Shown: positions 1 through 64,000 of the stretch, piece by piece
How positions within the stretch are numbered: position 1 is the first letter of the stretch
Layout of the letters: each line of letters begins with the position of its first letter
Assembly: GCA_963717435.1 (NCBI GenBank)
Contig: OY970332.1
Span: 352,001-416,000 of the forward strand
Direction of reading: 5' to 3'
DNA: 64,000 nucleotides
DNA from: an uncultured bacterium
GTDB taxonomy: Bacteria > Babelota > Babeliae > Babelales > Babelaceae
The notes under the pieces: model-generated
The model's database searches: none
The model's input: the letters and a program-made list of their open reading frames with translations, nothing else
What the model was told of the DNA's origin: nothing
Program-made: the position numbers and the translations under genes

Positions 1-2
1 AT

Positions 3-593
3 AGCATAACGCAAGAGGATAAGGCTGCTCTTTTAAAAGAGTTGGATGTTTTAGAATCAAAAGCAATTTCGGTTTTGAATGCAAAGTGGTATTTGCAAGT
101 CGGCGCGGGAGTCATATCTGCTGCTGCAACCGCTTGGTCACTTAATAAGCTTTATAATATTCATTATAAAAATCCTCAAAAAATTCATAATATATTTTTT
201 TCAAATGGCGATAACCCTATACATGAAAATTATTCTAATTATGGTGGTACATTTATATATTATTATGGAAAGAGAAACGATCAAACAGTAAACAATGCGC
301 TTCTTAAATCAAAAGTTCAGACAATTTTAGACAGCCTAAAGGAAATGGGGGTAAGCGCAAAAAAAGAATCGGATCTTTATGATCCAGAAAAATATTCTTA
401 TTATCACAAATTATCCTACAGAAATATTTCTATTAAAGCTTTAACAATACCTATAGCATTAATAGCTGCTGGGTTAAAGTATAAAAGCCAGATATCTTCC
501 GCTGTAAAAAATATTTTTGGTGGTGGATATAAAAAAGACTTAGAAAAAATTAAGCAAATTCGAGAGCTGCTTAAAGCTCTAAAAACAGTTTAA
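3..593 (+). CDS. Hypothetical protein, C-terminal part (frame open from the window start)
   Basis: Frame 3 is open from base 3 to TAA at 593. Hydrophobic stretches; no recognisable domain. Confidence 0.6.
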   Translation, partial: SITQEDKAALLKELDVLESKAISVLNAKWYLQVGAGVISAAATAWSLNKLYNIHYKNPQKIHNIFFSNGDNPIHENYSNYGGTFIYYYGKRNDQTVNNALLKSKVQTILDSLKEMGVSAKKESDLYDPEKYSYYHKLSYRNISIKALTIPIALIAAGLKYKSQISSAVKNIFGGGYKKDLEKIKQIRELLKALKTV

Positions 594-626
594 TTATTTT
601 TCAAAATTCACATTTGAAGAGCAATA

Positions 627-661
627 AGAAGGCGATATTATGAATTATAATATCGCCTTCT
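627..661 (+). terminator. Intrinsic terminator-like hairpin
   Basis: agaaggcgatattat-gaatt-ataatatcgccttct, followed by a T-rich tract, just after the stop at 593. Confidence 0.7.
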
Positions 662-773
662 GTCTTTTATCTAAGATTATTTCATATACGGGCATTTTCC
701 CCTAGAGATATCTAGTCTTATAGGCATTGTACTTGGTTCCCACTAAGTTAAAATTTCGTAGAACAGGCACCTT

Positions 774-802
774 TTGACAAAAATGCTTTAAGTTTATAAA
801 AT
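774..802 (+). promoter_or_regulatory. Sigma70-type promoter
   Basis: TTGACA-17 bp-TAAAAT upstream of ORF 849. Confidence 0.6.
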
Positions 803-848
803 AAATACAATCTGAATATAATAGATATAATAACTTGGGGGCGCTTTT

Positions 849-1280
849 ATGAAAAAATTACTTTTGTCTATTCTAGCCATTATGGCTCTTATCCCTGCTT
901 GTGGCGGGCACAAAAAGTCCGCTGTCAAAATGTTGTCTCTTCAAAAGAATATGTCCATGGGTCAGGTACGCGCTCATATGGGTGAACCCGATAAAGTAGC
1001 CGCTTCTTCAGTTGATCACAGAGGGAATCAAATTGATGTATGGGAATACAATCTCGGCATTTTTGATGAAGATAAGAATAGCACCAAAGTTATGTTTCAA
1101 GTTGGCGGTTGGTTAGCCTTCTGGCCATTATTGTGCTTTCCACAGGCGTGGAGATCGTCATGGACTTTTGACACGTATTTCTTTAAATTTGTAAATAAAG
1201 CACTTTTAAAGTGGGGAAGAAAAATCGATATCATCGATGTTTCAAATGAATACACACAGGCAAATTTATCAACTTACTAG
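849..1280 (+). CDS. Lipoprotein, SmpA/BamE-like small domain
   Basis: Lipobox LIPAC. The segment MSMGQVRAHMGEPD...DVWEY resembles the SmpA_OmlA pattern. Confidence 0.6.
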   Translation: MKKLLLSILAIMALIPACGGHKKSAVKMLSLQKNMSMGQVRAHMGEPDKVAASSVDHRGNQIDVWEYNLGIFDEDKNSTKVMFQVGGWLAFWPLLCFPQAWRSSWTFDTYFFKFVNKALLKWGRKIDIIDVSNEYTQANLSTY

Positions 1281-1285
1281 AAGAT

Positions 1286-2215
1286 ATGTTTATGAATAAA
1301 AAACTGTTAATATCTCTGTCTTTTATTTCTTTCGCGTTACCTGTAGCTTCTCAAGCATACGGCGCTGCGACTCTTATACTTTATGCTATTGATTATTATG
1401 TAAGCAAAGAAAAAGTGGGTTTTAATCAAGATCTTACCCAAAGAGCAATTAGAGAACATATTACTTTTGAAGATGTAATAGGCGCACAAAAGGCAAAAGA
1501 TGCTCTTATGGATATTGTTAATGCGCTAAAGAATAAGAGAATATATGACACTATTGGGGCCAAACTTCCAAAAGGGGTGCTTCTTGAGGGCAATCCTGGT
1601 AATGGTAAAACATTGCTAGCCAAGGCACTTGCTGGTGAAGCCGGGGTCAATTTTATCTCTATAAATGGTGCAGATTTTGCCGACAAATGGGTAGGCGAAG
1701 GCGTTAAGAAAGTTAAAGAGCTTTTTACACAAGCACGAGCAGAATCTCCATGTATTATTTTTATAGATGAGATAGATGCAATCGGAACCCGTGGTCAGGA
1801 ATTTGGTGGTGGTGCGCAAACAGAAACCAATAGAATAATCACTGAAATTTTGACAAACCTTGATGGTATGAGCACTGATAATAGCAAGCCTATTATTGTA
1901 ATTGGCGCAACAAATAGCAAAGACAGACTTGATCCAGCGCTACTGCGTTCAGGACGTTTTGACGTAGCCGTACGTGTTGAAGATCCAACGCTTCAAGAGC
2001 GCATAGAGCTTTTCAAATTTTATAGCAAAAAAGTAAAAATATCAGGTTCTATCGATTTTGCTGCGCTTGCCGCTCGAACCAATGGTTTTTCTTGCGCTGA
2101 CTGTGCAAACTTGGTTAATCAGGCTGCATTAGGCGCGGTACGCAGAAAGTCTACCTACGTCGAACAACGTGATTTTATAGAAGTGCTTGAAACGCGCGAT
2201 ATTCAAAAACGCTAA
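1286..2215 (+). CDS. FtsH-like AAA+ ATPase lacking the M41 protease domain, with N-terminal signal/anchor
   Basis: Walker A GNPGNGKT, Walker B IIFIDEID, SRH LDPALLRSGRFD. Protein ends right after the AAA lid; no HExxH. Confidence 0.85.
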   Translation: MFMNKKLLISLSFISFALPVASQAYGAATLILYAIDYYVSKEKVGFNQDLTQRAIREHITFEDVIGAQKAKDALMDIVNALKNKRIYDTIGAKLPKGVLLEGNPGNGKTLLAKALAGEAGVNFISINGADFADKWVGEGVKKVKELFTQARAESPCIIFIDEIDAIGTRGQEFGGGAQTETNRIITEILTNLDGMSTDNSKPIIVIGATNSKDRLDPALLRSGRFDVAVRVEDPTLQERIELFKFYSKKVKISGSIDFAALAARTNGFSCADCANLVNQAALGAVRRKSTYVEQRDFIEVLETRDIQKR

Positions 2216-2256
2216 CTCTCTAAAATCTGGAATTTTTACAACAAAATAAGCCATAT

Positions 2257-2754
2257 ATGAATCCAGAAGAAACTAGTCGAAAAAAAGTTTTCGAAAACAC
2301 AATTTATTATCTTGAAAACTATCTTAATCCAGATATAAATTGGGATAGAAATGTTACTCCTAAACAGAGAATTAATCAGATAAGATATGCTGATGTAAAC
2401 TGGAAAACAGTGTATGTTCATATCAAAGCTATGGACTACTATGAGTTTTTAAAAACACCCTACTGGAAAGCAATTTCCGCCCATGCCAAATATAAAGCTG
2501 GATACAGGTGTCAGCTATGTAACAACTCTTATTATTTGGTTACACATCATAGAAATTACGCTATACACGGCCGCGAACATGATTACATGAATGAATTAAT
2601 AGTGCTTTGCCGTATTTGTCATAATAAATTTCATGAGCAAATTCCCAAATTCAAACGCGAGACTAGAGAATCATCTGAACCCCAGATGGGAATAGCATTA
2701 ATGCTATTATCTGCTTTTTTTATATTTTATATGTTTTTACTGTTCGTGAGTTAA
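2257..2754 (+). CDS. HNH-like zinc-binding nuclease with C-terminal TM helix
   Basis: CQLC...VTHHRNY...LCRICHNKFH pattern; hydrophobic C-terminus. Confidence 0.6.
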   Translation: MNPEETSRKKVFENTIYYLENYLNPDINWDRNVTPKQRINQIRYADVNWKTVYVHIKAMDYYEFLKTPYWKAISAHAKYKAGYRCQLCNNSYYLVTHHRNYAIHGREHDYMNELIVLCRICHNKFHEQIPKFKRETRESSEPQMGIALMLLSAFFIFYMFLLFVS

Positions 2755-2884
2755 ATTTCCCCCGTCTCCTAAAAAGACTTCGTTTTTTGATTATTTTATT
2801 TAAAAGTCTCAATTCAAAACCCTAGCTATTTAATTTTCAAGATTCGTATACTTTATCTCGAAATAAAAATCGGGAGAAACAATC

Positions 2885-4108
2885 TTGAGAAAACAAACTC
2901 TGAAAATATTAGCAATAATTTTAATTTTAAATTTTTATAAAGATTTAATCGGGCATGGTTCGGGAGAGCACCGAGAATGGGGCGTGCTGTTTTATATTAA
3001 GTCGGGTTTATCATCCAATGTCTTGGTACAAGAAAAGCTTGCTCAAATCGAAAATGGAGCAAATGACAACTGTTTTATTTCAATAACAGTTGATCAGGAA
3101 ATAGATTCTGAAAAACAAAGTCGAATAATAACAGGCTATGAAATCGAATCTGATAAATTAATAAAAAAATCTGAAAAGCTATTAACTCATGAAACGAGAG
3201 TTGAATCTATTACTAGCTCTCTGTGTTGGGATGAGCATAAACCTGCCAAATATTTTTTATTGGTCCTAGTAGATCTTGATCAAAATAATCTCAAAAAAAG
3301 CACGGGTATTGAAATTGGCATATTTAATCATAACAAAGCTGACTTGTGTCTGACTGATGAAGATCTTCAAAAAATTACAGAAATATTACATAAAAAACTT
3401 AAAAAACAACTGGATATAATATTCTTAGATTCTGATGCATCGGGAAATATTGATCTAGCTTTTGCAGCAAGAGAAAATGCAAAATTATTAATATCGTTTC
3501 AGGAAAGATATAGCCCTAAAGTGGTTAATTATTCAAAAATATTAAATTTAACAAAATCTGGGCATATTAGCCCCAAAGAGTTTGGCAAAAATATTGTAAA
3601 ATCAATTGGCGAAAAAGGCTCAAAAGAAAACAAATATTCTGTAAGTTTATTAAATCTTTCAGAAATAAATTTAAGTTTTTTGGATGCATTTAATCAAATA
3701 TTTTCGAGCTTGGCATTAATTGTGAGCAAAAGAAGCTGCTTTCTTGAATATATAATACAAGCAAGAAAAGATTCGGTTGGACTTAAAAATAAAATATTTA
3801 TTGATTTTATTCTGTTTCTTTTAAAACTAATAGATAAAATTAGAGCGATAGACTGCAGCTATGATTATACTTTAGATATATTAGAAAATAATCTAAAATC
3901 TGCGTATAAACTCACAGAAAGTTTAATTATTTTTCATAAAGCCAATTTTGATACGCGTGGTATTTCTATATACTTTCCAGAATCGGGCTTATCTTACACA
4001 AACTATGACTATAATACATCTTGGGCTAGGGCCACGCACTGGCCCGATTTTTTACTGCACTTGGGAAATGCGTTAAAAACAGCTTTAAATTTTGAGAGGG
4101 GAACATGA
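2885..4108 (+). CDS. Clostripain (C11)-like protein, apparently lacking catalytic residues
   Basis: Colinear with the next ORF (LDIIFLDSD vs IDLLAFDAC; GISIYFP vs GLTIYFP; WxxFL). No HG motif or catalytic Cys. Signal peptide present. Confidence 0.6.
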   Translation: MRKQTLKILAIILILNFYKDLIGHGSGEHREWGVLFYIKSGLSSNVLVQEKLAQIENGANDNCFISITVDQEIDSEKQSRIITGYEIESDKLIKKSEKLLTHETRVESITSSLCWDEHKPAKYFLLVLVDLDQNNLKKSTGIEIGIFNHNKADLCLTDEDLQKITEILHKKLKKQLDIIFLDSDASGNIDLAFAARENAKLLISFQERYSPKVVNYSKILNLTKSGHISPKEFGKNIVKSIGEKGSKENKYSVSLLNLSEINLSFLDAFNQIFSSLALIVSKRSCFLEYIIQARKDSVGLKNKIFIDFILFLLKLIDKIRAIDCSYDYTLDILENNLKSAYKLTESLIIFHKANFDTRGISIYFPESGLSYTNYDYNTSWARATHWPDFLLHLGNALKTALNFERGT

Positions 4109-5382
4109 ACAAAAACCAAAATCTTTTAATATTATTTTCACTAATATTCTTAAACTACTTAGTTCTAAAAACAGATACACAAATTGACTCTAATATCGAG
4201 TTAGCAGAAGAATTTACAGAGATCTTAAAAAATCCTGACGAAATTAAAAAAGATACGCGAGATTGGCTCATTTTTGTATATATCGCTGCAAATAATAATT
4301 TAAAAAATGCGGCACTTAAAGATATAGAAAGATTAAGACTCGGCTCCAATGATAAGGCACATGTTCTTGTCTCACTTCACACCAAAAGAGATGGCAAAAG
4401 AGTCTCTGAACGAATGGTTATACAAAATAAAAAAATTAACTTTGACGGAAAAATCCCCGTAGTAGATAGTGGTCGCCCAGAAACATTGGAAGCTGAATTA
4501 AAATGGGCATTAGGATATCAAGCAAAAAATATTATGGTCGTGTTATGGGGGCATGGAACCGGAGCTTTAAACAAAAGTGAATACAACCCCTTAAGAGCAG
4601 TATGTGGTGATGATGATACCGGAAATAAATTAACTGATGCTGATATAAAAAAGACATTTGAATCTGTCTTAAAGTTATATAATAAAAAAATAGATTTACT
4701 CGCATTCGATGCATGTCTCATGGCCGGTGTGGAAGTGGGTTATGCAGTCAGAAACTGTGCCAATTTTATGATAGCTGCTGAAACTTCACTGCCCGGAGAG
4801 GCCATCAGCTACACCGAGATCCTAAAATTAATTGAAACAGAGAAACTAACACCTTTAAATCTTGCCAGATCGATAATTAAAATCTATAGAAAAAATTTTA
4901 ATGAAAATACAAAGTTTTATTCTGTGTCTGCTATAGATTTATCCAAAATGTGGGATCTTTCAAAAAATGTATCTATGTCTTGCAATATGCTAAAACTTCT
5001 AGAAGAAAAAAGTACAGAAAATGTCTCCACAATAAAAAAGGTTGCCCGCGAGAGCTTGCGGTTTGGCGACAGCGACTACGTGGATCTGGGGGACTTTTAT
5101 ACGAATCTGCAAAACAGTCTTTATTATAATCAATCTTTAAAGCCCAATCAGAAAGATATATTAGACGCTTTGATGGAAGAAGTGCAAAATGTATTACAAA
5201 AAGCCGTGATCGAATCTGCGTTAAGTGCAACTTATAAAAAAGCTTCTGGACTAACTATATACTTCCCACTTTCACGGCCGTATCACGATTCTTATGATGA
5301 TTCTGTCTGGGCAAAGGAAAATCTCTGGCCATATTTTCTCAAACATCATATTACTTTATCGACCACGCCGTATATAATATAA
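4105..5382 (+). CDS. Clostripain-family (C11) cysteine peptidase, exported
   Basis: WLIFVYIAANNNL, LWGHGTG, FDACLM, GLTIYFP motifs; signal peptide. Confidence 0.85.
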   Translation: MNKNQNLLILFSLIFLNYLVLKTDTQIDSNIELAEEFTEILKNPDEIKKDTRDWLIFVYIAANNNLKNAALKDIERLRLGSNDKAHVLVSLHTKRDGKRVSERMVIQNKKINFDGKIPVVDSGRPETLEAELKWALGYQAKNIMVVLWGHGTGALNKSEYNPLRAVCGDDDTGNKLTDADIKKTFESVLKLYNKKIDLLAFDACLMAGVEVGYAVRNCANFMIAAETSLPGEAISYTEILKLIETEKLTPLNLARSIIKIYRKNFNENTKFYSVSAIDLSKMWDLSKNVSMSCNMLKLLEEKSTENVSTIKKVARESLRFGDSDYVDLGDFYTNLQNSLYYNQSLKPNQKDILDALMEEVQNVLQKAVIESALSATYKKASGLTIYFPLSRPYHDSYDDSVWAKENLWPYFLKHHITLSTTPYII

Positions 5383-5464
5383 ATAATTAAATTTTGTTAT
5401 AATATTACGTGATAAATTTGGTTAAAAACTTACAAAACAAATTAAAATAAAAAGTAAATAAATT

Positions 5465-6544
5465 ATGCACAAAACAAAACTAAGCACAATATTTTTTAGC
5501 CTAATTTTATGCAAAATATCAGTAATGGGTATGGAGCCTGAAGAAAATCCGGATAAAAAAGTAGAAAATGTTGAGAAAAATTATAATTTCAACTTCGTCA
5601 ATTCAATTTCGACAGGCGATGAAAATATTTCTATTGGAGGATTTGCAACAGCTGGAAGAAGGCCTCAAATGGAAGATGTATCCCAATACATCACAGAATT
5701 TGGTCCAAAAGGAGATTGCATGCTTTTTGCAATCTTTGATGGCCATGCCGGCAAAGAAGTAGCTAAGCATTGCGCAAATTGGCTTTATAAAATAATACAA
5801 ACACATCCAGAATTTGAGACAAACACCGAAAAAGCACTTATAGATTCTTTTGAAAATTTTAATAAATCAGAAATAATACAGAAGACACAGCCCATTAATT
5901 GCGGGAGCTGTGCAATAGTTGTAATAATAAAAAACAACAAAATTTATTCTGCAAATTTGGGTGATTCAAAAGCTATTTTGTGCAAAAATGGCAAAGCTAT
6001 TAAATTGTCAAACGACCACTCTGTTAATTCAGAAAGCGAATGCGAAAGAGTCATAAAAGCGGGAGGCTATATTAAGACAATTATTAAAGAAAAAAATATT
6101 GTAAAGCGATTCGTAGTGGACAATCCAACTGCTTTCCTTGATATAATAATGCCATCTAGAAGATTTTGTAGGCTGGGAAAATATGCAGGGATTATTTCAA
6201 CCCCAGAGATTATGGTAGAAAATTTGGATTCCAATACTGAGTTTTTAATCTTGGGCTGTGATGGAATTTTTGAAGAGAATATGACCGAACAAGATGCTGT
6301 TGATATTGTAAGAAAAGTTTTATTAGAGGATTTAGCAGGCAAATTGATGAACTCAACTCTAGCGGCAAAAAAGCTTGTAGAAAAAGCCTATGACAGACAA
6401 AGCGGTGATAACTTAAGCGCTATTGTTGTCGGATTTAATAAGCCAAAAACAAAGGCTTTGGCTAGACTACTGGTAGAAAATAACGATTCTGAGGATGTTG
6501 CTATGGCAGAAACATCTAAATTTCAAAAAACTGAAGATAATTAA
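5465..6544 (+). CDS. PP2C-type (PPM) Ser/Thr phosphatase, eukaryote-like, with signal peptide
   Basis: GRRPQMED, FAIFDGHAG, ANLGDS, LSNDH, LILGCDGI, DNLSAIVV motifs. Confidence 0.85.
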   Translation: MHKTKLSTIFFSLILCKISVMGMEPEENPDKKVENVEKNYNFNFVNSISTGDENISIGGFATAGRRPQMEDVSQYITEFGPKGDCMLFAIFDGHAGKEVAKHCANWLYKIIQTHPEFETNTEKALIDSFENFNKSEIIQKTQPINCGSCAIVVIIKNNKIYSANLGDSKAILCKNGKAIKLSNDHSVNSESECERVIKAGGYIKTIIKEKNIVKRFVVDNPTAFLDIIMPSRRFCRLGKYAGIISTPEIMVENLDSNTEFLILGCDGIFEENMTEQDAVDIVRKVLLEDLAGKLMNSTLAAKKLVEKAYDRQSGDNLSAIVVGFNKPKTKALARLLVENNDSEDVAMAETSKFQKTEDN

Positions 6545-7425
6545 ATTTTGGGCAGCTTTTGTTTGATCTTAAAAAACTTTGCCCAGGGGTCCGCGATGCG
6601 CGAGATTCTTTTAAAGATATTTTTTATATTATATTTTTGCGCATTTAATTTTGGATCATCAAGCTCTTTCCAAGAAAGAGGCGTTGCAACCGGAGCGCCT
6701 GGTTTAGCTCGTACTCCATAAGGTGCAACGCCCGTTTGAGCAAATGCATTTCGTAAAAAATCTATAAAAATTTTATTGCCCCGTTTCTCTTTTCGCATTT
6801 CAAGAGTAAAAAGATCAGGATGTAATTTTAAAAGTTGTTCACTAAGAGTTCTTGCAAAATCTTTAACTTGATCATAATCAGAAGATCTATCAAGCGGGAT
6901 AACTACGTGAAGGCCCTTAGAGCCGGTTGTCATGACAAAAGACTCTAACTTTAATTTATCTAAGATATTTTTTAAAATTTTTGCTGCTTTGCAAACTTTT
7001 TCAAATTGGGGCTCTTCTGAATCGAAATCAAATATTAATCTATCTGGGTAGTTTAATTTATCGATCTTACTTAGCCAGATATGGGGCTCTATCATGGCAA
7101 GATTTGCAAGATATACTAAAGTTTCAGGATTATCACATACAACGTAAGATGTACTGCCACCAGATTTTTTTGCTATTTTTTTTATATGCAACCAGCTTGG
7201 AACGTTACCCTTAATGTCTTTTTGGAAAAATCCCATAGAGTCTATGCCATTTGGAAATCTGCGCAAATTTAGCGGACGATCAGAAAGATACGGGAGCATT
7301 ATGGGGCTAATTTTATTGTAATATTCTATTAGGTCGCCCTTAGTGATATTATCTTCGGGGAACAGAACTTTATCTAGATTTGTAACTTCGATATCTGTTT
7401 TTCCCGCTCTTATTATTTTATCCAA
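6541..7425 (-). CDS. ligD: LigD polymerase/primase (AEP) domain, stand-alone
   Basis: TNLDKVLFP...TKGDL, RFPNGI, FFQK, PDRLIFDFD, TTGSKGLHV, APYGVRA, VATPLSW. Confidence 0.9.
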   Translation of the reverse strand: MDKIIRAGKTDIEVTNLDKVLFPEDNITKGDLIEYYNKISPIMLPYLSDRPLNLRRFPNGIDSMGFFQKDIKGNVPSWLHIKKIAKKSGGSTSYVVCDNPETLVYLANLAMIEPHIWLSKIDKLNYPDRLIFDFDSEEPQFEKVCKAAKILKNILDKLKLESFVMTTGSKGLHVVIPLDRSSDYDQVKDFARTLSEQLLKLHPDLFTLEMRKEKRGNKIFIDFLRNAFAQTGVAPYGVRAKPGAPVATPLSWKELDDPKLNAQKYNIKNIFKRISRIADPWAKFFKIKQKLPKI

Positions 7426-7455
7426 AATAGTTTACCCAGTTTATAATTTTGTTTA

Positions 7456-7878
7456 TTAATCTTTTTTGATTTTAAATAGCAGCCAGTTCTCGTTTTTTCC
7501 ATCGCCAAGCTTAGTTTTTACAAGAGCGTAACTGCTATCAAGTTTTTTTCCGGAAAATTTAACTTCAATTGCGCCGCTTTCAAAGCATTGTTGCATATCT
7601 TGAGTTTTTAGATTTTTATAGGACCCTGAATCCCATTTTTCTACAGTTCCTGCGCCATACTGACCCTCGGGGATCACACCTTCAAATTTTGCCCAATTTA
7701 TATCGTGATCGGGTTGCAAAATAGCAAGACGCTTTTCACCAAATTTAAGCGGCGGCCCTTTTGGAACTGCCCAAGATTTCAAAACGCCACCTATTTCGAG
7801 CCTCACGTCATAATGCAAATGTGATGCATCATGTTTTTGGACAACAAATATGGGTTCTTTTTTGGGATTTGTAGACAT
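7456..7878 (-). CDS. LigD 3'-phosphoesterase (PE) domain, stand-alone
   Basis: FVVQKHDASHLHYDVRLE, LKSWAVPKGP, FEGVIPEGQYGAG. Start reassigned to ATG 7878 (MSTNPKK). Confidence 0.9.
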   Translation of the reverse strand: MSTNPKKEPIFVVQKHDASHLHYDVRLEIGGVLKSWAVPKGPPLKFGEKRLAILQPDHDINWAKFEGVIPEGQYGAGTVEKWDSGSYKNLKTQDMQQCFESGAIEVKFSGKKLDSSYALVKTKLGDGKNENWLLFKIKKD

Positions 7879-8261
7879 ATTTTTATCTAAAACCCCAGGA
7901 AAAAAGCTATCACGAATATTGACAGGAACAGCAAGAAGAATATTTTCGCGACATTGGTTAAGCTTTTTTCCAGACCAGAAAAACCCAAAACACCTGCTAA
8001 TAACCCCATAACTAGAAACGCTAGCGACCATCTTAAAAACATAATGAACCCTCAAATTTAAAGCTTTAAGTTTTATAAAAAACTTTCTTTGAACTTTATT
8101 AAAACAAAAATATTTATTCGATTTCAAGCTTCCTGAAAAGTTATCCAAAAAATCTTATAAATAAGGGCTAATTTTGAAACAATTGTACCACTTGACAAGA
8201 TAAATTTTGTGCCCAAAATAATCTAGATTATAATATTTTTAGGGAACATTTAGGTAATATT

Positions 8262-9362
8262 ATGAAACACATGAAAAACATCAAACTCAAATTTCTGATC
8301 TTAGGGGCGTTATTAAGTTCAAAGTCTGCTCTACTCTCCATGGCTGACGTCGAGCATGATATGCAAATTGATGCTACATCCATTGAGTACAGCGACCCCG
8401 ACGTTAAAGCACTTCTTTCTATGCATGATGTCGAGCAGGATGACTCGTTAATGGCTACTATGCCTACAGAAGACACTGATAGTCTTATTGATCCTAAACT
8501 ACAAAAATTCTTAAAAGCCAAGGACCTAAATACCTTTAGTGAAGCCGAAAAAACAGAAGTTGCAGAAAATTTGAGGTCCGAGTTGAAGGCATTTTTTTTC
8601 CAAGAATTTTTGCACAGATATGATTCTTTTAACTATGGCGGATACACGGATTACTGCGAAAAACTGGCGCTTGCGGCAGTATATTCTGATTCACCGTTTC
8701 ATAAGCCATCGTTAAACCTAAGATTAGCATTTAGACAGGATAGAGAGATGGCTCGCGAGCTATTATCTGAAATTATAGAAAACAATGGAAAAGCTTCTTG
8801 GATTTCTATTGCTGCTCGATTTGAACTAACCATGCTTGCGACAGAGCTGAATCATAAAGATGAATATACTGATTCCAGCAAATTGGCGGCAGCAAAATCT
8901 ATAATTACACTCTCTAAGCAAGATATAAACAAAAAAACAAAAATTGATGCCTCCAGACTGCTTGTAAGATGTTGGCTATATAAAAACCAGTATCTCCATG
9001 GAACAATCTCTGATATAAACGATGCGATTGTTGGTCTTTTGGACGATTTGGCACAACTGAATTCTTATAAATATATGCTTCACTTGGCCAAATATGGGTA
9101 TGGGCCAGTAAATAAATATATTACAGAATATATAGAAAAAGAGATTGCTGCTATGGAATCGCTTAAACAACTAGGATATGGTTTAGTTCCCACGCAAAAA
9201 TCCCCGAATAGGCCTGAAGCAAGACCAAAAAAAATTGTCGAAGAATTTGCAAATGAGCAAAAATATATTTTTGCGTCTGAAATGGTCCCGCAAGAAATTA
9301 CCAGGCAGCCTAAAAAGCAGCTTAAAAGGGCTGGGAAAAGAAAAAAAGGATGGAAAAGTTGA
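8262..9362 (+). CDS. Hypothetical exported protein with basic C-terminal tail
   Basis: Long ORF; signal peptide then MADVE; ends PKKQLKRAGKRKKGWKS. Confidence 0.7.
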   Translation: MKHMKNIKLKFLILGALLSSKSALLSMADVEHDMQIDATSIEYSDPDVKALLSMHDVEQDDSLMATMPTEDTDSLIDPKLQKFLKAKDLNTFSEAEKTEVAENLRSELKAFFFQEFLHRYDSFNYGGYTDYCEKLALAAVYSDSPFHKPSLNLRLAFRQDREMARELLSEIIENNGKASWISIAARFELTMLATELNHKDEYTDSSKLAAAKSIITLSKQDINKKTKIDASRLLVRCWLYKNQYLHGTISDINDAIVGLLDDLAQLNSYKYMLHLAKYGYGPVNKYITEYIEKEIAAMESLKQLGYGLVPTQKSPNRPEARPKKIVEEFANEQKYIFASEMVPQEITRQPKKQLKRAGKRKKGWKS

Positions 9363-9458
9363 TTAGCTCTTCTCTTTTGTTTATGTGAAAAAGCTGTATA
9401 ATAGAAACATATTTTTGTTTAAACTTTTAAAAAACATTATTAAATCGGGACTTTTCCC

Positions 9459-19323: not shown

Positions 19324-21933
19324 ATGACGTCTTACGATATTAGAAAAAAATTCTTCGATTTTTTCATTAAAAATGGACACACCAAAGTTGAAAGCTCTTC
19401 ACTGATTCCAGCTCAGGATCCGACATTACTGTTTACAAACGCCGGCATGAACCAGTTCAAAGATGTTTTCTTGGGCAAAGAAAAACGCAGCTATAAACGG
19501 GCTGTTTCTATCCAAAAATGCATACGCGCAGGGGGCAAGCATAACGATTTGGATGCAGTCGGCTTTACGGCGCGCCACCTGACTTTTTTTGAGATGATGG
19601 GGAACTTCTCTTTTGGGGATTACTTCAAAAAAGAAGCTATAAGATTCGCTTGGGATTTTCTAACCAAAGAACTTAAACTTACCCCTGAAAAGTTATATAT
19701 AACAGTTTTTACAAATGACCAAGAAGCCTACGACATCTGGAACAAAGAGATAGGCGTACCTGAATCGAGAATTTCAAAACTTGGAGCAAAAGATAATTTT
19801 TGGCAAATGGGGGATACCGGTCCATGTGGGCCATGCACAGAGATCTATGTTGACCGTGGTGCTGATATAGGCTGCAAGACAAAGGCGTGCGCGCCCGGAT
19901 GCTCATGCGACAGATTCATGGAAATCTGGAACAACGTCTTTATGCAATTTGATAGACAACCCAACGGTCAAGATAAGACATTAACTCAAACCGGCGTTGA
20001 TACTGGCATGGGGCTTGAACGCATCACGATGATCATGCAAGATAAAAACTCTGTTTATGACACAGATCTTTTTAGTTTTATAATTAAAGAAACAGAAAAA
20101 ATTACTGGGAAAAATTATGAAACCAGCGAAGCTGAAATTCAGGCGGCATTTAGGGTTCTTGCCGATCATATAAGATCTTCAAGTTTGGCAATCTCTGACG
20201 GTTGCAGCCCATCTAACGAGGGGCGCGGCTACGTTTTAAGAAAAATAATCAGACGTGCTGCTCTGTTTGCGCAAAAACTTAGCGACAAGAGTTTCTTCCC
20301 CGAACTTTCTGATTCTGTTGTAAAGCAACTTGGTGGAATTTACCCAGAATTAGAAATTAACAAAAACTTAATTAAATCTGTGCTTAAGAGCGAGACAGAA
20401 AAGTTTGAAGCTAATTTGATTTCTGGCCAACAGATATTAAAAAAATATTTTGAAGCTAATAAACAGTCAAAAAATATATCTGGAGATCAGGCGTTCAAGC
20501 TTTATGACACATACGGATTCCCATTAGAGCTTACAATTTTGATTGCACAAGAAAATGGCTTTAATGTTGACTCTGCGGGTTTTGAAGTTGAGATGGAAAA
20601 GCAACGTGAACAGTCTGGCAAAAAAACAGAAGTTAAAGAAAAAGTAGAAATTTCACCAGAGATAAAAACAATATTTACCGGATATCAAGAGACAGAATCG
20701 ACAGGCAAAGTTTTGGCGATAATAAAATATGACCAACTTGTTAAAGCTGCATCTAAAGATGAAATTGTAGAACTAATTTTGGACAAATCGCCATTTTATG
20801 TAGAATGCGGCGGGCAAATTAGCGACCAAGGTGAAATTGAGATTAAGGGCAAAACAGCTCAAATTCTATCACTTAAAAAAATTAACGGCGCAATTGCTAT
20901 CGAAGTTAAACTGCCTGAAACTGTTAATATTTCTGATTCTGTAAAACAGGTTGTTGATAAAGAGTTCAGAACAAATACCATGAAGAATCATACAGCAACC
21001 CATTTACTACAAGCTGCGCTTGTTCAGGTTCTTGGCAAAACTGTAAAGCAATCAGGGTCGGTTGTAACCCCAGATTATTTGAGATTCGATTTTACGTATC
21101 ATGAGAATCTAACTCAAGATCAAATTACAAAAGTAGAAAACATAGTTAACGCTAAAATCACAGAAAATATTGCAACTAACATAACTGAGACAACTTATAA
21201 AGCTGCAATAGACAAGGGCGTAATCGCTTTCTTTGGTGATAAATATAACCCTGAAAGTGTGAGGGTTGTCGAAGTTCCAGGATTCTCTGCAGAACTTTGC
21301 GGCGGAACACACGTAAGAGCAACTGGCGATATCGGTGCGTTTAAGATTACAGAAGTAAGCGCACTTTCTGCTGGAAATAGAAGACTTGTTGCAGTAACTG
21401 GACCTAAAGCGATAGAACTTTTTCAACAAGATTTTAATATCATTAAAAGTTTGTCTCAAGAATTTAAAGTTCAAACAGAGCAAGTTCTTGATGCTGTTAA
21501 TAAACAAAAAGATCTTTTAAAAACAGCACAGGCGCAAGTTAAGCAACTTAAAAAGCAGTTACTAGCAAAAGAGATCCCAGCATGGCTGTCTAAGATTCAA
21601 GAAGTTAATAAACTACCGTTCTTATTTTTAAAACTTGATAGTTTTGATAAGTACGACATCTCTGAACTTCGTGATATAGCACAAGAACTTACAAACAAAA
21701 AATCTGGCTTATATTTTATTGTTAGTTTAGTAGACAATAAACCAGTCTTTGTAAGCGCGATTCATAAAGATCTAAAAAATATATTTAATATGAAGAACTT
21801 TGCTGCTTGGTTAAAAGAGCATGCGGGAATTAACGGCGGCGGAAGCGACGTGAGCTTCCAAGGTTCTGCTTCAAGTTTAGATAATAACCTTGAAGATAAG
21901 ATTAAAAAATACTTACAAGAAACCCCAAAATAA
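19324..21933 (+). CDS. alaS: Alanine--tRNA ligase
   Basis: DPTLLFTNAGMNQFK, FFEMMGNFSFGDYFK, HTATHLL, ELCGGTH. Confidence 0.98.
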   Translation: MTSYDIRKKFFDFFIKNGHTKVESSSLIPAQDPTLLFTNAGMNQFKDVFLGKEKRSYKRAVSIQKCIRAGGKHNDLDAVGFTARHLTFFEMMGNFSFGDYFKKEAIRFAWDFLTKELKLTPEKLYITVFTNDQEAYDIWNKEIGVPESRISKLGAKDNFWQMGDTGPCGPCTEIYVDRGADIGCKTKACAPGCSCDRFMEIWNNVFMQFDRQPNGQDKTLTQTGVDTGMGLERITMIMQDKNSVYDTDLFSFIIKETEKITGKNYETSEAEIQAAFRVLADHIRSSSLAISDGCSPSNEGRGYVLRKIIRRAALFAQKLSDKSFFPELSDSVVKQLGGIYPELEINKNLIKSVLKSETEKFEANLISGQQILKKYFEANKQSKNISGDQAFKLYDTYGFPLELTILIAQENGFNVDSAGFEVEMEKQREQSGKKTEVKEKVEISPEIKTIFTGYQETESTGKVLAIIKYDQLVKAASKDEIVELILDKSPFYVECGGQISDQGEIEIKGKTAQILSLKKINGAIAIEVKLPETVNISDSVKQVVDKEFRTNTMKNHTATHLLQAALVQVLGKTVKQSGSVVTPDYLRFDFTYHENLTQDQITKVENIVNAKITENIATNITETTYKAAIDKGVIAFFGDKYNPESVRVVEVPGFSAELCGGTHVRATGDIGAFKITEVSALSAGNRRLVAVTGPKAIELFQQDFNIIKSLSQEFKVQTEQVLDAVNKQKDLLKTAQAQVKQLKKQLLAKEIPAWLSKIQEVNKLPFLFLKLDSFDKYDISELRDIAQELTNKKSGLYFIVSLVDNKPVFVSAIHKDLKNIFNMKNFAAWLKEHAGINGGGSDVSFQGSASSLDNNLEDKIKKYLQETPK

Positions 21934-21937
21934 CTTA

Positions 21938-21964
21938 TAATGGCTCGATAAATTCGGGCCATTA
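21938..21964 (+). terminator. Intrinsic terminator after alaS
   Basis: taatggctcga-taaat-tcgggccatta followed by a T run. Confidence 0.6.
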
Positions 21965-21982
21965 CTTTTTGAAAGAACTCTC

Positions 21983-22798
21983 ATGAATCACAAAATCAAT
22001 TTATTATTTTTTATATTTTCTTTCGGCGCACTAAGTTGCATGGAAGACAAGCCAGAACAAGCTAATAAGAAAAAATTGCGTGTTATCCTGCTCCCTAATA
22101 AGCATGCAGCTGAAGATCTTCTTCGCATACGCCAAGAAGACATTCAAAAAAAACTTGCTCGAAATGATTTTGAATTTTCAGAGATTTATAATTCGAATTT
22201 CTTATATCGGGATGTTGATTTTTTAGCTCTACAAAGTGGTGCTCTTTATAATGAGCTACAAAAAATTTCCAAGAACCCAGTTCCTGAAAAATTACTTATT
22301 TATGCAAGGTGGAATGGCGGGACCACTGCCCTAACTTATATTCAAAATAATGCGATCCCAAATTTAAGGGGGATGGTGTTAGAATCGCCAATTGAATATA
22401 CAAAAGAACTAATACAATTCGATAAATTACATATCTTAAAATCCACCCCTATTATTCTTTTAGAGCCTGCCGTACGCAAAAAAAATGCGGGAAAATATTA
22501 TGCTACTTCTTTGTATAATAAACTTAAGGAAAATGGTTACAACGCCCATTTGATAGAGATAATTATTGATTCAGACGATGATGATGAAGATGAAATTAAA
22601 ATGGGAGAAATGCGTAAAATTTTAAATACTGCTATAGAAGAAAGACAAGATTATATCGAAGAAGTTCAACAGGTTCCTGAGCAAGTTAGAGAACAAAGAC
22701 ATGAAATAATTGGTAACGTAATTATTGTTGTTTGTGCAGTTGGTGTAATGGTTGCCTATACATGTTTTATAACATACGCATACAGCAATATGGCTTGA
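21983..22798 (+). CDS. Hypothetical exported protein, degenerate alpha/beta-hydrolase-like, with C-terminal TM
   Basis: Signal peptide + MED; YARWNGG...GMVLESP is reminiscent of the hydrolase fold; C-terminal hydrophobic helix. Confidence 0.55.
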   Translation: MNHKINLLFFIFSFGALSCMEDKPEQANKKKLRVILLPNKHAAEDLLRIRQEDIQKKLARNDFEFSEIYNSNFLYRDVDFLALQSGALYNELQKISKNPVPEKLLIYARWNGGTTALTYIQNNAIPNLRGMVLESPIEYTKELIQFDKLHILKSTPIILLEPAVRKKNAGKYYATSLYNKLKENGYNAHLIEIIIDSDDDDEDEIKMGEMRKILNTAIEERQDYIEEVQQVPEQVREQRHEIIGNVIIVVCAVGVMVAYTCFITYAYSNMA

Positions 22799-22832
22799 AA
22801 ACCATTTACATAAGTTTTTAAAGTAAATTATG

Positions 22833-22856
22833 ATGGCCCGTAGAAATATGGGCCAT
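22833..22856 (+). terminator. Intrinsic terminator
   Basis: atggcccgta-gaaa-tatgggccat followed by a T run. Confidence 0.6.
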
Positions 22857-22875
22857 TTTTTATGGGGAGAATATA

Positions 22876-23079
22876 GTGAAAAATAAGTTTTTACTTTTTC
22901 TGTTTATAATTATCTCAAGCAATTCGCTTATCTGTTTCCCGCCTAATAATCCACAAAATTCTGGAAATCAAAACTATATCGATCCACAGGATCCACCAGG
23001 ATCTATAACGCGCAAGCAAATATTTAAAGCATTTGCGCTGCCAGCAGATAGAGATGCCAAAGTTGCGGGAAAGAAGTGA
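22876..23079 (+). CDS. Small exported hypothetical protein
   Basis: GTG start with GGGGAG RBS; signal peptide. Confidence 0.5.
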   Translation: MKNKFLLFLFIIISSNSLICFPPNNPQNSGNQNYIDPQDPPGSITRKQIFKAFALPADRDAKVAGKK

Positions 23080-23081
23080 AT

Positions 23082-23597
23082 TTATATTTTTTGTTTTATC
23101 AGCTCAACAGCTTGATCAATTAAGTTTTGGATTTCAGATTCTGGTTCTCTAAATTTTTGTAAGACATAATCAGGAACCAAATTTCTATCTTCTGGTCTTG
23201 AAATTCCAAATCTGAGCCGCCAAAATTTATCACCAATAACAGATATTATAGATTTGAGCCCATTGTGCCCCTTGGCACTTCCTGAATCTTTTAACGCAAG
23301 TTTGCCAAATGGCAGCTCAAGCTCATCATGAACAACCAAAATCTCTTCTGGCTTTATCCCCTGTTTGATTAAAAATGGGATAACTCTTCCGGAACTGTTC
23401 ATAAAAGTTTGCGGCTTAATTAAATATACTTGCCCTGAATCTGAATTAAACTTTGCCAGTTCCATTTCATCTTTAGAACTAAAATTTAGATTTAAATTTT
23501 CAGCCAAACTATCTAAAACTCTAAAGCCTATATTATGGCGGGTATATAAATATTTATCTCCCGGATTTCCAAGCCCTATAATCGCTCTTATTTTCAT
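23082..23597 (-). CDS. pth: Peptidyl-tRNA hydrolase
   Basis: IGLGNPG, TRHNIG, KPQTFMNSSG, HDEL, GHNGLKS. Confidence 0.95.
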   Translation of the reverse strand: MKIRAIIGLGNPGDKYLYTRHNIGFRVLDSLAENLNLNFSSKDEMELAKFNSDSGQVYLIKPQTFMNSSGRVIPFLIKQGIKPEEILVVHDELELPFGKLALKDSGSAKGHNGLKSIISVIGDKFWRLRFGISRPEDRNLVPDYVLQKFREPESEIQNLIDQAVELIKQKI

Positions 23598-23695
23598 GTA
23601 TTATCTCAAATTAAAATTTTATTAATAAAAATAGATTCTATTGAGTTTATAAATTTACATAAACCCATATATATGCAAGAAAAAAATTATTTTTT

Positions 23696-23859
23696 CCCGC
23701 TCGTCCCGAGTGATCACCGTAACGCTAGTGAAGGTGATTGTATCGAGGGATGAGCATATACGCGATATATAAAATTTTTTGTTTTTGCTTGGTCATTACC
23801 GCCATCCCTCGATACACCCGTCTACGCTAAAGCTACGTCGGGCACTCGGGACGAGCGGG
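23696..23859. repeat. Inverted pair of palindromic repeat elements (copies 5 and 6), intergenic
   Basis: cccgctcgtcccgagtg...gtatcgagggatg (23696-23752) and catccctcgatac...cactcgggacgagcggg (23803-23859). Confidence 0.9.
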
Positions 23860-23970
23860 TTAGACTGTAAAACGTAACTGAGTCTAATTTAACACATAAG
23901 ATATAATCTTCACAAAAAAAAGGGGCCGGATAAATTCCAGCCCCAAATAAACTTTAAAGTAATTTATATA

Positions 23971-24570
23971 TTACTTTTTAGCTGCAGCTTTTTTAGCCTC
24001 TTCAGCCTTCTTAGCTTTTGCATAATCTGCATCAAGTTCAGTTTTAATTCTGTCGGTAATATCAAATTGTTTGTCTGTTACAACTTCCATACCACCATAG
24101 TTAATAATTACTGAATCCCAACCATCAGCTTTGCGAATCTTTTCAACAATAGCTTTTGCTTTATTTTTTAGATCTTCAAAAGCAGCTTGCATTGTTTTTT
24201 GATAATATTCTTGTCCAGCTCTGATTGCCATTTCACGCTCTTGTTGCTTCTTCATCAACTCTTCGCTTCTTTTCTTCATGGCATCTTCTGAACCAATTCC
24301 AGATTTTTTCATATTCTCTAAAGCTTCGATTCCCTTGCGTAAATCTTGCTCAAGCTTCATAACGTCAGCTTCTTTCTTTTGCAATTCTTCTTGCAACTTA
24401 GAAACTTTCTCATTAAATTCTTGCAAATTATTAACCGTATTTTCCAAACTCATAAACATATTAAAGTTAGCAAACGCGATTTTATTTGCTGTAGCCCTTG
24501 GAGCGTCAGCTTGAAGTGATGATAATGATGTAAACATAGCGCACAAAGCTAAGCCTTTCTTGTTCAACAT
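23971..24570 (-). CDS. skp: Skp/OmpH periplasmic chaperone
   Basis: Signal peptide, KIAFAN, long coiled coil, DITDRI. Confidence 0.75.
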   Translation of the reverse strand: MLNKKGLALCAMFTSLSSLQADAPRATANKIAFANFNMFMSLENTVNNLQEFNEKVSKLQEELQKKEADVMKLEQDLRKGIEALENMKKSGIGSEDAMKKRSEELMKKQQEREMAIRAGQEYYQKTMQAAFEDLKNKAKAIVEKIRKADGWDSVIINYGGMEVVTDKQFDITDRIKTELDADYAKAKKAEEAKKAAAKK

Positions 24571-24724
24571 GATTTGACCCTTATTTAGATTTTTTTATAA
24601 CTTCTTAACACAGGTTAAAATAACTTTTTTAAAATAAATCGTCAAATAGCTCTGCTTGCTTTTTTGCATAAACTTGAGAATAATTTAACTAGAAAAAAGA
24701 GTCCCCCAAAAAAGAGTCACTGAG

Positions 24725-25669
24725 ATGAAAAATATGAAAACAAATTTTATTTCAATAATTTTTTTAATATTTTTTTCAATAAATTTATCTGCTTTGGAAA
24801 TGGGTTCTGATCAAGAATATCCTGAAAATCAAGAAGAAACGGCAAAAGCTATAGCAACAAAAATAAGTTTGTTTGCCACTTTATCTTGCCATACCCTGCC
24901 TGAATGGGAATCACTAGTAAATAATATAGAAAAAACTTGGCTTGTTTTGCTGCACAATAAACAAATAAAACTAGAAGATAATCTAAAAAAAATTAATATA
25001 AAAACTATAAAAAAACTTAAACAAAAAATAATTAATCTAATAAAAATTATTAACTCAGAATTTTTAGAAGCTATAGATAAATCGCGTGAATTCAAGGGGG
25101 ATCTAACTGACGAGCATCACGAACAATTTTGGCAATTTATAGCTGATAAAAAAGTTAATGGAGTAACTGTTTTTGATTATTACGATATGTTGCATGATGT
25201 TAAAGAAAAAGAAGATTTTTCTGAATCTCTATTAAGCAAAAATAAATTAGAACAAAAAAATTTAATCGATCTATATATTTACTCAAAAAACTTGGAAAAA
25301 CTTGTGCAAAGCCGTTGGGCCGAAACGGTAGCTGAAGCTGGATGCTATCTCTTGATGGGCCTGACCATATATTTGCTTTATGAGGCCCACAAAAATTTCA
25401 GCCAAGCAAACATCGGGCTTGCAATGTTTTTCTTTTCCTCTGCGGCAACCACAGCTTTCTTGAATTTTATATTTTTAAATCGATATAGGGCCAGCAGCGC
25501 AAGATACGATAATAAATTTGAAAAAACCAAATGGTTCAACCCATTTGAATTGGAACTTACGTTGTTTAAAGATCTTCCACTAATGGACCGAGTAAGAAGA
25601 TATATTCTTGCCGATAGAGTGTATTATTTAGAGTTTTTTGAAAATCACGTACGCGAAATTTTAAATTAA
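24725..25669 (+). CDS. Hypothetical exported protein with 2 TM helices
   Basis: Long ORF, signal peptide, hydrophobic hairpin near the C-terminus. Confidence 0.65.
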   Translation: MKNMKTNFISIIFLIFFSINLSALEMGSDQEYPENQEETAKAIATKISLFATLSCHTLPEWESLVNNIEKTWLVLLHNKQIKLEDNLKKINIKTIKKLKQKIINLIKIINSEFLEAIDKSREFKGDLTDEHHEQFWQFIADKKVNGVTVFDYYDMLHDVKEKEDFSESLLSKNKLEQKNLIDLYIYSKNLEKLVQSRWAETVAEAGCYLLMGLTIYLLYEAHKNFSQANIGLAMFFFSSAATTAFLNFIFLNRYRASSARYDNKFEKTKWFNPFELELTLFKDLPLMDRVRRYILADRVYYLEFFENHVREILN

Positions 25670-25681
25670 CCTAGGAGTTTT

Positions 25682-26548
25682 ATGAAATTAATTTTATTGT
25701 TTGTTATTTTGTTTTCAAATATTAGCGGCATGGAAGACGCAAATCAAAGCCTGTTGGGCGACGTTGAAATGGGGCTAACAAATCAAAATGTTATGTCACC
25801 TCAACCACCACCTGGCCTTGCCCCTTGGGAAATTAAAAAAGCAAAAAAATTGGCTATTCAAATGGTGAACGAAGCATTAAAAACATCAAAAAAATTTCCG
25901 CTTGAGTCAAACAAAGAGGCTCGTGAACATTTTATTAGCATAATTGGAAATAATAAAGAGCTTAATAGATTAATTAATAAATTTATTGAAAAAATTAATA
26001 AAGATTTTAATAATTTTATCGATGAACATAATGCTATTTCAAAAAAGTCTAATCGTGTAACAAAGAAGCGCCTTTATAAAGAATTCTGGAAAAAAATTAG
26101 AGAAGATATTTGCAAATCTTTAAATATAAAATATGACGAGAAATTTGAGACACTCACAAAACAACTTCCAGAATTTACAATAACTGATTTACAAAAACTA
26201 CAACTCAAAGCTACGCAAGCCAAAGTTCTTAGTTATAGTGCTGCAAAAATATATTGCCGTCTAATTGGAGCTTATATAATTCCATTAGTACTTGGAAATA
26301 TAGCGATACTTGCATCGTCAAGTGATGAACCCGCTAGATACATATGGCCTTCCGTAGGCTCACTACAGATTATTGCATGCATATGTTTTTTAATTTATGC
26401 AATACGAAATCTTGATCTTGAAAACACATCAGATATTGATGCGCTTATTGAAAACGTTGGTGAGGCGATAAGAAATTATATCGATACAGATATAATCTCA
26501 GATGATGTTGACGATGACAATGCTGGAAAAATAACTGAGATAGCTTAA
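25682..26548 (+). CDS. Hypothetical exported protein with 2 TM helices
   Basis: AGGAG RBS; signal peptide + MEDAN; TM hairpin; acidic tail. Confidence 0.7.
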   Translation: MKLILLFVILFSNISGMEDANQSLLGDVEMGLTNQNVMSPQPPPGLAPWEIKKAKKLAIQMVNEALKTSKKFPLESNKEAREHFISIIGNNKELNRLINKFIEKINKDFNNFIDEHNAISKKSNRVTKKRLYKEFWKKIREDICKSLNIKYDEKFETLTKQLPEFTITDLQKLQLKATQAKVLSYSAAKIYCRLIGAYIIPLVLGNIAILASSSDEPARYIWPSVGSLQIIACICFLIYAIRNLDLENTSDIDALIENVGEAIRNYIDTDIISDDVDDDNAGKITEIA

Positions 26549-26559
26549 GTAATTATTAA

Positions 26560-26579
26560 TGGGCCCGTAAATGGGCCCA
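26560..26579. terminator. Hairpin between convergent genes
   Basis: tgggccc-gtaaat-gggccca. Confidence 0.5.
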
Positions 26580-26586
26580 ATTAATT

Positions 26587-29256
26587 TTAAAAATTATTAT
26601 AAACTTTTCGCACGATAAGTTTTCGTATCTCCTCAAAAATTAAAATAGAAGAAGAGACGCACAGAATCTGTACCCATGCAAATAAACTTAATGGCACGGT
26701 TTTAAATATGTATTGCAAGAATGGCACAGTTGTAACCAGAACTTGTAAAATCAAAACAAAGCCGGTTGCAAGAACCAACCAGAAATTTGAAAACAAACCA
26801 ATTTGAAATAGTGATAAATTTTCTGAGCGACAGTTCCACGCATTGAACCACTGGAACATTGCCATACAGACAAGTGTCATAGTACGAGCAGCAGCCATAT
26901 CGACGCAACAGTATTGGTCAAATAAATAAATTGAGCCTACCGCCATTGGAATCGACATATAGGCAACTTTTAGCATTAGCATAGGATCGATCAAACCCTT
27001 TTTTAAAGACTCGCGAAGCCAAGATTTTTCTAGCAGCCCTGGTTCAACTGGTTCAGCAGCAAGTGCCAAATCCAGAAAGCCGTCAGTTACTAAATTTAGC
27101 CATAGAATTTGCGCAGCTAAGATTGGGACATCAAGTTTTAATAAGAACGCAAGTAACACGACCAAAACTTCGCCAAAATTTGTGGCAAAAAAGTATAATA
27201 CAACGCGTCTTAGAGTGTAAAAAATATGGCGCCCCTGTTCGATAGCACTCAAAACAGTTGAAAGTTTATCATCAAGAAGTATTAAATCTGAAGCTTGTTT
27301 TGCAACTTCTGTGCCAATTTGCCCCATCGCAATACCCAAATCAGCAGCAACCAACGGCGGTGCATCATTTACACCATCACCGATCATGGCAACCGTTTTT
27401 CCGGAACATTTTAAGAGTTCTATAATTTTAAGTTTTTGAGCAGGCGTTACTCGCGCAAACACTTTTATGTTATTTATTTTTTTGAAAAATTCTTGATCCG
27501 AAAATTTTTCAAACTGTTCTCCAGTTATCACTTCTTGGCCAGGTTTTAATATTCCAACAGATTGCGCAACGAATCTTGCAGTCTCTTGATGATCTCCTGT
27601 GATCATAACAAAATCTACGCCCGCTTTATTTGCTTTTGAAATTACACTTGCTACATCTTCTCTGATTGCATCTTGCAGGCCAATTAGTGCATCAAATTCA
27701 AAATTGCCAAAACTTTCACGAATAATTTTATCCCAGTTAAGATCGACACCAGGCGTGCTTACTTGCGCACATGCGACAACACGCAGGCCACTTTGTAAAT
27801 AATTTTCTAAGTTAGCTTGAATTAACTCTTTAGAATTATTTTTATTATTAACAATATTTAGTATCGCCTCAGGAGCGCCAAGAGCAAATATTTTATAACT
27901 CAAATCGGGAAGTTGAAAAACAGATATGTGTAATCGAGTTTGTGTGTTAAATGGTATATCAAAAACTTTTTTGTAATTATTTAAATTATTTTTATCGGCA
28001 ATTTTTTTCGCAAAGACGCCAATCGATACTTCTATCGGGTCACCCTTAACATGATAGTTTTTAGTTTTTGGGTCCTGCCAAATCTCAGACGAATTCATTA
28101 AATCTAAATAATCTTTAATTTCATAAAGTTTTTTATGCGTAGAATAATCTGTAACTTTTTTATCATCAAACAAAATGTCGCCGTTTTCAGAATAGCCGTA
28201 ACCAGTTACTACGTAATTTTTGTTATCAGCAAAAACTGCATGAACCATCATTTCGTTTCTTGTTAGAGTACCGGTTTTATCAACGACAATTATTTCAGTG
28301 CGCCCTAATGCTTCAACCGCCTGCAAGCGCTTTACAAGAACATTTTCTTTGGCCATTTTATATGCACCGGAAACCAAGATAACAGTAAACACTACAGGCA
28401 GCCCTTCTGGGACAACACAAATAAACAGTGCTGTTAACATGACTAATAAATCACTAAAAGTTTTGCCCTGCAATAAACCAATAATTAATAAACCAAAACA
28501 GATTACTATTATAGATATCAAAACCCAATGCGAAAGCTTATCAAGCTCTCGTTTAAGTGGCATATCGGTTTCTATTGATTCTGATATTTGTTGAATTTTG
28601 CCGATCTCACAGTTTTTTCCTGTAGCGGTCACGAGCATCTTGGCATTACCGTTTAGTATATATGTCCCCTTAAAGGCCATATTATCTTGATCAAGAATAG
28701 ATTGTTCTTGCAAAGTTTGCGATGCAACAGATTTTTTTTCAACACCGATAGATTCGCCCGTCAAAATAGATTGATCAACAATAAGTCTATAAACTTCGAC
28801 GATTCTGCCGTCTGCTGGAATCTGCTCCCCCTCTTTTAAGATTACTATATCGCCAGGAACCAACTCAGAAGTATTAATTATAATTTTTTCTGAATTTCTT
28901 ATAACCGTGCTGGTTTCGGGCACAAAGTTTTTTAAACTTTCTAAGATTTTTCTTGTGCGCCCCTCTTGAAATGTGCCAACTATTGCGTTAAAAGTTAAAA
29001 CACCAGAGATTATAAATGCATCGAGCCGCTCGCCCATAAAAAAAATTATTGCTGCTGCAGTAAGTAGTATATAAATAAGTGGATTGGCGAACTGATTTAG
29101 AAAAATAATATAAAACGGCTCAGGACATTCTTGTTCTATTTTATTACAACCAAACTTATTTACACGCGACTGAACTTCTTGGTCAGTTAATCCGGTAATA
29201 ATATTTGTATTAAATTTTTTTTCCAACTCTTCTACAGTTTGGTTATATGGCTTCAT
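26587..29256 (-). CDS. P-type cation (Ca2+-like, P2A) ATPase
   Basis: TGES, PEGL, DKTGTLT, MITGD, GDGVND, LWLNLVTDG. Confidence 0.95.
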   Translation of the reverse strand: MKPYNQTVEELEKKFNTNIITGLTDQEVQSRVNKFGCNKIEQECPEPFYIIFLNQFANPLIYILLTAAAIIFFMGERLDAFIISGVLTFNAIVGTFQEGRTRKILESLKNFVPETSTVIRNSEKIIINTSELVPGDIVILKEGEQIPADGRIVEVYRLIVDQSILTGESIGVEKKSVASQTLQEQSILDQDNMAFKGTYILNGNAKMLVTATGKNCEIGKIQQISESIETDMPLKRELDKLSHWVLISIIVICFGLLIIGLLQGKTFSDLLVMLTALFICVVPEGLPVVFTVILVSGAYKMAKENVLVKRLQAVEALGRTEIIVVDKTGTLTRNEMMVHAVFADNKNYVVTGYGYSENGDILFDDKKVTDYSTHKKLYEIKDYLDLMNSSEIWQDPKTKNYHVKGDPIEVSIGVFAKKIADKNNLNNYKKVFDIPFNTQTRLHISVFQLPDLSYKIFALGAPEAILNIVNNKNNSKELIQANLENYLQSGLRVVACAQVSTPGVDLNWDKIIRESFGNFEFDALIGLQDAIREDVASVISKANKAGVDFVMITGDHQETARFVAQSVGILKPGQEVITGEQFEKFSDQEFFKKINNIKVFARVTPAQKLKIIELLKCSGKTVAMIGDGVNDAPPLVAADLGIAMGQIGTEVAKQASDLILLDDKLSTVLSAIEQGRHIFYTLRRVVLYFFATNFGEVLVVLLAFLLKLDVPILAAQILWLNLVTDGFLDLALAAEPVEPGLLEKSWLRESLKKGLIDPMLMLKVAYMSIPMAVGSIYLFDQYCCVDMAAARTMTLVCMAMFQWFNAWNCRSENLSLFQIGLFSNFWLVLATGFVLILQVLVTTVPFLQYIFKTVPLSLFAWVQILCVSSSILIFEEIRKLIVRKVYNNF

Positions 29257-29289
29257 ATAAATAGAATCCCAATTTAAATTAATTTTTTA

Positions 29290-29772
29290 TTATTTCGAAT
29301 CTGTTTTTTTATAACCCATAGGCTTAAATTTAGCGTACAGTCCTGGATCTGTACCCACAAACATCGTTATTAGTTTATGAAACAGCGTGCGCTGTTCTTT
29401 ATTTGCTGAATTATGATTATGACACTCGACTAGATATTGCAAAAGCTTTTTGTTATTTACAACAAAATTTGTGTCAGCCCCAGACACTACCAATAAGTCT
29501 ATTGTTTTAACATCTTCAGGAAAAATATTTTTTTCTTTATGAACCTGCATAATTTTGCAAGCAAGAGGGGTAAGATCGCAGTTTAGCTCTTGATCAAAAA
29601 TACGTGCATTTATATTGTTTCTGTCTAATTTATCATCAAGTTCGTCATAATTTTTTTTTACTAAATCAAAAAGTTTTTTTGATTCAGAATTCTCCATGCA
29701 AGCTATATAACTGGAAAAACTTAACAACATAAACGACAAAAAATATAATTTTTTATTTAATTTTTTATTCAT
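29290..29772 (-). CDS. Hypothetical exported protein (ankyrin-like fragment)
   Basis: Signal peptide + MENSE; LTPL...LLVVSGADTN. Confidence 0.6.
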   Translation of the reverse strand: MNKKLNKKLYFLSFMLLSFSSYIACMENSESKKLFDLVKKNYDELDDKLDRNNINARIFDQELNCDLTPLACKIMQVHKEKNIFPEDVKTIDLLVVSGADTNFVVNNKKLLQYLVECHNHNSANKEQRTLFHKLITMFVGTDPGLYAKFKPMGYKKTDSK

Positions 29773-29847
29773 GATAATTTTTAGATAAATTCAGGGTTTA
29801 ATTACTTTTAAATAATTTTGCCAAAAGTTTAGATTTATAGCCACAAA

Positions 29848-29880
29848 AAAATAGTGGGCAGATTTACTGCCCACTATTTT
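29848..29880 (-). terminator. Intrinsic terminator after ndk
   Basis: aaaatagtgggcag-attta-ctgcccactatttt. Confidence 0.8.
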
Positions 29881-29902
29881 AAATTTCACTCAAACGCTGT
29901 AA

Positions 29903-30307
29903 TTACAGTGATTGAAAAAAACTAATTTCTTGTTTAGCTGTATCTTGAGCATCAGAGCCGTGAAAGCCATTAATGCCCATAGATTGTCCAAACATTTTTC
30001 TCAAAGTTCCAATAGCAGCTTTGGCAGGATTGGTGGCTCCGATAAGATCGCGCCATTCTTGAACAGCGTTTTCTTTTTCAAGAACCATAACAACCACAGG
30101 ACCAGAAGTCATGTATTCAACTAACTCACCAAAAAATGGCTTGTCTTTGTGAATGGCATAAAATTCTTGCGCCTGTTTTTGCGTAAGTTGCAACTTAGAA
30201 ATCTTAGAAATATTAAACTTATTAAGTTCAATAAGCTCTACAACTGAACCGGTTCTGCCAGCAGTTACCAAGTCAGGCTTAATTATAGCTAGTGTTTTTT
30301 CTAACAT
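29903..30307 (-). CDS. ndk: Nucleoside diphosphate kinase
   Basis: EKTLAIIKPD, FYAIHKDKPFF, GATNP, NGFHGSD. Confidence 0.97.
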   Translation of the reverse strand: MLEKTLAIIKPDLVTAGRTGSVVELIELNKFNISKISKLQLTQKQAQEFYAIHKDKPFFGELVEYMTSGPVVVMVLEKENAVQEWRDLIGATNPAKAAIGTLRKMFGQSMGINGFHGSDAQDTAKQEISFFQSL

Positions 30308-30309
30308 AA

Positions 30310-32145
30310 TTATTCACCTTCCCCAGACTTCTTTGCAGCAGCATGTTTTTCCAATGCCAATTGCAACTGTGACTTACCCTTAGAAGAAGAACTTGTTTGT
30401 TGAACTTGTTGTTGCTCTTCACGTTTTTCTTTGCGAGGAGCTGCAGTTTTTTCCAACAACTGAACTTTTTTGGTTGGACGACCCTCTTTCTTTTCAGAAT
30501 GGGTTTCTTCAGTCTTCAAGCTTAAGCCAAGTTTATGATCTTCTTGGTTAACTTTGATAACTTTGAATGTCGCTTTTTGACCAACTTTGATAACGTCTTC
30601 AACTTTTTCTACGTTATTACCAGAAAGTTCTGATATATGAACAAGACCTTCGATTCCAGATGGAAGCTTAATGAACGCACCAAAATTTGTAATCTTGGAA
30701 ACTTCACCTTCAACCAATGAACCCAATGGATATTGTTTTTCAATATCTTCCCAAGGATTTTGTGAAAGCTGCTTGATGCCAAGAGATATTTTCTTGCTTT
30801 GTTTGTTAACACCAATAACAACAGCTTCAACCTCATCGCCCTTTTTGTATCTGTCAGCTGGATGCTCAACATGTTCTGTCCATGAAAGATCAGATATGTG
30901 GACCAAGCCGTCGATACCAGGAGCTAGTTGAACAAATATACCAAAGTCTGTGATATTGCTAATTTTGCCCTTGATTTTTGTTCCAACTGGGAATTGTTCT
31001 TCAATCGCATCCCAAGGATTCTTTTCAAGTTGCTTAACAGATAGTGACATTCTTCTGTTTTCTTTATCAAGAGAAACAACAACAACGTCTATCTTGTCGC
31101 CAACTTTGTAGAATTTATGCAGATCAGAGATTCTATCTGTCCAAGAAATTTCTGAGATATGAACAAGACCTTCAACACCTTTATCAACTTCAACAAATAG
31201 GCCGTAGTCAGTGATACTTGAAATAGTACCAGTGATTTTTGCGCCAACTTGAACTTCAGGACGCATAGCTTCCCAAGGATTTGATTCTAGTTGTTTTAAG
31301 CCTAGAGATATTTTCTCATTGTTCTTGTCAAAAGAAAGAACTTTGACTGCGATATTATCGCCAATTTTTACTAATTCACTAGGGTGTGAAATTCTACCCC
31401 ATGTCATGTCGGTGATATGCAACAAGCCGTCAACTCCACCGATGTCGATAAATACACCATAGTTGGTGATATTTTTAACGATACCCTGAATAACTTGACC
31501 AACTTGCAATACATCAAGAACTTTCTTACGAACTTCAGATTTTTGTTCGTTAAGATATTTACGACGTGAAATTATAACGTTGCCACGTTTTTGATTTACT
31601 TTAATAATATGAGCTGTAATGGTTTGACCAACAAATTGATCGAAATCCATAACTCTTTGTGTATCAACTTGAGAACCAGGCAAGAATGCAGGAATTCCAA
31701 TATCAACACTAAGGCCGCCCTTAACCTTATGGGTAACAACACCTTCAACAGGTTTGCCTTCTTTATGCAACTTCATGATTGCATCCCAAGCTTTTAGAGC
31801 CTTGGCTTTTTCATAAGATAGGGCTACTGTTCCATCAGCTGTTTCTAATTCATCAAGAATTACTTCAACTTCTGAACCTTTAAGTAGTTTTTTTAATTCA
31901 AATTCAGAAAACTCATAAAGTGGAATTAGTCCCTCAGATTTGAAATTAATGTCGACCAAAACACCTTCTGGTTGGACACTAATAACTTTACCTTGGATCA
32001 AGCCACCTGGTTTGAACTTGCTAACGACGCTACCATAAAGATCTTGTAAATCTTTCTTTTGCTCGTCTGTTAAAACAAATACGTCATCAGAAAGCAATTC
32101 GGATTTGCGAAATTGAGAAGATCTTATTAACTCTTTGGACATCAA
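30310..32145 (-). CDS. rpsA: 30S ribosomal protein S1
   Basis: Repeated S1 domains (AFLPGSQVD, DGLLHITD, EGLVHISE). Confidence 0.97.
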   Translation of the reverse strand: MMSKELIRSSQFRKSELLSDDVFVLTDEQKKDLQDLYGSVVSKFKPGGLIQGKVISVQPEGVLVDINFKSEGLIPLYEFSEFELKKLLKGSEVEVILDELETADGTVALSYEKAKALKAWDAIMKLHKEGKPVEGVVTHKVKGGLSVDIGIPAFLPGSQVDTQRVMDFDQFVGQTITAHIIKVNQKRGNVIISRRKYLNEQKSEVRKKVLDVLQVGQVIQGIVKNITNYGVFIDIGGVDGLLHITDMTWGRISHPSELVKIGDNIAVKVLSFDKNNEKISLGLKQLESNPWEAMRPEVQVGAKITGTISSITDYGLFVEVDKGVEGLVHISEISWTDRISDLHKFYKVGDKIDVVVVSLDKENRRMSLSVKQLEKNPWDAIEEQFPVGTKIKGKISNITDFGIFVQLAPGIDGLVHISDLSWTEHVEHPADRYKKGDEVEAVVIGVNKQSKKISLGIKQLSQNPWEDIEKQYPLGSLVEGEVSKITNFGAFIKLPSGIEGLVHISELSGNNVEKVEDVIKVGQKATFKVIKVNQEDHKLGLSLKTEETHSEKKEGRPTKKVQLLEKTAAPRKEKREEQQQVQQTSSSSKGKSQLQLALEKHAAAKKSGEGE

Positions 32146-32356
32146 GTCCTCCTATAGAAATACTTAAAAAACAAGAACTGTTTTTTAGTGTTAAGTTGGT
32201 TAAACATATAAAATTACATGTTTTATTATAACAAACTGGAAATTATTTACAAATTGGCACAGCAAAAATATAGACAAATTTGCCAGGCAAATAGAACTTG
32301 TTATAGTCTAGGTGTCGAAAAGACTTAGTACACAAGCTATAAGAAAGAGATTTGGT

Positions 32357-32854
32357 GTGAATAAGCTAATAATTATAGTTCTTATAACAAGTTTTGGTTA
32401 TTCCTGGAGCATGGAAAATGAGCAAAAGGGAGCTGGTTCTGGCAAACCAGCTTACAAATCTTTAAAAACAGAAGTTAGCATAAATAACGCTGAATCTTCT
32501 GGCGAAGAAGACACAAGTGAACTCGACGACTTATCTGACAAGGGCAAGGGCAAGAAAAACAGTCGCAATAATAACAATAATAATAACGGTAATAAACACA
32601 AAAGAGCCGGCAGTGATGCCGTGATAACGATACACCTGGAAAATGGGGATTTTTCTATAGAGCAAAATAAGATAAATACAGAAAAGCAGGGGAATTTGAA
32701 ACTTAAAGCGGCTGGGGCGGCTTGGAAAGCCTATTGTACCCCCAAGGCATTCAGGGATGCCTCCTGCGGAACCTTGGCCATATTTATGGTCTTTTTCCTA
32801 TATAAAATGGCTTTGGCGGCAGAAAGCATAGCCAATGCCACAATATCTGATTAA
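32357..32854 (+). CDS. Hypothetical exported low-complexity protein with C-terminal TM
   Basis: A GTG start at 32357 gives signal peptide + MENEQ; poly-Asn tract; C-terminal hydrophobic helix. Confidence 0.6.
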   Translation: MNKLIIIVLITSFGYSWSMENEQKGAGSGKPAYKSLKTEVSINNAESSGEEDTSELDDLSDKGKGKKNSRNNNNNNNGNKHKRAGSDAVITIHLENGDFSIEQNKINTEKQGNLKLKAAGAAWKAYCTPKAFRDASCGTLAIFMVFFLYKMALAAESIANATISD

Positions 32855-33000
32855 ATCAGCTAAAAATGGGCCCAAAATTGACCCAGAATAGGCAAGACAG
32901 CTGAAATATAGGATCATGACTAATTGGGGCAAAAATCGGGTTTGAACCTGTTTTTTAATTAAAATTCAAATAACTTAAAATATACTGACTGAAAACATAT

Positions 33001-33029
33001 TTTACATTATTTAAAATACGTGCTATGAT
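33001..33029 (+). promoter_or_regulatory. Sigma70 promoter for the deaD leader
   Basis: TTTACA-17 bp-TATGAT with an extended TG motif. Confidence 0.6.
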
Positions 33030-33439
33030 TGATAGTAATCAAAAGTGCCTGCAGGTTCAAATAACCTGGATCCCCCTACGCCAGCACAGTTCTTCAAAGT
33101 TTGCAGAACATAGTAAAGGCTCCGGAGGACAAGACTGAAATCCCATCTTTTAAAGATTTAAGCAAGGCACCCACAGATTGTGCGTTTACCCGTTTCGGGC
33201 TTGCTGTTTAATACCCTAAGTTTCATTAAATAGTTGACGTAGCTGATGTTTATAAGTGCCCCCCAAATATTAAAAATAAATGGGTAAATGGGCTCGAATA
33301 TACTAATTTTTATTTAAAATTTAGTTATTTTTGTTCTTAAATAGTTAAAACAAAAAAAGAGAGTTTAATAAAAAATTTAATAAATTTTATAACCCAATTA
33401 ATAATTAATCTAATTAATCTAAAAGGACGAAACAATTTT

Positions 33440-35083
33440 ATGAATAAATTTACAGATTTAAATTTGGATCCAATAATACAAAAGAGTTTAGAGTCTCTAG
33501 GTTTTACAGAACCTACAGAGATTCAAGCAAAATCTATCCCTATGTTACTTGAAAAAGAAAAAGTTGATTTTCTTGGTCAAGCACAAACAGGGACAGGTAA
33601 GACTCTTGCGTTTGGGATACCACTTTTACACAGAATAGATAAATCAAAGAATATTACACAGGCGCTTATTGTTGCACCTACAAGAGAACTTGCGGTTCAG
33701 ATATGTGAAAGCATAAATCCACTTGCAAAAGCTTTGGGTATAACAATAGAAGCTGTCTATGGTGGTGTTTCTATGGAAGACCAAATGCGCAAGCTAAAAC
33801 GTGGAACACAGATCGTTGTGGGTACACCTGGTCGTCTTAATGATCACTTAAATAGACGTACATTAAATTTAAGTACTTTAAAAACACTTGTTCTTGATGA
33901 AGCTGATATCATGCTTGATATGGGATTCAAAGAAGAGATCACAGAAATACTTACATACGCTCCAAAAGAACGTGAAATTTGGTTGTTCTCAGCGACAATA
34001 AAGGGCGGTATAGCTGATCTTATGAGAAGTCATATGACAGATACAGTTTCAGTTAGAGTAAGTAAAACACAAGTTGGAACACAGGCCGTTAAGCATTATT
34101 ACTGCTCACTGCCTTCAAGATCAAGATTAAATGCACTATGCAGATTTATCGATAGCGCACCAGAATTTTACGGAATCATATTCTGCCCAACAAAGATCAT
34201 GACATCTGAAATCGCTGAAAAGCTTTCAAAGCATGGATACCAAGTTGGCGCGCTTCATGGTGACATGAGCCAGTCTATGAGAAACGTTATGATTAAAAAG
34301 TTTAAGGACAAACAACTTAGTATTATCGTTGCAACTGACGTTGCGGCTCGTGGTATTGACGTTGCAAACTTAACTCACGTTATTAACTTCTCATTACCAG
34401 AAGACCAAGAAAGCTATGTTCACAGAGTTGGACGTACAGGAAGAGCTGGTAAAGATGGTATCGCTATAACATTTGTTGGAAGAAACGATACAAGAAATAT
34501 TCAAATGTTAGAACGTAAGTTTGGCATTGTTATTAAACCTATCGATGTCCCTTCAAAAGAGACAATCATGCAAGCACGTGCTGAACAAGCAAGTGAACTT
34601 GTTACATCACTTATATCTGATAAAAAAGAGTATAAGGGAATAGAGCTTGTTTCAGAGATTACAAAAAATCTTACACAAGAACAGCTACAAGTTTTAGCAA
34701 ACAAGCTACTACATGCTAAATTCTTAGAAAACGTTGCTACACAAGAGATACAAATTGAGCACTCAGTGCCTAACAATTATAACTCTTCTTCTAACTCAAG
34801 ATTCTCAAGAGGTTCAGGAAACTCAAGATTTGAGCGTGGAACACCTGAAAATATTCAAGAGATTTATATTGCTCTTGGTATCGATGATGGAATCGAAAAA
34901 GAAGATGTTGTTAATTACTTGTTGAGCTCTAAAGCGATTTCTGAATCTCAGATTCGTAAGATCAGAGTGATCAAAAGAAGAACATTTATCGAGATTCCTA
35001 TCGATTTAACATACAAGATAATAGACGCCCTTAAAGGCAAAAACTTAAACGGTAAAAGAGCGCGCTTAAACATAGTTAATTAA
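33440..35083 (+). CDS. deaD: DEAD-box RNA helicase with DbpA-type RNA-binding domain
   Basis: AQTGTGKT, PTRELA, DEAD, SAT, HRVGRTGRAG; C-terminal RBD. Confidence 0.92.
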   Translation: MNKFTDLNLDPIIQKSLESLGFTEPTEIQAKSIPMLLEKEKVDFLGQAQTGTGKTLAFGIPLLHRIDKSKNITQALIVAPTRELAVQICESINPLAKALGITIEAVYGGVSMEDQMRKLKRGTQIVVGTPGRLNDHLNRRTLNLSTLKTLVLDEADIMLDMGFKEEITEILTYAPKEREIWLFSATIKGGIADLMRSHMTDTVSVRVSKTQVGTQAVKHYYCSLPSRSRLNALCRFIDSAPEFYGIIFCPTKIMTSEIAEKLSKHGYQVGALHGDMSQSMRNVMIKKFKDKQLSIIVATDVAARGIDVANLTHVINFSLPEDQESYVHRVGRTGRAGKDGIAITFVGRNDTRNIQMLERKFGIVIKPIDVPSKETIMQARAEQASELVTSLISDKKEYKGIELVSEITKNLTQEQLQVLANKLLHAKFLENVATQEIQIEHSVPNNYNSSSNSRFSRGSGNSRFERGTPENIQEIYIALGIDDGIEKEDVVNYLLSSKAISESQIRKIRVIKRRTFIEIPIDLTYKIIDALKGKNLNGKRARLNIVN

Positions 35084-35232
35084 TTATTAAGAAGTGCAAT
35101 TAAAAAACTGTGTTATTAAAGTTTTAATAACACAGTTTAGTTAAAATCAGAAGATATTATTTACTAGTTTATGGGTGGTTGATTTGAGTTTTCAGATCAA
35201 CCACTTTTTTTGTGATTATTATTTTTTTAAAA

Positions 35233-35493
35233 TTATTTTGCTCTAGATTCTAGTTCTTTAACTATTTCAACGGCGCGTTCGCGCGGCAGAGAATCTACGA
35301 TTTTCTTGAGTCTATTGAACCTACTAATAACGTCGCAAACATAACTGTAATTAAAGTTTCTAAATTTCTTTATCTCTCTATATTTGCCAACAACTTCGTG
35401 GTAGTTTTCTCTTAATTCTTTCTCTAGTTGTTCAAGATTATTAGCTTTAAGCCCCATAAAAGACAGAAACAAAATTGTGTAAAATATTTTCAT
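35233..35493 (-). CDS. Small exported hypothetical protein
   Basis: Signal-peptide-like N-terminus. Confidence 0.5.
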   Translation of the reverse strand: MKIFYTILFLSFMGLKANNLEQLEKELRENYHEVVGKYREIKKFRNFNYSYVCDVISRFNRLKKIVDSLPRERAVEIVKELESRAK

Positions 35494-35551
35494 GTTCGTA
35501 TTTCAAAATTATTTAAAAAAAATTTAATTATATTTAATTATAATTTACAAA

Positions 35552-35581
35552 AAAAGAGGGGATTTTGAAATCCCCTCTTTT
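35552..35581 (-). terminator. Intrinsic terminator after leuS
   Basis: aaaagaggggattt...aaatcccctctttt. Confidence 0.75.
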
Positions 35582-35586
35582 AATTA

Positions 35587-38042
<2,456 letters not shown>

Positions 38043-38273
38043 AATTAACCTAAATTTTTTAAATAATAACTATATAAATTATGTTAACAGTAAAATGGAA
38101 AAACTAAAAAAGATTTGTGTAGAAAAAGATATACTGCCCCTAAGGCAGGAGTAAACTTGGGATATTTACTGAATAGAATACTGGCAAAACTTGTAAAATA
38201 CAGCTTAAAATCTTCATATGTTATATTTTTGATGTTTTTTAGATTTTTGTCAAAAATTGATTTTGTATAGGGG

Positions 38274-38588
38274 TTATCGATCTATCAGAGTGCTATCGCC
38301 ATTAAACGATATCATAGTATTATCTTTAAGATTCTTATATTCAAATATTTTCCCACCCATTAGAACTAAAATTGCCTCGATGCCAGCTTCGTTAAAGTAC
38401 CCACACCTCTCAATTGTCCATCGACCAATTAGTTCCCTGCGTAAATTTGGGATTACCAACTTGTTTTTATAAACTATTTTTCTGATCTTCACCGGGACAG
38501 TAGATGTATTTACAAAGTAAACTGAGTTTAATGAATTAAAAAATAGTGTGAGAAAAAACAAAACAAACTTAAAATTATTTTTTACCAT
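38274..38588 (-). CDS. Hypothetical exported protein
   Basis: Signal peptide. Confidence 0.5.
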   Translation of the reverse strand: MVKNNFKFVLFFLTLFFNSLNSVYFVNTSTVPVKIRKIVYKNKLVIPNLRRELIGRWTIERCGYFNEAGIEAILVLMGGKIFEYKNLKDNTMISFNGDSTLIDR

Positions 38589-38619
38589 AACCGGGTCTCT
38601 GTTTTTTAATATTCAAATT

Positions 38620-39645
38620 TTAAGCCTGGCGTGATTTCAATAATTCAATCAATTTTTTCAGAAAAGCTTTTGTGTCGTACAATCCTGTAGAAAGGTTTCT
38701 GGGGCCTCTACAAAACCAATTTAACTCTCCCCATGACAAATTATCTTTAATAACCTGTTCTTGAACCTTTTTATGCCACGCTTCTGCCCGACTTAATTTT
38801 TCTTCAACCAACTTTGACGCATTTTCAAAAAAATCTTTTGATATATTATTGGGTAATTTATTTAAAATAAGTTCCATAATGCTGATTAAATTGTTTTTTA
38901 ATTCATATCTAACGTTATAATAATCAAATTGTTTCATACCAGAAAGCAATAATTCACCGAGCTCTTCCAGGCTAAGATCTGTGCTAAATTTAAATAAAAT
39001 ATCAAAAAAGTTATAATCGTATTCTTCGATAGCAAATTTTAAATACGGGGCTGCACCTGCTCCTAAATTTAAAAATTCGCGAGCAATCCCAAAGTGATCC
39101 GGATTTGAAATATTTTTTGGTTTAAGCAATTTTCTACGAAAAAGGCTGTTTAAATATTTCAAGTATTCTGGATCAGATTGTATTTTGTTTTTTGACCAAT
39201 TATATGCCTTGAAATTATATGCCACATAGGGAAGATATGATTTGGTTTGAAATTTAGTTTGATATTTTTTAAGATGCGAATTCAAGATCTCGCCAACAAT
39301 ATAAAGCTTTAATTTTTTATAATTAAGCTCTAAAATTTCAGCAGATTTTTCTTGCACATATTTTTCTGTAATTTTCTTAAATTGGCTGTTGGATGTAAAA
39401 GAATCGAAAGCTGCAAGCAATTCTTCTTCAGATTCAAATCCGGGTTCTAGTACATTAATAAAAGCACAAATTGGATCTTTTATATATTCTGGCAAATCGG
39501 GCGTAGTTTCCGTCATGTTAAAAAAATCTGCAAGCACATATTCTTGCTCATTAATATTTCCCACAAGATCAGTCTCCATAGAGAAAATACCAGGGAAAAT
39601 ATTTGTAAATACTAATAATAAAATTATATAAAATTTAAGTTTCAT
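38620..39645 (-). CDS. Hypothetical exported protein
   Basis: Signal peptide + METDL; helical. Confidence 0.7.
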   Translation of the reverse strand: MKLKFYIILLLVFTNIFPGIFSMETDLVGNINEQEYVLADFFNMTETTPDLPEYIKDPICAFINVLEPGFESEEELLAAFDSFTSNSQFKKITEKYVQEKSAEILELNYKKLKLYIVGEILNSHLKKYQTKFQTKSYLPYVAYNFKAYNWSKNKIQSDPEYLKYLNSLFRRKLLKPKNISNPDHFGIAREFLNLGAGAAPYLKFAIEEYDYNFFDILFKFSTDLSLEELGELLLSGMKQFDYYNVRYELKNNLISIMELILNKLPNNISKDFFENASKLVEEKLSRAEAWHKKVQEQVIKDNLSWGELNWFCRGPRNLSTGLYDTKAFLKKLIELLKSRQA

Positions 39646-39850
39646 AAAATCCCCAATTTTTAAGATTAAGCTAATAAGTTACTTATTCTTATCAATTTTA
39701 TATCTAATTTATATCTAAATCTTCTTTAAAACTATAGATGTTCTATTTTTTCTCAATTTTGTTATCCTGACAAAATATAATAATATTTAAAAACATGGCG
39801 AGTAGTAATCCAAAATTAAACCCCAAAAAATAATAAAAGAAAGATAATAA

Positions 39851-40501
39851 ATGAGTGTTCAACCTCAAAAAGTTACAGTGGTGCCAAACCCACTAATGGC
39901 CCAAGAAGATGAAAATATTTTAGTAGTTAAACGACAAGATCTTTTTTCAGCTGAGGGTGAATATGCGGCATGGCAGGGCCTAAAGGCTGTCGATTTTGTT
40001 AGTTATTTGAAAATAATAGATGAAAAAAAAGAGTTTAATCCAAGATCAAAAATGGAATCTGATGAGAACTACAAACAGATTATCCCATATTTGATTTTTC
40101 AATATGGCGACAAATATTTTCTAATGCAGCGCCAAGCAAAAGCAAGTGAAAAGAGGCTCCAAAGCAAATATTCACTTGGAATTGGCGGGCACATAAGAGA
40201 AGAAGATATCGCAAGTTCAGACGTTGTTGCTTGGTCAAAGCGTGAATTTGAAGAAGAAGTTAACTACTCAGGTAGTTATACGGTCGAGCCGCTAGGAATT
40301 TTGAACGACGACAGTAATTCTGTCGGGCGAGTTCATGTCGCATTTGTTTTAATTCTTAAAGGCGACTCAGATAAAATTACGGTTAATTCTGAACTTAAAA
40401 GCGGCGAGTTGCTTACACTTGAAGAATGTGAAAAGTTTTATGATCACATGGAAAGCTGGACGCAGATAGCTTTTAATTTTATCAAGAATAATTCTAAATA
40501 A
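39851..40501 (+). CDS. Predicted NUDIX-family phosphoesterase (YmaB-like)
   Basis: YKQIIPY, SLGIGGHI, REFEEE, NDDSNSVGRVH, ESWTQI. Confidence 0.8.
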   Translation: MSVQPQKVTVVPNPLMAQEDENILVVKRQDLFSAEGEYAAWQGLKAVDFVSYLKIIDEKKEFNPRSKMESDENYKQIIPYLIFQYGDKYFLMQRQAKASEKRLQSKYSLGIGGHIREEDIASSDVVAWSKREFEEEVNYSGSYTVEPLGILNDDSNSVGRVHVAFVLILKGDSDKITVNSELKSGELLTLEECEKFYDHMESWTQIAFNFIKNNSK

Positions 40502-40504
40502 ATT

Positions 40505-40527
40505 AGGGCCCGGTTTTTACGGGCCCT
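40505..40527 (+). terminator. Intrinsic terminator
   Basis: agggcccg-gttttta-cgggccct followed by a T run. Confidence 0.7.
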
Positions 40528-40552
40528 TTTTATTCTTAATATTTATAAATTA

Positions 40553-41188
40553 TTAATCCCAAATTTCAACAGTTGTAGTTTTTCTTACAGAATAACCAGA
40601 TTGCTGTCTCGGTTGAGAGTACTGATTTCTTGCAGCCTGTTCAAGTAACTTAGTTTGCCTTCTTGATTCATAAAGCTGACTTTCAGCCAACCTGCGTTGA
40701 TCTTTTGCCACACGTTGCTGCTCAATAAACTGAGATTCGTTAACGTACGTCTTTTGCTTTGCAAGAACTGGCAAAATCTCAAGAAGCACACGTCTTAGAT
40801 TTATAACTTTGTCATAAACTGGTCTGCTGCTTAAAAGTCTTGATTCAAGCGCATGAGCATGTCTTTCAAGCTTACGAATATCATTTTTGATAATATATTC
40901 AGCTTTATGTAGAGGCGCCCCCTCAGAAACAACCAAGTGTTCGTTGCCAATCAAAGATTGGCCCAAGCCTTCCCAAAAGCCTAAACCTGATCTTGAACCC
41001 AATAGGCGGGATTCTTCAACCAAATCTTTGTCGCTGGAATATGCTCTTATCATGTCTCTATAACGCATAGAAAGCACAGAAACTTCATTTTCTGCTTCGC
41101 AAAGTATATCCGTATCTGATAGTTGGCCGCAGCCTGAAAGTATTAGTAAACCTGGAAAAGCCAGAATATGACTTAATTTTTTTAACAT
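40553..41188 (-). CDS. Lipoprotein, coiled-coil
   Basis: Lipobox LSGC. Confidence 0.7.
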   Translation of the reverse strand: MLKKLSHILAFPGLLILSGCGQLSDTDILCEAENEVSVLSMRYRDMIRAYSSDKDLVEESRLLGSRSGLGFWEGLGQSLIGNEHLVVSEGAPLHKAEYIIKNDIRKLERHAHALESRLLSSRPVYDKVINLRRVLLEILPVLAKQKTYVNESQFIEQQRVAKDQRRLAESQLYESRRQTKLLEQAARNQYSQPRQQSGYSVRKTTTVEIWD

Positions 41189-41216
41189 ATTTTACCCCTT
41201 TATATTATTTTTACCC

Positions 41217-42104
41217 TTAATTTAAGTCTAACAAAATATGCTGATCTCGCAATTGGGTGTCTTCCAGGCTCAAATGGTCCAAAATTACAATATTTAAGCT
41301 TGGGGACCCAAAAAACTGGGTAAAAAGCTCTGGTGTTTTAGCTGGGGGGAGATATATATTCTTGAGTCCATAATTTTTATGTAAAAATTTGGCTATATTT
41401 AGCGTTAATTTTGTTGGGCGCAAGATAATCAAATTATCGACATTAAAGCTACCCGTTTCTTTAATTAATTCTGGAATAAGCTTAAAGCTGACCCAAGATC
41501 CTGGGGAAAGTCTTGAAAATATTGGGGCATCAAAAATCACAGTTGTCTGATTTTTATGATTTATAATACGGGCCGATTTAGAGCCGCACTTAATATTTTT
41601 TATTAATTTTGCTGGCTTATGTAAATATAAAAGCGAAAAGCCCAAAATAAATATAGAGATAAATCCGCCAATTTTGTGCAACTTAGTTGAAAATAATTTT
41701 TTATTTTTTAAAACAAAAAACGTCAAAAATATTATTAATACTGAAAAATATACGGGCGGCCTGACTCCTGCCCAAAGAAAATAATCTGAACCGAATCCCA
41801 AAAAATATTCCCAAATATCTGTAGTCTTATCTAAAATAAAAACTAGAAAAAAGTTGGGAATATTTAATATCTCTGAAAAAAACAGTAAACCTGAAACTAG
41901 AATAAATACCAAAAAAATCGGCGCAAAAATAATATTACCAATTGGGCTCAGTATCGAAACTGGCAGACCCCAGTGAAGTAATATTGGCCACGAAACTAGA
42001 TTTAAGAAAATCTGAAATTCAAGAAACTTTAAAAATTTCTCAAAAGCCAGATTTGTATAATATTTAAATTGCTTGATAAAGCTTTTTGAAATGCCAAAAT
42101 TCAT
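41217..42104 (-). CDS. ComEC-related membrane protein (partial Competence domain + degenerate beta-lactamase-like domain)
   Basis: PILLHWGLPVSILSPIGNIIFAP matches the ComEC TM pattern; LIPELIKETG...VDNLII. Confidence 0.5.
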   Translation of the reverse strand: MNFGISKSFIKQFKYYTNLAFEKFLKFLEFQIFLNLVSWPILLHWGLPVSILSPIGNIIFAPIFLVFILVSGLLFFSEILNIPNFFLVFILDKTTDIWEYFLGFGSDYFLWAGVRPPVYFSVLIIFLTFFVLKNKKLFSTKLHKIGGFISIFILGFSLLYLHKPAKLIKNIKCGSKSARIINHKNQTTVIFDAPIFSRLSPGSWVSFKLIPELIKETGSFNVDNLIILRPTKLTLNIAKFLHKNYGLKNIYLPPAKTPELFTQFFGSPSLNIVILDHLSLEDTQLRDQHILLDLN

Positions 42105-42183
42105 ACTGTTTGTTTTTTGCGACTCACCCTAAATTTTCCCGTAAGTACAGTATAAACCGGCAGAATTATTTGTATATTAAGAC

Positions 42184-42324
42184 TTAAAGCCCAAGTTTTT
42201 TAAATAGATCTTTAGCGTCTTTAGCGCGAACTAAATTTTTGCCCTTTTTTACGTTCTCAATGGCTTTAAGTGTGCTTTTATTTGGCACGTGAGTGCGTTG
42301 ACACTTATTATTCTTAAAATTCAC
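42184..42324 (-). CDS. Small ORF resembling a DinJ/RelB antitoxin C-terminus (46 aa, not in the ORF track)
   Basis: GTG start: MNFKNNKCQRTHVPNKSTLKAIENVKKGKNLVRAKDAKDLFKKLGL; PNxxTxxAI...DLFxxLG motif. Confidence 0.55.
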   Translation of the reverse strand: MNFKNNKCQRTHVPNKSTLKAIENVKKGKNLVRAKDAKDLFKKLGL

Positions 42325-42474
42325 AAAAATCCCTATCAAAAATAAAATTATAAAGACTTATTTTTTGACAGGCTCTGAAAAGTTATCCCAAACCTGTACA
42401 CCTACACCACAAACCAGAATCACGCCCACGCAAATAATAATATTTCCCCCCGAATTTTTTTATTACGCCAATTA

Positions 42475-43134
42475 TTAGGCCTGAGCAAAGAAGCCTGCAA
42501 CAATTAAAACAAATAATGAACCATAAGCTACAATAAAAAGCGTGACTTCATTTTTATAATGGACTCCCCTTAGGCCTTCTCTTAATTCGTTCAATTCTTC
42601 TTCTTCTCTTTTTTGTTGGGAAAATTCGAGCGCCTCTTTTTCTGTTTGTTGCTTAGACAAGTCAAGAAAGAATAGCTTAAATTTTCTCAAATTCTCATCA
42701 CCCGCATCATAATGATTTATATGTCTTAATATTTCTGCCAAAGTCTTGTGTGAGATTTTTGCATCTTCTAAATCAATTATACATTTTAATGATTCTTCTA
42801 ATTCCTCTAGCTCATTTGGTTTATTTTTTAATTTTTCCAAGCTATTTAGGAATGATTCTGCGGCTTCTGGCTCAATATACTTGAATTTTTTCACCAGTTG
42901 CTCATAATCAACAACTGGTTTCTCATTTTTTGCAGGATCCTGTTTCTTAGAAAAAAAACTTCTTATCAAAGTATTCTTATTTAGCTTATTATTTAATAAT
43001 AAATTTTGTTTCAAAAAGCTTGAATTGCTAAGCTTTATCTTACTTAAATTTTTCAAAGCTTTTGGCCCAAACATGCTAAAAGTATTAAAACTTAAAAATA
43101 AACTCATAAAAAATAAAGATTTTGCAAAATTCAT
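42475..43134 (-). CDS. Exported protein: signal peptide + presequence-like segment + C-terminal TM (paralogue A)
   Basis: Shares IEPEAA, IIDLE and ENLRK blocks with 43181..43834. Confidence 0.75.
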   Translation of the reverse strand: MNFAKSLFFMSLFLSFNTFSMFGPKALKNLSKIKLSNSSFLKQNLLLNNKLNKNTLIRSFFSKKQDPAKNEKPVVDYEQLVKKFKYIEPEAAESFLNSLEKLKNKPNELEELEESLKCIIDLEDAKISHKTLAEILRHINHYDAGDENLRKFKLFFLDLSKQQTEKEALEFSQQKREEEELNELREGLRGVHYKNEVTLFIVAYGSLFVLIVAGFFAQA

Positions 43135-43180
43135 AACTGTTCCTAAAGTATATTTTTAACCAAATTTCTTGAACCCAATA

Positions 43181-43834
43181 TCAATTAGAAATAGATCTTA
43201 GTATTATTAAAAGGCTAAAACCGATCCAGACTCCATACCACCTCTCTCGGTTTTCGGCGCGTTTTTCTTCTTTCAATTTATTTGTCTTTTTATTCTCTTT
43301 TTCTTCTTCTAGTTGACGCTGAGCCTCTTCAGTCTGGTATTTTGACAACTCAAAAATGAATGTCCTAATTTTTCTCAGATTCTTATTTTCTGGGCAATCA
43401 TGTTTTATATATCTCAATATTTCTAACATATTTTTAGGCGATAGGTTTGCGCCTTCTTCCAAATCAATTATGTTTTTTAAATTTCTTAATGCTTCTAACC
43501 CATCTGGTTTATTTTTTATTTCTTCAAAGAAGGCGAGCAATTTTAATGCCGCCTCAGGCTCAATAGAATATCTGAATCTTTCATCTATTTCCTTATAAGT
43601 AATAAAATTTTTGTCTCTGTTAGACTTATGATTCTTAATAGTAGAAAAATCTCTTATTAAAATAAGTGGCTTGGGCCCGATAATATTATTTAAATTATTT
43701 TTTTGATTTAAATAACCTAGATTATTCAGTTTTAATTTATTTAAGCTCTTTAAAGCTTGTGGTCCCCTCAACATAGAAAAACTATTAAAACTTAAAAATA
43801 AACCCGTAAATAACAAAACTTTTGTAAAATTCAT
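43181..43834 (-). CDS. Exported protein: signal peptide + presequence-like segment + C-terminal TM (paralogue B)
   Basis: Tandem paralogue of 42475..43134. Confidence 0.75.
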   Translation of the reverse strand: MNFTKVLLFTGLFLSFNSFSMLRGPQALKSLNKLKLNNLGYLNQKNNLNNIIGPKPLILIRDFSTIKNHKSNRDKNFITYKEIDERFRYSIEPEAALKLLAFFEEIKNKPDGLEALRNLKNIIDLEEGANLSPKNMLEILRYIKHDCPENKNLRKIRTFIFELSKYQTEEAQRQLEEEKENKKTNKLKEEKRAENRERWYGVWIGFSLLIILRSISN

Positions 43835-43945
43835 AAAGTACCCTGAAGCTAAAAAATTTATTTAATTTAAGTAATTTTACTAGACATACATAATATATTT
43901 TTTCAATAATAAGCAAAGTTATATAGCTATTAAAAGTAATAAACT

Positions 43946-44035
43946 CATCCCTCGATACTTTCTACTTCGCCAAGGCTCCGTAGAATACTCCCAGGCTTCG
44001 TGCAAGACTTCGCCGGGCGCGGAGGGACGAGCGGG
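43946..44035. repeat. Palindromic repeat element (copy 7) with nested insert
   Basis: catccctcgatac...tactc[ccaggcttcgtgcaagacttcgccgggcgcgg]agggacgagcggg. Confidence 0.85.
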
Positions 44036-44089
44036 GGAAATAAATTTTTAGTAATAAGTATGGTTAAAAAAGTTAATGGGAAAAAGGTA

Positions 44090-46018
44090 ATGGATATAAA
44101 TTTTTTAAAATATAAAGCTTATAAGTTAAGAGAGTTATCAATTAAAGCAACAACGCAAGCGGGCAGTGGGCACCCAACTTCATGTCTTTCAGCAGCAGAT
44201 ATAGTCGCAGTTTTATTTTTTGATGTCATGAAATATGACCCACAAAATCCCAAAAATATTAATAACGACAGATTTATTTTATCAAAAGGGCATGCGGCGC
44301 CGTTATTATATGCCGCCTGGGAACAAGTTGGTGTAATCACAGAAAAAGATCTATTAACTTTAAGACAGTTCGATTCAAATTTAGAAGGTCACCCGACGCC
44401 AAGATTTAAATACAACGAAGCAGCAACCGGGTCACTGGGCATGGGCCTATCAATTGGTGCGGGATTTGCTCTCAGCGCAAAATTAAATGGGTTAGACTTC
44501 AAAACTTATGTGCTTATGGGTGATGCAGAAATCGCCGAAGGACAAATTTGGGAAGCAGCAGAAATCTCTACGCATTATAAACTTGATAACTTAATTGGCA
44601 TTGTCGACGTTAACAGACTTGGTCAAAGCACAGAAAACTTAGACGACCATAATTTAAATAAAATAAAAAACAAATTTGATGCTTTTGGTTGGCAGACTTT
44701 TGAAGTTAATGGACATGAAGTTAAAGAACTGGTTGAAGTTTTTGCGGCAGCACAAAAAATTAAAAATAAACCCGTTATGATTCTTGCCAAAACTTTTAAG
44801 GGTCACGGGATCTCCGATGTCGAAAACAAACTTGGTTTTCATGGCAAAGTTTTCCCTCAAAAAGATCTTGCTAAGATTCTTGATGAACTTAAAAATAGAT
44901 TTAAAAAAGATTCTGAGTATCAGGAAAATAGTAATTGGGAGCCTGAGAAGCCCGACCGGTCAACCGGACAACTAACCGCTCGTCCCGAGTGTTTTCAGAG
45001 TGCAAGCGAAGAAAATGTATCGAGGGATGGCGGCAAAAACCATGGCGAGAGCGCGATAAAATTACCAAGCCCGGAATATAAAGTTGGCGAACAGATCCCA
45101 ACAAGAAAAGCATACGGACAGGCACTGGCGCAACTGGGCAAAGTTTGTGAGCAAGTTGTAAGTTTAGATGGTGATGTTAAAAACTCTACGTTTGCAGAGA
45201 TATTTGAGGCTGCATTTCCAAAAAGATTCTTTCAGTGTTTTGTGGCAGAACAAAATATGGTCAGCATGGCAGTTGGGCTTGCAAGCAGAGGCAAGTTGCC
45301 ATTTGTTTCGACTTTCGCAAGCTTTATAACCAGGGCGCATGACCAAATCAGAATGGCGGCAATTGGCAGATCCAATATAAAAATAGTCGGATCCCATGCC
45401 GGGGTTTCTATCGGGGAAGATGGGCCATCTCAAATGGGGCTAGAGGATATAGCTTTAATGCGCACTGTTCCTGAGTCTGTAATATTATACCCGTGCGATG
45501 CTGTGAGCACCCAAAATTGCGTAGAACTAATGGCAAATTACAATTCCGGAATTAGTTATTTAAGAACAACAAGAGGGGCAACTGCTTGCATTTATGACCC
45601 ATCAGAAAAATTTGAGCTTGGTGGGTTTAAAGTTTTAAAAAAATCGTCCCAAGATTTGGTTTGCATAATAGCAGCAGGAATTACAGTTTTTGAAGCTTTA
45701 AGGGCTCACGAACTTTTAGACAAGAAAGGGATAAAAGCACGGATAATAGATCTTTATTGTGTAAAGCCAATAAACGCGCAAACACTAGCAAAAGAAATTT
45801 CAGAATCATCAGGCAGGTTAATAACGGTCGAGGACAGCTATATTGAGGGAGGAATTGGGGAGGCTATATGCACGGCTCTAAAAAACAGATCTTTTTATAT
45901 AGAACACATGGCTGTAACCAAATTGCCAAGATCAGGTTCTCCTGAGGAACTATTGGCATTTGAGGAAATAGATCATCAGTCGATTATTAATATGACAGAA
46001 AGAATGGTAAAGCAGTAA
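44090..46018 (+). CDS. tkt: Transketolase (animal-type subfamily) with in-frame repeat in the interdomain linker
   Basis: [20 protein letters not shown], GDAE...[21 protein letters not shown]. Start reassigned to ATG 44090. Confidence 0.92.
   Translation: [642 protein letters not shown]
44976..45029. repeat. Palindromic repeat element (copy 8), inside tkt
   Basis: ccgctcgtcccgagtg-ttttcagagtgcaagcgaagaaaat-gtatcgagggatg. Confidence 0.9.
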
Positions 46019-46120
46019 TAAGAGCAAAAAAAATTTATAAATTAAGAAAACTATAAAACTATTGAAGTTAGCATTAACATAAGATCATACTTGTAATTAG
46101 AAAAGACTAGGAGTTTTGAC

Positions 46121-46555
46121 ATGGAAGATCAAATATTTTACTGGCTATCATTTTTTATATTTTTAGTAATATTTGAAATAGGTAAAACCAAAAAAAATCT
46201 GCGTCTTGCTATAATAATTTCAGCATTGGTGCCAGTTGTTGTCAGTTTTTGTGGATTTAAATTTGATCTGCAACTTGCAGCTTTTGTATTATCTACCGCA
46301 GTTACTTATTTTGTACTCAGAAGTCTTGAGAATAAAAACAAAATTGATAATAATTTTGAACTTTTAGAATTGCATGGAAAAAGGGGAATTGTCACAGAAC
46401 CATTAACGCCGTTTAAGTATGGATTTGTAAAAATTGATGGCCATGTTTGTCCTGCACAATCACTCAGAAATACGTCAATTGAAGTAGGCGCACTAGTTGA
46501 AGTTATAGGAGCTTCAAGCTGCCACATCGTGGTTGAAAAGATCCACGAGTATTAA
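46121..46555 (+). CDS. NfeD-like membrane protein (short form)
   Basis: N-terminal TM helices, then OB-fold GKRGIVTE...GFVKIDG...IEVGALVEVIG. Confidence 0.75.
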   Translation: MEDQIFYWLSFFIFLVIFEIGKTKKNLRLAIIISALVPVVVSFCGFKFDLQLAAFVLSTAVTYFVLRSLENKNKIDNNFELLELHGKRGIVTEPLTPFKYGFVKIDGHVCPAQSLRNTSIEVGALVEVIGASSCHIVVEKIHEY

Positions 46556-46571
46556 AAAAAGGGGAAAGTGT

Positions 46572-47543
46572 ATGTTTGGGGCAAGTTTTTTATTAAAAAA
46601 TAGATTTAGATTTATTACATGCTTAATAATTATTAATATATTTTTGTCAGATTTTAATAATATTATTGCAGATAAAATAGAACTGTCCCCAGAAAATCTT
46701 GAACAAAAATCTGTACCAGCAGTAACACAAGCAACATCAGTACCAGCAGCAAAAAGAAAAGCCAGAACAATAACAATATTTGTTCATGGCTCAATTTTAA
46801 AACTGCCAATCTTGTGGCGCGCAAAAAAGGGCTGCGTAAACGGGCTCGTGCAATATTCTGATATCTGCGACGAATGTGGTTACAAAAAAGTATTGAAACA
46901 TCTTAACGAAGTTGATCCCAATAATTACAGGGCAGAAGATAATTATATGTTCGGTTGGTCGGGTAGCTTGCGATCAGGACGAGGGGAAGAAGCTTCGATA
47001 CAACTTTATGATCAACTTGCAGGACTCGTAGAAGAATATAAAAATAAGTACGGCTATATACCAAATATAAGAATTATAACTCATAGTAATGGCGCCCGGA
47101 TCGCTTTATATTTGGGAAAAACTGCAAAAAGACGAAATAATAAAAACTTCAGGGTCCAAGAAGTAATCATGCTTGCGTGTCCAGTTCAACATATAACAAG
47201 TAAGCTAATACCACAAAGATGCTTCCGAAAAATATATTCGCTTTATTCACTTTCTGATTGGGTCCAAATAATCGCACCACAAAGCTATAAAAAATTTAAG
47301 AAAAAAGAATGCAAAAAATGCTTATCTCCATTCTTTTCAAGCAGATTCTTCCCTGATTACCCTAATTTAATTCAGGCAAAAATCAGGGTAAATAATCGTG
47401 GGATATCACACTCAGGATTCTTAAGACATAAGTTTATAAGAAAACTTCCACAAGTTATTAACGAGCTTGATAATTTGTGGGATAATCCAACACCAAGTTG
47501 TGAAAAAAACAAACCCTGCAGCGTAATAATGGTTAAAGTTTAA
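46572..47543 (+). CDS. Exported alpha/beta hydrolase (lipase-like)
   Basis: IFVHGS, ITHSNG nucleophile elbow, MLACP, YSLSDWV, SH. ATG 46572 follows a GGGG RBS. Confidence 0.7.
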   Translation: MFGASFLLKNRFRFITCLIIINIFLSDFNNIIADKIELSPENLEQKSVPAVTQATSVPAAKRKARTITIFVHGSILKLPILWRAKKGCVNGLVQYSDICDECGYKKVLKHLNEVDPNNYRAEDNYMFGWSGSLRSGRGEEASIQLYDQLAGLVEEYKNKYGYIPNIRIITHSNGARIALYLGKTAKRRNNKNFRVQEVIMLACPVQHITSKLIPQRCFRKIYSLYSLSDWVQIIAPQSYKKFKKKECKKCLSPFFSSRFFPDYPNLIQAKIRVNNRGISHSGFLRHKFIRKLPQVINELDNLWDNPTPSCEKNKPCSVIMVKV

Positions 47544-47572
47544 AAAATCAATTTTTAAGGTTTAAGGGAAAG

Positions 47573-49213
47573 TTGATGAATAGTTTTAAAAAAATATTAT
47601 TTTTAATAAGTTTAGCTGCAATAAATTATAACTTAAATGCTTGGATCGCTGAGCTAAGAATAGAAAATGAAACAGAGTATCCCATTGATGTCCATGTTGA
47701 AACTAAAACAACATTTAATGATTATAATATAGAGCATAATAGAATACTTGATCTAAAACCATTGGAATCGGAGAATCTTAAGAAATTCACAATCAAATAT
47801 TCACCTAAGTATTCATCATACTTGTCAGGCAAAATGAGCCCTCTTGATATAGCAAAAAACATTGAAGAGATAGTTGAAGAGCAAAAGAATATTCACGTCG
47901 ATAATAAGTTAAAAATTCAGATAAAAGAAAATAAAGGGTGGACGCCAAAGGTTGGAGGTTATGGCCTTGTCCCTGAAATCAGTACTAATCAATTAAATGT
48001 TGGCACCGTTTCAATAGACGCTGAGGTTACAATCGAGGGCTTCAACCAAAAAACAAGTTTAGGCCATCAAGATTATAAAATAGATCAAAATCTTAGGACA
48101 TTCAAAGACATTGTAAATCTTATCATCCAGGATTATAAAACTAAAAAACTAAATTCTTACTATTATACTGTCACAGTATATAAATCATCCGGAAAACTCA
48201 TGAGACTTAAGCAAGAAGATTTAAATAAAACTTTAAAGGAATTCGGTTTTATTTATCCGGATACCATTGATATTTATTTTCATGAGACAAAGGAAATGCC
48301 TTTAATTAATTTAAGGGCTTCCATCGTATCGTCAGATTACCCCAAAAAGCCAAAAACAGAACAAATTACTATAGATAAATGGGACAGCCTAGAAAAATTA
48401 ATAAGGGTTCTTTCGGATGCTCATCAGGGATTTGCCAGACTAAAAAAAGATAACAATTATCAAATTAAGTTTGGTGACAAGACATATAAAGGTCCACTAA
48501 ATAGGAGTTTAGGCGAATTAAAATTGAGTGACAATGATGTTATAACATTCATATACCCCTTTATAACTATAAAGTGCAATTTAGTTGAAGTAGAACAAGT
48601 CCCTTCTTTCAGACAACCGAATAAAACTATAAAAGATTCAATTTATATTGCTATTGAAGGTGATAAAACCTTTGGAGAATTAGAACAAAAAATTAAAAAA
48701 GAATCTAAGATTTTTTCAAAAACATTTAGTGAATTAAGATCATTAGACAAACTATATTATGTAGAATTTAATGGCAAAAACAGAGCAGAATATGAAATTT
48801 CAAGCGATGAGACATTATATTCGTTGGGCATAAAAGACAATTCTTTAATCATTTTTAACTATTATGTGGAACAAAAATCCACTTCCAAAACTCAAGGACC
48901 CCAAAAATCTGCGCAGCAATTAGCAAATAGCCCGTACTACATACTTGGCCTTCCTGACAAAGCGGATGATGCTCAAATACTTGGTTTAACTGAGGAACAG
49001 TTAAAAAATAAATCTGAAGTAAAAAAAGCATACTATAAATTAGCGGTGATCTGGCATCCCGATAAAAGAACAACTAATGAGATTGCAATAAAGCGTTATT
49101 CTGATCCAGAAGTTTTAAAAGCTATTGGACCCGATCCTGATGGCAAAAAAATTAAAGCTTTGTCAGAAGAAGTGTTTAAGCTTATTTCTAACGCTTATGA
49201 TCGTAACAATTAA
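47573..49213 (+). CDS. Exported ubiquitin-like-repeat / J-domain protein 1
   Basis: Signal peptide; Ubl-like repeats ending KTLKEFGF, RSLGELKL, ETLYSLGI; J-domain PYYILG...KKAYYKLAVIWHPDK...FKLISNAY. Confidence 0.8.
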   Translation: MMNSFKKILFLISLAAINYNLNAWIAELRIENETEYPIDVHVETKTTFNDYNIEHNRILDLKPLESENLKKFTIKYSPKYSSYLSGKMSPLDIAKNIEEIVEEQKNIHVDNKLKIQIKENKGWTPKVGGYGLVPEISTNQLNVGTVSIDAEVTIEGFNQKTSLGHQDYKIDQNLRTFKDIVNLIIQDYKTKKLNSYYYTVTVYKSSGKLMRLKQEDLNKTLKEFGFIYPDTIDIYFHETKEMPLINLRASIVSSDYPKKPKTEQITIDKWDSLEKLIRVLSDAHQGFARLKKDNNYQIKFGDKTYKGPLNRSLGELKLSDNDVITFIYPFITIKCNLVEVEQVPSFRQPNKTIKDSIYIAIEGDKTFGELEQKIKKESKIFSKTFSELRSLDKLYYVEFNGKNRAEYEISSDETLYSLGIKDNSLIIFNYYVEQKSTSKTQGPQKSAQQLANSPYYILGLPDKADDAQILGLTEEQLKNKSEVKKAYYKLAVIWHPDKRTTNEIAIKRYSDPEVLKAIGPDPDGKKIKALSEEVFKLISNAYDRNN

Positions 49214-49271
49214 GCAAATTAGTTTTAGTATTATAAACAAAACAAAGTTTTAGTTTAGTGAAAGAGGATCC

Positions 49272-50639
49272 ATGAAAAATATTAAAAAAATATTATTTTT
49301 AATAAGTTTTGTCCTGTTAAACACAAATATAAATTCAAATATAGACGTCACTGTTAAATTGCAAGGCATTACAGGTGAAGATATAGAGACAAAAAGTTTT
49401 CCAATCTCAGATACGAATACTTTGCAAAACTTCATAAACAAATTCTTTTCTCTATCCAAAAAACTTAACAAATTTGACAAAGATAATTTGTATTTTATGA
49501 AAATTGATGACAATGAAATAATGTACGATCATAGCAAAAATAAACCATTAGCAGATCTTGGTGTACGAAATAATTCTATAATAGTTTTAATATATAATTA
49601 TTCTAGATCAGACAGCTCGCAAAAACCAAAAGCCAAAACCTCTTTTGAAAGTAAAAATATCAAAAAGATAGACGTTACTGTTAAATTGCAACCCATTATG
49701 GGGCAAAATATAGAGACAAAAGTTTTTTCAATCCTACCTACGGATTCTTTGGAGACTTTGATCAATACATTCTTCTCGCTATCGGAAGCATTTGATAAAT
49801 TTGAAGAATATCTTTTGTATGATATTACAATTGATGGCAATCGAATAGATTATACTTATTATAACAAAAATAGATCATTAGCAGATCTTGGCGTACAAAA
49901 TGATTCTACAATAGTTTTAAAATATTATGATAATTCGAGATCAGGCAGCTCGCAAAAACCAAAAGCCAAAACCTCTTTTGAGAGCAGAATAACCGTTTAT
50001 GTAACATTGATAGAAAGAGTGGGGGCAGCCGCTGTAACAAAAGAGAATAAAATTTATAAAATTTCAAATCAAAAAAGCTTAAGGGATCTGCTTAATGCTT
50101 ACTCATCAAAATCTTCAATTTGGGATTATATAAAATCAGCAAACATGCCTTACTCAATTTATGTTGATGGCCGCCTAATAACTCAATATGATTACTCAAA
50201 AACTTTAGACGCTTTGGGTGTAGAAGACGATTCAAAGATAAATATTGAATATGAAGGCGTTTCCGAAAAACCGCGCGCCCAAAGACCTTATGAATATTAT
50301 CCTAAACAAGAACAGCCACAAAAAACTCAACAACCTGCGCAGCAATTAACAATTAGCCCATACTACATACTTGGCATTCCTGATAAAGCAGGTGATGCTC
50401 AAATACTTGGTTTAACACGAGAGCAGCTAAGAGATAAATCTGAAGTTACAAAGGCTTACAGAAAATTAGCGCTGATCTGGCACCCCGATAAAAGAACAAC
50501 TAACGAGATTGCAAACAAACGTTATTCTGATCCAGAACTTTTAAAAGCTATTGGACCCGATCCTGATGGCAAAAAAATTAAAGCTTTATCAGAAGAGGTG
50601 TTTAAGCTTATTGCTAACGCTTATGATCGTAACAATTAA
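49272..50639 (+). CDS. Exported 3x ubiquitin-like / J-domain protein 2
   Basis: Signal peptide; IDVTVKLQ...LADLGVxNxSxIVLxY twice, plus a third divergent repeat; HPD J-domain. Confidence 0.85.
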   Translation: MKNIKKILFLISFVLLNTNINSNIDVTVKLQGITGEDIETKSFPISDTNTLQNFINKFFSLSKKLNKFDKDNLYFMKIDDNEIMYDHSKNKPLADLGVRNNSIIVLIYNYSRSDSSQKPKAKTSFESKNIKKIDVTVKLQPIMGQNIETKVFSILPTDSLETLINTFFSLSEAFDKFEEYLLYDITIDGNRIDYTYYNKNRSLADLGVQNDSTIVLKYYDNSRSGSSQKPKAKTSFESRITVYVTLIERVGAAAVTKENKIYKISNQKSLRDLLNAYSSKSSIWDYIKSANMPYSIYVDGRLITQYDYSKTLDALGVEDDSKINIEYEGVSEKPRAQRPYEYYPKQEQPQKTQQPAQQLTISPYYILGIPDKAGDAQILGLTREQLRDKSEVTKAYRKLALIWHPDKRTTNEIANKRYSDPELLKAIGPDPDGKKIKALSEEVFKLIANAYDRNN

Positions 50640-50697
50640 GTAAATTAGTTTTAGTATTATAAATAAAACAAAGTTTTAGTTTAGTGAAAGAGGATCC

Positions 50698-52065
50698 ATG
50701 AAAAATATTAAAAAAATATTATTTTTAATAAGTTTTGTCCTGTTAAACACAAATATAAATTCAAATATAGACGTCACTGTTAAATTGCAAGGCATTACAG
50801 GTGAAGATATAGAGACAAAAAGTTTTCCAATCTCAGATACGAATACTTTGCAAAACTTCATAAACAAATTCTTTTCTCTATCCAAAAAACTTAACAAATT
50901 TGACAAAGATAATTTGTATTTTATGAAAATTGATGACAATGAAATAATGTACGATCATAGCAAAAATAAACCATTAGCAGATCTTGGTGTACGAAATAAT
51001 TCTATAATAGTTTTAATATATAATTATTCTAGATCAGACAGCTCGCAAAAACCAAAAGCCAAAACCTCTTTTGAAAGTAAAAATATCAAAAAGATAGACG
51101 TTACTGTTAAATTGCAACCCATTATGGGGCAAAATATAGAGACAAAAGTTTTTTCAATCCTACCTACGGATTCTTTGGAGACTTTGATCAATACATTCTT
51201 CTCGCTATCGGAAGCATTTGATAAATTTGAAGAATATCTTTTGTATGATATTACAATTGATGGCAATCGAATAGATTATACTTATTATAACAAAAATAGA
51301 TCATTAGCAGATCTTGGCGTACAAAATGATTCTACAATAGTTTTAAAATATTATGATAATTCGAGATCAGGCAGCTCGCAAAAACCAAAAGCCAAAACCT
51401 CTTTTGAGAGCAGAATAACCGTTTATGTAACATTGATAGAAAGAGTGGGGGCAGCCGCTGTAACAAAAGAGAATAAAATTTATAAAATTTCAAATCAAAA
51501 AAGCTTAAGGGATCTGCTTAATGCTTACTCATCAAAATCTTCAATTTGGGATTATATAAAATCAGCAAACATGCCTTACTCAATTTATGTTGATGGCCGC
51601 CTAATAACTCAATATGATTACTCAAAAACTTTAGACACTTTGGGTGTAGAAGACGATTCAAAGATAAATATTGAATATGAAGGCGTTTCCGAAAAACCGC
51701 GCGCCCAAAGACCTTATGAATATTATCCTAAACAAGAACAGCCACAAAAAACTCAACAACCTGCGCAGCAATTAACAATTAGCCCATACTACATACTTGG
51801 CATTCCTGATAAAGCAGGTGATGCTCAAATACTTGGTTTAACACGAGAGCAGCTAAGAGATAAATCTGAAGTTACAAAGGCTTACAGAAAATTAGCGCTG
51901 ATCTGGCACCCCGATAAAAGAACAACTAACGAGATTGCAAACAAACGTTATTCTGATCCAGAACTTTTAAAAGCTATTGGACCCGATCCTGATGGCAAAA
52001 AAATTAAAGCTTTATCAGAAGAGGTGTTTAAGCTTATTGCTAACGCTTATGATCGTAACAATTAA
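50698..52065 (+). CDS. Exported 3x ubiquitin-like / J-domain protein 3 (duplicate of protein 2)
   Basis: Near-identical to 49272..50639. Confidence 0.8.
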   Translation: MKNIKKILFLISFVLLNTNINSNIDVTVKLQGITGEDIETKSFPISDTNTLQNFINKFFSLSKKLNKFDKDNLYFMKIDDNEIMYDHSKNKPLADLGVRNNSIIVLIYNYSRSDSSQKPKAKTSFESKNIKKIDVTVKLQPIMGQNIETKVFSILPTDSLETLINTFFSLSEAFDKFEEYLLYDITIDGNRIDYTYYNKNRSLADLGVQNDSTIVLKYYDNSRSGSSQKPKAKTSFESRITVYVTLIERVGAAAVTKENKIYKISNQKSLRDLLNAYSSKSSIWDYIKSANMPYSIYVDGRLITQYDYSKTLDTLGVEDDSKINIEYEGVSEKPRAQRPYEYYPKQEQPQKTQQPAQQLTISPYYILGIPDKAGDAQILGLTREQLRDKSEVTKAYRKLALIWHPDKRTTNEIANKRYSDPELLKAIGPDPDGKKIKALSEEVFKLIANAYDRNN

Positions 52066-52087
52066 GTAAATTAGTTTTAGTATTATA

Positions 52088-52129
52088 AATAAAACAGGGC
52101 CAAGAGATTTAACTTGGCCCTGTTTTATT
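52088..52129. terminator. Bidirectional terminator hairpin
   Basis: aataaaacagggccaag-agatttaa-cttggccctgttttatt. Confidence 0.8.
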
Positions 52130-52136
52130 GTTTTCG

Positions 52137-52225
52137 CATCCCTCGATACATTTTTCTTCGCTTTCGCTCGAAAAACACTTCCAGGCTTCGTGCAAGACTT
52201 CGCCGGACACGGCGGGGCGAGCGGG
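52137..52225. repeat. Palindromic repeat element (copy 9) with nested insert
   Basis: catccctcgatac...cactt[ccaggcttcgtgcaagacttcgccggacacgg]cggggcgagcggg. Confidence 0.85.
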
Positions 52226-52266
52226 CGTGCTTGCCCTGTTAAAATTTATATAAACCCCTAGAGAGC

Positions 52267-53256
52267 CTAATTATTTAAAGATAGCTTATCGATCAAGATG
52301 TTAAAGTCTTCTGGCATATTTTCGGTGAATTTATAGTCTTGGCCCATAAAATTAAACTTTAAACTGTAAGCGTGAAGTGCTTGTCTTGAGATTAACTCTG
52401 ATTTAATTCCATAAACCGCGTCACCAATTAATGGGTGTGAAATCGCTGCAAAATGGACACGGATCTGATGGGTTCTGCCAGTAACTGGACTTGCTTCTAT
52501 TAACGATGCGTTATTAAGATGCTTTAAAGTTTTATAATTTGTTAAAGACTGTCGACCTGCGCCGTTAGTGTGGGTCATCTTGTGGCTGTGAACAGTATGT
52601 CTTTTAATATTAAAATCTATAGAAGATTCTAATTCTGTGTGGCCATTAACTACAGCTAGATACTTTTTGTGAATTAGCCTATTTTTGAACATATCTGAAA
52701 ATATTTCGTGTGAGTACCCTGAACGGGCGATAATCATGATTCCGGATGTGTCTTTGTCCAACCTATGAACTATGCCGGGCCTGTCGCCAATTCCAACAGA
52801 AGCGAGTTCTTTATAATTTAATAATAACCAGTCGACCAAGTTTGGAGAATTATCATCTTTGTTTGCTTTGTGGACTATTAATCCTGCAGGCTTAAAAACT
52901 ATTAAAAAGTGTTCGTGTTCAAACACTGTTTTGACGTTTATAAAAGCCGGATTATTAGTTTCTTGCTTAGATTCAGCAACCTGTCTTTCTGGAACACTAA
53001 CTGTGATATTATCTCCAAGTTTAACAGATGCGCTGTGTTTGGTTGCCTTACGACCATTAATTTCAACATGGCCATGGGTTATCAGCTTTTGAAAGAAGCT
53101 ACGAGAAGTACCTTCAAAATTTTGCGCCAAATAGTTGTCCAAGCGCATTACAGATATAATATCTGAGTTTTCTGAGCTTATGGATTCTTGGGATAGTGCT
53201 TGTAAATTTTCAACTTTGATGCCATAAGATTGGCCGGGTATGATGATAGACTCCAT
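52267..53256 (-). CDS. rluD: RluD/RluA-family 23S rRNA pseudouridine synthase
   Basis: S4 domain (RLDNYL), KPAGLIVH, HRLDKDTSG, TGRTHQIRVH, QALHA. Confidence 0.9.
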   Translation of the reverse strand: MESIIIPGQSYGIKVENLQALSQESISSENSDIISVMRLDNYLAQNFEGTSRSFFQKLITHGHVEINGRKATKHSASVKLGDNITVSVPERQVAESKQETNNPAFINVKTVFEHEHFLIVFKPAGLIVHKANKDDNSPNLVDWLLLNYKELASVGIGDRPGIVHRLDKDTSGIMIIARSGYSHEIFSDMFKNRLIHKKYLAVVNGHTELESSIDFNIKRHTVHSHKMTHTNGAGRQSLTNYKTLKHLNNASLIEASPVTGRTHQIRVHFAAISHPLIGDAVYGIKSELISRQALHAYSLKFNFMGQDYKFTENMPEDFNILIDKLSLNN

Positions 53257-53423
53257 TTTTGTCTCTCTTGTAGTTTATTTTATTGCTATAATTTCAGGGT
53301 AATTGCAGAATTTTACAAAGTCAAATGGACAGGCTAAAATTAATCGGTTACCCTTAGTCTTAAAATAGCTTAAATAAGCAGATAAATCCCAATTTTTAGC
53401 GCCTATAATTCGGAGTTTTTCTT

Positions 53424-54782
53424 ATGATAACCAATAAAATCTTTGAACAGATCAGATCACACATTGATGAAGTGGTTGAACGACAAACCGAGCTTGGCGT
53501 TTATCTTTGGCAAGAACTTTTAAAATCCCACCCTGCAGATATAGCCGAATTTCTGGGAAGTATTAATAGAGAAGATTGCAAAAAGTTGTTCTCAGAATTC
53601 CCTGAAATATTAAAAATTAACGTTTTTGAATATCTTTCAAACCCAACAAAAGTAACGTGCTTGTCATTCTTAAGCGACACAGACAGAAGTGCGATATTAA
53701 ACAAATTATCTATAGATGAGCTTACAGACTTCTTTGATGACCTATCTGATGACGAACTAAAAAATTATTTGAGACTATTACACAAAAAAGATAAAGAGCT
53801 TGTGGTCTCACTTTTGCAATTCGGACCAGATACCGCCGGTGGCATTATGGACACCCAAGTTATGACTTTAATGCAAGATTTTACAATCGAAAAAAGTATA
53901 CAGATACTCCAAAGACTGCAACCAAGTCGCGAACTTCACCAAGAGATTTATGTAACTGATCAGAATAACGAACTTGTGGGTCATATAAAATTAGAAGACT
54001 TGGTGCTAAAAAATCCCAAAGAAAGACTTTCTTCGATCTTGCGCCAAAACGAACTTGTAATTAACGTCGATGAAGACAAAGAAGCAATCGCTCAAAACAT
54101 GATCCACTACCACTTAATGACCGTTCCTGTTGTGGGAAATAATAATCAGTTTTTGGGTATAATTCCAAGTGAAACGCTTGTTGAAGTTATCGAAGAAGAG
54201 GCAGCAGAGGACGTATACAGAATTTCTGCTATGACAAATATTAAAGAGTCTTATTTTGAGACATCTTTTTTTAGTCTGTTTTGGCAAAGAAGTTCAATTT
54301 TATTAATACTTCTACTTGCACAGTCACTTTCAAGCATGATAATCAAAAGCTACGAAGCGATATTAATGGGCTTCAGTTTGTTTTCTTTTATTACAATGTT
54401 AACCAGTACAGGCGGCAACACAAGCAGCCAAACTTCAGCTATTGTTATCAAGGGGATCGCATCAGGAGAAATTAATAAGTCAAACACAAGCAAATTTCTT
54501 TTAAGAGAGTTTACAATGGCAGGTCTTATAGCTCTGTCGCTTTCTGTATTTTCGTTTGCCAGAATCTATTTTGTGTCCCAAAATCTAATAAGCAGCTTGA
54601 TAGTTAGCTCGTCACTTTTTGCAATTGTATTATGTTCTGTGGTTCTTGGCAGCTGCGTGCCACTATTACTTAAAAGATTTAATGTCGACCCTGCGCTATC
54701 AGCAGGACCATTCTTGGCTACATTTATGGACGTAATAGGCTTGTTTATTTACTGTTCTATAAGCCAACTAATTTTGGGTTAA
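53424..54782 (+). CDS. mgtE: Magnesium transporter MgtE
   Basis: HPADIAE, TAGGIM, CBS pair, GGNTSSQ, DPALSAGPFLATFMDVIG. Confidence 0.92.
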   Translation: MITNKIFEQIRSHIDEVVERQTELGVYLWQELLKSHPADIAEFLGSINREDCKKLFSEFPEILKINVFEYLSNPTKVTCLSFLSDTDRSAILNKLSIDELTDFFDDLSDDELKNYLRLLHKKDKELVVSLLQFGPDTAGGIMDTQVMTLMQDFTIEKSIQILQRLQPSRELHQEIYVTDQNNELVGHIKLEDLVLKNPKERLSSILRQNELVINVDEDKEAIAQNMIHYHLMTVPVVGNNNQFLGIIPSETLVEVIEEEAAEDVYRISAMTNIKESYFETSFFSLFWQRSSILLILLLAQSLSSMIIKSYEAILMGFSLFSFITMLTSTGGNTSSQTSAIVIKGIASGEINKSNTSKFLLREFTMAGLIALSLSVFSFARIYFVSQNLISSLIVSSSLFAIVLCSVVLGSCVPLLLKRFNVDPALSAGPFLATFMDVIGLFIYCSISQLILG

Positions 54783-54857
54783 GTTTTTTACAAAATTAAT
54801 AATTTTTTTAAATTGGGTCACAAAATCAAAGTTTTTTGCAATATTACAGCATTTTTC

Positions 54858-54886
54858 TTGACAAATAAGCCCCTGATCTATACCTT
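54858..54886 (+). promoter_or_regulatory. tRNA operon promoter
   Basis: TTGACA-17 bp-TACCTT upstream of tRNA-Lys. Confidence 0.55.
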
Positions 54887-54904
54887 ATTAATTACTTATT
54901 TTTA

Positions 54905-54980
54905 GAGCCGCTAGCTCAGTCGGTAGAGCAACAGCCTTTTAAGCTGTGGGTCGTTGGTTCGATTCCAACGCGGCTCACCA
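54905..54980 (+). tRNA. tRNA-Lys(UUU)
   Basis: Cloverleaf: acceptor gagccgc/gcggctc, anticodon loop CTTTTAA, GGTTCGATTCC, encoded CCA. Confidence 0.97.
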
Positions 54981-55096
54981 TTCATTTCCAGTGGAAATGA
55001 ATGGCAGGCCAGTCTGAATTGAAAGACAGCCAAAAAAACCTGAAAATAAGCTCAGTTTGAAATCAAGATATTCTAAATTCATATAGAATAAATTCC

Positions 55097-55174
55097 GTCC
55101 CTATCGTCTAGCCCGGTCCAGGACGTCGCCCTTTCACGGCGAAAACAGGGGTTCGAATCCCCTTAGGGACGCCA
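55097..55174 (+). tRNA. tRNA-Glu(UUC)
   Basis: Acceptor gtcccta/tagggac, anticodon loop CTTTCAC, GGTTCGAATCC, encoded CCA. Confidence 0.97.
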
Positions 55175-56632
55175 TACTTGATCATCCGAACATTTTAGGA
55201 TGAGATCGAATGGCGTTTGCGCGATGTAATCGATGTTTTCACCTTTCACCGTCAAGTTCGATAGTATAAATTTGATTAATTGCCTTTTTTCCTCAACTTC
55301 AGAACTCACAAAAAGATCATGCGCTTCGCTTGCTATCTTCAGCAGGCACTTTGTCGTAATATAATAGTTATCTTCTGCATCTTGTAATTGTTCAAGTCTT
55401 ATAGAAATATCTGTGATTTGATCTCTAAAGGTTTGGTAAAATCTGTCATACTCGCTATCAGTAATACGCCCTTTGAGTTTATCAAGATAAAGATTATCCA
55501 TCATTTTGCTTATTGTTTTTTGCTCCCTAGTGAGATTCTCAAACTGCTGAGTTTGAAATTCAACCTTGTTTTGATGGAGCTCGCTTAAAGTATCAATAAC
55601 CTGCTTTGCAATATCTTTGGGCATTTGAAGATTCTTAAAAACTCTTTCAAGTTGTCTGGTTATCTCTTCTTCTCGCAACCATGTTGCATCATGTTTGCCA
55701 TTATATTGCGTGCAATGGTAGTAAACAAATCCTTTATGCTTTTCTGGGGTTATGGCTAAACCACAATCTGCGCAACGCATAAGACCTCGATAGATATATG
55801 GCTTACCCGCATATTTAATTGGCTTCTTATTAAAACTTGTTTTAATTTTTTGAACTTTTTCAAAAAGCGCTAAATTAATAAGTGGCGGATATTTATGAGG
55901 ATAAGTTTTTCCTTTGACTACCATAATGCCATAGTAAAAGTGATTATTAAATACTTTATCAATATAGCTAACTCTCCAATCAAGACCATAATCTCTTTTA
56001 ATTTTTTGCATAATAAGAGCCATTGAATAAGCTCCAGTTGCATAAAGCTCAAAAGCATTCTTAACAATCTGCGATGCCATATTCATCAACAATAATATCT
56101 GTTTTATCACCGGTCAAGTAGCAATATTTTTATAGCCATAAGGAGCTTTGGCAAGCCATTCACCTTTACGAAGCTTTTGCTCCATAGCTCGTTTAACATT
56201 GTCTCTGATAGCATCTGAATAATATTTTGCTAATCCAAGACTGATCCCAAATTGAAATTTTTCTACAGCAGAAATTCTGCTATTAATTATTTGACCATCA
56301 GAAACAAAATGAAGTTCTATTTCATCATTTAATGCTTTTTCATAAAGAGTAGAGATACTCGTTTATCAAACATATTGCGTGAAAGTCTATCTACTTTATC
56401 GCAGCAAACAGCAATCTTTTCTTTTTGCTCGATTAATAAAATCAATTATCCGATCAAATTCTGCTCTGTTGATCTTTATAAGCACTTTCATCAAAGCTAC
56501 AAACTCTTTATAATATGTCAAAGCCTTTACTTTTGGCAATAATTTTCAAGTCTTGCTAATTTGAGCTGGTAACGAAAGCCCTGCTTCTTTTTGTTCTTCG
56601 GTACTAACACGGGCTATTATAATTGCTTGCAT
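55163..56632 (-). pseudogene. Large serine recombinase, frameshifted in the N-terminal part
   Basis: MQAIIIARVSTEEQ at 56632; DKVDRLSRN; Zn-ribbon CADCG...YYHC and coiled coil in ORF 55163..56110. Stop codon lies inside tRNA-Glu. Confidence 0.85.
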
Positions 56633-56752
56633 GATGCAGCTTTCAGCAATGTTGTTGTGCAATTTTTATATCTATTATTATACCATAAAATGGGATATTT
56701 CTGGAGTAAAAAAGTGTGGAGTTTTGAATTTCAGAACTGTTAATTTTACGCA

Positions 56753-56786
56753 TTAAAATTCCCTCGATTTCTCGAGGGAATTTTAA
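56753..56786. terminator. Hairpin downstream of ORF 56824..57858
   Basis: ttaaaattccctcga-tttc-tcgagggaattttaa. Confidence 0.6.
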
Positions 56787-56823
56787 GTTGCTCAAAAAAT
56801 ATTTAAATAATTTTGTATCGAAT

Positions 56824-57858
56824 TCAAACCTCGTTGTTGCTCTTTTCTAATATTCTATCAAGCTGGTCAGAGAGTTCTCTAAGATCTAAGCTATAAGAAT
56901 AGCTCGATAGGGATTTTTTTATCGGTAAATTGTCTAGTAAGGCAATTAATTCTGCATCAGAAAGATCACTTAATGTTTTTTCAAGGTAGGTAAAAATTTC
57001 TTTCGTTGAAGAAAGTCGCCCAATAAATCCATATTTATTGTAAAGCCCAATTGATTCAAATTTTTGTATTGCAGCAAATAATAATAATTTACAATTAGCT
57101 ATTGAAGGGACTATAAGAGTACCTTGCTTAATTGGAAGAGAAATTCTCGCAGATTGTAATGCAGAAGACTTAGTAGAAACCTTTCTGCAAAAAAGGTGTT
57201 TAGCATATAAATTTTGGGAATTGCGTATTTGATTACCAAAATATTCCAATATCTTTGGAGGAATTTGCTGAATATCTGGTGTATGTATTCCTGCTAATAA
57301 TGCATGCTCTTTTTTTTCAGGAGCAAATGTATGCAAATATTTGATAAATTCTTCGTCCGTTTCATTTTGTGGGTACAAATGTCCGAATTTGTATTTAAAA
57401 TACTCATACATAATTTTTAAATTACGAACAATAAGTATATATCGTGTTCTATTCACGTAATAATCCACCACATTCATTAACTTATTTGTATGAGTGCTAA
57501 ATTTTTTTGCTTGCGGCCCACAGTATATTATTTCTTCTGATAACAAATTTTTTATAGCCATAGCTAATACTAAAGGATTAACTTCTGCTTGCTCTTTATC
57601 ATCACACGACAATAAAATAATTGGATTTATTTCGTTCAAAGCATTATAGCAATCACATAGAGAATCTAATTCAGTTGATAAACAGTGTAATTTTTGAGCA
57701 CGATATTGCTCATCATCAGCTGGAAGTAATAATTTGGAGAATGCCGCTTCTTGTTCTTGTACTTGCAAATCAACGTTAGTTGTATTGTCTTGTTCCATGC
57801 AACAGCCTGTCCTTGCTGTACTTATTGCTATTAACGTAACCATAACAACATAGTTCAT
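56824..57858 (-). CDS. Hypothetical exported protein (island cargo)
   Basis: AAGGA RBS; signal peptide + MEQDN. Confidence 0.65.
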   Translation of the reverse strand: MNYVVMVTLIAISTARTGCCMEQDNTTNVDLQVQEQEAAFSKLLLPADDEQYRAQKLHCLSTELDSLCDCYNALNEINPIILLSCDDKEQAEVNPLVLAMAIKNLLSEEIIYCGPQAKKFSTHTNKLMNVVDYYVNRTRYILIVRNLKIMYEYFKYKFGHLYPQNETDEEFIKYLHTFAPEKKEHALLAGIHTPDIQQIPPKILEYFGNQIRNSQNLYAKHLFCRKVSTKSSALQSARISLPIKQGTLIVPSIANCKLLLFAAIQKFESIGLYNKYGFIGRLSSTKEIFTYLEKTLSDLSDAELIALLDNLPIKKSLSSYSYSLDLRELSDQLDRILEKSNNEV

Positions 57859-57971
57859 TAAAATATCCTTTTTAATAAATTATTAACACATGTTTTACTT
57901 AAAAAATCAGTATAAATCTACGAGATACAATTTCCAATATTATAAAATTTTTTTAAATTTATCCAACACGT

Positions 57972-59096
57972 TCAATTGCTAGAAATTTTTAATATCCTTG
58001 AATTCAACAAATACTCTCTTAAAATACTTAAAGGCGTGCTTGGTATTGACAATTTAATTTTATTGGCATCGGTCATAAGCCGGCTCCAGCTTCGTTGGCT
58101 CTGCTTAGAAAAAATTGCCCTTAATTCACGGGCATTAAAAGATTCTAAAGCTTTTTTTAACCCAAACATTTGCAAAATCTGCTTTGGGCTCAGTTCAGGA
58201 TTATTAATGATAAGTGTTGTAAGCAAAGATTTATCATTAGATGGTTTATAATCGAGCAAGACTGAACGTTTGCTTTCAAGCTCGTCAATATAATGCAAAA
58301 GTATTTTCTTTGAGATAGCAGGCTTAAAAAGGCTCTTAAGCGATAAATCTGATTTAATATTAAGTGTTTTTAAAAGTTGTTTTATCTTTTGTCGTTTGTT
58401 TAAACGCACTTCCATTCGTAAGATTTCTAATTTATTTCTTTTTTTAAAAGCATCAAAAAGTGAAAGCTGTAAAGCACTATCTTTTTCTAAAGATCTTTTA
58501 CTGCTTTGTTTAGCTTTTTCAAGATCTTTAATCTTGTCGTAAAAGACAACCTCATAGGAGTTGCAATGCCATCTATAACTGTGCCCGTCGTTGCGATAAT
58601 CAGTTTGATTAACATCAAGAGATAGCTTGATGTTTGCTTCTTTGATCTTATTAATAAAGTGATAAGGTATCGAGCCGTCATTTAACTGGATATTTTTTGA
58701 ATAATGAATAGCAGAGATAGGCGCTTTTGAAATGTTCTCCTGAGAGGTCTTAATGCCCATTGTTTCTAAGACCAGCACTAGTTTATTAAGAACTAATTTG
58801 AAATCTTTAAGCTGAAGCTCATTAAAATTGTTACCAAATAATAGCTTGGGCAATGATAACTCAACTTTTAAAAACATCTCAGGTTTACCAGCTAAATTAA
58901 CTCTATTAAAAAGTGTGAGTCGTGGCTTATAAATGCCTTTGAGAAGCTCTTTTCTTGTTGGATTTTGTTTTGATTGAAGACCCAAAACATACCCAGAATT
59001 TTCTTTTAAAGCCCATCTTGCGGACGGCAAAAACTTATCAGGATCGCTGATATCAAACGTGTCTTTGCTTAATGTTAAAACTACGGTGTCGATCAT
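57972..59096 (-). CDS. Putative replication initiator (phage/plasmid gII/X-like rolling-circle type)
   Basis: MIDTVVL start; SLPKLLFGNN, VFYDK, LRMEVRL motifs. The ORF track extends the frame to 59366. Confidence 0.55.
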   Translation of the reverse strand: MIDTVVLTLSKDTFDISDPDKFLPSARWALKENSGYVLGLQSKQNPTRKELLKGIYKPRLTLFNRVNLAGKPEMFLKVELSLPKLLFGNNFNELQLKDFKLVLNKLVLVLETMGIKTSQENISKAPISAIHYSKNIQLNDGSIPYHFINKIKEANIKLSLDVNQTDYRNDGHSYRWHCNSYEVVFYDKIKDLEKAKQSSKRSLEKDSALQLSLFDAFKKRNKLEILRMEVRLNKRQKIKQLLKTLNIKSDLSLKSLFKPAISKKILLHYIDELESKRSVLLDYKPSNDKSLLTTLIINNPELSPKQILQMFGLKKALESFNARELRAIFSKQSQRSWSRLMTDANKIKLSIPSTPLSILREYLLNSRILKISSN

Positions 59097-59800
59097 ATAA
59101 CAAGTTTTTAGCGAGATAAATTTGGTAAAAAATATTTTGTAATTACTTAAAGATACAGGATTTATTAAGAAAAAATAAGCAAAAAAAGACTCGCGTTTTG
59201 CGAGTCGATCTCTAGGTTTTGCTTTTGTTTTTTTCGCCTTCCTAGCTTTAGATTTTTCCTTTTTTACACGGTTATTGACTTCAATAAGTATAATAAAAAA
59301 ATCTGCAAGTCGTTTACGATCAGCAAAAGACAAAACCATCGGAGCTGGTAAAGTCTTTTTAAGCATATAAATACCTTATGGTCTTAAATTCATAAAACCA
59401 AAAATAAATTATTAAAAAAATTATTAACTAGATTTATTAAACTGGAGAAGCTTACTTACTGAGTAAGCCTAAATTTAGATATAGACAAATTTCAGTAGAG
59501 TTGCTTTTCACAAGCTTATCGGAGAATGTTTGATTCAGGCTCGTTGTCCTGAGGAGTTGTGTGAAAGTCATGATACTCTTCTTAATTATTAAAAAATGTT
59601 TTATTAACATCGTGGATACTATATATACAAAATAAATAATTGCAAGAAAATATTTCAATAATCGCCTCTATCGCCGGCTTGGCGAGCTTCACCCTACTCA
59701 AAACACTATTATTAGATTAATTACTAGTCATAGCTTAAAATTAGTTCGTTAATTTTTGAGATTCTTTAAACATTAAATTTATTTTTTAGGATAAAAGATT

Positions 59801-60535
59801 ATGAGAGATTCATTTAAAAAAACGGCTGAGACAAATACACAATATGTAAATGAAAATATGCCTGAATTAATCACAGGCGCTTGGCAATTGGCCTCTAGAG
59901 TCAACGGGCAAATAGACATTTGCTCAGGATTAGTGGCCCATGATAAAAGAAAGTCAGATTTGATGATTATGATGAGCAACTCAGTTTCTGACATATGTTG
60001 TTGTTTAGATGGATTGGAACGGGGACATGATAGGACCATCGAAAATAATTTGCGTATGATATTTGAGGATTTTTACAGCGTCCTATACATGAGTGAAAAC
60101 GAAAAGGCATATAATGATTTTGTTAAAAGCGATCTAACTCTAAATGATGCTTTATTATTTTCCAAAAGGCAGCCTGGTTTCGAAAAATTTGGTTCTCTTT
60201 ATGGCTTACAATCCAAAGTAGCGCACCATTACCAAAACTATAATTTATTGGCACGACAAATTGTTTCTATTAATGAAAATGGCGAAGTGCTATTTTCACA
60301 TTTAAAATTAATTCAACACATAAAACTCACTGGTTTTTTATCAAAGCTTTTATCTATAACCTTTTTTTTGCGAGCCATTGGAGAATTAGCTGAAAAAATT
60401 TCTATCGACATACTAAAAGATCCTTATTTTTGGATAAAATCTGAAAATAATCTTGAAAGGAATTTTAATATAGAAGAACAACCCTTTTTAGAGGCACTTA
60501 TATCTAAATGGGAAGACAATTTTAAGGCAAAGTAG
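59801..60535 (+). CDS. Hypothetical protein flanked by inverted repeats
   Basis: 244-aa ORF; LRMIFE...YGLQSKVAH is loosely HEPN/DUF5677-like. Confidence 0.6.
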   Translation: MRDSFKKTAETNTQYVNENMPELITGAWQLASRVNGQIDICSGLVAHDKRKSDLMIMMSNSVSDICCCLDGLERGHDRTIENNLRMIFEDFYSVLYMSENEKAYNDFVKSDLTLNDALLFSKRQPGFEKFGSLYGLQSKVAHHYQNYNLLARQIVSINENGEVLFSHLKLIQHIKLTGFLSKLLSITFFLRAIGELAEKISIDILKDPYFWIKSENNLERNFNIEEQPFLEALISKWEDNFKAK

Positions 60536-60596
60536 GGTGAAAGCTCGCCGGAGGCATTTTCTTACTCCGGCAGTTATTGTTCTTTAATTTTAGTTT

Positions 60597-60926
60597 TTAT
60601 TTTTTTGATGACTTATTAATATTTGATTTTGATTTTGGGATACTCACCAAATTCATGTTAACCTTTTTTCCCAAAACAGAAGCTGCGCGATCCAGGGTCA
60701 AAAGCGTAACAGAATAATTTTCTGGATCGAGTAATCTTTGAAGTCCAGAACGACTAGTTTTAAGCTGTTGGGCCATTTCTGTTTGAGTGATATCCATCTT
60801 TTCCATATATTGTCTTAAATTTCTAGAAATTACAGCTTTAACGGCTGCAACATTTACTTCTTCAAGAATACCTTCTTGTTCAAGGAAGCTTTCAAAACTT
60901 GATCCAATATGTTTTTTTTTATTCAT
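60597..60926 (-). CDS. XRE-family HTH antitoxin (HigA-like)
   Basis: HIGSSFESFL, TQTEMAQQLKTSRS..RLLDP, VTLLTL.RAA. Confidence 0.85.
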   Translation of the reverse strand: MNKKKHIGSSFESFLEQEGILEEVNVAAVKAVISRNLRQYMEKMDITQTEMAQQLKTSRSGLQRLLDPENYSVTLLTLDRAASVLGKKVNMNLVSIPKSKSNINKSSKK

Positions 60927-60933
60927 AACTCAC

Positions 60934-61272
60934 CTATAAATTTTTAGCTCTTTTTCTTGCTATTTCAATATCTTGCGCTGGCGTTTTTTGTGTTTTTTTT
61001 ATAAATCCATGAAGTAAAATTATTGCACCATCATCAAACACAAACAGTATACGTGAAATACGATTTTCTAAATTACTTCTAATTTCCCATAAGCCCTTGC
61101 TTAATGGACTTACCAAAGGGTAACCTACAGGCCAATCTATTTGTACAATTCTAATATCACCGCCAATAATTTTTCTATCTTCTTTAGATAACTCATAAAG
61201 CCATTTGCGAACAGGCTCATTGCCCGATTCTTCTTTGTAAAAATATACAGGGATTGTTTTTATAAATTCCAT
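60934..61272 (-). CDS. RelE/HigB-like toxin (Gp49/DUF891 type)
   Basis: FYKEESGNEPVRKWL, GLWEIR, LLHGFIKKTQKTP. Confidence 0.88.
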   Translation of the reverse strand: MEFIKTIPVYFYKEESGNEPVRKWLYELSKEDRKIIGGDIRIVQIDWPVGYPLVSPLSKGLWEIRSNLENRISRILFVFDDGAIILLHGFIKKTQKTPAQDIEIARKRAKNL

Positions 61273-61304
61273 CAAAACCTACCTTTTTAATTTTAGATAT
61301 TATC

Positions 61305-61328
61305 TATTGTACCAATTTTGGTACAATA
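61305..61328. promoter_or_regulatory. Palindromic operator upstream of the TA operon
   Basis: tattgtacca-attt-tggtacaata, ~30 bp upstream of the toxin start. Confidence 0.6.
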
Positions 61329-61543
61329 TCGCAAGTTTATATTTATATTTTTTTATCACTCTGGGAATGGCATTTTAAAGGATCTAAAAATGGTTTGTGT
61401 ATGCTGTAGACTCACTGTAAACTGAACTTTAGTATTTCGGAATGTTTCTACTATGTGACGCCATTCATTTTCTGCGAAAATGAATGGCAGGCCATCCTTA
61501 AATGACTTTTATCTAGCGACCTTCGTACTTAATTTTTTCAATT

Positions 61544-61792
61544 ATGTTTTATACATATTATCTTCGTTCCATTAATACTCCAGAAAAAACTTATATTGGT
61601 TTCACTAAAAACATTAAAGATCGATTAGCTGCTCATAATGCAGGGCGTTCTGTTTATACCAGCGATTATCGACCTTGGAGGTTGGAAGCATTTTTTGTTT
61701 TTGATACAGAATCAAAAGCTTTACGATTTGAATCATATCTTAAGACAAATGCCGGCAAGATTTTTTTAAAGCGTTATGTTATTGCGGAATAA
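61544..61792 (+). CDS. Small GIY-YIG nuclease
   Basis: YTYYLRS...YIGFT...RLAAHNAG...YRPW...FESYLK. Confidence 0.85.
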   Translation: MFYTYYLRSINTPEKTYIGFTKNIKDRLAAHNAGRSVYTSDYRPWRLEAFFVFDTESKALRFESYLKTNAGKIFLKRYVIAE

Positions 61793-61884
61793 ATAATTGT
61801 TGAATTAAGCTGGGAGCTTGTTATTCATATTGATGTAGTGATATGAATAAAGCATTTGCTAAGAAAAGACTCTGGTAGTAAAAT

Positions 61885-62676
61885 TTGTTATACAATCTAA
61901 ATATATCCATACTAAATATGATCAAAATGATACAAAAAATTTCTTTTTTTATAATATTTGCCACAAATATATCAATTATCGCATTAGAATCTGGCGATGA
62001 TTTTACGCCTGATATATCCAATATTAGCTATCCAATAGTTTTAAAAGCCCAAGAACTTATTAAATTCAAAAAAAAGAGTAATTTGGGAACGCCGATTATA
62101 TCAATCGCTGGATGTTCTGCTGCAGGAAAAACTGAATTTACTAAAGCATTAAAGAAGGAACTTAAAAAAGCAGATATTAATGCTTTGATCCTTAAACAAG
62201 ATGACTTTATGAATCCCTTAGAAATCATTCCTGATTATATATTGCATCCTCATCTTGACCATAAAAAGATACACGAGGTTATGAAAAACATAAAAAATGG
62301 TGTATTGAAAATAACAAAACCCAAATTTGATTGGAAAAAGCGAGCTGTTGTTTATGAGAATATTGATCTAAGTGATATAGATATCATTTTATTTGAAGGT
62401 CTTTATGTTATCACAGGACTATCTTACGGCTTTGTTGTATATAGTGATATTCGTATATTTATTAATGCAAAAGAAGAAGACATTATAGAGTGGAATTGGC
62501 AACGAGAAAACTCAGGTAAAGTAAGTCATACTCCTAGAAATAGAGAAAAGTTTGATAAAGATATTGCATGGGATATGGAAGACTACCGAAAAAATATTTT
62601 AACTACAAAAATCAATGCTGATTTTGTCATAGAAAAAGATAAGAATCACACCTATTCACTTACTGTAATTAGATAA
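61885..62676 (+). CDS. Uridine kinase/PRK-like P-loop kinase with signal-like N-terminus
   Basis: ISIAGCSAAGKT, QDDF, ILFEG, ADFVI. Confidence 0.7.
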   Translation: MLYNLNISILNMIKMIQKISFFIIFATNISIIALESGDDFTPDISNISYPIVLKAQELIKFKKKSNLGTPIISIAGCSAAGKTEFTKALKKELKKADINALILKQDDFMNPLEIIPDYILHPHLDHKKIHEVMKNIKNGVLKITKPKFDWKKRAVVYENIDLSDIDIILFEGLYVITGLSYGFVVYSDIRIFINAKEEDIIEWNWQRENSGKVSHTPRNREKFDKDIAWDMEDYRKNILTTKINADFVIEKDKNHTYSLTVIR

Positions 62677-62825
62677 TTAAAATTATTAAAAATAAAATTA
62701 GTTCTAAAATAGTCCTCTGTACCACGCCAGCCTTCGCTCCAATTCTATTTTGATTTTTTTCTTTATTAAAAAAAGAAGATATTTATACTTAACTAAAATA
62801 TTTTAATTTAAACTTTGGGCAAAAA

Positions 62826-63515
62826 ATGAAAAAAATTATTTATCTACTTATTTTTAACGCCTTAAATTCAATTGCTATGTCTTCTCAAGATAAATATCAA
62901 AAATTTACAGATGCCATAATCAATAACCAACAAGACAAAGCTAAATCCATGCTGGAGGGTTCAATTAAGCCCAACGTCTGTCTGAGTTATCAGGGCAAGT
63001 TATTGCTATGCATCTCGGTTGCATTAAAAAATAAAAATATCGATATGGCCCGCCTACTAACTAAAGTTTTAACAGACAAAATAAGCACACAAGAAGAGCG
63101 TTCCATATGGGAGAATCCATTTACATCAGCATTTCAAGATGCTGCTAACGAGGGAAATATAGAATTAATTGATCAATTAATGTTGCTACCAATTCCTGAT
63201 CGCATCAAAAAAATTGGGTGCGGCATTGCATATTCTTTAAGTATTTCCCAAAATCATTCTTCTGTAATTAAAAAATTGTTTGATAACTATGAAGATTATT
63301 TAGAAGACCCATGTTTTTGTGCCTCATTTGAATGGGCCGCTATATGTTTTCCCGAAAAGCACAATGAAATTTTAGATATTATATTAAGCAATTATAGTGG
63401 ATTATCTAACTTTAAGGAGCTGATAAAATCCGGCCGCTTAAATTATCCCGATAGAAAACAGCAATATATAGATTTATTAAATCGATATGAAAAAAAAGCC
63501 GCACAGGAATTATGA
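62826..63515 (+). CDS. Exported ankyrin-like helical repeat protein
   Basis: Signal peptide + MSSQ; AANEGNIELIDQL. Confidence 0.55.
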   Translation: MKKIIYLLIFNALNSIAMSSQDKYQKFTDAIINNQQDKAKSMLEGSIKPNVCLSYQGKLLLCISVALKNKNIDMARLLTKVLTDKISTQEERSIWENPFTSAFQDAANEGNIELIDQLMLLPIPDRIKKIGCGIAYSLSISQNHSSVIKKLFDNYEDYLEDPCFCASFEWAAICFPEKHNEILDIILSNYSGLSNFKELIKSGRLNYPDRKQQYIDLLNRYEKKAAQEL

Positions 63516-63534
63516 TTAAAGATTATTTGTAAAT

Positions 63535-63999
63535 CTATATAAAATTTTCTAGTACAAGCAAGTTCTTCAACTTTTCTGCTTGAATACAAGCATCCCCAAA
63601 TTCTTGTTTAAAATTAATAAGCTTTATAGAATGCTTTTTGCAATGTTCTATGGTTGCGTCTGCGATATATTTTTTATTAAAAGCATACGATTCCAAAAAT
63701 CCTGGAAGTTTATCCCAATCTCTTCCTCTTGCTTTAAGAAAAAGTTTCCAATCACTAATATCTATATCAAGAAGAACTACGCAATCAGCATCTGGAAAAA
63801 CATTTTGATCTAATTTATTAATTTGCAAAAGTATATCTAAATAGGGATCATTCAAGGGGACGAGCCATTCCATTCCGGGCTTATTTAAATAGTAACCAAA
63901 AATTTTAAAGAAATAAGTATCTATAAACACGATTTTATCTTTTGCTAAATCTGCTGCATCAAGATACATTTTGGCCCACATTTGGCGAAACTCCAACAT
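63535..63999 (-). CDS. Deoxynucleoside/thymidylate kinase-like protein, C-terminal part (runs off the window)
   Basis: VFIDTY...PDADCVVLLD...RGR resembles dNK-family elements. Confidence 0.4.
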   Translation of the reverse strand: MLEFRQMWAKMYLDAADLAKDKIVFIDTYFFKIFGYYLNKPGMEWLVPLNDPYLDILLQINKLDQNVFPDADCVVLLDIDISDWKLFLKARGRDWDKLPGFLESYAFNKKYIADATIEHCKKHSIKLINFKQEFGDACIQAEKLKNLLVLENFI

Positions 64000-64000
64000 C

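Follow-up and report, generated by a model that had tools for sequence, protein, structure and literature searches.

The curli subunit CsgA is the one textbook example of a secretion leader behind a signal peptide; its Sec signal peptide precedes a segment of 22 residues (N22) that directs secretion via CsgG. In eukaryotic parasites and complex plastids, bipartite leaders consist of a signal peptide followed by a PEXEL/TEXEL motif, an RxLR motif or a transit peptide. Bacterial effectors with an N-terminal mitochondrial targeting sequence include EPEC Map and EspF and Vibrio VopE; R-x-[F/Y]-S is the R-3 pattern of mitochondrial presequences, and the hydrophobic motif bound by Tom20 is phi-x-x-phi-phi. 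In phytoplasmas, the SVM proteins combine a conserved signal peptide with a variable mature effector. The Dependentiae (Babeliales) live as obligate parasites in protists and are widespread. Signal peptides are encoded by up to 44% of their genes, according to an excerpt of PMC6561590.

The two genes described here lie in a window of 64,000 nucleotides, the whole stretch of DNA analysed and the one to which all coordinates refer, from a Dependentiae/Babeliales energy parasite; its genome has three genes for ATP/ADP translocases and 55 matches to ankyrin domains, indicating that the bacterium lives on host energy. Genes A (42475..43134, minus strand; 219 aa, P0001) and B (43181..43834, minus strand; 217 aa, P0002), with open reading frames positioned as in an earlier note on this DNA, are real tandem paralogues (91 of 215 residues identical, 42%; E 5e-42); the protein family to which they belong in this intracellular bacterium is very small and lineage-restricted. 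Six nucleotides before each ATG a motif can be read from the sequence, the ribosome-binding motif AGGA for A (43141..43144, minus strand) and the ribosome-binding-like AGGG for B (43841..43844, minus strand); no motif of the AGGA/AGGG type stands before Met21 in either gene.

No family passed the cut-offs, the SVM signal included, when A and B were compared with Pfam and NCBIfam and eight relatives with Pfam. The best match in a PDB sequence profile search had an E of 0.18, and the ESM Atlas gave no usable match. A search for relatives of A in a set of 5.8 billion proteins recovered A alone, with no outside relative among 505 candidates, and a profile search of 1.84 billion representatives returned two outside relatives. 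Profiles A3 and A2 each matched one of 261 genomes of the phylum, their own, and P0001 as sole query matched one of 41 relatives. The 528 matches to the A3 pattern in metagenome contigs and 256 in genome contigs yielded no confirmed case.

Both N-termini begin M-N-F-x-K and continue with a hydrophobic core of 11–14 residues and then N-T-F-S or N-S-F-S before Met21. The Sec-type signal peptide of A (residues 1–20; 43075..43134, minus strand) has Lys5, an 11-residue core and T-F-S before Met21, and that of B (residues 1–20; 43775..43834, minus strand) has Lys5 and S-F-S. From Met21 each protein enters a basic leader, with an acid-free run after S20 of 45 residues in A and 41 in B. The leader of A (residues 21–65; 42940..43074, minus strand) contains nine Lys, one Arg and no Asp or Glu, with the end motif R58-S-F-F-S62 (42949-42963, minus strand); that of B (residues 21–64; 43643..43774, minus strand) ends in R61-D62-F63-S64, which includes the first Asp of B after the leader start. 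The tandem pair with a signal peptide and an acid-free basic stretch is thus as the earlier note described it, including the run lengths and end motifs.

The same note described an acidic helical domain and a C-terminal transmembrane helix, and these hold in part. The acidic part spans residues 66–196 in A (42547..42939, minus strand), where it is predicted to be helical at low confidence, and residues 65–197 in B (43244..43642, minus strand), where it is also Lys-rich; Asp and Glu make up 20% and 18% of the respective post-leader remainders. The AlphaFold2 models, built from two- and four-row alignments, are all-helical past the leader, with mean pLDDT values of 49.8 and 48.0 that are too low for a fold search. 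A ends in a 21-residue transmembrane-type helix (residues 197–217; 42484..42546, minus strand) with only Q-A after it and a best 19-residue Kyte-Doolittle mean of 2.46, but B has only a 14-residue hydrophobic run (residues 199–212; 43199..43240, minus strand; mean 1.16) that would be a marginal membrane anchor. The helix is strong in the relative P0003 and absent in P0004 and in the second family, C, D and E.

The same architecture is found in four more genes of this genome (C, D, E and F) and in four metagenomic proteins, giving a set of ten. All ten leaders open with Met-Phe or Met-Leu, so that +1 is Met and +2 is aromatic or Leu, and run for 24–45 residues with no Asp or Glu and a net charge of +3 to +8 over 30 residues; the eight leaders used for the Lys/Arg and hydrophobic moment calculations have 3–10 Lys and Arg each. 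Past the leader, the acidic share jumps from 0% to 16–23% in nine of the ten proteins and to 12% in F. An [R/K]-x-[F/Y] motif is present near the end of every leader (Arg in eight, Lys in two), followed by Ser in about half, and B (R-D-F-S) and C (R-K-Y-S) fit R-x-[F/Y]-S. In eight of ten the motif falls within the final 12 acid-free positions, with a frequency in shuffles of 0.05–0.30. Pro and Gly-Pro are conserved within the leaders. Leave-group-out HMMs did not cross-detect the two leader families, and an hhalign comparison gave a weak alignment (E 0.012, probability 3.5%), limited to the signal peptide and leader, which were in register.

The N-terminal sequences of A and B are best read as being cut by signal peptidase I after Ser20, just before Met21, in agreement with the bipartite leader that the earlier note proposed. 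The residue at -1 is Ser, Gly, Ala or Cys in all ten leader proteins, that at -3 is mostly an allowed one, and one gene of the genome matches the signal peptidase I model TIGR02227 above its threshold (115.6 bits). A start-codon artefact as the source of the signal peptide-then-Met pattern was rejected, as no ribosome-binding core precedes the boundary Met: of 69 genes with a small residue-Met boundary, 38% have the core ahead of the first start and 0% ahead of the boundary Met, with 2.9% for internal Met codons as a control. Codon position 2 is enriched for T in the signal-peptide part.

Alternatively, the N-terminal segment might escape cleavage and serve as a reverse signal anchor. The leader would then be its positive-inside flank in the cytoplasm, where the acidic domain would lie as well, and A and B would sit in the membrane as hairpins with both termini outside. 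The single Lys before the hydrophobic core and four Lys within 15 residues after it would suit such a topology under the positive-inside rule, as given in an excerpt of PMC9360617, and the uncharged stretch of A between Lys5 and Lys25, at 19 residues, is long enough to span a membrane. However, the uncharged core is only 10–12 residues in C, D, E, P0008 and P0009, and the small -1 and mostly allowed -3 residues, as in 114 members of the secretome, point to cleavage on the periplasmic side; we regard an uncleaved anchor as improbable.

The 'restart with Met' to which the earlier note drew attention is present in A and B but is not special to them. By a home-made heuristic (not SignalP), the genome encodes 433 signal-peptide-like proteins, of which 114 have a small residue-Met boundary, and the boundary is present in a relative too; Met at the mature N-terminus is therefore a trait of the whole secretome. 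The ordinary mature N-termini of this secretome are acidic, and the first 30 mature residues have a median net charge of -2 in the strict 69-member class; with +6 and +5, respectively, A and B are at its extreme. Work in E. coli indicates that Sec export favours a neutral or negative early mature region and that positive charge here should hinder export, a cost that would need a strong benefit.

Acid-free basic runs of at least 30 residues are common across the proteome (278 in 1247 proteins), and rare directly behind a signal peptide. Only 14 of the 433 signal-peptide-like proteins have a run of at least 25 residues in this position, and the eight with at least 38 are A, B, C, D, E and three open reading frames of 62–74 aa. 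The median run in the strict class is 1, and 0.07–0.48 proteins with a run of at least 41 are expected among its 69 members. Since paralogues share ancestry, the leader cases represent only two to three independent events.

The signal peptide and leader are the best-conserved part of the proteins in both families, and the cargo is less so. Between A and B, 14 of 20 residues are identical in the signal peptide, 20 of 42 in the leader and 57 of 157 in the rest. Invariant columns are concentrated similarly in the larger alignments: 13 of 20 fall within the first 43 residues in a four-sequence alignment, 24 of 31 within the first 52 residues in C, D and E, and 16 of 20 within the first 45 residues when two metagenomic members are added to C, D and E. 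Conserved residues are encoded by differing codons at 7 of 15 positions in the A/B leader block and at 9 of 29 in C and D, and the DNA upstream of the genes is not alike, which makes this purifying selection and not recent gene conversion. Selection thus acts on the leader. Each family has its own core, of the Q-N-L-L-L type in one and L-L-L-Q-P-K-T-N-L in the other, and this residue-specific conservation is unlike that of loosely constrained presequences. Like A and B, the phytoplasma SVM proteins belong to an obligate intracellular bacterium and combine a conserved signal peptide with small secreted cargo that varies, but their conservation ends at the signal peptide.

This pattern bears on another explanation, that the leader carries no address. 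It would then be a low-complexity, basic spacer in envelope proteins that might, for instance, touch peptidoglycan or anionic lipids, and an AT-rich genome would tolerate it. Such a genome easily makes Lys/Asn/Leu-rich sequence, long acid-free runs are common in the proteome, the enrichment behind signal peptides is modest with so few independent gene groups, and no partner or family is known. A spacer should, however, be the least conserved part, yet only the signal peptide is better conserved than the leader, which shows synonymous changes, and the shared Met-Phe/Leu start and [R/K]-x-[F/Y] end would go unexplained. We consider a spacer quite unlikely.

The earlier note took the leader to be a mitochondrial presequence. 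Exported A and B would then expose a Met-initiated host mitochondrial presequence, imported through TOM/TIM, cut by MPP at R-x and trimmed by Icp55 at Phe or Tyr, by which the bacterium would place effectors in or on the host mitochondrion. The leaders are similar to R-3 presequences (MPP plus Icp55) in their N-terminal position after cleavage, length, positive charge and lack of acid, in the abrupt switch to an acidic sequence, and in the end motif, often followed by Ser, with B and C having the full R-3 pattern; the Met-Phe or Met-Leu start in ten of ten, the selection on the leader and the recurrence of the design in gene groups between which profile searches show no link are all in keeping with this. 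So is the biology of a bacterium living on host energy, as judged from its translocase and ankyrin genes. Signal-peptide-bearing ankyrin proteins of Dependentiae are assumed, in an excerpt of PMC4378268, to reach the host cytoplasm. The statement in the earlier note that Chromulinavorax remodels its host mitochondrion was correct, and an excerpt of PMC6561590 has a relative wrapped by the host mitochondrion; this phenotype belongs to another organism, whose genome differs from this one in reported size and GC.

The sequence properties of the leaders argue against a mitochondrial identity. In a form of the refuting test that the earlier note itself set, against composition-matched controls, the mitochondrial identity fails: when eight leaders were each compared with 2000 shuffles of the same composition, their maximum helical hydrophobic moment did not exceed that of the shuffles, with z values from -1.62 to +2.2 and one of 16 tests nominally below 0.05. 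AlphaFold2 pLDDT over the leader is 26–38. Counts of Tom20-type motifs in the ten leaders are 1, 1, 0, 0, 1, 2, 0, 0, 0 and 0, absent in six and never above shuffles (P 0.46–1.0). The leaders are rich in Lys and Asn and not in Arg, with Lys exceeding Arg in six of the eight counted (9:1 in A, equal in P0003 and reversed in F), and Lys replaces the motif Arg in two of ten. They also differ from R-3 presequences in their bacterial origin, in having a Sec signal peptide in front, conserved Pro and Gly-Pro within, and residues more conserved than the cargo. In A and P0003 the strong helix at the C-terminus should act as a stop-transfer sequence at the bacterial inner membrane, and in a 400-kb sample of one genome of the same family none of 47 proteins with the small residue-Met boundary has a leader longer than 21 residues. 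These sequence comparisons weaken the presequence idea but do not refute it; we judge it unlikely.

EPEC Map and EspF and Vibrio VopE are likewise bacterial proteins read by host import machinery, but they are injected by type III/IV systems and have the targeting sequence at the primary N-terminus, whereas the leader here would be uncovered only by signal peptidase. None of the literature matches listed combines a Sec signal peptide with a mitochondrial targeting sequence. In a wider version, the Dependentiae secretome would look host-made, with Met N-termini on more than 100 exported proteins and presequences on A, B, C, D, E and F read by host organelle import, which on present evidence we doubt.

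A host address other than the mitochondrial matrix would be a plastid-type transit peptide, a nucleolar or membrane-binding signal, or an export element processed by a host protease. The leaders are unstructured, hydroxylated, Asn/Lys-rich and acid-free with no amphipathic helix, fitting transit-peptide-like signals better than presequences, and a conserved leader on variable cargo is a hallmark of host-targeting leaders. The bipartite leaders of parasites and plastids likewise have a conserved leader within about 20–60 residues after the signal peptide and a fast-evolving C-terminal cargo. They are, however, read in the eukaryotic ER/periplastid system, and an ER-based route is closed to a protein that reaches the host cytosol. 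None of RxLxE/Q/D, RxLR and the aromatic +1 is conserved in these leaders; the sequence R-F-L-L-Q occurs by chance in a single protein, C. The targeting sequences of complex plastids are nuclear-encoded, enter the ER co-translationally and require an aromatic residue at +1, whereas these are bacterial genes with Met at +1. Inspection by eye found no PTS2-like or classical NLS pattern in the leaders, and PEXEL, PTS2 and NLS readings were rejected, by eye only. The chance that such an address explains the leaders appears slim.

We tentatively favor, as possible rather than probable, a two-part N-terminal address on fast-evolving orphan proteins, a Sec signal and a basic sorting or processing leader, read by a bacterial envelope or export component. 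The sequences themselves show the two-part architecture, how it is conserved, how rare it is and that a second family has it too; cleavage, judged from the residue pattern, export and the machinery that reads the leader are what we infer. Signal peptidase I would leave the basic acid-free leader of 41–45 residues as the new N-terminus, which would serve after Sec export as a (pro-)peptide for sequence-specific sorting or processing, with [R/K]-x-[F/Y] as its end or cleavage mark. Selection keeps the leader as the acidic helical cargo drifts, and the reader would be the bacterium's own, for example in a step from the periplasm outward; the leader would not be a classical amphipathic mitochondrial presequence. 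A and P0003 most likely stay in the bacterial inner membrane, as type I proteins held by the strong C-terminal helix with a periplasmic body. Membrane retention would not be general, given the weak helix in B and its absence in P0004, C, D and E.

CsgA N22 is a bacterial precedent for this address, similarly a second one read after Sec export, but it is neither basic nor acid-free and has no sequence likeness to the leaders. We know of no bacterial reader of such a leader, and none was found; CsgG (PF03783) has no match in this genome, at 88.8% completeness by markers. Two secretin genes are a possible outer-membrane channel. We note that the acid switch, the length of 24–45 residues and the [R/K]-x-[F/Y] end resemble organelle presequences and count against a bacterial sorting function.

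If host mitochondrial import were the reader, these would be the first bacterial effectors in which a signal peptide masks a presequence; the address for a eukaryotic organelle would stay hidden behind the Sec signal peptide until the protein is exported. Such a bipartite design has so far been known in eukaryotic parasites and complex plastids alone, and the masked presequence would help to explain how such bacteria reorganize host mitochondria. The mature N-terminal Met across the secretome is a regularity of its own, so far unreported, for which any model of secretion in Dependentiae has to account. The leader address is found on fast-evolving cargo in two gene families, and a second, conserved address that follows the signal peptide would offer a concrete, testable handle on how Dependentiae sort proteins past the periplasm.

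Genes A (42475..43134, minus strand, 219 aa) and B (43181..43834, minus strand, 217 aa) are tandem orphan genes lying exactly where the earlier note had placed them, and the paralogy claimed for them is borne out by pairwise protein alignment (91 of 215 residues identical, E 5e-42). Each product starts with M-N-F-x-K, followed by a hydrophobic core of 11–14 residues, N-T-F-S or N-S-F-S, and then Met21, from which a basic leader lacking Asp and Glu runs for 45 residues in A and 41 in B, the lengths previously claimed; the acid-free stretch ends in R-S-F-F-S in A and R-D-F-S in B. The first ATG is preceded at 6 nt by AGGA in A and AGGG in B, and no such motif was seen in the inspected sequence ahead of Met21 in either gene. 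The remainder had been described as an acidic helical domain with a C-terminal transmembrane helix. The acidity stands (Asp plus Glu are 20% of the post-leader part in A and 18% in B), and AlphaFold2 draws helices, but at mean pLDDT values of only 49.8 and 48.0, for which reason the models were otherwise set aside; the terminal helix is convincing in A (21 hydrophobic residues, Kyte-Doolittle mean 2.46), whereas B has a run of only 14 residues (mean 1.16). A 51-aa Lys-rich predicted ORF (42184–42339, minus strand) is located immediately downstream of A.

A short dispersed repeat of about 45–95 nt, GC-richer than its surroundings, is present at 43940–44075 and 52137–52225 of the window with 27 other blastn matches in the genome, and one copy lies between B and a transketolase gene. 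Some copies may be in frame within genes, as the same peptide string is found inside two unrelated ORFs. The transketolase ORF (44000–46018, plus strand, GTG start, 672 aa) has an upstream extension that crosses the repeat, and its start is probably 30 codons later, at a Met at genome position 396090 (642 aa). Near-identical gene pairs are also seen elsewhere: 394-aa signal-peptide proteins at genome positions 229581 and 230783 (plus strand) have their first 45 mature residues identical, and 342-aa proteins at 618258 and 638304 (minus strand) share an identical 59-residue basic stretch.

The restart at Met21 noted previously is real, but it is not peculiar to A and B. A crude gene call gave 1251 genes, with 433 products flagged by an ad hoc signal-peptide heuristic; in 54 of these (12.5%, versus a Met background of 1.9%) Met is the final uncharged residue ahead of the first charged one, and at the predicted cleavage site 114 of the 433 carry Met directly behind a Ser, Cys, Ala, Gly or Thr. 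Window genes with a signal peptide followed by Met start near 8262 and 21983 (both plus strand) and 38620–39645 (minus strand), and 400 kb sampled from a genome of the same family (G004, loci L010–L029) show the same boundary in 27 of 127 cases; the main texts of PMC6561590 and PMC4378268 do not mention the pattern. A start-codon artefact is ruled out, since 38% of 69 boundary-Met genes have a ribosome-binding core ahead of their first start and 0% have one ahead of the boundary Met (internal-Met controls, 2.9%), and the signal-peptide part has coding periodicity. Met21 is thus an ordinary mature N-terminus of this lineage, and the unusual feature of A and B is what comes after it. The usual mature start is acidic: Glu (45), Asp (13), Asn (8) or Gln (5) follows the Met in 71 of the 114 proteins, the median length of the acid-free run is 1, and the net charge over 30 residues has a median of -2 or -1, compared with +6 in A and +5 in B.

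A genome scan for signal-peptide proteins with presequence-like segments, proposed in the earlier note, recovered four more genes, all transcribed on the minus strand: a tandem trio (genome 705090–706756, L003:1591–3257) of C (705090–705659, 189 aa), D (705675–706136, 153 aa) and E (706178–706756, 192 aa), together with F (544202–544504, L004:1203–1505, 100 aa). In each, the signal peptide and a small residue are followed by Met-Phe, a basic acid-free stretch of 24–35 residues, and [R/K]-x-[F/Y]. Eight signal-peptide-like proteins have acid-free runs of at least 38 residues, five being A–E and three ORFs of 62–74 aa. Runs of at least 24 are found in 7 of 10 boundary-class members starting with Met-Phe or Met-Leu versus 4 of 104 others, a link that significance testing overstates because paralogues are not independent. 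A 68-aa ORF (window 59452–59658, minus strand) has a signal-peptide-like start, Met-Leu, and a 30-residue acid-free stretch; hydrophobic and short, it may not be a real gene. Among 1.84 billion representative proteins, an A+B profile found only two metagenomic relatives, P0003 (E 3.9e-9) and P0004 (E 3.8e-4), and a C/D/E profile found two outside relatives, P0008 and P0009; all four show the leader design, and in 260 further genomes from the phylum profile searches found neither family.

By alignment, the leader is the conserved part of both families. Between A and B, identity is 14/20 in the signal peptide, 20/42 in the leader and 57/157 in the rest; 13 of 20 invariant columns fall within the first 43 residues when P0003 and P0004 are included. 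The C/D/E cargo is barely alignable, and 24 of 31 invariant columns lie within the first 52 residues (16 of 20 within the first 45 with P0008 and P0009). Codons differ at 7 of the 15 conserved leader-block residues of A/B and at 9 of the 29 of C/D, and upstream DNA is also unlike between paralogues, which rules out recent gene conversion and points to selection on the leader peptide. Leave-group-out HMMs do not cross-detect the two families, the hhalign match is weak, in register and confined to signal peptide and leader (E 0.012), and their homology is not demonstrable.

The bacterium is a Dependentiae-type energy parasite, as previously assumed, judging from its AlaRS (53–63% identical to those of Babeliales, Dependentiae or TM6 MAGs), three ATP/ADP translocase genes and 55 ankyrin-domain matches in a single 1,198,203-bp contig of 34.6% GC. 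The earlier note's statement that Chromulinavorax remodels its host mitochondrion agrees with the wrapping reported for C. destructans (PMC6561590), whose genome is given there as 1,174,272 bp with 33.7% GC; with these differences the phenotype is not simply transferable to this bacterium.

The earlier note read the leader as a host mitochondrial import signal masked by the Sec signal peptide, which we consider unlikely. A presequence would match its length, charge, absence of acid and sharp change to an acidic body, and [R/K]-x-[F/Y] is within the last 12 acid-free residues of 8 of 10 leaders (0.05–0.30 in shuffles). However, by simple measures other than TargetP or MitoFates, comparison with composition-matched controls, which the earlier note had set as a refuting test, gave no excess amphipathicity or Tom20-type motifs: maximal helical hydrophobic moments do not exceed those of 2000 shuffles per leader (1 of 16 tests <0.05), and the motifs are absent from 6 of 10 leaders and enriched in none. 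Lys exceeds Arg in 6 of the 8 leaders that were counted and takes the motif's Arg position in two, Pro is conserved within the leaders, conservation is residue-specific, and the strongly hydrophobic C-terminal helix of A and P0003 is expected to stop transfer at the bacterial inner membrane and anchor these proteins there.

The safest mechanistic statement on A and B is a two-step address, in which removal of the Sec signal peptide ahead of Met21 (the genome encodes a signal peptidase I) would expose the conserved basic leader to be read after export. Our tentative preference, held at somewhat less than even chances, is that the leader serves in sorting or processing in the envelope or along the export route of the bacterium itself; the host-mitochondrion model is given about half that weight, and a passive spacer, a reverse signal anchor and a different destination in the host share what is left. 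Two secretin-domain genes 5 kb apart (genome 589391–589867 and 594400–594885, plus strand; ORFs of 855 and 958 aa) could give the very large predicted secretome a way out through the outer membrane. By work on E. coli, Sec substrates do not typically have a basic early mature region, and the unusual charge argues for a strong reason to retain the leader; the positive-inside rule is summarised in PMC9360617. A literature search turned up no report on cleavage sites in Dependentiae or on bacterial mitochondrial signals masked by a Sec signal peptide, and the main texts of the Chromulinavorax (PMC6561590) and Babela (PMC4378268) papers do not mention methionine, presequences or targeting peptides. 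The one textbook analogue of a post-Sec leader is the CsgA N22/CsgG pair, and a search for CsgG gave no match in this genome, which markers put at 88.8% completeness. The leader design is a variation on known bipartite leaders, with a putative function.

Follow-up and report, generated by a model that had tools for sequence, protein, structure and literature searches.

The stretch of DNA analysed here, referred to as the window, is 64,000 nucleotides long and carries a tandem array of three open reading frames (ORFs) on the + strand, with products of 545, 455 and 455 amino acids. All three frames are open throughout, and each gene encodes a signal-peptide-like N-terminus, three repeats of ~90 amino acids that are predicted to be ubiquitin-like (UBL) and a C-terminal Pfam J-domain with the HPD motif. 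The features, in window coordinates, are as follows.

47576..49213, + strand: gene 1 (signal peptide, N-domain of no known family, three UBL repeats, J-domain), 545 aa when read from ATG (TTG 47573 is the start given in the ORF list)
47576..47641, + strand: gene 1 signal-peptide-like segment, residues 1-22 (MNSFKK, hydrophobic core, NLNA); by heuristic, ten-residue Kyte-Doolittle (KD) mean 3.05, two K/R before the core, no later transmembrane segment
47642..48010, + strand: gene 1 N-terminal region, 123 aa (residues 23-145), outside any known family, relatives not detected
48011..48286, + strand: gene 1 UBL repeat 1 (repeat profile/HMM)
48302..48562, + strand: gene 1 UBL repeat 2 (repeat profile/HMM)
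48563..48868, + strand: gene 1 UBL repeat 3 (repeat profile/HMM)
48929..49210, + strand: gene 1 J-domain (Pfam match; HPD, insertion after HPD, end after helix III)
49272..50639, + strand: gene 2 (signal peptide, three UBL repeats, Q/P-rich linker, J-domain), 455 aa
49272..49337, + strand: gene 2 signal-peptide-like segment, residues 1-22; ten-residue KD mean 3.32, three Lys before the core
49338..49601, + strand: gene 2 UBL repeat 1, the modelled repeat (AlphaFold2, Foldseek, VIA-align)
49665..49931, + strand: gene 2 UBL repeat 2, with 55% identity to repeat 1 (internal duplication)
49986..50258, + strand: gene 2 UBL repeat 3 (repeat profile)
50355..50636, + strand: gene 2 J-domain (Pfam match), HPD at residues 404-406
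50698..52065, + strand: gene 3, 455 aa, almost the same as gene 2 (A314T)
52088..52129, no strand: 17-bp hairpin with A-run and T-run flanks between the convergent gene 3 and RluD-like gene (folding energy)

The first-pass annotation had described three tandem genes, each with a signal peptide, three repeats and a J-domain, and the ORFs, the Pfam matches and the repeat HMMs agree on this layout. It has to be amended in that gene 1 has the additional 123-aa N-terminal region and that the three genes encode two distinct proteins and not three, since gene 3 departs from gene 2 at only 3 nucleotides and one amino acid over a duplicated unit of 1426 bp (49214-50639 and 50640-52065). Judging from the nucleotide sequence, this duplicate is very recent. 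Within gene 2, repeats 1 and 2 together with their linker form an internal duplication of 327-333 nt, and the array probably grew by such duplication of UBL units, with unequal crossing-over at the conserved 3' ends that encode the J-domain as a second source. The 545-aa form of the gene 1 product is present in the database (P0002). The hairpin has a folding energy of -27 kcal/mol (z -8.1), which none of 200 shuffled sequences equalled, and was not among the sites listed by a consensus scan; it is likely to be a two-way terminator, as predicted from its folding, that closes the array.

The repeats had been read as ubiquitin β-grasp units, and structure prediction confirmed a ubiquitin/SUMO-like β-grasp fold. 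Using a 7-row repeat alignment, AlphaFold2 modelled gene 2 repeat 1 with a pLDDT of 90.6 and a pTM of 0.81, the element order being β-β-α-β-β-(short α)-β; the full-length model was poor (pLDDT 46.2). The single-repeat comparison that the annotation had proposed returned ubiquitin-type matches, the best in Foldseek being ubiquitin, SUMO, NEDD8 and the HOIL-1L UBL (E 7.6e-4, TM 0.6-0.78). VIA-align placed the Ddi2 UBL first (Z 10.9, rmsd 2.3, 77 aligned), followed by the TBCE UBL, the HOIL-1L UBL and Rad60 SLD2 (Z 10.1). The Pfam ubiquitin model does not match the array repeats because they are too diverged, and their weak sequence affinities are less to ubiquitin than to SUMO/SMT3 and the Ddi1 UBL: the best PDB match of the repeat profile A1 is the Ddi1 UBL (E 1.3e-3), the PDB matches of a wider repeat profile are mostly SUMO/SMT3, and the nearest detectable sequence relatives (P0012) correspond to Pfam Rad60-SLD at 67.5 bits. 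In a non-circular comparison, in which each HMM was built from the repeats of one gene alone, gene 1 was detected by the gene 2 HMM (E 2.2e-5) and gene 2 by the gene 1 HMM (E 1.3e-6) among 1,658 ORFs of the genome, with no further ORF at E ≤ 10. Profile A1 found nine repeat copies in the genome and matched no ORF beyond the three array genes. A terminal GG is absent at all six repeat ends, in keeping with the earlier view that these are integral domains rather than conjugated modifiers. The UBL parts of genes 1 and 2 are 15-23% identical in protein sequence, and as the positions invariant across the six repeats are core residues only, no common binding surface is evident.

It had also been suggested that such an array docks on Rpn1, Rpn10, Rpn13 or p97 adaptors and that host Hsp70 is loaded by the J-domain, so that clients would be handed over for degradation much as with sacsin or BAG1. 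The best structural matches are indeed proteasome-shuttle UBLs (Ddi2 first, Dsk2 and Rad23 within ~2 Z), as is the best PDB match of profile A1; the AtBAG1 UBL-HSP70 complex is among the fold matches at rank 27, and sacsin, as described in excerpts of its report, combines a proteasome-binding UbL with a functional J-domain (PMC2667285). However, TBCE, HOIL-1L, Rad60 SLD2, USP7, kindlin and the bacterial YukD and MoaD, which have other partners, lie within 1-2 Z, the wider profile leans to SUMO/SMT3, and the invariant residues are confined to the core. When read by secondary-structure register against the ubiquitin structure, five of the six repeats have K/T/Y/K/E as the Ile44-equivalent (gene 1 repeat 1 being omitted for its ambiguous register), whereas MAFFT alignment with two Babeliales ubiquitin-like sequences places this position elsewhere. 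That the UBLs would bind to the proteasome, Rpn1/Rpn10 or p97 is pure conjecture, and the delivery of clients for degradation seems an unlikely function of the array.

The C-terminal domain was claimed to be a J-domain with an intact HPD. This holds in that genes 1, 2 and 3 score 34.9, 39.5 and 39.5 bits with Pfam DnaJ (PF00226, cut-off 27.8 bits) and HPD is present in all three, but the match is partial, spanning only profile positions 4-43 of 63. A ~25-aa insertion lies between HPD and helix III, and the proteins end 4-8 residues past helix III with no helix IV; by its sequence the domain is an atypical J-domain. A low-complexity Q/P-rich stretch precedes it in gene 2. The same subtype is found at the C-terminus of a fourth paralogue in this genome, which is signal-peptide-bearing and 308 aa long, and of signal-peptide-bearing proteins of 249 and 257 aa encoded by two further genomes of Babeliales. 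Five members of the subtype, from three genomes, all keep HPD and the signature residues of helices II/III unchanged. On comparing genes 1 and 2 over 104 codons of the J region, dN was found to be 0.084 and dS 0.30 (dN/dS ~0.28), and 116 of 120 nt are identical at the 3' end. This codon comparison shows purifying selection on the J-domain. The restriction of the family to one genome and the very recent origin of the gene 2/3 duplicate are what would be expected of recent, drifting acquisitions or duplicates devoid of function, which is nevertheless highly improbable in view of the three open frames, the selection on the J-domain, the confidently modelled repeat fold and the retention of the signal peptide and J-domain ends in four paralogues.

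The genome encodes one DnaK, which lacks a signal peptide, and one DnaJ. A complex prediction with the J-domain (alignment of 5 rows), residues 1-510 of this DnaK and ATP scored 0.56, against 0.00 for the best of three controls, with a partner pLDDT of at least 84 and at least 92% of contacts shared between runs. Of 80 solved complexes, 58 pass the mark of the tool, as do 2 of 110 mismatches, but among those that pass, scores ≤0.60 come from only 7 of the solved complexes and from both mismatches. Since J-domain-DnaK complexes have already been solved, the pass may reflect likeness only, and the support for this predicted complex is weak.

The N-termini were assessed with a crude heuristic of our own (Lys before the core, ten-residue KD mean, polar stretch, no later transmembrane segment). 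In the array proteins, 2-3 Lys are followed by a ~10-residue hydrophobic core (KD mean 3.05-3.32) and a polar stretch, and no transmembrane segment was found after the core by hydropathy; by this heuristic, the earlier proposal of a signal peptide is supported in the form of a Sec-type N-terminus. The heuristic also flags 47% of the ORFs of at least 150 aa in the genome (455/970), so the signal is enriched, not specific. If the segment were an uncleaved anchor, the J-domain would lie on the cytoplasmic side of the bacterial membrane and bring the cell's own DnaK to it, as DjlA does. The presence of one DnaK and one DnaJ and the weak complex prediction are in line with this, and extra DnaJ-domain proteins were taken as chaperones in the Babela paper, as excerpted (PMC4378268). 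However, the core is short for a transmembrane helix and is followed by a polar/acidic stretch, and the Lys before it would, by the positive-inside rule, leave the protein body outside. The charge layout of DjlA is opposite. The layout is, moreover, common to 85% of the non-DnaJ J-domain ORFs of relatives, many of which have AxA-like sites, and anchoring of this kind is considered decidedly improbable.

The 1.2-Mb genome belongs to the order Babeliales, of the phylum Dependentiae (TM6). Three TLC (ATP/ADP) translocase genes were found in it, against 0 of 14 controls; the order, these genes and the genome size support dependence of the organism on a host. At a genome completeness of 88.8%, the export markers found are Sec and T2SS-type secretins only (two secretins and a T2SS-type ATPase), and the T3SS/T4SS markers FHIPEP and VirB4 had no match. 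In the excerpted literature, all TM6 genomes have a T2SS with two gspD copies (PMC4776705), and C. destructans has signal peptides in 44% of its CDS, effector secretion being thought to occur (PMC6561590).

A Sec signal by itself reaches the periplasm only, and this, together with the absence of T3SS/T4SS markers and the truncated J-domain with its insertion, would suit proteins that stay in the periplasm or at the surface, with a J-like domain unrelated to Hsp70 and UBL units acting as spacers or in adhesion. Envelope proteins of bacteria commonly contain β-grasp domains. Against such residence stand the invariance of HPD and the helix II/III signature, the J-domain's dN/dS and the WD40 and ankyrin modules in the relatives' version of the design. 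To our knowledge, J-domains have no partner except Hsp70 and the periplasm holds neither Hsp70 nor ATP, and the only DnaK here is without a signal peptide. Envelope residence is accordingly judged improbable, even though we know of no route from the periplasm or a vacuole to the host cytosol.

The relatives show that the combination of signal peptide and J-domain, as judged from sequence, is recurrent in the family. J-domain matches number 1-8 per genome in 40 same-family genomes. At 40 loci picked from the same-family match list, the heuristic classes 41 of the 48 J-domain ORFs other than DnaJ as apparently exported, compared with 0 of 30 canonical DnaJ, 43 of 98 neighbouring ORFs and the own-genome proportion given above. 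A Pfam scan of 20 proteins, mostly non-DnaJ J-domain ORFs from these loci, revealed a WD40 propeller with J in two, ankyrin with J in one and J with pentapeptide repeats in one. PF00240 matches were found in 18 of 200 other Babeliales genomes but in none of the 14 controls, and 11 of 12 fetched ubiquitin-like ORFs look exported, by the same heuristic; signal-peptide-bearing ubiquitin-like proteins thus appear to be recurrent in Babeliales. None of the 12 has a J-domain or a GG end, and none was matched by profile A1. The fusion of three UBLs to a J-domain was found in this genome only, in the database and related-genome searches, and the full architecture had no match in the databases or literature searched, in agreement with the statement that no such bacterial protein had been described.

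The array proteins are most likely tools for steering the chaperones of the host cell: with a probability of roughly 55%, they are Sec-exported, non-conjugatable tri-UBL J-domain proteins that act as modular, host-directed co-chaperone adaptors of a protist-dependent Babeliales bacterium. The gene structure, the fold, the J-domain family match, the selection on it and the recurrence of the design are the established features on which this reading is built. The signal peptide would carry the protein across the inner membrane, and release may follow through the T2SS-type secretin or in vesicles. In a host compartment, we infer, the J-domain would bind eukaryotic Hsp70 through HPD and trigger its ATPase, while the three ubiquitin/SUMO-like domains, as a targeting or mimicry module, would set where or on what Hsp70 works. 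The array proteins would then be one variant of a family-wide design of signal peptide, interaction module (WD40, ankyrin, pentapeptide or orphan) and J-domain. The proposal of an exported adaptor on host Hsp70 has gained support from this family-wide class and from the signal-peptide-bearing ubiquitin-like proteins at 11 of 12 loci, with Hsp70 as its presumed target.

Several known systems can be compared, in part from excerpted sources. The type III effector HopI1 of Pseudomonas syringae binds plant Hsp70 through a C-terminal J-domain, stimulates its ATPase and relocates it (PMC8150971). The array proteins are likewise bacterial with a C-terminal J-domain, preceded here too by a Q/P-rich stretch; HopI1, as there described, is T3SS-injected and has no UBL domains, whereas the array proteins have a Sec-type N-terminus in a genome with no FHIPEP match, and their J-domain has an insertion and no helix IV. 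HopI1 contains a P/Q-rich repeat region. In sacsin, too, a ubiquitin-like domain and a J-domain share one polypeptide; its UbL co-precipitates a proteasome subunit and its J-domain works in DnaJ-swap complementation, but it is eukaryotic, cytosolic, not exported and 4579 aa long, with a single N-terminal UbL 43% identical to that of Rad23 (excerpts of PMC2667285). No sequence relationship between sacsin and the array proteins was detected beyond the domain families. Rad60, Esc2 and NIP45 share tandem, integral, non-conjugated SUMO-like domains with the array, but they are two-domain eukaryotic proteins of the nucleus that lack a J-domain, and their similarity to the repeats is weak (best E 0.0024).

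Among bacteria, the ubiquitin-like protein of Bacteroides fragilis (PDB 8hm2/8hm1, both matched by the repeats) has a eukaryote-type ubiquitin fold like the array UBLs; it is exported and is not known to end in GG. The Babeliales ubiquitin-like ORFs resemble the array in their signal peptides, ubiquitin fold and lack of a GG end, and differ from it in having no J-domain; these and the B. fragilis protein are single or double UBLs, some near-identical to ubiquitin. Babela massiliensis, placed in the TM6 phylum by its paper, likewise has extra DnaJ-domain proteins and signal-peptide-bearing host-interaction proteins, although the former were read as a chaperone excess, perhaps linked to cell division, and include no UBL fusion as described in the excerpt (PMC4378268). 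Plasmodium falciparum, a eukaryotic parasite without UBL arrays in the account excerpted, offers a parallel in that it lives inside its host cell and delivers a group of its J-domain proteins there (PMC9470956). The export signal of P. falciparum is the PEXEL motif.

The array consists of three tandem genes on the plus strand, each encoding a likely signal peptide (SP), three ubiquitin-like (UBL) repeats and a C-terminal DnaJ-type J-domain (J), a layout abbreviated here as SP-UBL3-J or UBL3-J. The features of the array are as follows:

47576-49213, plus strand: gene 1, 545 aa from the ATG; a TTG at 47573 gives one extra codon
49272-50639, plus strand: gene 2, 455 aa
50698-52065, plus strand: gene 3, 455 aa
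52088-52129, between gene 3 and a convergent RluD-like gene: hairpin flanked by A- and T-runs, -27 kcal/mol, z -8.1

Genes 2 and 3 form a 1426-bp tandem duplication with three nucleotide differences and one amino acid difference (A314T). The first-pass annotation had described three tandem SP-repeat-J genes; three ORFs with this layout are indeed present, but since genes 2 and 3 differ by a single amino acid, the array amounts to two distinct proteins and one near-copy. The SP-UBL3-J observation itself is real and well above chance. Gene 1 has an additional N-terminal region of 123 aa, which belongs to no family and for which phmmer gave a single marginal match (E 0.006) among the ORFs of the own genome. 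By eye, this region resembled the domain between SP and J in SP-X-J proteins of relatives, an idea that was dropped because phmmer detected no relatives among those proteins at E <= 10.

The hairpin 3' of gene 3 was found by folding and is absent from the list of the consensus terminator scan. Antisense ORFs of 80-87 aa lie on the minus strand within genes 2 and 3 and were duplicated along with them (49250-49513, 49598-49840, 50676-50939 and 51024-51266); these are probably shadow ORFs, arising opposite a coding strand rich in repeats. Matches to the array in metagenomes came from four runs of three studies and gave contigs of 151-254 nt only, with no differing letters, and a further match was to an unrelated 3.6-kb contig touching 20 nt. 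None of these matches bridges the junction of genes 2 and 3 uniquely, and they are uninformative on duplication, expression and habitat; RNA datasets were absent from the sequencing-run matches.

Directly upstream of gene 1 lies a 336-aa ORF (46533-47543, plus strand) with an SP-like N-terminus and a GxSxG-like motif (THSNG); no Pfam or NCBIfam family was found above cut-off, and it could encode a secreted hydrolase. Downstream, a 315-aa ORF (55163-56110, minus strand) carries the Recombinase and zinc-ribbon domains of large serine recombinases, the resolvase domain being absent in that frame. It abuts and overlaps the 3' end of tRNA-Glu, with tRNA-Lys adjoining (tRNAs at 54905-54980 and 55097-55174, plus strand), and the ORFs beyond it (56.8-60.5 kb) belong to no family. 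This region is possibly the remnant of an integrated element.

The three repeats of about 90 aa in each gene are mutually alignable (alignment and profile A1). The alignment is not circular, because the repeats of gene 2 alone yielded an HMM that recovered gene 1 (E 2.2e-5), while one from gene 1 recovered gene 2 (E 1.3e-6); neither single-gene HMM found a further ORF at E <= 10 among the 1,658 ORFs of the own genome. The AlphaFold2 model of the full-length protein, made from a 3-row alignment, was poor (pLDDT 46.2) and was used for secondary-structure order only. The model of gene 2 repeat 1, made from a seven-row repeat alignment, reached pLDDT 90.6 and pTM 0.81 and runs strand-strand-helix-strand-strand-short helices-strand, which is the b-b-a-b-b-b order of the beta-grasp. 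When this model was compared with the PDB by Foldseek, the top matches were ubiquitin, SUMO, NEDD8 and the HOIL-1L UBL (best E 7.6e-4, probability 1.00), with TM of 0.6-0.78 against ubiquitin, SUMO and the HOIL-1L UBL. VIA-align, which is independent of Foldseek, placed the Ddi2 UBL first (Z 10.9, rmsd 2.3, 77 aligned), followed by the TBCE UBL, the HOIL-1L UBL, Rad60 SLD2 and the Dsk2 UBL. The bacterial beta-grasp protein YukD scored Z 9.1, less than two Z units from the top; hence, the repeats are assigned a ubiquitin-like fold without a choice of subfamily. The ubiquitin beta-grasp pattern read from the sequence in the first-pass annotation, which had proposed AlphaFold and Foldseek runs on single repeats, is thus borne out by a confident model and by UBLs at the head of both searches. 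Its remark that the repeats lack the terminal GG holds as well: none was found in the last 15 residues of 6/6 repeats, and the domains are internal.

The sequence affinities are more distant. No repeat reached the cut-off of Pfam ubiquitin (PF00240) or Rad60-SLD (PF11976), and a search of the own genome with PF00240 found none at E <= 0.01. The repeats are too diverged for the Pfam ubiquitin models, and their links to those families are transitive only. The A1 profile matched the Ddi1 UBL in the PDB (E 1.3e-3) and, among 1.84 billion representatives, two small tandem-UBL proteins, P0007 (E 4.3e-9) and P0012 (E 3e-4), which are themselves above cut-off for Pfam ubiquitin or Rad60-SLD. The wider profile A3, which includes P0007, P0009 and P0012, matched mostly SUMO/SMT3 chains in the PDB, weakly (best E 0.0024); A3 mis-registers the first two strands and was excluded from folding. 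In the ESM Atlas, the leads for the repeat region were all under 0.9 and mostly pointed to ubiquitin or Rad60-SLD clusters, and the whole protein gave no usable match.

It had been suggested earlier that the UBLs dock on the proteasome. The fold matches do include UBLs of shuttle factors, but in VIA-align these tie with functionally unrelated UBLs, and the residues common to the six repeats in A1 are core residues only; proteasome docking is regarded as speculative, being neither borne out nor contradicted by these results. For the Leu8-Ile44-Val70-type hydrophobic surface of proteasome-docking UBLs (Rad23/Dsk2/parkin type), the secondary-structure register, taken with the numbering of ubiquitin, suggests K/T/Y/K/E at the place of Ile44 in five of the six repeats; a MAFFT alignment with two relatives' ubiquitin-like ORFs gave another, unreliable Ile44 register.

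As described in the first-pass annotation, each gene ends in a J-domain with an intact HPD motif: Pfam PF00226 scored 34.9, 39.5 and 39.5 bits in genes 1-3 against a cut-off of 27.8, and PDB J-domains were matched as well, the best being DNAJC3 (E 9.3e-5). The signatures of helix II/HPD (KAYRKLALIWHPDK) and helix III (EEVFKLIANAY) are present, and W-H-P-D, A-Y, F, K, I, A and Y are invariant across five members of this J subtype from three genomes. The subtype is marked by a doubled 'ILG' helix I region, an insertion of about 25 aa after the HPD and an end shortly after helix III. Helix IV was not found: the match covers positions 4-43 of the 63 in PF00226, and the proteins end 4-8 residues past helix III. 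The features of class A/B DnaJ (G/F, zinc finger, client-binding) are likewise absent, and the NCBIfam DnaJ equivalogs, whose matches cover the J-domain only, scored 18-24 bits versus cut-offs of 338-619. [quoted passage not shown] As J-DnaK complexes have already been solved, such a prediction shows likeness at most, and the predicted pairing lends weak support.

The same J subtype is found outside the window. A fourth paralogue of 308 aa (G000:C1:471038-471964, G000 being the own genome; fetched locus L004 940-1866) has an SP-like N-terminus, an unrelated middle and a J-domain that is 65-74% identical; the next gene is another SP-bearing ORF, of 296 aa. Two other Babeliales genomes encode the subtype in proteins of 249 and 257 aa with an SP, an unknown domain and the J-domain, and the J-gene of the relative G191 likewise precedes an SP-bearing helical ORF (L023 1779-2708). 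Elsewhere in the own genome, also beyond the window, an ORF of 818 aa that begins in an SP-like manner (G000:C1:1080823-1083279; L017 781-3237) matches Pfam DnaJ at 32.2 bits over the full profile length, with an insertion but without the HPD. Members of the family repeatedly show J matches that likewise span 234 nt, within frames of 670-860 aa.

Signal peptides were called by a heuristic of our own; the layout looked for was that of a Sec (type I) signal peptide, with a basic n-region, an h-region of 7-15 residues, a polar c-region, small residues at -1/-3 and no lipobox. Gene 1 begins with MNSFKK, ILFLISLAAI and NYNLNA, and gene 2 with MKNIKK, ILFLISFVLL and NTNINS; both N-termini thus have 2-3 lysines, then a hydrophobic core of about 10 residues and then a polar stretch rich in Asn, with a small residue last, and both protein types lack Cys as well as any further hydrophobic segment. 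This layout is that of a cleavable Sec signal peptide, whose presence is likely rather than proven, given that the heuristic also flags 47% of own-genome ORFs of at least 150 aa. The N-terminus could possibly be an anchor instead, serving the organism's own DnaK as in DjlA, where an N-out TM anchor holds a cytoplasmic J-domain. One DnaK, which has no signal peptide, and one canonical DnaJ are encoded elsewhere in the own genome. The core is shorter than would suit a membrane helix, and the charges, K-rich before it and acidic or polar after it, give an N-in, C-out layout that places the protein body outside, which an anchor of the DjlA type fits less well than a signal peptide does.

The own genome is a single contig of 1,198,203 bp with 34.6% GC and is 88.8% complete. 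It has three TLC-type nucleotide translocase genes, versus none in 14 control genomes, together with two secretins and a T2SS-type ATPase; the T3SS and T4SS markers PF00771 (FHIPEP) and PF03135 (VirB4) gave no match at E <= 0.001 in this 88.8% complete assembly. The intact ATPase copy lies at G000 989676-990809, and a second copy (PF00437; G000:C1:297436-298582, minus strand), outside the window, has several stop codons. The order Babeliales belongs to the phylum Dependentiae (TM6), and these markers agree with published descriptions of the phylum. In those papers, all TM6 genomes are reported to have a T2SS with two gspD copies (PMC4776705), C. destructans is reported to have signal peptides on 44% of its CDS, along with putative secreted effectors and vesicles (PMC6561590), and Sec signals are taken as a mark of host-directed proteins in Dependentiae (PMC6561590, PMC4378268).

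Between genes 1 and 2, the 104 J-coding codons show dN 0.084 and dS 0.30, the extreme 3' end is identical at 116/120 nt and the first 38 nt are 92% identical; the UBL parts share only 15-23% protein identity. Repeats 1-2 of gene 2 with their linkers represent an internal duplication of 327-333 nt (55% amino acid identity). The duplicated unit of gene 3 starts in shared sequence just past the stop of gene 1, and the J-coding 3' ends that precede it are near-identical. Such a pattern is consistent with a J-domain under purifying selection and a middle that changes rapidly while the conserved ends recombine. It illustrates how effectors of this kind may diversify, with the stretches coding for SP and J serving as handles for recombination. 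It is possible that the genes are non-functional recent copies, or that the proteins are retained in the envelope in a role unrelated to Hsp70; these two readings, as well as the DjlA-like anchor, account less well than an exported Hsp70 co-chaperone for how the charges are arranged, for the conservation of the HPD signature and for the selection data.

The fusion is confined to the own genome in the searches made, among them the search of related genomes proposed in the first-pass annotation. A word-index search of 5.8 billion clusters returned only the three proteins themselves, with a length window that the 249-aa J-subtype relative falls just under, and an HMM scan of 1.84 billion representatives detected these repeats in no further protein at E < 1e-13. 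In 36 same-family genomes the A1 repeat profile had no match, and in 24 same-order genomes it had two marginal ones only, at E 0.003 in a frame of 1588 aa and at E 0.009 in one of 578 aa. A bacterial SP-UBL3-J architecture, of which no description had been known at the outset, was likewise absent from the literature text searched. The same text contains no analysis of Dependentiae J proteins as secreted effectors, though supplements may list SP-bearing DnaJ proteins; the nearest report there is of three lineage-specific DnaJ-domain proteins of Babela, interpreted as chaperones (PMC4378268).

Both modules are found separately in relatives. Forty same-family genomes of 0.5-2.1 Mb have 1-8 J-domain matches each. 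Forty loci were picked, best-scoring first, excluding canonical DnaJ of about 380-400 aa, the conserved 670-860-aa class and very short frames. The SP heuristic passed 41/48 J-domain ORFs in these loci, versus 43/98 neighbouring ORFs and 0/30 canonical DnaJ; in 4/7 of the misses, the segment by eye lies behind an internal Met or lacks the basic residue alone. A Pfam scan of 20 proteins, mostly these J-domain ORFs, revealed two with an SP, a WD40 propeller and a J-domain (G027; L075, L081), one with an SP, ankyrin repeats and a J-domain (G005; L085) and one with an SP, a J-domain and pentapeptide repeats (G026; L098); the other J-domain ORFs scanned combine the J-domain with unknown sequence. 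Pfam ubiquitin (PF00240) was found in 18/200 other Babeliales genomes and in 0/14 controls. Among the 12 ubiquitin-like ORFs fetched (L103-L114), 11 look exported and some are nearly canonical ubiquitin; a GG ending and a J-domain were each found in 0/12. Three adjacent SP-bearing ubiquitin-like genes lie at about 18.9-21.9 kb of G187:C9, and by eye L109 (665+ aa) has several tandem UBLs and L114 has two. As J-domains and UBLs each recur export-tagged in the order, the finding is a fusion of two modules. More important than the fusion are two recurrent Babeliales classes, uncharacterised in the literature searched, namely SP-J proteins with swappable recognition modules and SP-ubiquitin-like proteins.

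The best-supported reading, to which we give a probability of roughly 0.55, is that UBL3-J leaves the bacterium and serves as a host-directed adaptor of the Hsp70 co-chaperone type. What is observed is its architecture and fold, the conserved J signature and the recurring SP-module-J designs; beyond these, the protein would have to leave the periplasm, its J-domain to reach a host Hsp70 and its UBL array to bind a partner. No partner except Hsp70 is known for J-domains, and both Hsp70 and ATP are missing from the periplasm; these steps are suggested by this, by the HopI1 precedent and by the Sec-signal literature on Dependentiae. The earlier idea of a host-Hsp70 effector is plausible and is strengthened by the clade-wide SP-module-J pattern.

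A broader proposal, which we consider rather doubtful, is that Dependentiae export a repertoire of J-adaptors re-aiming host Hsp70, each member joining a Sec signal and a J-domain to a differing eukaryote-type recognition module (WD40, ankyrin, pentapeptide or UBL array). Here, the UBL chain would mimic poly-SUMO or poly-ubiquitin and couple Hsp70 to chain readers, such as SIM, UIM or UBA proteins, STUbLs or proteasome shuttles. A further possibility concerns the site of action: Sec export followed by secretin release would end in the lumen of the vacuole, where a lumenal Hsp70, for instance BiP, could be the target if vacuole and ER are in communication.

J-domain proteins set the place and substrate of Hsp70's work, and by exporting J adaptors a parasite that encodes no enzyme for the task could still turn the host's main chaperone to other ends. 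If true, this would offer a testable handle on protist-host manipulation by a poorly known phylum and natural examples of 'programmable' Hsp70 recruitment. Secreted J-domain effectors as such are already known; what is new is the fusion of three ubiquitin/SUMO-like domains with a J-domain, and of most interest is the broader set of exported ubiquitin-like and J-domain proteins that it brings to light in Dependentiae. A repertoire of J-adaptors, if it is as proposed, would be a bacterial counterpart to the exported J-proteins of the malaria parasite. Few such cases are known, and HopI1 is the bacterial one documented in the source consulted, which describes plant Hsp70 as bound and activated through the J-domain at the HopI1 C-terminus (PMC8150971). 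HopI1 and UBL3-J are both bacterial proteins with a C-terminal J-domain; binding of host Hsp70 has been shown for HopI1, whereas for UBL3-J it is inferred.
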